A DNA stretch of 63,920 nucleotides, filler included, from Octopus bimaculoides (lineage: Eukaryota), in the NCBI RefSeq assembly GCF_001194135.2. It is 5 parts of 5 records of this genome, joined end to end, with 100 filler letters (N's around TTAATTAATTAA, not from the genome) between each part and the next. Parts side by side here need not be neighbours in the genome. Positions count along the whole stretch, not along the records: positions 22,211 to 41,498 come from NC_069010.1; 4 more parts are not named here. The stretch is one strand, 5' to 3'. Positions 1-63,920 of this stretch are shown here, piece after piece; positions within the stretch are counted from its first letter, which is position 1; every line of letters starts with the position of its first letter. The notes beneath the pieces were generated by a model. It saw only the letters and a program-made list of their open reading frames with translations. It searched no databases and was not told the origin of the DNA. The translations under genes were made by a program, and so were the position numbers.

Positions 1-83
1 CAGCGCTCGACTACCACATATTCTATCAACCCCGAAAAGACGAAAGGCAAAGTCGACCTCGGCGGAATTTGAACTCAGAACGT

Positions 84-428
84 GCTAAGACCCCCTTCGG
101 ACTGACCATGGGATTGCACCTAGAAAGTTACCCTCCCAGGCACTAGTCCGGGCAAGGTTGTTTATGGAAGACCAGTAGTCGCCCATGCATACCGGCCTCC
201 CTTCTCCACGCCACCAGTGTTATCCAAGGGAAAGGCAAAGGCTCATACAGTTTGGCACCTGTGACGTCGCAACTCATTTCTACAGTTGAGTGAACTGCAG
301 CAACTTGAAATAAAGTGTCTTGCTCAAGAACACAACACGCAGCCCGGTCCGGGATTCGAACTCACAACTCCACGATCGTAAGCTCGACCGCTCTAACCAC
401 TGAGCCATGGGCCTTCACAGAAGGCACA
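84..428 (-). mobile_element. tRNA-derived SINE (family 4 here) nested in an older family-2 SINE
   Basis: Minus-strand A box TGGCTCAGTGG and B box GTTCGAATCCC; 13-bp TSD GAACTCAGAACGT at 71-83 and 429-441; second copy at ~33993-34335 (+). Confidence 0.8.
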
Positions 429-1950
429 GAACTCAGAACGTAAAGACAGACAAAATACTGCTAAGGATTTCGCCCGGCGTGCTAACGTTCTTCCTGCTAG
501 TCACCTTAGCTGTCTTTGAGAAATATTGTAAGATATCGATGCCTTAACATTCTGATTTCACAACCTGACCACGTCAAATTTACCAATGGTTCTTCCGTTC
601 CGGATTCGAAAAAAAAAAAAAGAAAAACAATTGTTAAACACTGCTATTAGCTTACTTGGCTGTTTTCCCCACTAAATGTGTGTGTGTGCGTGCGCGCGCG
701 CGTGTGTGCGTGTGTGCGTTCGAAATGATTTTGCGAAACATCATTTCTAAGATACGGTGTAGTAAGGGGTTTCGTTTCAGGTGGACGAATCATATTGATT
801 AATTTTAACATAAAAAGTTCACTTAGTGCTTAATGACGTATTAGTTTTCATTCACTCACTAACTGGCACCTATCCATCGGTAGTCCGGCTAAGGCCGCTC
901 TGTTAATAAGATAGTTGGGTACTAACAGTGCAGCAACAACTACAACAAATACAGCAACAATAGTCATAGTAGTGAAAAGAGTAATTAACACATTCAAATA
1001 GTTATAATTAAAGCGTTAAGAGATACAACGGGTATGCTTGTTTCTCCGTGGTCATTCGAACTTTTTAGTTGTAGTAGCCAAATCTCCCTCAAATGGGCCC
1101 ATTGACATCTTGAAAAAGAGAACGATGTAGATAATTTAGTTCCACACACCCTTGAACAAACTGGATCATCGCAGTTGGAATCGATTAGGTTCCGATTCGA
1201 TTAGGGTTTATCTTATACTTAACGACAGTGACAACCACGCCAACAACCTGAATATTAATTTCACCAGCAATTGTAACAATTACAAGGGTAGGTTTTAAAC
1301 AGGGGAGTGGGGGTGGAATAATACCAAATGAGATAGAACTCTACGTGGTTCCAGCTTGTTAGAAATAACAGCCGTATCTCTTTAAAATGCAATTGCGAAA
1401 TCTTAAGAAAAATAAAGGAGGCCGTGGTGTATTTCTTGATATAGGAAAAAAAACACAACAAAACAAGCAAAGTTGTTAAGCTTTTGACTTCAGTTTACTT
1501 AATGAAACTTAAACACCACCACCACANNNNNNNNNNNNNNNNNNNNNNNNNNNNNNNNNNNNNNNNNNNNNNNNNNNNNNNNNNNNNNNNNNNNNNNNNN
1601 NNNNNNNNNNNNNNNNNNNNNNNNNNNNNNNNNNNNNNNNNNNNNNNNNNNNNNNNNNNNNNNNNNNNNNNNNNNNNNNNNNNNNNNNNNNNNNNNNNNN
1701 NNNNNNNNNNNNNNNNNNNNNNNNNNNNNNNNNNNNNNNNNNNNNNNNNNNNNNNNNNNNNNNNNNNNNNNNNNNNNNNNNNNNNNNNNNNNNNNNNNNN
1801 NNNNNNNNNNNNNNNNNNNNNNNNNNNNNNNNNNNNNNNNNNNNNNNNNNNNNNNNNNNNNNNNNNNNNNNNNNNNNNNNNNNNNNNNNNNNNNNNNNNN
1901 NNNNNNNNNNNNNNNNNNNNNNNNNNNNNNNNNNNNNNNNCACCACCACC

Positions 1951-1982
<32 letters not shown>

Positions 1983-4599
1983 CAACAAGTACCACTACCA
2001 CCACCACCACTACTACTACTTTAATGTTTAGAAGAAAATTTGTATTAGCAATTACTACAGTAGTGCTACATACATAATTAAGCAGATCCCGATCATTCGA
2101 GATGGATTTTCTAAGGGCACATTTTTGTGTGTCTTTTTCCCTGAAGTGTAAGCATTAGTCTTCAATAAATGCAAGCATTTCTTTTTCTGAGTTTCAAAAC
2201 CATATTTGGGTTTGATGCATCTCTTGTACTCTATGTACCGCTTTTAATCGGAATATTCTTGAACTCGATTTTCTCTCGAAGTTTCGGAGTACATCTTACT
2301 AGCTATATCGAAACACCAACATTATCAACACGAATGACTAACAACAGCTGCAAATTCACTAGTAACACTAATAACAAGACCACCATCACCACCATGACAG
2401 CCTTTATCATCAACAGCACCATCGCTATCACCATTACCACCAACGTTCATTCATATCACCAATACCACCACTAACACCAATATTACGAACAATACAACCA
2501 GCGCCACTACCATCACTACAACGTCGACCACCACACCTACTACTATTGCATATACGACGACCATTACAGGGACTCACCACAATTATTACTGCCAGCCTTT
2601 GATTAATATGTACAATAATCAGGGCCGGTATGCTTTTTTTAAAAATCATATGTATGCTCAATCAGAGCTGACCTGGAGTGAATCTGCAACAGCAAGAACA
2701 TAATTAGAATAAAAACAACATTTCCAACAATACCCAATGACCGATGAACTAACGAGAAATTTGCCCCAGGAATTTGAGATATGGGCAAAATTTCGCACAT
2801 ATTTCAGTTTGAAAGCAGTTACCTCCCCTACTAACGAATTCTTTTTCATCCAATAAAGAATACTCTTGAAGTCACGTGAAGGCTAAAACTTTATTAATTC
2901 TTTCGAATTTTTGTCCATAGCCTTGTGAATGGATTTGGTAGATGGAAACATAAAAGAAGTCCGTCGTATATATATATATATATANNNNNNNNNNTATATA
3001 TATAAGCAATGTTAATTCTCTAAATGAGGTATTAACAGTAACTGCACGATAAAGTGAAGTATATTGCCACTTAAATGTGGCTGACCCCTAAGGGTGGATG
3101 TTACTGTTGCTTTTATCCCCCTTCTGTGTGTGTTTTTGTGTTTGTGTTCGTTTCCCGCCACCGCTTGACAACCGTGTCGGAGTACTTACGTCCACACAAC
3201 TTAGCCGTTCGGCATAACAAGATCGATAGAATACGTATCAGGTTTAAAGAAGAAAAAAAGCAAAGTGTTGGGGTCGATTCATTCAACTAAGACCTTTCAA
3301 AGCGACGCCCCAGAATGGCCGCAGTTTAGTGAGTGAAACAAGTAAAACAGAGGATCTGTGCTTGTATGTACGCATGAATGTATGTATATATGCTTGTTTG
3401 TATGTATTTGTATGCATATGTATGTGTATGTGTAAAGTAAGAAACACTGAGGCAGAAAGAGGGTGAGAAAGTGTTTATTTAGTCTATTCCAGTATCCACT
3501 TATCCTGAAGTTTTCCCCAGAATTAGTCAGTTCCCGAGACAAGAAAAAGCAGTTTTACTGTTTACATGTCAAGGAAATTTCAGACAAATAGGCAACTAAA
3601 TAATCATATATAAGCTACTGCAATTTACCATCGTGTTAAGTACTTTTCTCTTATTTGTCTAAATCTACAAATATGTGTATGTACTTCAGTATGCATATGT
3701 GTGAATTTATGTTCAGTGTAAATCAGCTAATATATACTGTATATGTAAAATGTGTGTTGTGCAATCCAAAAGATATATGTGTGTTAGTATGTGTATGTGT
3801 ATGTATAACTTGAATGTATGTATTTTTAAAATATATACACTGTACATGTGATTTTATATTGAAAATAGACACAAATGTGCTTTATAGAGAACTTCCAACT
3901 TCATCTAAGCATGCTATTTCCCTGAGTGTACTCAATAATCAATGAGAAAAAACATTTAGAAAATTTACATGAAAGAGAGAATGTGACATTAAAAAGAGAG
4001 GAATATATAGAGATGAACGTTCATATAATTGATAAATATAAGCAGTTAACAAACTGCAAGTTAAAAAAGGACGTAATATAGACTTGAAACATAAAAGAAG
4101 TGGATTACCCTCAAATTACACGCATATTTTAACATTAACTACTCAAATTCTAATGTTTCATTGAAGGATAGTGTCTACATAATGTACATTTGGAAAATAA
4201 ATATTGTAGTTTCTTCTTCTGTGATCGGTTGTGTTTTTATGTCATGGTTATTTGAATTATTATTTTCTTATTAGTGTATACTAGAGTTTTCCTGGTGATG
4301 GTGGTTAATATCGAATAGTTTACATTAAGTATCATTCGGTTAAACCTTTATTCATGTTATGCCTGGGGTATAATTGTATTTTACAAGATTGAGGAAGATT
4401 TATCATGTCAGGGTGCTTTTATTTATTGAAAATGGTAGATTAAACCGCATTAACTTACTGTATGTGAGTATGTAGTTAAAGATTCCTTTCAAATTGGTCG
4501 ATGCCAATGCTCTCTCTCTGTATGAATTTATGTATGTTTATATCCTGCATACTGCCTGTTGAAGAATAATACTTCGTTATAAGAGATTGTGGAGATACA

Positions 4600-5800
4600 T
4601 TCTCTTACTTAGATGACCAGCAGTCATACCTACCGAAGTGTTATGACTGTCGATGAAAGAGTTGACGGTTCGAAAACCGTTACACAAAATGGTCCAGTTT
4701 GGTACCCACAACCTGCATCTTTCGGGAGAAAGAAACATATACTACAGAAATGCTTTCAGGAATATACAACCAGAATATGCTCTGCAAGGTGGAAGGATAT
4801 GGAATCACCAATCACAGATTAATAATTCATGTAAATGAACTGAATACACGAACTAGTTGTAGAATATTGAGGACGCAAAAATGGGACATAAAATTCTATT
4901 AAGTTAAATGAAATGAATGGAGTAAAAACAATATATGCAGCTAACGGGTATTGATCTTATTGAGCTGCTTGAGAAGCTCGCCAGATGTCACCTCAGAGGG
5001 CCCAGTCTCCTTTGCCATAGCCCGCTAATCTCTGGATAATCGTAATTGGTAGATAGTAACAAATTAATTGATCCCCTGCGAAAGGAACTAATGACCCCAG
5101 TTTGACAAAGAGGTAAACGGTATCATACAAGTCAAAATATGATGAAGAAATTGTTCCCCGGTGAGATACTCTGTAGCCCCTATGGACATCAGCTGGAAAT
5201 GGTAAAGCATGTTGGCACTGCAAGACCACACTGCTTTCAAAGGTAATTGTTGCGAGTGAGTTGGTAACGTTAGTTATCTTGTACACATTTGAGCATGATG
5301 AGGAATTTTAACGTGCATCTCAGTAGTAGCATTATTTTCCACGTATCTTTCATGCTTCAAATACCAACCAAACTTGTAAGGTCTAGAAACGTCAAAACAG
5401 ACTCTTAATTATTCCTCTATATTTCTCTCGAAGCTGCCTGCGAATGAATAACATATCGGTGTTCCTTTTGAATTTGAACACCAAACTATCTGGTCAGAAG
5501 TATTTTTATTTCAAGAAATTTTCCCGCGATAAAGTGCAGCGTTGATTCCCAAACCGGTAGATACATAAATCCAGAAGACATAGAAACCCTTTCTTCGGAT
5601 CGAGTTGGATGGCGAGTAAAAATGTGGAGTGGAGTGAAAGCGTTTGAAGAGGCCAGAATAATGCATGCAAGACTCAAGTGAGATTTAATGAAGAATGTTA
5701 CGATCGAGAAGGTGAATCACAATGACATTTTGTGTACACAGCTTATGACAGATCATACCTTTGTTTTGCTGGGCTCAAATCTCATTTACGAACCTATGGA
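4600..5800 (+). mobile_element. Degenerate RTE-clade LINE ORF C-terminal remnant
   Basis: 5560-5680 reads YINPEDIETLSSDRVGWRVKMWSGVKAFEEARIMHARLK*, matching the RTE C-terminal pattern (DRxxWR..GV..FE..R); 4700-4820 weakly resembles the preceding IL.I.W.D segment; many stops. Confidence 0.5.
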
Positions 5801-7654
5801 AAACGAACTTCCACCAACTATTTTGCCTATATGACTGTGCACAACTTTCAATGAAATGTATGTCAGAAGGTCTTCAAATCTAACGGAGGCCTCAAAAGAT
5901 ATTTTAAGATCCACAAAGATCAAAGCTTAACTGCAGCACTTTGTGGTCCAAATCGGAGATGCAATCTACGTAGGTGTCTTATCAAAACATTGTCTTGTTT
6001 AAAAAGCTACATCAGATGCCATGATGGTTCTCAGGTGTAGGTACAGGAAGTGAGGAAACTCTGCATAGGAGCAGACAATCACCATGTATGTATGTATGTA
6101 TGTATGTATGTATGTATGTATGTATGAATGTATGTATTATGTATGTATGTATGTGTATACGCGTATGCACGAATGCGTGCATACATGCAAGTGTGTGTCT
6201 TATCATCTGCGTATGTCACCTCCCACCACAGATTGACAATTGATTTTGGATTGTTTATGTCTCCATAATTTAGCTGTTTGGCCCTAAGATACCGGAAAAT
6301 GGCAGTCTGGTAAAGAACATTAGTACTAGGGTCGATAAAAGATAAGAAATATAAATTTGTACATAAACACACTCACACTCACAACATTTGATGGATAGAT
6401 AGATACCTATATACATACATACATTCATACATGTCACGAAGCACCCGCTGTGAAGCAGTGGTGTGGGTGGTTGTTCGAACGCAGACACGAATGCATACAC
6501 ACTCATATGTCTATGTATGTATGTATGTATGTATGTATGTATGTATGTATTCTATTATCCCTTTAAACTTCTACTTGTTTCAGTCACTGGTCTGTGGTCA
6601 TGCTGGAGCACTATCTATATATGCGAGGAGTTTCTTTCAGTTTCTGTCTGCTCACGATTCTTTGGACGACGCCAAGCTATAAAATGTTGTTGGACAGCAA
6701 AATTCTAAGCACACGGCAACGCTTCCACCTATATACAGACATAAATACATACATACATACATACATACATACATACATTCGTATATACATACATAATGTA
6801 TGCATACATACGTATGTACATACATACATTACATACATATAAATGTTTGTGTGTGCATTCTTTTTTCTTTCTTTTCTTTTCATTTGTTTCAATCATTTCA
6901 CTGCGGCCATGCTGGAGCACCGCCTTTAGTCGAATAAATTGACCCCAGGACTGTTTCTTTGGTAGTACCGCTAAGTTACGGGATGTAAACATACCAACAT
7001 CGGTTCTCAAGCGATGGTGGGGGGAAAACACAGACAGACAGACATACACACACACACACACATACGAGAAGCTTCCGTCTACCAAATCCATTCACAAGTC
7101 TTTGGTCGGCGCAAGGCTATAGTAGAAGACACATGCCCAACCTACCACGCAGTGGCACTGAACCCGGAACCATGTGGTTGGTGAGCAAGCTACTTACCAT
7201 TCAAACACTCCTGCGCCTATAATATTCATGTATGTATATATGTGTATATTTGTTTTAATTTCTGTCAGAGAATGAGGCGTCTGGGTACGTGGTTGTACAT
7301 GTGTATGTATGTGTACGTGTGCGTGTGTATGTATATCTACCTGTGAATATATGTATGTATGTATTTATTTTTTTACATATTTACGTACCTATGTATGTTC
7401 GTATGCGTGTGAATAATGAACATATTTTGCAGTAAAACACATTCTCACACACATAATATATACATAAATGTTCAGACACATACATGTAGGCACACTCACA
7501 CGCACAGAAATATACACACACACAGATGTATATTATTATACACTCATATATACAATTGTATATATATGTATGTATGTGTGTATGTATTTATATATTTATA
7601 TATATACATGCATATATATACACACCTATATATGCATATATATAAAATAAATAA

Positions 7655-7693
<39 letters not shown>

Positions 7694-7771
7694 TATATGT
7701 ATATATGTGTATATGTGTGTATATAAATAATAATATATATATGTATGTGTGTATGCTTCTCTTCTCTCTCA

Positions 7772-7819
<48 letters not shown>

Positions 7820-8235
7820 CACACACACACACACATTTATTTTGGCATGTATACCCAAACGCTTGCACATACACACAACACACAAACTAAAACTAGAGCA
7901 TATTGCTATACAGGACATTTACTAACATTAATTATAACAATGTAACTGGCTAACACACCGGATGTTGTATGAAGACAATGAATTTGGAAAAGAATGAACG
8001 GTTCTATAGTATTTTGGAAACAATGGACAATGCTGTAGATTATATTCCTCACCCATAGTTCTTCTTTTAATTAATAGAACATTGAAAAATCACGTTGGTT
8101 TTTGTGCTTCTAATGACCATGGCGATACTTCAGGACAATTGACAATCATGTGTAATTTTCTTCTTTATATTACCCACAACTGAGAATAAGAATCACACGT
8201 AAGATTCTTATTCAAATTCCAAAAAAAATCAAAGC

Positions 8236-8270
8236 TATAAAAAGCGGTAGTTTGAAATTCTTTGCAGTTC
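8236..8270 (+). promoter_or_regulatory. S-crystallin core promoter: TATA box and initiator-like element
   Basis: TATAAAAA at 8236-8243; GCAGTT with its A at 8266, 30 nt after the TATA start; implies a ~89-nt 5' UTR. Confidence 0.75.
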
Positions 8271-8354
8271 CTGTATTGTCTCCAATACACAAAGTAACAC
8301 ACGACAAATTCTTATTCTTGGTAAAACTACCAAAAACAAACAACCAAACCAAAC

Positions 8355-8487
8355 ATGCCTTCCTACACTCTCCACTACTTCAACCACCGTGGCCGTGCTG
8401 AGATCTGCCGTATGCTCTTTGCAGCAGCTGGTGTCCAGTACAATGACCGTAGGATCGATTCTTCAGAATGGAGTGGTATGAGAAATC
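8355..8487 (+). CDS. OCTS: S-crystallin coding exon 1 (M1-N44 + 1 nt)
   Basis: aaacATG start; donor AATC|gtaagt at 8488; too short for the ORF track, read by hand. Confidence 0.96.
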
Positions 8488-9273
8488 GTAAGTGAATTTT
8501 TGTTTTCTGTTGTTATATATATTGTTAATAGTGGAGGCGCAATGGCCCAGTGGTTAGGGCAGTGGACTCGCGGTCATAGTATCGCGGTTTCGATTCCCAG
8601 ACCTGGCGTTGTGAGTGTTTATTGAGCGAAAACACCTAAGACTCCACAAGACTCCGGCAGGGGATGGTGGAGAACCCTGCTGTACTCTTTCACCAAAACT
8701 TTCTCTCACACTTACTTCCTGTTTCTGTTGTACCTGTAATTCAAAGGTACACTGTGTGACACTGAATATCCCCGAGAACTACGTTAAGGGTACACGTGTC
8801 TGTGGAGTGCTCAGCCACTTGCACGTTAATTTCACGTGCAGGTTGTACCGTTGATCGGATCAACTGGAACCCTCGACGTCGTAAGCGACGGTGTGCCAAC
8901 AATATATTGTTAATAAAGCATCTCAAATGTCGTACATAATTCCTCAAACGTTAGTAAACAGAGTTTTGGGTGCGTTCAATATAAACAGAAGTTGGAATTG
9001 TTCATTATAAGGAAAGACGGATATGGCAAAGTCTAAAGCACCTCAGATATCTGACTAACTAGCAGAAATTTGATGGACTTTATATTCAAGTATTGCTATC
9101 AAGATAACGCCTAACTCTTATTTGCTCAGTTTAGCCGTCTTCTAGTAGGTTGGATTAATTGTGTGTTATAGTTTTACATTGCAACAGACGTGCTATGAAA
9201 TTCCGAAGTAATTTCGTTAGCACTACAGTTTAACCTTGCGTAGATTATAATCTGGCTATATATGTGTGGACTC

Positions 9274-9320
<47 letters not shown>

Positions 9321-9469
9321 TCTCTCTCTCTCTCTCTATTCTCTCTCCCTCTCTATTTCTCTCNNNNNNNNNNNNNNNNNNNNNNNNNNNNNNNNNNNNN
9401 NNNNNNNNNNNNNNNNNNNNNNNNNNNNNNNNNNNNNNNNNNNNNNNNNNNNNNNNNNNNNNNNNNNNN

Positions 9470-9551
<82 letters not shown>

Positions 9552-11414
9552 CATGATAGTCATTACGTATCATACTTAATATACGCACGCTGTCGATAAG
9601 TCTGTTACTGCAGCATTTCTCTTCAAATGACAATTTCATATCGACTTGCTGTACTAAAAACAGTAAACAGCAGAGAATTAGGATGAAAGAAGAGAATTAG
9701 GATGAAACAGCTGCTAGCGAGAGTTGAGATACATTTTTGAGCCTTTTATATAGCACATACTTCCTGCTAGATACATGTTCGGACGATAATTCGTTATCTC
9801 GCATATAGGAGATATACTGATGTTGCGAATAGCCGCCCAGTTGATTAAATCCTGGTATACACTACTGAAGCAATATTTCATCAAAGTAACCATCTACGTA
9901 TCATACTCAATGTATACACACTACCGATAAACTCGTTCCAGCACTATTTGTCATGGGATAAACAGCTCTTATGAACTTGCTGAGTTAAAAACACAATAAT
10001 TATTAGAGGGAGATGAAAACGTATACCAGCAGCGGCTAGTAAGACGGTCATTTCAACAGATTTTAACGTGATGTAGTTATACGATATGGAGATAAAATTT
10101 GTAACCATGTCTCAATGGGTTACAGATCTCACTACCACTATTATCAAGAATTACTTTGCTAAAATATAAAGAGATTTGTTATAACTGATTGTGGATTATA
10201 CTGAGAAAAGTTAGTAACAATCAATACGATTTATTTGGTCACTCGATAATAATTATTAAGTCTGGAAATCATTTTGAAAATGTTGCTTGTTAAAAGTCAA
10301 TCTTATAATGATTCTCTTCTTGACAATCAATTGGTCAATAACAATTACACACTGTTTAGGTTCTCGATATTTTATCTAGCATTTTGTTTACTCTGTCTTT
10401 ATAATTGTTCTTACATCCGTACTCCAGTTTAATCCTCGAATAGAACTATGATCACACTACATTCAGGCCGTTAGAATCCACTTCCATTTTTGTTCCAAGG
10501 ATTACATTTTCCAGTCTGTCCCACCTTAAGTTTCATGTGATTAAATGGGGTATTTGGCTGTTACTGCTTTGTGGCTGAGTGACTGCACAAAAGCCCCGAA
10601 TGGTCAAGAAGAGGTCATTTCCTTGGCTTGCTATTTATTCACTTTGTTGAAACTAAGAAGTAAGAAGTAATTCTTTAAAATTTCTGGCTTTGAGCTTAAA
10701 CGAGAAATTATTCATTTCTACCCTAGGCACAAGGCCCGAAATTTTGGGTGAGGGGGCCAGTCGATTAGCTTGACCCCAGTATGCAACTGGTACTCAATTT
10801 ATCGACCCCCGAAAGGATGAAAGGCAAAGTCCACCTCGGTGGAATTTGAACTCAGAACGTAAGGACAGACAAAATACCTCTAAGCATTTCACCCGGCGTT
10901 CTAACGACTCTGCCAGCTCACCGCCTTTCTTAAATTAGAAATCATTAAGACGGCAAGGTGAAGGAAGAATCTGTAGGCCACTAGAATAAAGATGATTGTC
11001 ATTTTCAGTATTCATTCTAGTTCTTTAAGTTCTGAATTCAAATGACATCGGGGTTAACTTTGCCTTTCACCCTTTCGGTTGATAAAACAAATTATCAGCA
11101 AATACTGGAGTCAATGGTACAAAGATCAGTGGAGAAGGCAGTTCCCTTGCGAGATGCCTCTCCTGATTTCTACTGCCCCTAATCTTCTTCCATATGCTGT
11201 CAGTTCCGTCCTCCGTTTCATCATACATTTTCCAAACTGTACACATTGGTAGGCCACTGAAATAAACACAACAGATTGTTCATTTACAAAGACGTGTTTG
11301 GGGGGAAAAAAACAGGAAGAAAGAAAAAAGAAAGAAGAAAAAATTAAAATATAAGGAAAAATGAAAATATTATGATTATTATTGTTGTTGTTGTTATTAT
11401 TATTATTGTTATTG

Positions 11415-11488
<74 letters not shown>

Positions 11489-14219
11489 AATATTATACAT
11501 TCTACTTGCAGAGATGCCATGCAACATGATGCCAATGTTGGAATTGGACAACAGGACCCAGATTCCTCAAAGTATGGCTATGGCCAGATATTTGGCCAGG
11601 GAATTTGGTGAGTAGTTTTACGTCCTCTTCCAAAATTTAGATACACTTTCTTTTGAGACGTTCAAATTCTGATATACTCTGTTTGTGAAGAGTACTGCAA
11701 CATGTCTGATATTTTGCGTTGCCTGAAAACCACAACATACGTTAGTCCCATTTTCTGTCTATGTAAGATTTTGGATAAAGCAAATAAGAATATATTACCT
11801 TCACATGATATTTTCTGCTATATTTTCGCTGTCTCATGTTATTAAAGAATATGGTTTCGATCATATTTATTGAAATATATAATAATAATAAACTCTTCAT
11901 CTCTGATAGAAATAAGAGATTGCCAACAAAACATTTGAAGAAACGCCTCACAATTTATATTTTACTTGTTACATTTATGGCCTGCGGCCATAATGGGATA
12001 CTGTGTTGAATAGTTATAACGAACAATTCAACCCCATTATTTATTTATGTCTGGTGTATATTCTACCGGTTCCTGGAGATAAGCAAAGTAAACAAACAGA
12101 CAAGCGGTTATGAAGGACACACACACACACACACACACATACACACACACATACACACACACACACACACACACGCACCCATACACACACACACACTACT
12201 GCCACTGAATTTACGTTAGGAATTCCGTAGTCTTAGTTGAGTTTATGATGAGCGAGAGAAATGGGAAATGGATATAGCAAGAATCTTTATTTTTCGCTTC
12301 TCTCACTCATTATAAACCGAATTAACACTGCGGAATTTCTGACGTAGATCCAGTGACAATTATATCGTAACTATGGATGATATCAGGTAGCCTAAACAGT
12401 GAAAGTGCCCTAAGCGGCATACTACCAGGCATATAGCCCCAATCCATCATGAGATAATATTCGGCCCGAAGCTACATTTGAAGTCACTTGCTTAATTGCT
12501 GCGCTGAAGAACAGATTCCAAAGCGATCTTAATTTCACGGCCATTCTTCTACTAATTTTCTGAATTCTATAATTTGAGATAATGAAAACGGTACACCGTG
12601 ATTGCCTGAAAACTGCCCAACGTCAACGTATAGCCATTGCATTCTTAGATGCCTGGTAAAAATACATATAAGTTTACATAACAGAATTGTAAACTATAAC
12701 GACATACATGAATGGATTTTCACATAGACTCCGTAGAATATATTCCAGATATTGTATTTGATCAGTATGAAAACATTCATGTTATGCCATGAATGTTTCA
12801 TAAAACGAAAATATACGTTCGTTTCTATAATTGTTAAGTTAATGCCTGATCAGAAGCTGGCAGCATGATGACAGTGAAACACTTAGTGAAAAATCAATTG
12901 CATTTAAAACACAGACACAACCATATTTTACTTACATTTTAATCCATATATATATACATATATTATTTTGTTTAAAAGAGTTCCAACACTGTCTGTTTTT
13001 TATGTTTTATTTATATTCCTGCAAAACCAATATGGGATATAGAATATGGAATATACAATATATAATATAATATACAATATATAATATAAAATAAAAATGG
13101 ATGGTACAATGAAATAAAGTATTGAATGTCTTATTGAACATATAGAATATGTCTTATTGAATAGAAATATTGAGTGTTCAATATAANNNNNNNNNNNNNN
13201 NNNNNNNNNNNNNNNNNNNNNNNNNNNNNNNNNNNNNNNNNNNNNNNNNNNNNNNNNNNNNNNNNNNNNNNNNNNNNNNNNNNNNNNNNNNNNNNNNNNN
13301 NNNNNNNNNNNNNNNNNNNNNNNNNNNNNNNNNNNNNNNNNNNNNNNNNNNNNNNNNNATATATATGTTTCTATCTATCTGTCTGTCTGTGTCTGTGTGT
13401 ATGTATGTATATACATATGTATGGTTGAGATGTTCGCATCTCCGAAAGCTTGATTTTGATCGCCCTGCGTGACACGCTTAGTAAATGTGATTTTCTATAT
13501 AATATATTTTCTATTGAATGGACCGATAGACTATGGGTGAAATTTCAAAGAAAGAAAATGTATTGAAGCTTGTCTTGTGGTCTGTACCTATAGATCATAA
13601 GTAATATTCTTGCCAATATGATGTGCCACGCTAATCCTGTCGGAAAATTATGTCAAGGGTACACTTGTCTGCGGAACATGATAATTCAGGAGCAGTCAAT
13701 TGATGGAACTACTGGATACTCATAGTCGAATGATGCAAATCAACAACCGCCTCTACACCTATTATATTAACTGATGTAGGAACATCTCATCGTGAACGTT
13801 TTTATATTTAGAATGACATACCATTGCATTTGTGTACATTCTTATTGTTTATATATCAATGGGACATTCCAGGTTACCATGGCAGAACCAACATGGAGAT
13901 GGCCAGAGTAGATTTCATCTCAGACTGCTTCTATGATATTCTCGATGACTACATGAGGATGTACCAGGATGGCAACTGCAGAATGATGGTTTGTAAACTA
14001 ACAGTATTAGAATTTTCTTCCAATCGAAATATAATGGAATCTCTCTGTCTCTGTCTCTGTATGTCTGTCTGTCTGTCTCTCTCTCTCTATCTCTTTCTCT
14101 CTCTCTCCCTCTATCTATCTATCTATATATATCTATCTATCTCTCTATCTATCTATCTGTCTGTCTGTCTGTCTGCCTGTCTGTCTGCCTTTCTTTATTT
14201 CTTTATTTCTTTATTTTTT

Positions 14220-14303
<84 letters not shown>

Positions 14304-26659: not shown

Positions 26660-27920
26660 CTGTGTATTTTTGTCCACAGCACAGAATGCTGTATGTAACC
26701 AATCACATTGTTGAAGAAAAATATATAGATTTTGTATATCTTTGTTCTTTCTGCAAGGCATAATATAAATGTGTTATCAATTTATTTGATATCACACGAC
26801 AGCCTATTGTCATTATGGTTTATGATATATTCATTTATTCTTTACTTTTTTACTTGTTTCAATCATTTGAATGTAGCCATACTGGAGCACCACCTTTAAT
26901 CAAACAATTAACCTCAGGACTTATTCTTTGTAAGCCTGGTACTTATTCTATTGGTCTCTTTTGCTGAACTGCTAAGTTATAGGGATGTGAACACACCAAC
27001 ATCAGTTGTCAAGCGATGGTGGGTTGGTGGGACAAACACAGGCACACCATTGATGGTTGCTTTCTAGCGTAAAGGATGTCCACTTAGTGGTCATCCCTTC
27101 TCACATGTATGTAATATATATAAAGGGTTTCTTACAGTTTCCACTTACCAAATCCATTCACAAGGCTTTGGTCAGCCCACGGCTGTAGTGGAAGACACTT
27201 GTGCAAGGTACAATGCAGTGGGACTGAACTCGGATCCATGTGGTTGGGAAGCAAGCTTCTTACCACATAATCACACCTGTGCCTATATCTATCTCTGTCA
27301 TATATCTTTGTCCCCCCACCATCACTTAACAACCAATGTTGGTGTGTTTACGTCCCCGTAACTTAGCAGATCGGTAAAAGAGACCAATAGAATAAGTACT
27401 AGGCTTACAAAAAATAAGTTTTGGGGTTGATTTGTTTGACTAAAGGCAGTGCTGCAGCATGGCCACAGTCAAATGACTGAAACAAGTAAAAANNNNNNNN
27501 NNNNNNNNNNNNNNNNNNNNNNNNNNNNNNNNNNNNNNNNNNNNNNNNNNNNNNNNNNNNNNNNNNNNNNNNNNNNNNNNNNNNNNNNNNNNNNNNNNNN
27601 NNNNNNNNNNNNNNNNNNNNNNNNNNNNNNNNNNNNNNNNNNNNNNNNNNNNNNNNNNNNNNNNNNNNNNNNNNNNNNNNNNNNNNNNNNNNNNNNNNNN
27701 NNCCGTAACTTAGCAGATCGGTAAAAGAGACCAATAGAATAAGTACTAGGCTTACAAAAAATAAGTTTTGGGGTTGATTTGTTTGACTAAAGGCAGTGCT
27801 GCAGCATGGCCACAGTCAAATGACTGAAACAAGTAAAAAAATAAAAGATTATATATATATATGCTATAAGCTCGTATTGGAGGTCGCTTGTATTTTGAAG
27901 TCGATATTTAAGGGACTTAC

Positions 27921-28109
27921 CTAAGGGCACAGTACCAGTTGCTGCACTGTCTACAGGGGAGGGAGGACTGTTGGCAACTTCTGTGGTGGTGGCCACTAGA
28001 GTGTGCAGATGTCTACACGTCTGGCAACAGACTCTGGACTGTCTATAAGTGTCGTAGTAGATACAGTTTGAAGCCAGGCATTGGTCACTGCGGTCACCAA
28101 ACTCACAGT
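27921..28109 (-). CDS. Exon C of the Cys-rich repeat protein: third module plus S/T/P-rich stalk
   Basis: Acceptor ttttcttcttccag|AC TGT; donor TTA G|gtaagt; 189 nt phase 1-1; (D)CEFGDRSDQCLASNCIYYDTYRQSRVCCQTCRHLHTLVATTTEVANSPPSPVDSAATGTVPL. Confidence 0.87.
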
Positions 28110-29310
28110 CTGGAAGAAGAAAATAGAAAAGGATATAGTTAGAGAGAGAGGGGGGGAGAGTGTGGAGAGAGGGGATGAAGGAGAAGAGAGTGTAAACAGA
28201 CAAGAAGAGGATTTAGAGGGAGAGGAGAAAAGAAAGAGGGTGGAGAGCAGTGAAAAAGAGAGGGAGATCAAGTGAGAGGGAGAGGTGAAAGAAAGAGGGG
28301 AGAAAGAAAAGAGAGAGATGAAAGGGAGAAAGAAAGAGCATGGGAGAGGAAGAATACAGAAGAAAGGGAAGAGAGACTGAAAGGAGATACAGGGGGAGAG
28401 AGGGGGAGAGAGTGAGAGTAGAAAGAGTGAAGGAATGGACAGAGTGGGAAAGAGAGAGAAAATATGCAGATAGATAGATAGATAGATAGACAGAGAGATA
28501 GATGGATAGATAGGGAGACAGAGAGATAGATGGATAGATAGATAGATAGATAGATAGGTAGATAGATAGATAGACAGATAGATAGACAGGGAGATAGATG
28601 GATAGATAGATAGATAGATAGATACATTTCTTTTATTAGCCACACAGGGCTCAAGAAAGATGGGACAAATACAATGTAGAGCTTTTCTTTTTGGGAGGGG
28701 GAAGGAAAGAGAGAAAAAAAAGGGTGTGTCGATCAAAAGGGATCGTAGGAAGGGAAAAAGGGGGGAGTTCGATCAAAAGGGATCGAGAAGAAAAAAAAAA
28801 AAAAGCGATCAATAGGGATCGTGTATCACACAGTAATGTTCTCGTGTAAAAAGAGGGGAGGACAGTTTAGGTTTAGCCATGGAAAGAAAAGCCTACGGAA
28901 AAGACCACGGTAACCTTGGTCAATATTGTCATTGAAGAAACTATAACAGTAAGTGACTCTCTTTTGCCTTTTTGTTTTATTTTTTTAGACAGTCAGACAG
29001 ACAGACTGATAGATAGATAGATAGATAGATAGATGGATAGATAGACAGACAGATAGATAGATGGACAGACAGACAGACAGACAGACAGATTGATAGATGG
29101 ATGGATGGGCGGATAGATAGATAGACAGACATATAGACAGACAGATACATAGATCCATGGATAGATAATAGTGGTGGTGGTAGTAGTAGTAGAAGTAGTA
29201 GTAGTGGTGGTGGTAGTGGTGGTGGCAGTAGAAGTGATAGTATAGTGTGGTGGTGGATGTTGTAGTAGTGGTAGCAGTAGTTAATAGTAGTAGTAGTAGC
29301 GGTACCCTAC

Positions 29311-29427
29311 CAGGGTGGGTAGTGTCCCTGAGTTTTGAACACGTGTAGCAGCACTCCTTGTGTTGAGTATAACAGTCAAGTCTAGTAATATTGGAACAGC
29401 CATCTCGTCTGTCTCCACATGCACAGC
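29311..29427 (-). CDS. Internal exon B of the Cys-rich repeat protein
   Basis: Acceptor cattgttcttgcag|GC TGT; donor CCT G|gtaggg; 117 nt phase 1-1; (G)CACGDRRDGCSNITRLDCYTQHKECCYTCSKLRDTTHP(D). Confidence 0.88.
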
Positions 29428-29477
29428 CTGCAAGAACAATGAATAATAATGATGATAATAATAATGATGATGGTGAC

Positions 29478-29510
<33 letters not shown>

Positions 29511-29524
29511 CATAATCATAATGA

Positions 29525-29935
29525 AGGAAAAAAATGCTTTCTAATTGATGTATCAATACCAGCAGATGACAACGTTTCCCTAAAAGAAATGGAGAAACTT
29601 TCAAAATACAAAGACCTGGAAATAGAGGTAACTCGAATGTGGAATCTAAAAACAGAAACAATTCCTATCATAGTAGGTGCCTTAGGTATAATAAAAAAAT
29701 ATTCAGACAAATACATAACAAAAACACCAGGACTTACAAATATATATAACATACAGAAAATTGCACTACTGGGCACTGCACACATCCTACGCAAAACACT
29801 TTCAATACAGTAACCATAAGAGCATCACAGCAAACCACAGCACATACCCAAGGCACACAGCTGCGCTCGGTAGTGAAGTGAAAGCACATTATAAAAATAA
29901 AACTACTGAACAATANNNNNNNNNNNNNNNNNNNN
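29525..29935 (+). mobile_element. Dong/R4-type RLE non-LTR retrotransposon, 3' fragment 1
   Basis: KKCFLIDVSIPADDNVSLKEMEKLSKYKDLEIEVTRMWNLKTETIPIIVGALG..QKIALLGTAHILRKTLSIQ* = restriction-like endonuclease C-terminus (D-x-x-x-P..KExEKxxKY); preceded by (AAT)n. Confidence 0.85.
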
Positions 29936-31043
29936 NNNNNNNNNNNNNNNNNNNNNNNNNNNNNNNNNNNNNNNNNNNNNNNNNNNNNNNNNNNNNNNNN
30001 NNNNNNNNNNNNNNNNNNNNNNNNNNNNNNNNNNNNNNNNNNNNNNNNNNNNNNNNNNNNNNNNNNNNNNNNNNNNNNNNNNNNNNNNNNNNNNNNNNNN
30101 NNNNNNNNNNNNNNNNNNNNNNNNNNNNNNNNNNNNNNNNNNNNNNNNNNNNNNNNNNNNNNNNNNNNNNNNNNNNNNNNNNNNNNNNNNNNNNNNNNNN
30201 NNNNNNNNNNNNNNNNNNNNNNNNNNNNNNNNNNNNNNNNNNNNNNNNNNNNNNNNNNNNNNNNNNNNNNNNNNNNNNNNNNNNNNNNNNNNNNNNNNNN
30301 NNNNNNNNNNNNNNNNNNNNNNNNNNNNNNNNNNNNNNNNNNNNNNNNNNNNNNNNNNNNNNNNNNNNNNNNNNNNNNNNNNNNNNNNNNNNNNNNNNNN
30401 NNNNNNNNNNNNNNNNNNNNNNNNNNNNNNNNNNNNNNNNNNNNNNNNNNNNNNNNNNNNNNNNNNNNNNNNNNNNNNNNNNNNNNNNNNNNNNNNNNNN
30501 NNNNNNNNNNNNNNNNNNNNNNNNNNNNNNNNNNNNNNNNNNNNNNNNNNNNNNNNNNNNNNNNNNNNNNNNNNNNNNNNNNNNNNNNNNNNNNNNNNNN
30601 NNNNNNNNNNNNNNNNNNNNNNNNNNNNNNNNNNNNNNNNNNNNNNNNNNNNNNNNNNNNNNNNNNNNNNNNNNNNNNNNNNNNNNNNNNNNNNNNNNNN
30701 NNNNNNNNNNNNNNNNNNTAGTGCTAAGTAATATAACATTTTTAAAGTCTGACAAGTACTGCCCACATCCTTAGAGAAACCCTATCCATTTAAATGTCTG
30801 TGATGTATTGCATGAAGATATTCTGCTACTTCCCCTCCCCAAGCTTTCAGCCATACTGTAACATCTCGACCTCAGCAGAATATGAACTCAGAATGTAGTG
30901 GCAGGCAAAATACCCACAAGCATTTCGCCCGGCATGCTAACGATTCTGCCAGCTCACTGCTTTAATAATAATAATAATAATAATNNNNNNNNNNAAGCAC
31001 ATTATAAAAATAAAACTACTGAACAATAATAATAATAATAATA

Positions 31044-31454
31044 TACCAAAAACTGAGCAAGTATAGAGATCTTGAAATAGGAATTGGCAAAATGTGGAGC
31101 ATGAAGACTAAAACACTACCTGTTGTCATAGGTGCCCTGGGAATGACAGCAAAAGGGGCTGATTGCTACCTAACTCAGATACCAGGAAACCCCAAAATGG
31201 CTGGAGTTCAAAAGATAGTGCTCATGGGAACCGCCCATATCCTACGTAAAATACTGTCTATGTAATCTCAAATTTTAAAACAAACTCATAATTTTCGTAT
31301 GTTTTCTTAAACATTCTCTAGAACAATACTACGTACAAATCCAAATATATGGCACCCTAGGCATAACACCAACATGAACTTCTAACTTGTTGTCTCTTGA
31401 GGTCTCTGGGTGAAACTTGGAGTCAACTTGTACAAATACAAAGCAAAAGTCAAA

Positions 31455-31460
<6 letters not shown>
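31044..31460 (+). mobile_element. Dong/R4-type 3' fragment 2 (different subfamily)
   Basis: YQKLSKYRDLEIGIGKMWSMKTKTLPVVIGALGMTAKGADCYLTQIPGNPKMAGVQKIVLMGTAHILRKILSM*, 3' UTR, then (AAT)n; (AAT)n also upstream. Confidence 0.85.
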
Positions 31461-31513
<53 letters not shown>

Positions 31514-31599
31514 TAATAATAATAATAATAATGGTTTCAAATTTTGCCACAAGGGCAGCCATTTTGGGGAAGGGGATAAGTTGATTACATCAACCCAGA

Positions 31600-31713
31600 T
31601 GTTCTTGTTATTGTGGATGCACTTGGTATGATAAGAAAGCGATGTCAGAAACATCAAGATAATATCCCAGGAGAACCATGTCTCAGAGAAATCCAAAAGA
31701 TTGTACTGACAAG
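31600..31713 (+). mobile_element. Dong/R4-type 3' fragment 3 (runs into gap)
   Basis: VIVDALGMIRKRCQKHQDNIPGEPCLREIQKIVLT. Confidence 0.7.
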
Positions 31714-32260
31714 NNNNNNNNNNNNNNNNNNNNNNNNNNNNNNNNNNNNNNNNNNNNNNNNNNNNNNNNNNNNNNNNNNNNNNNNNNNNNNNNNNNNNNN
31801 NNNNNNNNNNNNNNNNNNNNNNNNNNNNNNNNNNNNNNNNNNNNNNNNNNNNNNNNNNNNNNNNNNNNNNNNNNNNNNNNNNNNNNNNNNNNNNNNNNNN
31901 NNNNNNNNNNNNNNNNNNNNNNNNNNNNNNNNNNNNNNNNNNNNNNNNNNNNNNNNNNNNNNNNNNNNNNNNNNNNNNNNNNNNNNNNNNNNNNNNNNNN
32001 NNNNNNNNNNNNNNNNNNNNNNNNNNNNNNNNNNNNNNNNNNNNNNNNNNNNNNNNNNNNNNNNNNNNNNNNNNNNNNNNNNNNNNNNNNNNNNNNNNNN
32101 NNNNNNNNNNNNNNNNNNNNNNNNNNNNNNNNNNNNNNNNNNNNNNNNNNNNNNNNNNNNNNNNNNNNNNNNNNNNNNNNNNNNNNNNNNNNNNNNNNNN
32201 NNNNNNNNNNNNNNNNNNNNNNNNNNNNNNNNNNNNNNNNNNNNNNNNNNNNNNNNNNNN

Positions 32261-32605
32261 GAAATGGAGAAACTTTCAAAATACAAAAACCTGGAAATAG
32301 AGGTAACTCGAATGTGGAATCTAAAAACAGAAACAATTTCTATCATAGTAGGTGCCTTAGGTATAATAAAAAAATATTCAGACAAATACATAATAAAAAC
32401 ACCAGGATTAACAAATATATATAACATACAGAAAATTGCACTACTGGGCACTGCACACATCCTACGCAAAACACTTTCAATACAGTAACCATAAGAGCAT
32501 CACAGCAAACCACAGCACATACCCAAGGCATACAGAGCTGCGCTCGGTAGTGAAGTGAAAGCACGTTATAAAAATAAAACTACTGAAAAATAATAATAAT
32601 AACAA
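32261..32605 (+). mobile_element. Dong/R4-type 3' fragment 4 (near-identical to fragment 1)
   Basis: EMEKLSKYKNLEIEVTRMWNLKTETISIIVGALG..LRKTLSIQ*, same 3' UTR, (TAA)n tail; several substitutions relative to 29590-29915. Confidence 0.85.
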
Positions 32606-32629
32606 TAATGATGATGATGATGATGATGA

Positions 32630-33306
32630 AATTGGTAAAAGAATGAATTGGTGAGTATGGATATGAAGGCACAAAATTATTGACAGTGAATTATTAGCAG
32701 TGAATGCCTGAAATTGGCACAACATGAATACAAAAGGCAACATGACAATGTGGCAAGAATGATCCATTGGGAGCTTTCTGGAAATTATGGCCTAGAAAGA
32801 TCAAAGACATGGTATGACAAAATCCCAGAAAGAGTTAGCTGAGAATGAGGATTGAAAAATCCTATGGGATGCAATGATCCAGTCTGACAATCTGATTAAA
32901 CATCGAAAACCTGACATTGTTGTAGTGAACAGAACAGAACAGAAAAAAAACAAAAAAAAATGGCTGATAATTGACATAGCATATCCTGGTGACAACGGAA
33001 GAAGTGAACGACAATGATGAATTGAAGTGAGGAATATGCAGGTTGTGGGCAATGAAGAGAGTGGATGTGATATCAATAGTGATTGGCATGCTTGGAAATA
33101 TCGGCACCCGACTACCGACATGGCTCAAAATGATTGGTACAGATGTAAAGATAGAATGCCTACAAGAACCACCATTGCTTGGAACTGCAATAGTCCTCCA
33201 CAGAGTTCTTGAAGCATGACCAGTAAACAAGTGTCACCTTAGTCTGCTGGCTGTAGACAGCTGACACTTTCCATCATACACAGCAAAATAAAGCTGAGAT
33301 TTTTCC

Positions 33307-33350
<44 letters not shown>
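32630..33350 (+). mobile_element. Dong/R4-type fragment 5, longer and degenerate
   Basis: ISECLKLAQHEYKRQHDNVARMIHWELSGNYGLERSKTWYDKIPE/ENED*KILWDAMIQSDNLIKHRKPDIVVVNRTE..LIIDIAYPGD: zinc-knuckle end plus PD..D RLE motif; ends in (AAT)n. Confidence 0.85.
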
Positions 33351-33351
<1 letters not shown>

Positions 33352-33823
33352 TTTTAAATAATAGTAGTAGTAATAATAATCATCATCATCATTACCATCA
33401 TCGTTTAACGTCTGCTTTCCATGCTAGCATGGGTTGGACGATTTGACTGAGGACTGGTGAAACCCGATGGCTACACCAGGCTCCAATCTGATTTAGTAGA
33501 GTTTCTACAGCTGGATGTAGAAATGATAATAATAATAATAATAATAAAAATAATAATGGTTTCAAATTTTGGCACAAAGCCATCAATTTTGGAGGAGAGG
33601 TTAAGTCAACTACATTGACCTCAGTGTTTTACTGGTACTTATCTCATCAACCCCAAAAGGATGCAAGGTGAAGTTGACTGTGGTGGAATTTGAACTCAGA
33701 ATGTAAAAATGCCACTGAGCATTTCATCCGATGCAGTAATGACTCTGTCAGCTCAAAAAATAATAAGAAACCAAAAGGAAAAAAAAAAAAGAAAAACAAT
33801 GATTAGAATGAAGTTCTAAATAC

Positions 33824-33946
33824 CAGGTATATTTGTTTTGCAGTGTCTCTTACAAGTCTCACAGCAAAGTTTTGTAATATCCGGAGTATAACAAGCGTAA
33901 GAACTGAAGTTTCTGCATTGGGAGTGACGATCGTCAAATTTGCAAC
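33824..33946 (-). CDS. Internal exon A of a Cys-rich repeat protein (six-Cys PLAC-like module)
   Basis: Acceptor ttatattttcag|GT TGC; donor CCT G|gtattt; 123 nt phase 1-1; (G)CKFDDRHSQCRNFSSYACYTPDITKLCCETCKRHCKTNIP(G). Confidence 0.88.
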
Positions 33947-34948
33947 CTGAAAATATAAAACATAGGGATTTAAATGAAATAATTAACACAGTAGAAGGCA
34001 CATGGCTCAGTGGTTAGAGTGCTGGGCTCACAATCATGAGGTAGTGAGCTCGATTCTCACACTGGGCTATGTGTTGTGTTCTTGAGTAAGACACTTTATT
34101 TCGTGTTGCTTCAGTTCACTCAGATATAGAAATGATTTGTGACATCACTGGTACCAAGCTGTATCATGGCCTTTACCTTTCCCCAGGATAACATTAGTGG
34201 CATGGAGAGGGGAAACCGGTATGCATGGGCGACTGCTGGTCATCCATGAGAATAACCTTGCCCAGACTTGTGCCTTGGAGGGGAACTTCCTAGGTGTAAT
34301 CCCATGGTCATTCATGACTGATGGGACCTTTACCATTTTATTTTTAGAGGTATACAGTGAGATTTTATTCTGGCTGGTTCTATTCATAAAAAAGTTTTCA
34401 GTTAAATCTCAGTGTATGGTACTTGAGCAAATTTATTTAACTATAGCCTTTTGTGTGTGTTTTATATATATATAAAGTCTGTCATACCGGCCATGATGAA
34501 ATACCACAAGGTATAGAAAATACGTATTCGCCTTTATATATTTAATCCTTTATATTGAACACTCAATATTTCATCTATTCAATAAGACATATTCCATATA
34601 TTCAATAAGACATTCAATACTTTATTTCATTGTACCATCCATTTTTATATTATATATTATATATTCCATATTCTATATCCCACATTAATTTTACAAGAAT
34701 ATAAATAAAACATAAAAAAACAGACAGAGTTGGAACTCTTTTAAACAAAATAATATATATATATATATATATATACATACAGGGTGTCCACAAAGTCTGG
34801 GTACATGGGNNNNNNNNNNNNNNNNNNNNNNNNNNNNNNNNNNNNNNNNNNNNNNNNNNNNNNNNNNNNNNNNNNNNNNNNNNNNNNNNNNNNNNNNNNN
34901 NNNNNNNNNNNNNNNNNNNNNNNNNNNNNNNNNNNNNNNNNNNNNNNN

Positions 34949-34986
<38 letters not shown>

Positions 34987-37901
34987 AGTCGCAGTATATA
35001 GACTCAAATAATCTGGCAGTACTCAGTAAAAAAAGCTCCTTAATGTATCATTCTACAAACCATATAGAATGTATAGCAATATACAAGAGAAAAGCCCATC
35101 AATGGGTATCGACCATCAGACACAATTTTATAGGGAAAAATCAATCGTATCACTGAAGATGCATCTGGAAATCAGTTAATATCTGTACAGGTAAATATAA
35201 AAATATAAACAAAAGAGAATGGATTGAACGACACATTGCATGATGCTACAATCATTTCATCACCTGACAACGCAACTGAAATTCTGCATTATTTTGAACA
35301 AATTTTTTTTTCTTTGCATTTTGCATTAATGCAGACATGTAAGTAATTTATTTATTATTAAATATGATAATATAAGTTATTTGCATGTTTTGGAGTTATG
35401 AAACAATTTCTTGTGTTATTAAGGATTTTTTTTATTGTTAAATAAAAGTTCATCAAAATGTTTCTCTGTCATGTATGACTTTATATATATATATATATAT
35501 TCTTTTACTTGTTTCAGTCATTTGGCTGTGGCCATGCTGAAGCACCACCTTTAGTCGAACAAATTGTCCCCAGGGCTTAGTCTTTGTAAGCCTAGTATTT
35601 ATTCTATTGTCTCTTTTGCTGAACTGCTAAGTTACAGAGACATAAACACACCAGCATCAGTTGTCAAGCGATGGTGGGGGGGACAAACACAGACATGGTG
35701 GGGGGACAGACACTTGCCCAAGGTGCCATGCAGTGGGACTGAACCTGGAACCATGTGGTTGGTAAGCAAGCTACTTACCCCACAGCCACTCCTGCGCCTA
35801 TATATATATATATNNNNNNNNNNTGGTTGGTAAGCAAGCTACTTACCCCACAGCCACTCCTGCGCCTATATATATATATATTCTTTTATTCTTTTGCTTG
35901 TTTCAGTCATTTGACTGCGGCCATGCTGGCATTATGTTTCTACATATGTTTCTACATAAGGAATACTTAAAATGCCATTTATACATTTAATGTACCCCTG
36001 AAACAGCTGTAAATGATATCTTTTACCCGAATTTATATATTTTTACCAAATTTATTTACCCCTGAATTTTAAAATTTTGAACTCTCATCCGACAATTCAT
36101 ATAAACACCAAATTCTTGATCAATTGGAACTGTTCCTTTTAGAGGCCCTTACTTTGGATTTTTGTCTCTTTATTTGTCCCTCCTCCATTCAGTTCCTGAA
36201 CTCAACATACATGGTGCATAGTTTTTACATATAACTTGTGCATGTAATTTTATTCACTTATTTATTTAAATTTATACACTTAATTATATAAATTTATATT
36301 ATATTCATTTGTTGTGTGCTTTAAATTATGCTTTGGAATTTGTATTGATTGCCTGGATTGCCTGAATGTGTTCCTTCTATAATTCCTCTTACTCTTCATT
36401 TTAGCTCGCAATGAACACTTCCTAATACAGCCCATATATTGTGAAGTATACTTAAAAGCATATTTTATAAGAAGATTTAACTTCATATATTTATATACAT
36501 ACATACATACACACACACATNNNNNNNNNNNNNNNNNNNNNNNNNNNNNNNNNNNNNNNNNNNNNNNNNNNNNNNNNNNNNNNNNNNNNNNNNNNNNNNN
36601 NNNNNNNNNNNNNNNNNNNNNNNNNNNNNNNNNNNNNNNNNNNNNNNNNNNNNNNNNNNNNNNNNNNNNNNNNNNNNNNNNNNNNNNNNNNNNNNNNNNN
36701 NNNNNNNNNNNNNNNNNNNNNNNNNNNNNNNNNNNNNNNNNNNNNNNNNNNNNNNNNNNNNNNNNNNNNNNNNNNNNNNNNNNNNNNNNNNNNNNNNNNN
36801 NNNNNNNNNNNNNNNNNNNNNNNNNNNNNNNNNNNNNNNNNNNNNNNNNNNNNNNNNNNNNNNNNNNNNNNNNNNNNNNNNNNNNNNNNNNNNNNNNNNN
36901 NNNNNNNNNNNNNNNNNNNNNNNNNNNNNNNNNNNNNNNNNNNNNNNNNNNNNNNNNNNNNNNNNNNNNNNNNNNNNNNNNNNNNNNNNNNNNNNNNNNN
37001 NNNNNNNNNNNNNNNNNNNNNNNNNNNNNNNNNNNNNNNNNNNNNNNNNNNNNNNNNNNNNNNNNNNNNNNNNNNNNNNNNNNNNNNNNNNNNNNNNNNN
37101 NNNNNNNNNNNNNNNNNNNNNNNNNNNNNNNNNNNNNNNNNNNNNNNNNNNNNNNNNNNNNNNNNNNNNNNNNNNNNNNNNNNNNNNNNNNNNNNNNNNN
37201 NNNNNNNNNNNNNNNNNNNNNNNNNNNNNNNNNNNNNNNNNNNNNNNNATATATATATATATATATATATACACATACATATATATCAGTTCAGTTTTGG
37301 TATTAAGCATATAGTTCACTTTCAAAAACCCATCTATGGGTATCAGATATCAAACACAATTTTATAGGGAAAAATCAATCGTATCACTGAAGATACATCT
37401 GGAAATATCTGTAGAAGTATATATAAAAATATAAGCAAAAGAGAATGGATTGAATGATGCTAAAATCACTTCATCACCACTTTACCAGAAGATCATTTCC
37501 AAAATATTATTATATATATTTCTTTATAGCCCACAGGGGCCTAAACATAGAGGGGGACAAACAAGGACAGAGAAAGGGATTAAGTTGATTACATCGATCT
37601 CAGAGGTTGACTGCCTTTCATTCTTTCCTGGTCGATTAGATAAATACTGGTATTTATTTAATATGGATGAATTGAAGAATAAAAGAATAACAGAATAATA
37701 GAATAGTGCATGAAATTAATCCTCATGTCAGTATTATTTCAATAGGAAGTGTTGATTCTTGAGGTATATGTACAAATGATTTGCTAAATTAAAAATGTGG
37801 TTTAATTCAGCAAAAGTGTCAGGTAATGCAGTCCATATATTGTTAAGTATACTTAAAAACATACTTTATAAAAAAATTTAACTTCAGTAGCATCCACCCT
37901 T

Positions 37902-38217
37902 GTGAAGGCGCAATGGCCCAGTGGTTAGGGCAGCGGACTCGGGGTCGGAAGATTGCAGTTTCAATTCCTAGACCGGGTGTTGTGAGTGTTTATTGAGCAA
38001 AAACACCTAAGCTCCACCAGGATCCAGCAGGGGGTAGTGGCGACCCCTGTTGTACTCTTTCGCCCCAACTTTCTCTCACTCTTTCTTCCTGTTTCTTGAG
38101 TAACGCTGCGATGGACTGGCATCCCGTCCAGCTGGGGGGAAACACATACGCCATAGAAACCGGGAAACCGGGCCCAACGAGCCTGGCTAGGCTTTGAAAG
38201 GGCGAAAAGAAAAGAAA
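37902..38217 (+). mobile_element. Family-3 SINE with a different 3' tail
   Basis: Same head and ~190-bp body as 8531-8901; 11-bp TSD CATCCACCCTT at 37891-37901 and 38218-38228. Confidence 0.85.
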
Positions 38218-62806: not shown

Positions 62807-63640
62807 NNNNNNNNNNNNNNNNNNNNNNNNNNNNNNNNNNNNNNNNNNNNTTAATTAATTAANNNNNNNNNNNNNNNNNNNNNNNNNNNNNNNNNNNNNN
62901 NNNNNNAGCAGATTTGATTGACAAAAACCGTCGTGCGTGTGTTTGTGTCTGTGTGTCCGTGTATGTGTGTGTACGTACATGTCTTTGTGTCTGTTTGTCC
63001 TCCACCACCACTTGACAACCGTCGTTGGTGCGTTTACGGCCCAATAACTTAGCGGTTCAGCAAAAGAGGCTGGTAGAATAAGTACCAGGCTTTTATAAAA
63101 ATAATTAGAACTGGGGTCGATTCATTCGACTAAAATTCCTTTAAGGTGGTGCCTCAACATGGGCGCAGCCTAATGACTGAAACAAGTAAAAGATGAAAAT
63201 TATATCGTAAAAATCTACTATAATAATATTCTTGTGTTTTCTCCGTCACAACATTTGAATGAGAAAGGAAGGGGTGATGATAAGCTGGTAGTGGAATGAT
63301 GGAAATTCTACAGTGAAAAAATCAAACAGCGTTTCAACCCTGTGTGAGTATATATGTGTGCGTATACAAAGGAAGTATGTGAATGTTTGTATGTGTGATT
63401 ATTATGTACCTTATTTTGTACCTTATTTATATATAAATTACTTCAATTAGCCGTCATTTCCAATGGCACGGGGTCAGCTAGTGTAAATGATAACATTTTA
63501 GACAACGGTTAGTTTTATGTCCGAATTTTACGGATTCGGATTATTGCATGTTACTCAAATTTCTAACAATATCCGTATAACGACAGTTTCCCAGCTGAAG
63601 AGATCTTATGTGATATCTTTTTTCTTTTTTCTTTTTACAG

Positions 63641-63786
63641 AAGCAGTATAGATTCTGTTACAGCCTTTTGGATCTTTACAATCGTTTCATAACTACTAAA
63701 AACAATAAAGATCAGAAGAATCAAGACAAAAATGTACAAAATAACATTCACAAACAAAATACTTCAATTTCCTCATAACCTAAGCG
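63641..63786 (+). other. Candidate exon of a + strand gene at the window edge
   Basis: Very strong acceptor (tttttcttttttctttttacag) and donor AGCG|gtaata; coding interpretation ambiguous (see findings). Confidence 0.3.
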
Positions 63787-63920
63787 GTAATATTTCATGT
63801 AAGACTAATCGCAGTAAGTTTTCTCTGTTGAAAAGTGTCAATTCTCTACAATCGGTTTGTTAATCTTCAAATGAGGTAGTTCAGAGAGAAAACAGGATTT
63901 AAATTGGCGCAATTTCTTTC

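Follow-up and report, generated by a model that had tools for sequence, protein, structure and literature searches.

The PLAC domain, a pattern of six cysteines that ends in CC-x-[ST]-C, is known in ADAMTS, ADAMTSL, papilin and PACE4, normally as a single copy on a secreted protein. In ADAMTS sensu stricto, thrombospondin type-1 repeats (TSRs) follow the disintegrin-like/cysteine-rich region. The case nearest to the one described here is the C-terminal PLAC of MIG-17, a TSR-less ADAMTS of C. elegans; both this domain and the modules considered below lie C-terminal to an M12B domain and an ADAMTS-type cysteine-rich region without thrombospondin repeats. Other metalloproteases, namely MMP23 and the cnidarian and nematode astacins, bear ShKT domains, and have in common with the present family the joining of a metalloprotease to C-terminal, toxin-like cysteine modules.

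The window, i.e., the whole stretch of DNA analysed, comprised 63,920 nucleotides in five parts from Octopus bimaculoides, of which the piece at positions 22211-41498 concerns us here. Three minus-strand exons, A, B and C, were read from the DNA of this piece, all with AG/GT borders and all in phase 1-1. Exon A occupied 33946-33824 (minus strand, 123 nt; ttttatattttcag/GT ... CCTG/gtattt, borders shown by slashes), exon B 29427-29311 (minus strand, 117 nt; ttgttcttgcag/GC ... CCTG/gtaggg) and exon C 28109-27921 (minus strand, 189 nt; ttcttcttccag/AC ... CTTAG/gtaagt), the last ending in phase 1 at a consensus donor, TAG/gtaagt. Each length was divisible by three and a codon was split after its first base at every border; once spliced, the junction codons were GGC (Gly) and GAC (Asp), and the product was a peptide of 143 aa with one six-cysteine module per exon. 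An earlier, sequence-only reading had proposed just such a model, of three in-frame, phase-1 exons with one module each, and this was right to the base, its junctions (33824>29427 and 29311>28109) being the borders read in the DNA.

Module A (exon A, 33824..33946, minus strand) was of regular type, GCKFDDRHSQCRNFSSYACYTPDITKLCCETCKRHCKTNIP, with the pattern C-x8-C-x7-C-x8-CC-x-T-C (spacing 8/7/8). Module B (exon B, 29311..29427, minus strand) was also regular, GCACGDRRDGCSNITRLDCYTQHKECCYTCSKLRDTTHP, with C-x8-C-x7-C-x6-CC-x-T-C (spacing 8/7/6). Module C (exon C, 27921..28109, minus strand), DCEFGDRSDQCLASNCIYYDTYRQSRVCCQTC, was of the terminal type, which is defined by C2-x3/4-C3, and had the pattern C-x8-C-x4-C-x11-CC-x-T-C (spacing 8/4/11), followed by TTTEVANSPPSPVDSAATGTVPL and then the donor; the Thr/Ser/Pro-rich stalk that exon C carries after its module read RHLHTLVATTTEVANSPPSPVDSAATGTVPL. 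A search of the whole piece in six frames for further CC-x-[TS]-C or CC-x2-C modules found none besides these three.

Their identity as module exons was clear from a module HMM made of 96 foreign modules, from which the window's own modules were left out. Exon A scored 35.1 bits, exon B 30.9 and exon C 30.7, while the next best ORF of the piece scored 3.9 and the best of 30 shuffles 9.7. In addition, tblastn with 102 homologues placed approximately 254 HSPs on exon A and 234 on exon B. All three are genuine coding exons of a family of CC-x-T-C modules; the family is known but uncharacterised, and these exons are a new, unannotated member of it. The match to a characterised ADAMTS or papilin ortholog that might have removed their novelty did not turn up, all homologues being uncharacterised.

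No protein in an index of 5.8 billion shared three 5-residue words with the 143-aa peptide, which is consistent with exons A-C being unannotated but could also mean that the gene is not expressed. On the latter reading the exons would be a dead or orphaned remnant, either a pseudogene fragment or a relic of exon shuffling, belonging to no expressed gene; besides the lack of a match in the index, the flanking exons were not found in 19 kb and the locus is thick with repeats and microsatellites. The state of the exons makes this very unlikely. All three reading frames were open, all six splice sites were canonical, with good polypyrimidine tracts and every phase kept, and the 18 canonical cysteines were retained without exception, as was the G-D-R motif, save for D in place of G in module A. 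Mutual identity among the modules was only about 40% and, on this measure, they are by their sequences old copies that remain intact. Moreover, cephalopod genes of the module family may exceed 100 kb, and the proportion of N in the piece (20%) could alone account for the missing annotation.

The N runs did not touch exons A, B or C, and no reading frame crossed a gap. The three flagged gaps (29916-30718, 30985-30994 and 31714-32260) all fell within the A-B intron (29428..33823, minus strand), so that the A>B junction spans unresolved sequence and the intron's 4396 nt, as scaffolded, are uncertain in length and content. A stretch of 330 nt ending at the first gap (29586-29915) and another of 332 nt after the third (32261-32592) were aligned end to end at approximately 97.5% identity; they are therefore either two transposon copies or overlapping contig ends that were not merged. 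The same intron contained (AAT)n tracts and, on the plus strand, remnants of retroelement-like ORFs; tblastn, the module HMM and a six-frame scan found no module or protease match within it. The B-C intron (28110..29310, minus strand, 1201 nt) was contiguous and without N, and was packed with (AGAT)n, (GATA)n and (AGAC)n microsatellites.

Beyond the three exons, no exon encoding a protease, ADAMTS_CR_2, a variant module or a transmembrane (TM) helix was found in 22211-41498, one fifth of which is N. The sequence-only reading had likewise seen no protease exon, and both tblastn and the six-frame scan of the piece agreed. Upstream, where the piece stops 7.5 kb from exon A, tblastn with 163 family proteins produced only spurious matches in SINE copies. 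Downstream (22211-27920, including about 750 nt of N) there was no credible TM exon, hydrophobic stretches all deriving from SINEs or microsatellites. The missing exons could easily lie outside a 19-kb piece, since the O. vulgaris paralogue, of 415 aa, is spread over 132 kb.

An exhaustive HMMER (phmmer) search with the 143-aa query returned 102 matches at E<=1e-3 and 32 at E<=1e-10, and the module was present in at least 102 protein clusters, with the family consensus C-E-Y-G-D-K-x3-C-x7-C-Y-x6-8-CC-x-T-C. Matches with a named source belonged to molluscs (bivalves, gastropods, a chiton and Octopus) and to annelids (examples are Mactra, Mya, Solemya, Liolophura, Mytilus, Helobdella, Sinanodonta, Crassostrea, Patella, Nucella, Dreissena, Paralvinella and Octopus vulgaris). 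Tandem arrays ranged from 2 to 18 modules. Automatic pipelines have labelled the module variously as 'ShKT', 'TNFR-Cys', 'notch-like', 'ADAMTS 7-like' or 'hypothetical'. The residue before the last cysteine was T in 273 of 395 family modules and S in 66. The N-glycosylation sequons of the sequence-only reading were both found (NFS in module A, NIT in module B), and they are not conserved in the family, a sequon occurring at that site in 17 of the 395.

When 29 module-bearing homologues were scanned with Pfam, 21 had ADAMTS_CR_2 and/or Reprolysin-type domains N-terminal to the repeats, and none matched TSP1 (PF00090, PF19030); in this they differ from ADAMTS sensu stricto. The earlier reading's comparison with the C-terminal repeats of ADAM/ADAMTS-like proteins in molluscs was thereby upheld. 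The usual order was an M12B catalytic domain and ADAMTS_CR_2, then the module, and often a Thr/Pro stalk and TM helix thereafter. The closest match in whole architecture was P0011 (Mytilus californianus LOC127717627, XP_052079309.1), aligned with query residues 1-139 at 47% identity, whose stalk and TM helix come after one variant, two regular and one terminal module, in that order. Its relatives in bivalves, a chiton, gastropods and annelids are annotated as 'Peptidase M12B domain-containing', 'ADAMTS 6/7/16-like' or 'hypothetical', and these proteins have the same module as the octopus, with 34-57% identity per module. The octopus order is that of P0011: regular, regular, and a terminal module with its Thr/Pro stalk. 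The P0011 gene has four module exons, each with one module and all in phase 1, as are exons A-C. Its exon for the terminal module and stalk ends ...ELP/G, two residues ahead of the TM exon, and octopus exon C ends ...VPL/G; exon C thus fits the pattern of terminal-type module, Ser/Thr/Pro stalk and phase-1 exon end, for which P0011, P0001, P0038, P0050 and P0056 were the close comparisons. The two loci differ in that only the last three ectodomain exons are seen in octopus, whereas P0011 also has the protease, ADAMTS_CR_2, variant module, TM helix and tail.

From this comparison, A-C are probably the final three exons of the ectodomain in a cephalopod (octopus-like) gene so far unannotated, and this gene would belong to a family of M12B metalloproteases in molluscs and annelids that are ADAMTS-like (MIG-17-like), TSR-less and anchored in the membrane as type I proteins. 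The alternative is a module protein without a protease, anchored as a type I membrane protein like P0001 and P0002 of Mactra and Mya (17 modules) or apparently secreted like P0037, P0041 and the O. vulgaris protein P0095 (each with 3-5 modules and no visible TM segment), and serving in adhesion or matrix binding, or as a decoy. P0001 (1.5e-61) and P0002 (3.5e-41) were the top matches of all, with the same terminal module, stalk and TM helix; however, these scores sum nine matched stretches over 17 modules, and identity was just 41% and 38%. Were there 17 modules, each on its own exon, further ones would also be expected in the 7.5 kb before exon A, where there are none. P0095 is the only cephalopod homologue identified and lacks a protease domain, and no protease exon was found in the octopus piece, but proteins of its type have a different last module and no stalk. 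Module count and order are those of the protease-linked P0011 type, and ADAMTS_CR_2 and/or Reprolysin domains were present in 10 of 10 such homologues, picked as few-module proteins with stalk and TM helix, most of them with a terminal-type module. A protease-less protein is the less likely possibility.

The relationship of the module to named domains was less straightforward. Like PLAC, it is about 35-40 residues long with six cysteines and a CC-x-[ST]-C end, and this arrangement was seen in all three octopus modules. The C-x-[YF]-G-D-[RK] start and C-Y after C3 are specific to the family, which also departs from PLAC in its tandem copies and in the TM helix that often follows. Pfam PLAC (PF08686; gathering threshold 26.4 bits) had no match at E<=10 to the three modules or the spliced peptide. 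Across the family it matched 5 of 99 modules faintly (best E 0.0035), and nothing reached threshold in the 17-module proteins or the family consensus, the best multi-module match being faint also (P0020, E=0.082). An oyster relative carries the UniProt name 'ADAM family mig-17'.

With ShKT (PF01549) and the CRISP cysteine-rich domain (PF08562) the module shares a small, helical, six-cysteine form and a C-x-[aromatic]-x-D start, but ShKT ends C-x3-C-x2-C, not CC-x-T-C. Pfam ShK matched module A alone (E=0.35-0.43; 11.6-11.9 bits against a cut-off of 20.9), and faint family matches numbered 2 of 99 for ShK and 7 of 99 for Crisp; none of the PLAC, ShK and Crisp models reached threshold on the module. 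An AF2 model of the 143 aa (alignment of 40 sequences; pLDDT 89.9, pTM 0.73) consisted of short helices. Foldseek searches of the PDB with this model gave five matches, all of ShKT fold (snake-venom CRISP cysteine-rich domains and an ShK homologue; rmsd 2.3-2.7 A over 31-35 columns), which were not significant (E 5.6-9.7, probability 0.12-0.30). A profile search of PDB sequences gave only the CRISP-2 cysteine-rich domain, far below significance (E 1.7), while a single-module model (pLDDT 78) had no fold match. The description of the module as PLAC-like rather than ShKT therefore stands for its cysteine spacing and is less secure otherwise, Pfam PLAC being below threshold and the weak fold matches all being of ShKT type.

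These matches bear on a further explanation, that the modules are ShKT-type modulators of ion channels, comparable to the ShKT of MMP23 or to CRISP, the protein or its shed modules acting on potassium or calcium channels, for instance in saliva or venom. Module A has an extra C-terminal cysteine of the kind typical of ShKT, the O. vulgaris paralogue is labelled 'ShKT domain-containing' in UniProt, and M12B reprolysins have been reported in octopod posterior salivary glands (PMC7656900). Nevertheless, this is extremely unlikely: the structural matches are insignificant, the canonical ShKT ending is missing from the family, and the expected membrane anchorage, stalk and tandem layout better suit a structural or ancillary role.

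Modules A and B each possess a seventh cysteine, unlike their relatives. In module A it lies four residues past C6; in module B it replaces the usual Tyr/Phe, within the C1-C6 span, where only 1 of 395 family modules has one. Eight residues separate the last cysteine of module A from the C-A-C of module B. It is conceivable, though we think it unlikely, that the module is a distinct, unnamed mollusc/annelid domain family in which a ShKT-type fold has been rewired to a PLAC-type CC-x-T-C, with a disulfide staple between modules A and B in octopus formed by this lineage-specific cysteine pair. If the ShKT fold were shared, the partner of C1 must have moved, given the different cysteine ending; if true, this would join two domain families, PLAC and ShKT, that are now held to be unrelated.

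Under the metalloprotease reading, the predicted protein would begin with a signal peptide, prodomain, M12B catalytic domain, ADAMTS_CR_2 and a 4-Cys variant module. Modules A and B would follow, then terminal module C with an O-glycosylated Thr/Pro stalk, and lastly a TM helix leading to a cytoplasmic tail. Its protease exons would lie upstream, past 41498 or in gaps, and its TM exon downstream, below 22211 or in a gap. Each module would be a small helical domain with three disulfides, and together they could form a rigid arm that spaces the catalytic head from the membrane and serves in binding. They may bind matrix or substrate and, by analogy with MIG-17, possibly assist in activating the pro-enzyme; the C-terminal PLAC domain of MIG-17 is described as necessary for autocatalytic activation in a passage of PMC6215420 that cites Ihara & Nishiwaki 2007.

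The result is a solid gain in annotation; it is no new kind of biology and current knowledge stands. Cephalopod annotation gains a gene that it lacked, or the 3' portion of one, and an extracellular module that is widespread in molluscs and annelids, and not modelled by Pfam, is now documented. Annotation of lophotrochozoan matrisomes and venom glands would benefit from a curated profile of the module, which would also permit a proper test of kinship between PLAC and ShKT. The family is apparently a class of membrane-tethered, TSR-less, ADAMTS/MIG-17-like proteases with tandem PLAC/ShKT-like modules.

Three exons were delimited on the minus strand of the piece derived from NC_069010.1 (22211–41498; G+C 36%, N 20%), each encoding one six-cysteine module that ended in CC-x-T-C. 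With a slash marking each border, exon A (33946–33824, 123 nt) had the acceptor ttttatattttcag/GT and the donor CCTG/gtattt, exon B (29427–29311, 117 nt) had ttgttcttgcag/GC and CCTG/gtaggg, and exon C (28109–27921, 189 nt) had ttcttcttccag/AC and CTTAG/gtaagt. All were canonical when the minus-strand DNA was read. Every border cut a codon after its first base, giving the junction codons GGC (Gly) and GAC (Asp), and all three exons were therefore symmetric, phase 1-1. Reading the DNA returned the same exon coordinates and 143-amino acid spliced product as the sequence-only reading, as well as both of the sequons, NFS and NIT, that it had listed. No further CC-x-[TS]-C or CC-x2-C module was observed in any frame of the piece, and Rfam produced no match there.

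The exons were scored with a hidden Markov model for which 96 modules from other species were used, the window's own sequences being excluded. They obtained 35.1, 30.9 and 30.7 bits, while the next ORF of the piece scored 3.9 and the best ORF from 30 shuffles scored 9.7; the module signal is not due to chance. Word-indexed protein searches with the 143-amino acid peptide or a 99-module alignment returned no match, the index being unsuited to queries so short or so divergent; the exons are missing from the index searched, and this result shows only that an annotated, near-identical protein does not exist. Exons A, B and C are very probably genuine coding exons of a module family.

HMMER, run exhaustively against 1.84 billion cluster representatives, identified 102 proteins with E ≤ 1e-3; at the stricter cut-offs of 1e-10 and 1e-30, 32 and 4 remained, respectively. 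Named members came from bivalves (Mactra, Mya, Solemya, Mytilus, Sinanodonta, Crassostrea, Dreissena and Tegillarca), gastropods (Patella and Nucella), a chiton (Liolophura), Octopus vulgaris and annelids (Helobdella and Paralvinella). Where members were named, the names were without exception 'hypothetical', 'uncharacterized' or automatic, and no published description of the module was found in the literature. The family consensus was KPGCEYGDKSSWCSSISPSDCYNEENERDCCETCAKLKT. Pairwise identity among the three octopus modules was approximately 40%; the cysteine spacings of modules A (8/7/8) and B (8/7/6) were common in the family, while that of module C (8/4/11) corresponded to a 'terminal' variant, found in homologues at the end of the module array, ahead of a Thr/Pro-rich stalk. 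Module number ranged from 2 to 18 in the family, a variation that symmetric phase-1 exons would explain. Modules A and B each had a seventh cysteine (...CKRHC, 33838–33826, and C-A-C, 29421–29419, respectively), which lie 8 residues apart when spliced; only 1 of 395 foreign modules had more than six cysteines inside the C1–C6 span. A disulfide between modules A and B through these residues is possible.

The CC-x-T-C ending of the module had been described previously as PLAC-like rather than ShKT. It is indeed PLAC-like, but the PLAC model (PF08686) remained below threshold everywhere: it did not match the window modules, the consensus or two 17-module proteins from Mactra and Mya, and matched 5 of 99 family modules faintly. 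ShK and Crisp models were likewise sub-threshold, so that none of the three reached the Pfam threshold for modules, spliced peptide, family members, multi-module proteins or consensus. The N-terminal domain of DUF3195 (PF11424) scored 55.8 bits against six tandem copies of the consensus and 18.7 bits against a single copy; it was rejected as the module's identity, being matched by the artificial consensus only and not by real multi-module proteins, and is probably an artefact of the cysteine pattern. Structure prediction, which had been proposed as a check, was carried out with AF2 on the 143 residues and gave a confident, helical model (pLDDT 89.9, pTM 0.73). In the PDB, Foldseek matched this model only to a minimal ShK homologue and to two snake-venom CRISPs, pseudecin and natrin, in their cysteine-rich domains; the matches were coherent but weak (E = 5.6–9.7, rmsd 2.3–2.7 Å over 31–35 columns). 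A profile search of the PDB matched only the CRISP-2 cysteine-rich domain (E = 1.7), another sequence match was to a spider-toxin-like peptide (AMS3, E = 0.52), and Foldseek with a single-module AF2 model (pLDDT 78) gave one meaningless match. Because Pfam scores were sub-threshold and fold matches weak, the module was filed under neither PLAC nor ShK; it appears to work like a disulfide knot of PLAC/ShKT type.

In most complete homologues, Pfam placed M12B domains of the Reprolysin type, together with ADAMTS_CR_2, N-terminal to the repeats; it identified no thrombospondin repeats in the homologues scanned. In many homologues, the repeats were followed by a stalk, a transmembrane (TM) helix and a cytoplasmic tail. 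Ten proteins were chosen for having few modules, a stalk and a TM helix (most with a terminal-type module), and ADAMTS_CR_2, Reprolysin or both were present in all ten. A second architecture comprised the 17-module proteins, which are membrane proteins without a protease. A third combined a low-complexity N-terminus with 3–5 modules and no visible TM segment, and was apparently secreted; this included CAI9731705.1 of O. vulgaris (GCA_951406725.2; 415 aa), the sole cephalopod match identified, which lacked both a protease domain and a TM segment and from its sequence is probably secreted.

The closest match to the whole architecture was Mytilus californianus LOC127717627 (XP_052079309.1). In its gene (JAKFGE010000010.1: 13046983–13098074), the variant module, two regular modules and the terminal module plus stalk occupied one exon each, with all borders in phase 1. 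This layout is common to different molluscan classes and so strongly supports exons A, B and C as functional parts of such a gene. The Mytilus stalk exon ended in ...ELP/G and directly preceded the TM exon; exon C resembled it in ending in ...VPL/G at a perfect donor. By analogy, the next exon 3' of exon C is predicted to encode a TM helix. The zinc site of the Mytilus protein read HELAHSLRAVH, against the canonical HExxHxxGxxH (Gly to Arg), and Pfam gave only weak Reprolysin matches to it. Some family members may, on such sequence grounds, be inactive pseudoproteases.

When 102 and then 163 family proteins were compared with the piece by tblastn, only exons A, B and C were found, and no protease or variant-module exon was identified upstream. 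Weak matches at 41113–41292 and 38841–38912 were rejected as upstream exons, since they lay within copies of a short interspersed repeat or were without support. This repeat, which resembles the abundant octopus SINE, occurred across the piece (27405–27490, 27787–27880, 41113–41290 and other copies); ...gtttcagtcatttgactgtggccatgctg... is part of its sequence, and its translation reads GGAPAWPQNLFFVS. It generated long spurious ORFs beside exon C as well as spurious upstream tblastn matches. The B–C intron was filled with long microsatellites, (AGAT)n and (GATA)n/(AGAC)n (28468–28624 and 28987–29171), and an (AAT)27 tract (29442–29522) preceded the acceptor of exon B by 15 nt. Such tracts account for the long Ser/Leu/Tyr/Ile 'ORFs' listed for the piece. 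Kyte-Doolittle scans of 22211–27920 for a TM exon, at two thresholds, returned hydrophobic stretches that were all SINE- or microsatellite-derived. The absent exons were expected and are not telling, because the O. vulgaris paralogue gene covers approximately 132 kb while the piece is only 19 kb and rich in gaps. On balance, we lean towards a gene of the protease-bearing, membrane-anchored type.

The B–C intron (28110–29310) was contiguous, and the three flagged gaps (29916–30718, 30985–30994 and 31714–32260) all fell within the A–B intron. The N runs touched none of the exons, so no reading frame spans a gap. The putative A–B adjacency is supported by common strand and correct order, by compatible phases and by the homologue-like succession of regular, regular and terminal modules. 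A further module exon may be concealed in a gap; none is needed, since the count of modules is the same as in the best-matching architecture. The 330 nt immediately before the first gap (29586–29915) aligned end-to-end with the 332 nt immediately after the third (32261–32592) at approximately 97.5% identity. Either a retroelement tail is present here in two copies and interrupted the assembly, or overlapping contig ends were left unmerged; if the latter, the A–B intron would be approximately 1.7 kb, rather than 4.4 kb as scaffolded, and 30719–31713 would be misplaced. Retroelement-like ORF remnants were also present in this intron on the plus strand, antisense to the gene (29391–29813, 31092–31265, 32261–32488 and 32714–33230), with motifs such as ...IPIIVGALGIIKK...LLGTAHILRK...; Pfam matched neither of two that were searched.

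The family is already in databases, yet uncharacterised and inconsistently named, and its module is without a Pfam model; the exons add a member to this known but poorly known family, which is a useful annotation result. C. elegans MIG-17 is described as a TSR-less ADAMTS whose C-terminal PLAC domain is required for autocatalytic activation (PMC6215420). That context fits the octopus module family, and one oyster relative bears the name 'ADAM family mig-17'. Most likely, the modules form a stiff, glycosylated, disulfide-locked arm, which would keep an M12B catalytic head off the membrane and offer binding to matrix or substrate; if MIG-17 is a guide, they might also support activation, and symmetric phase-1 exons would permit exons to be skipped in frame.
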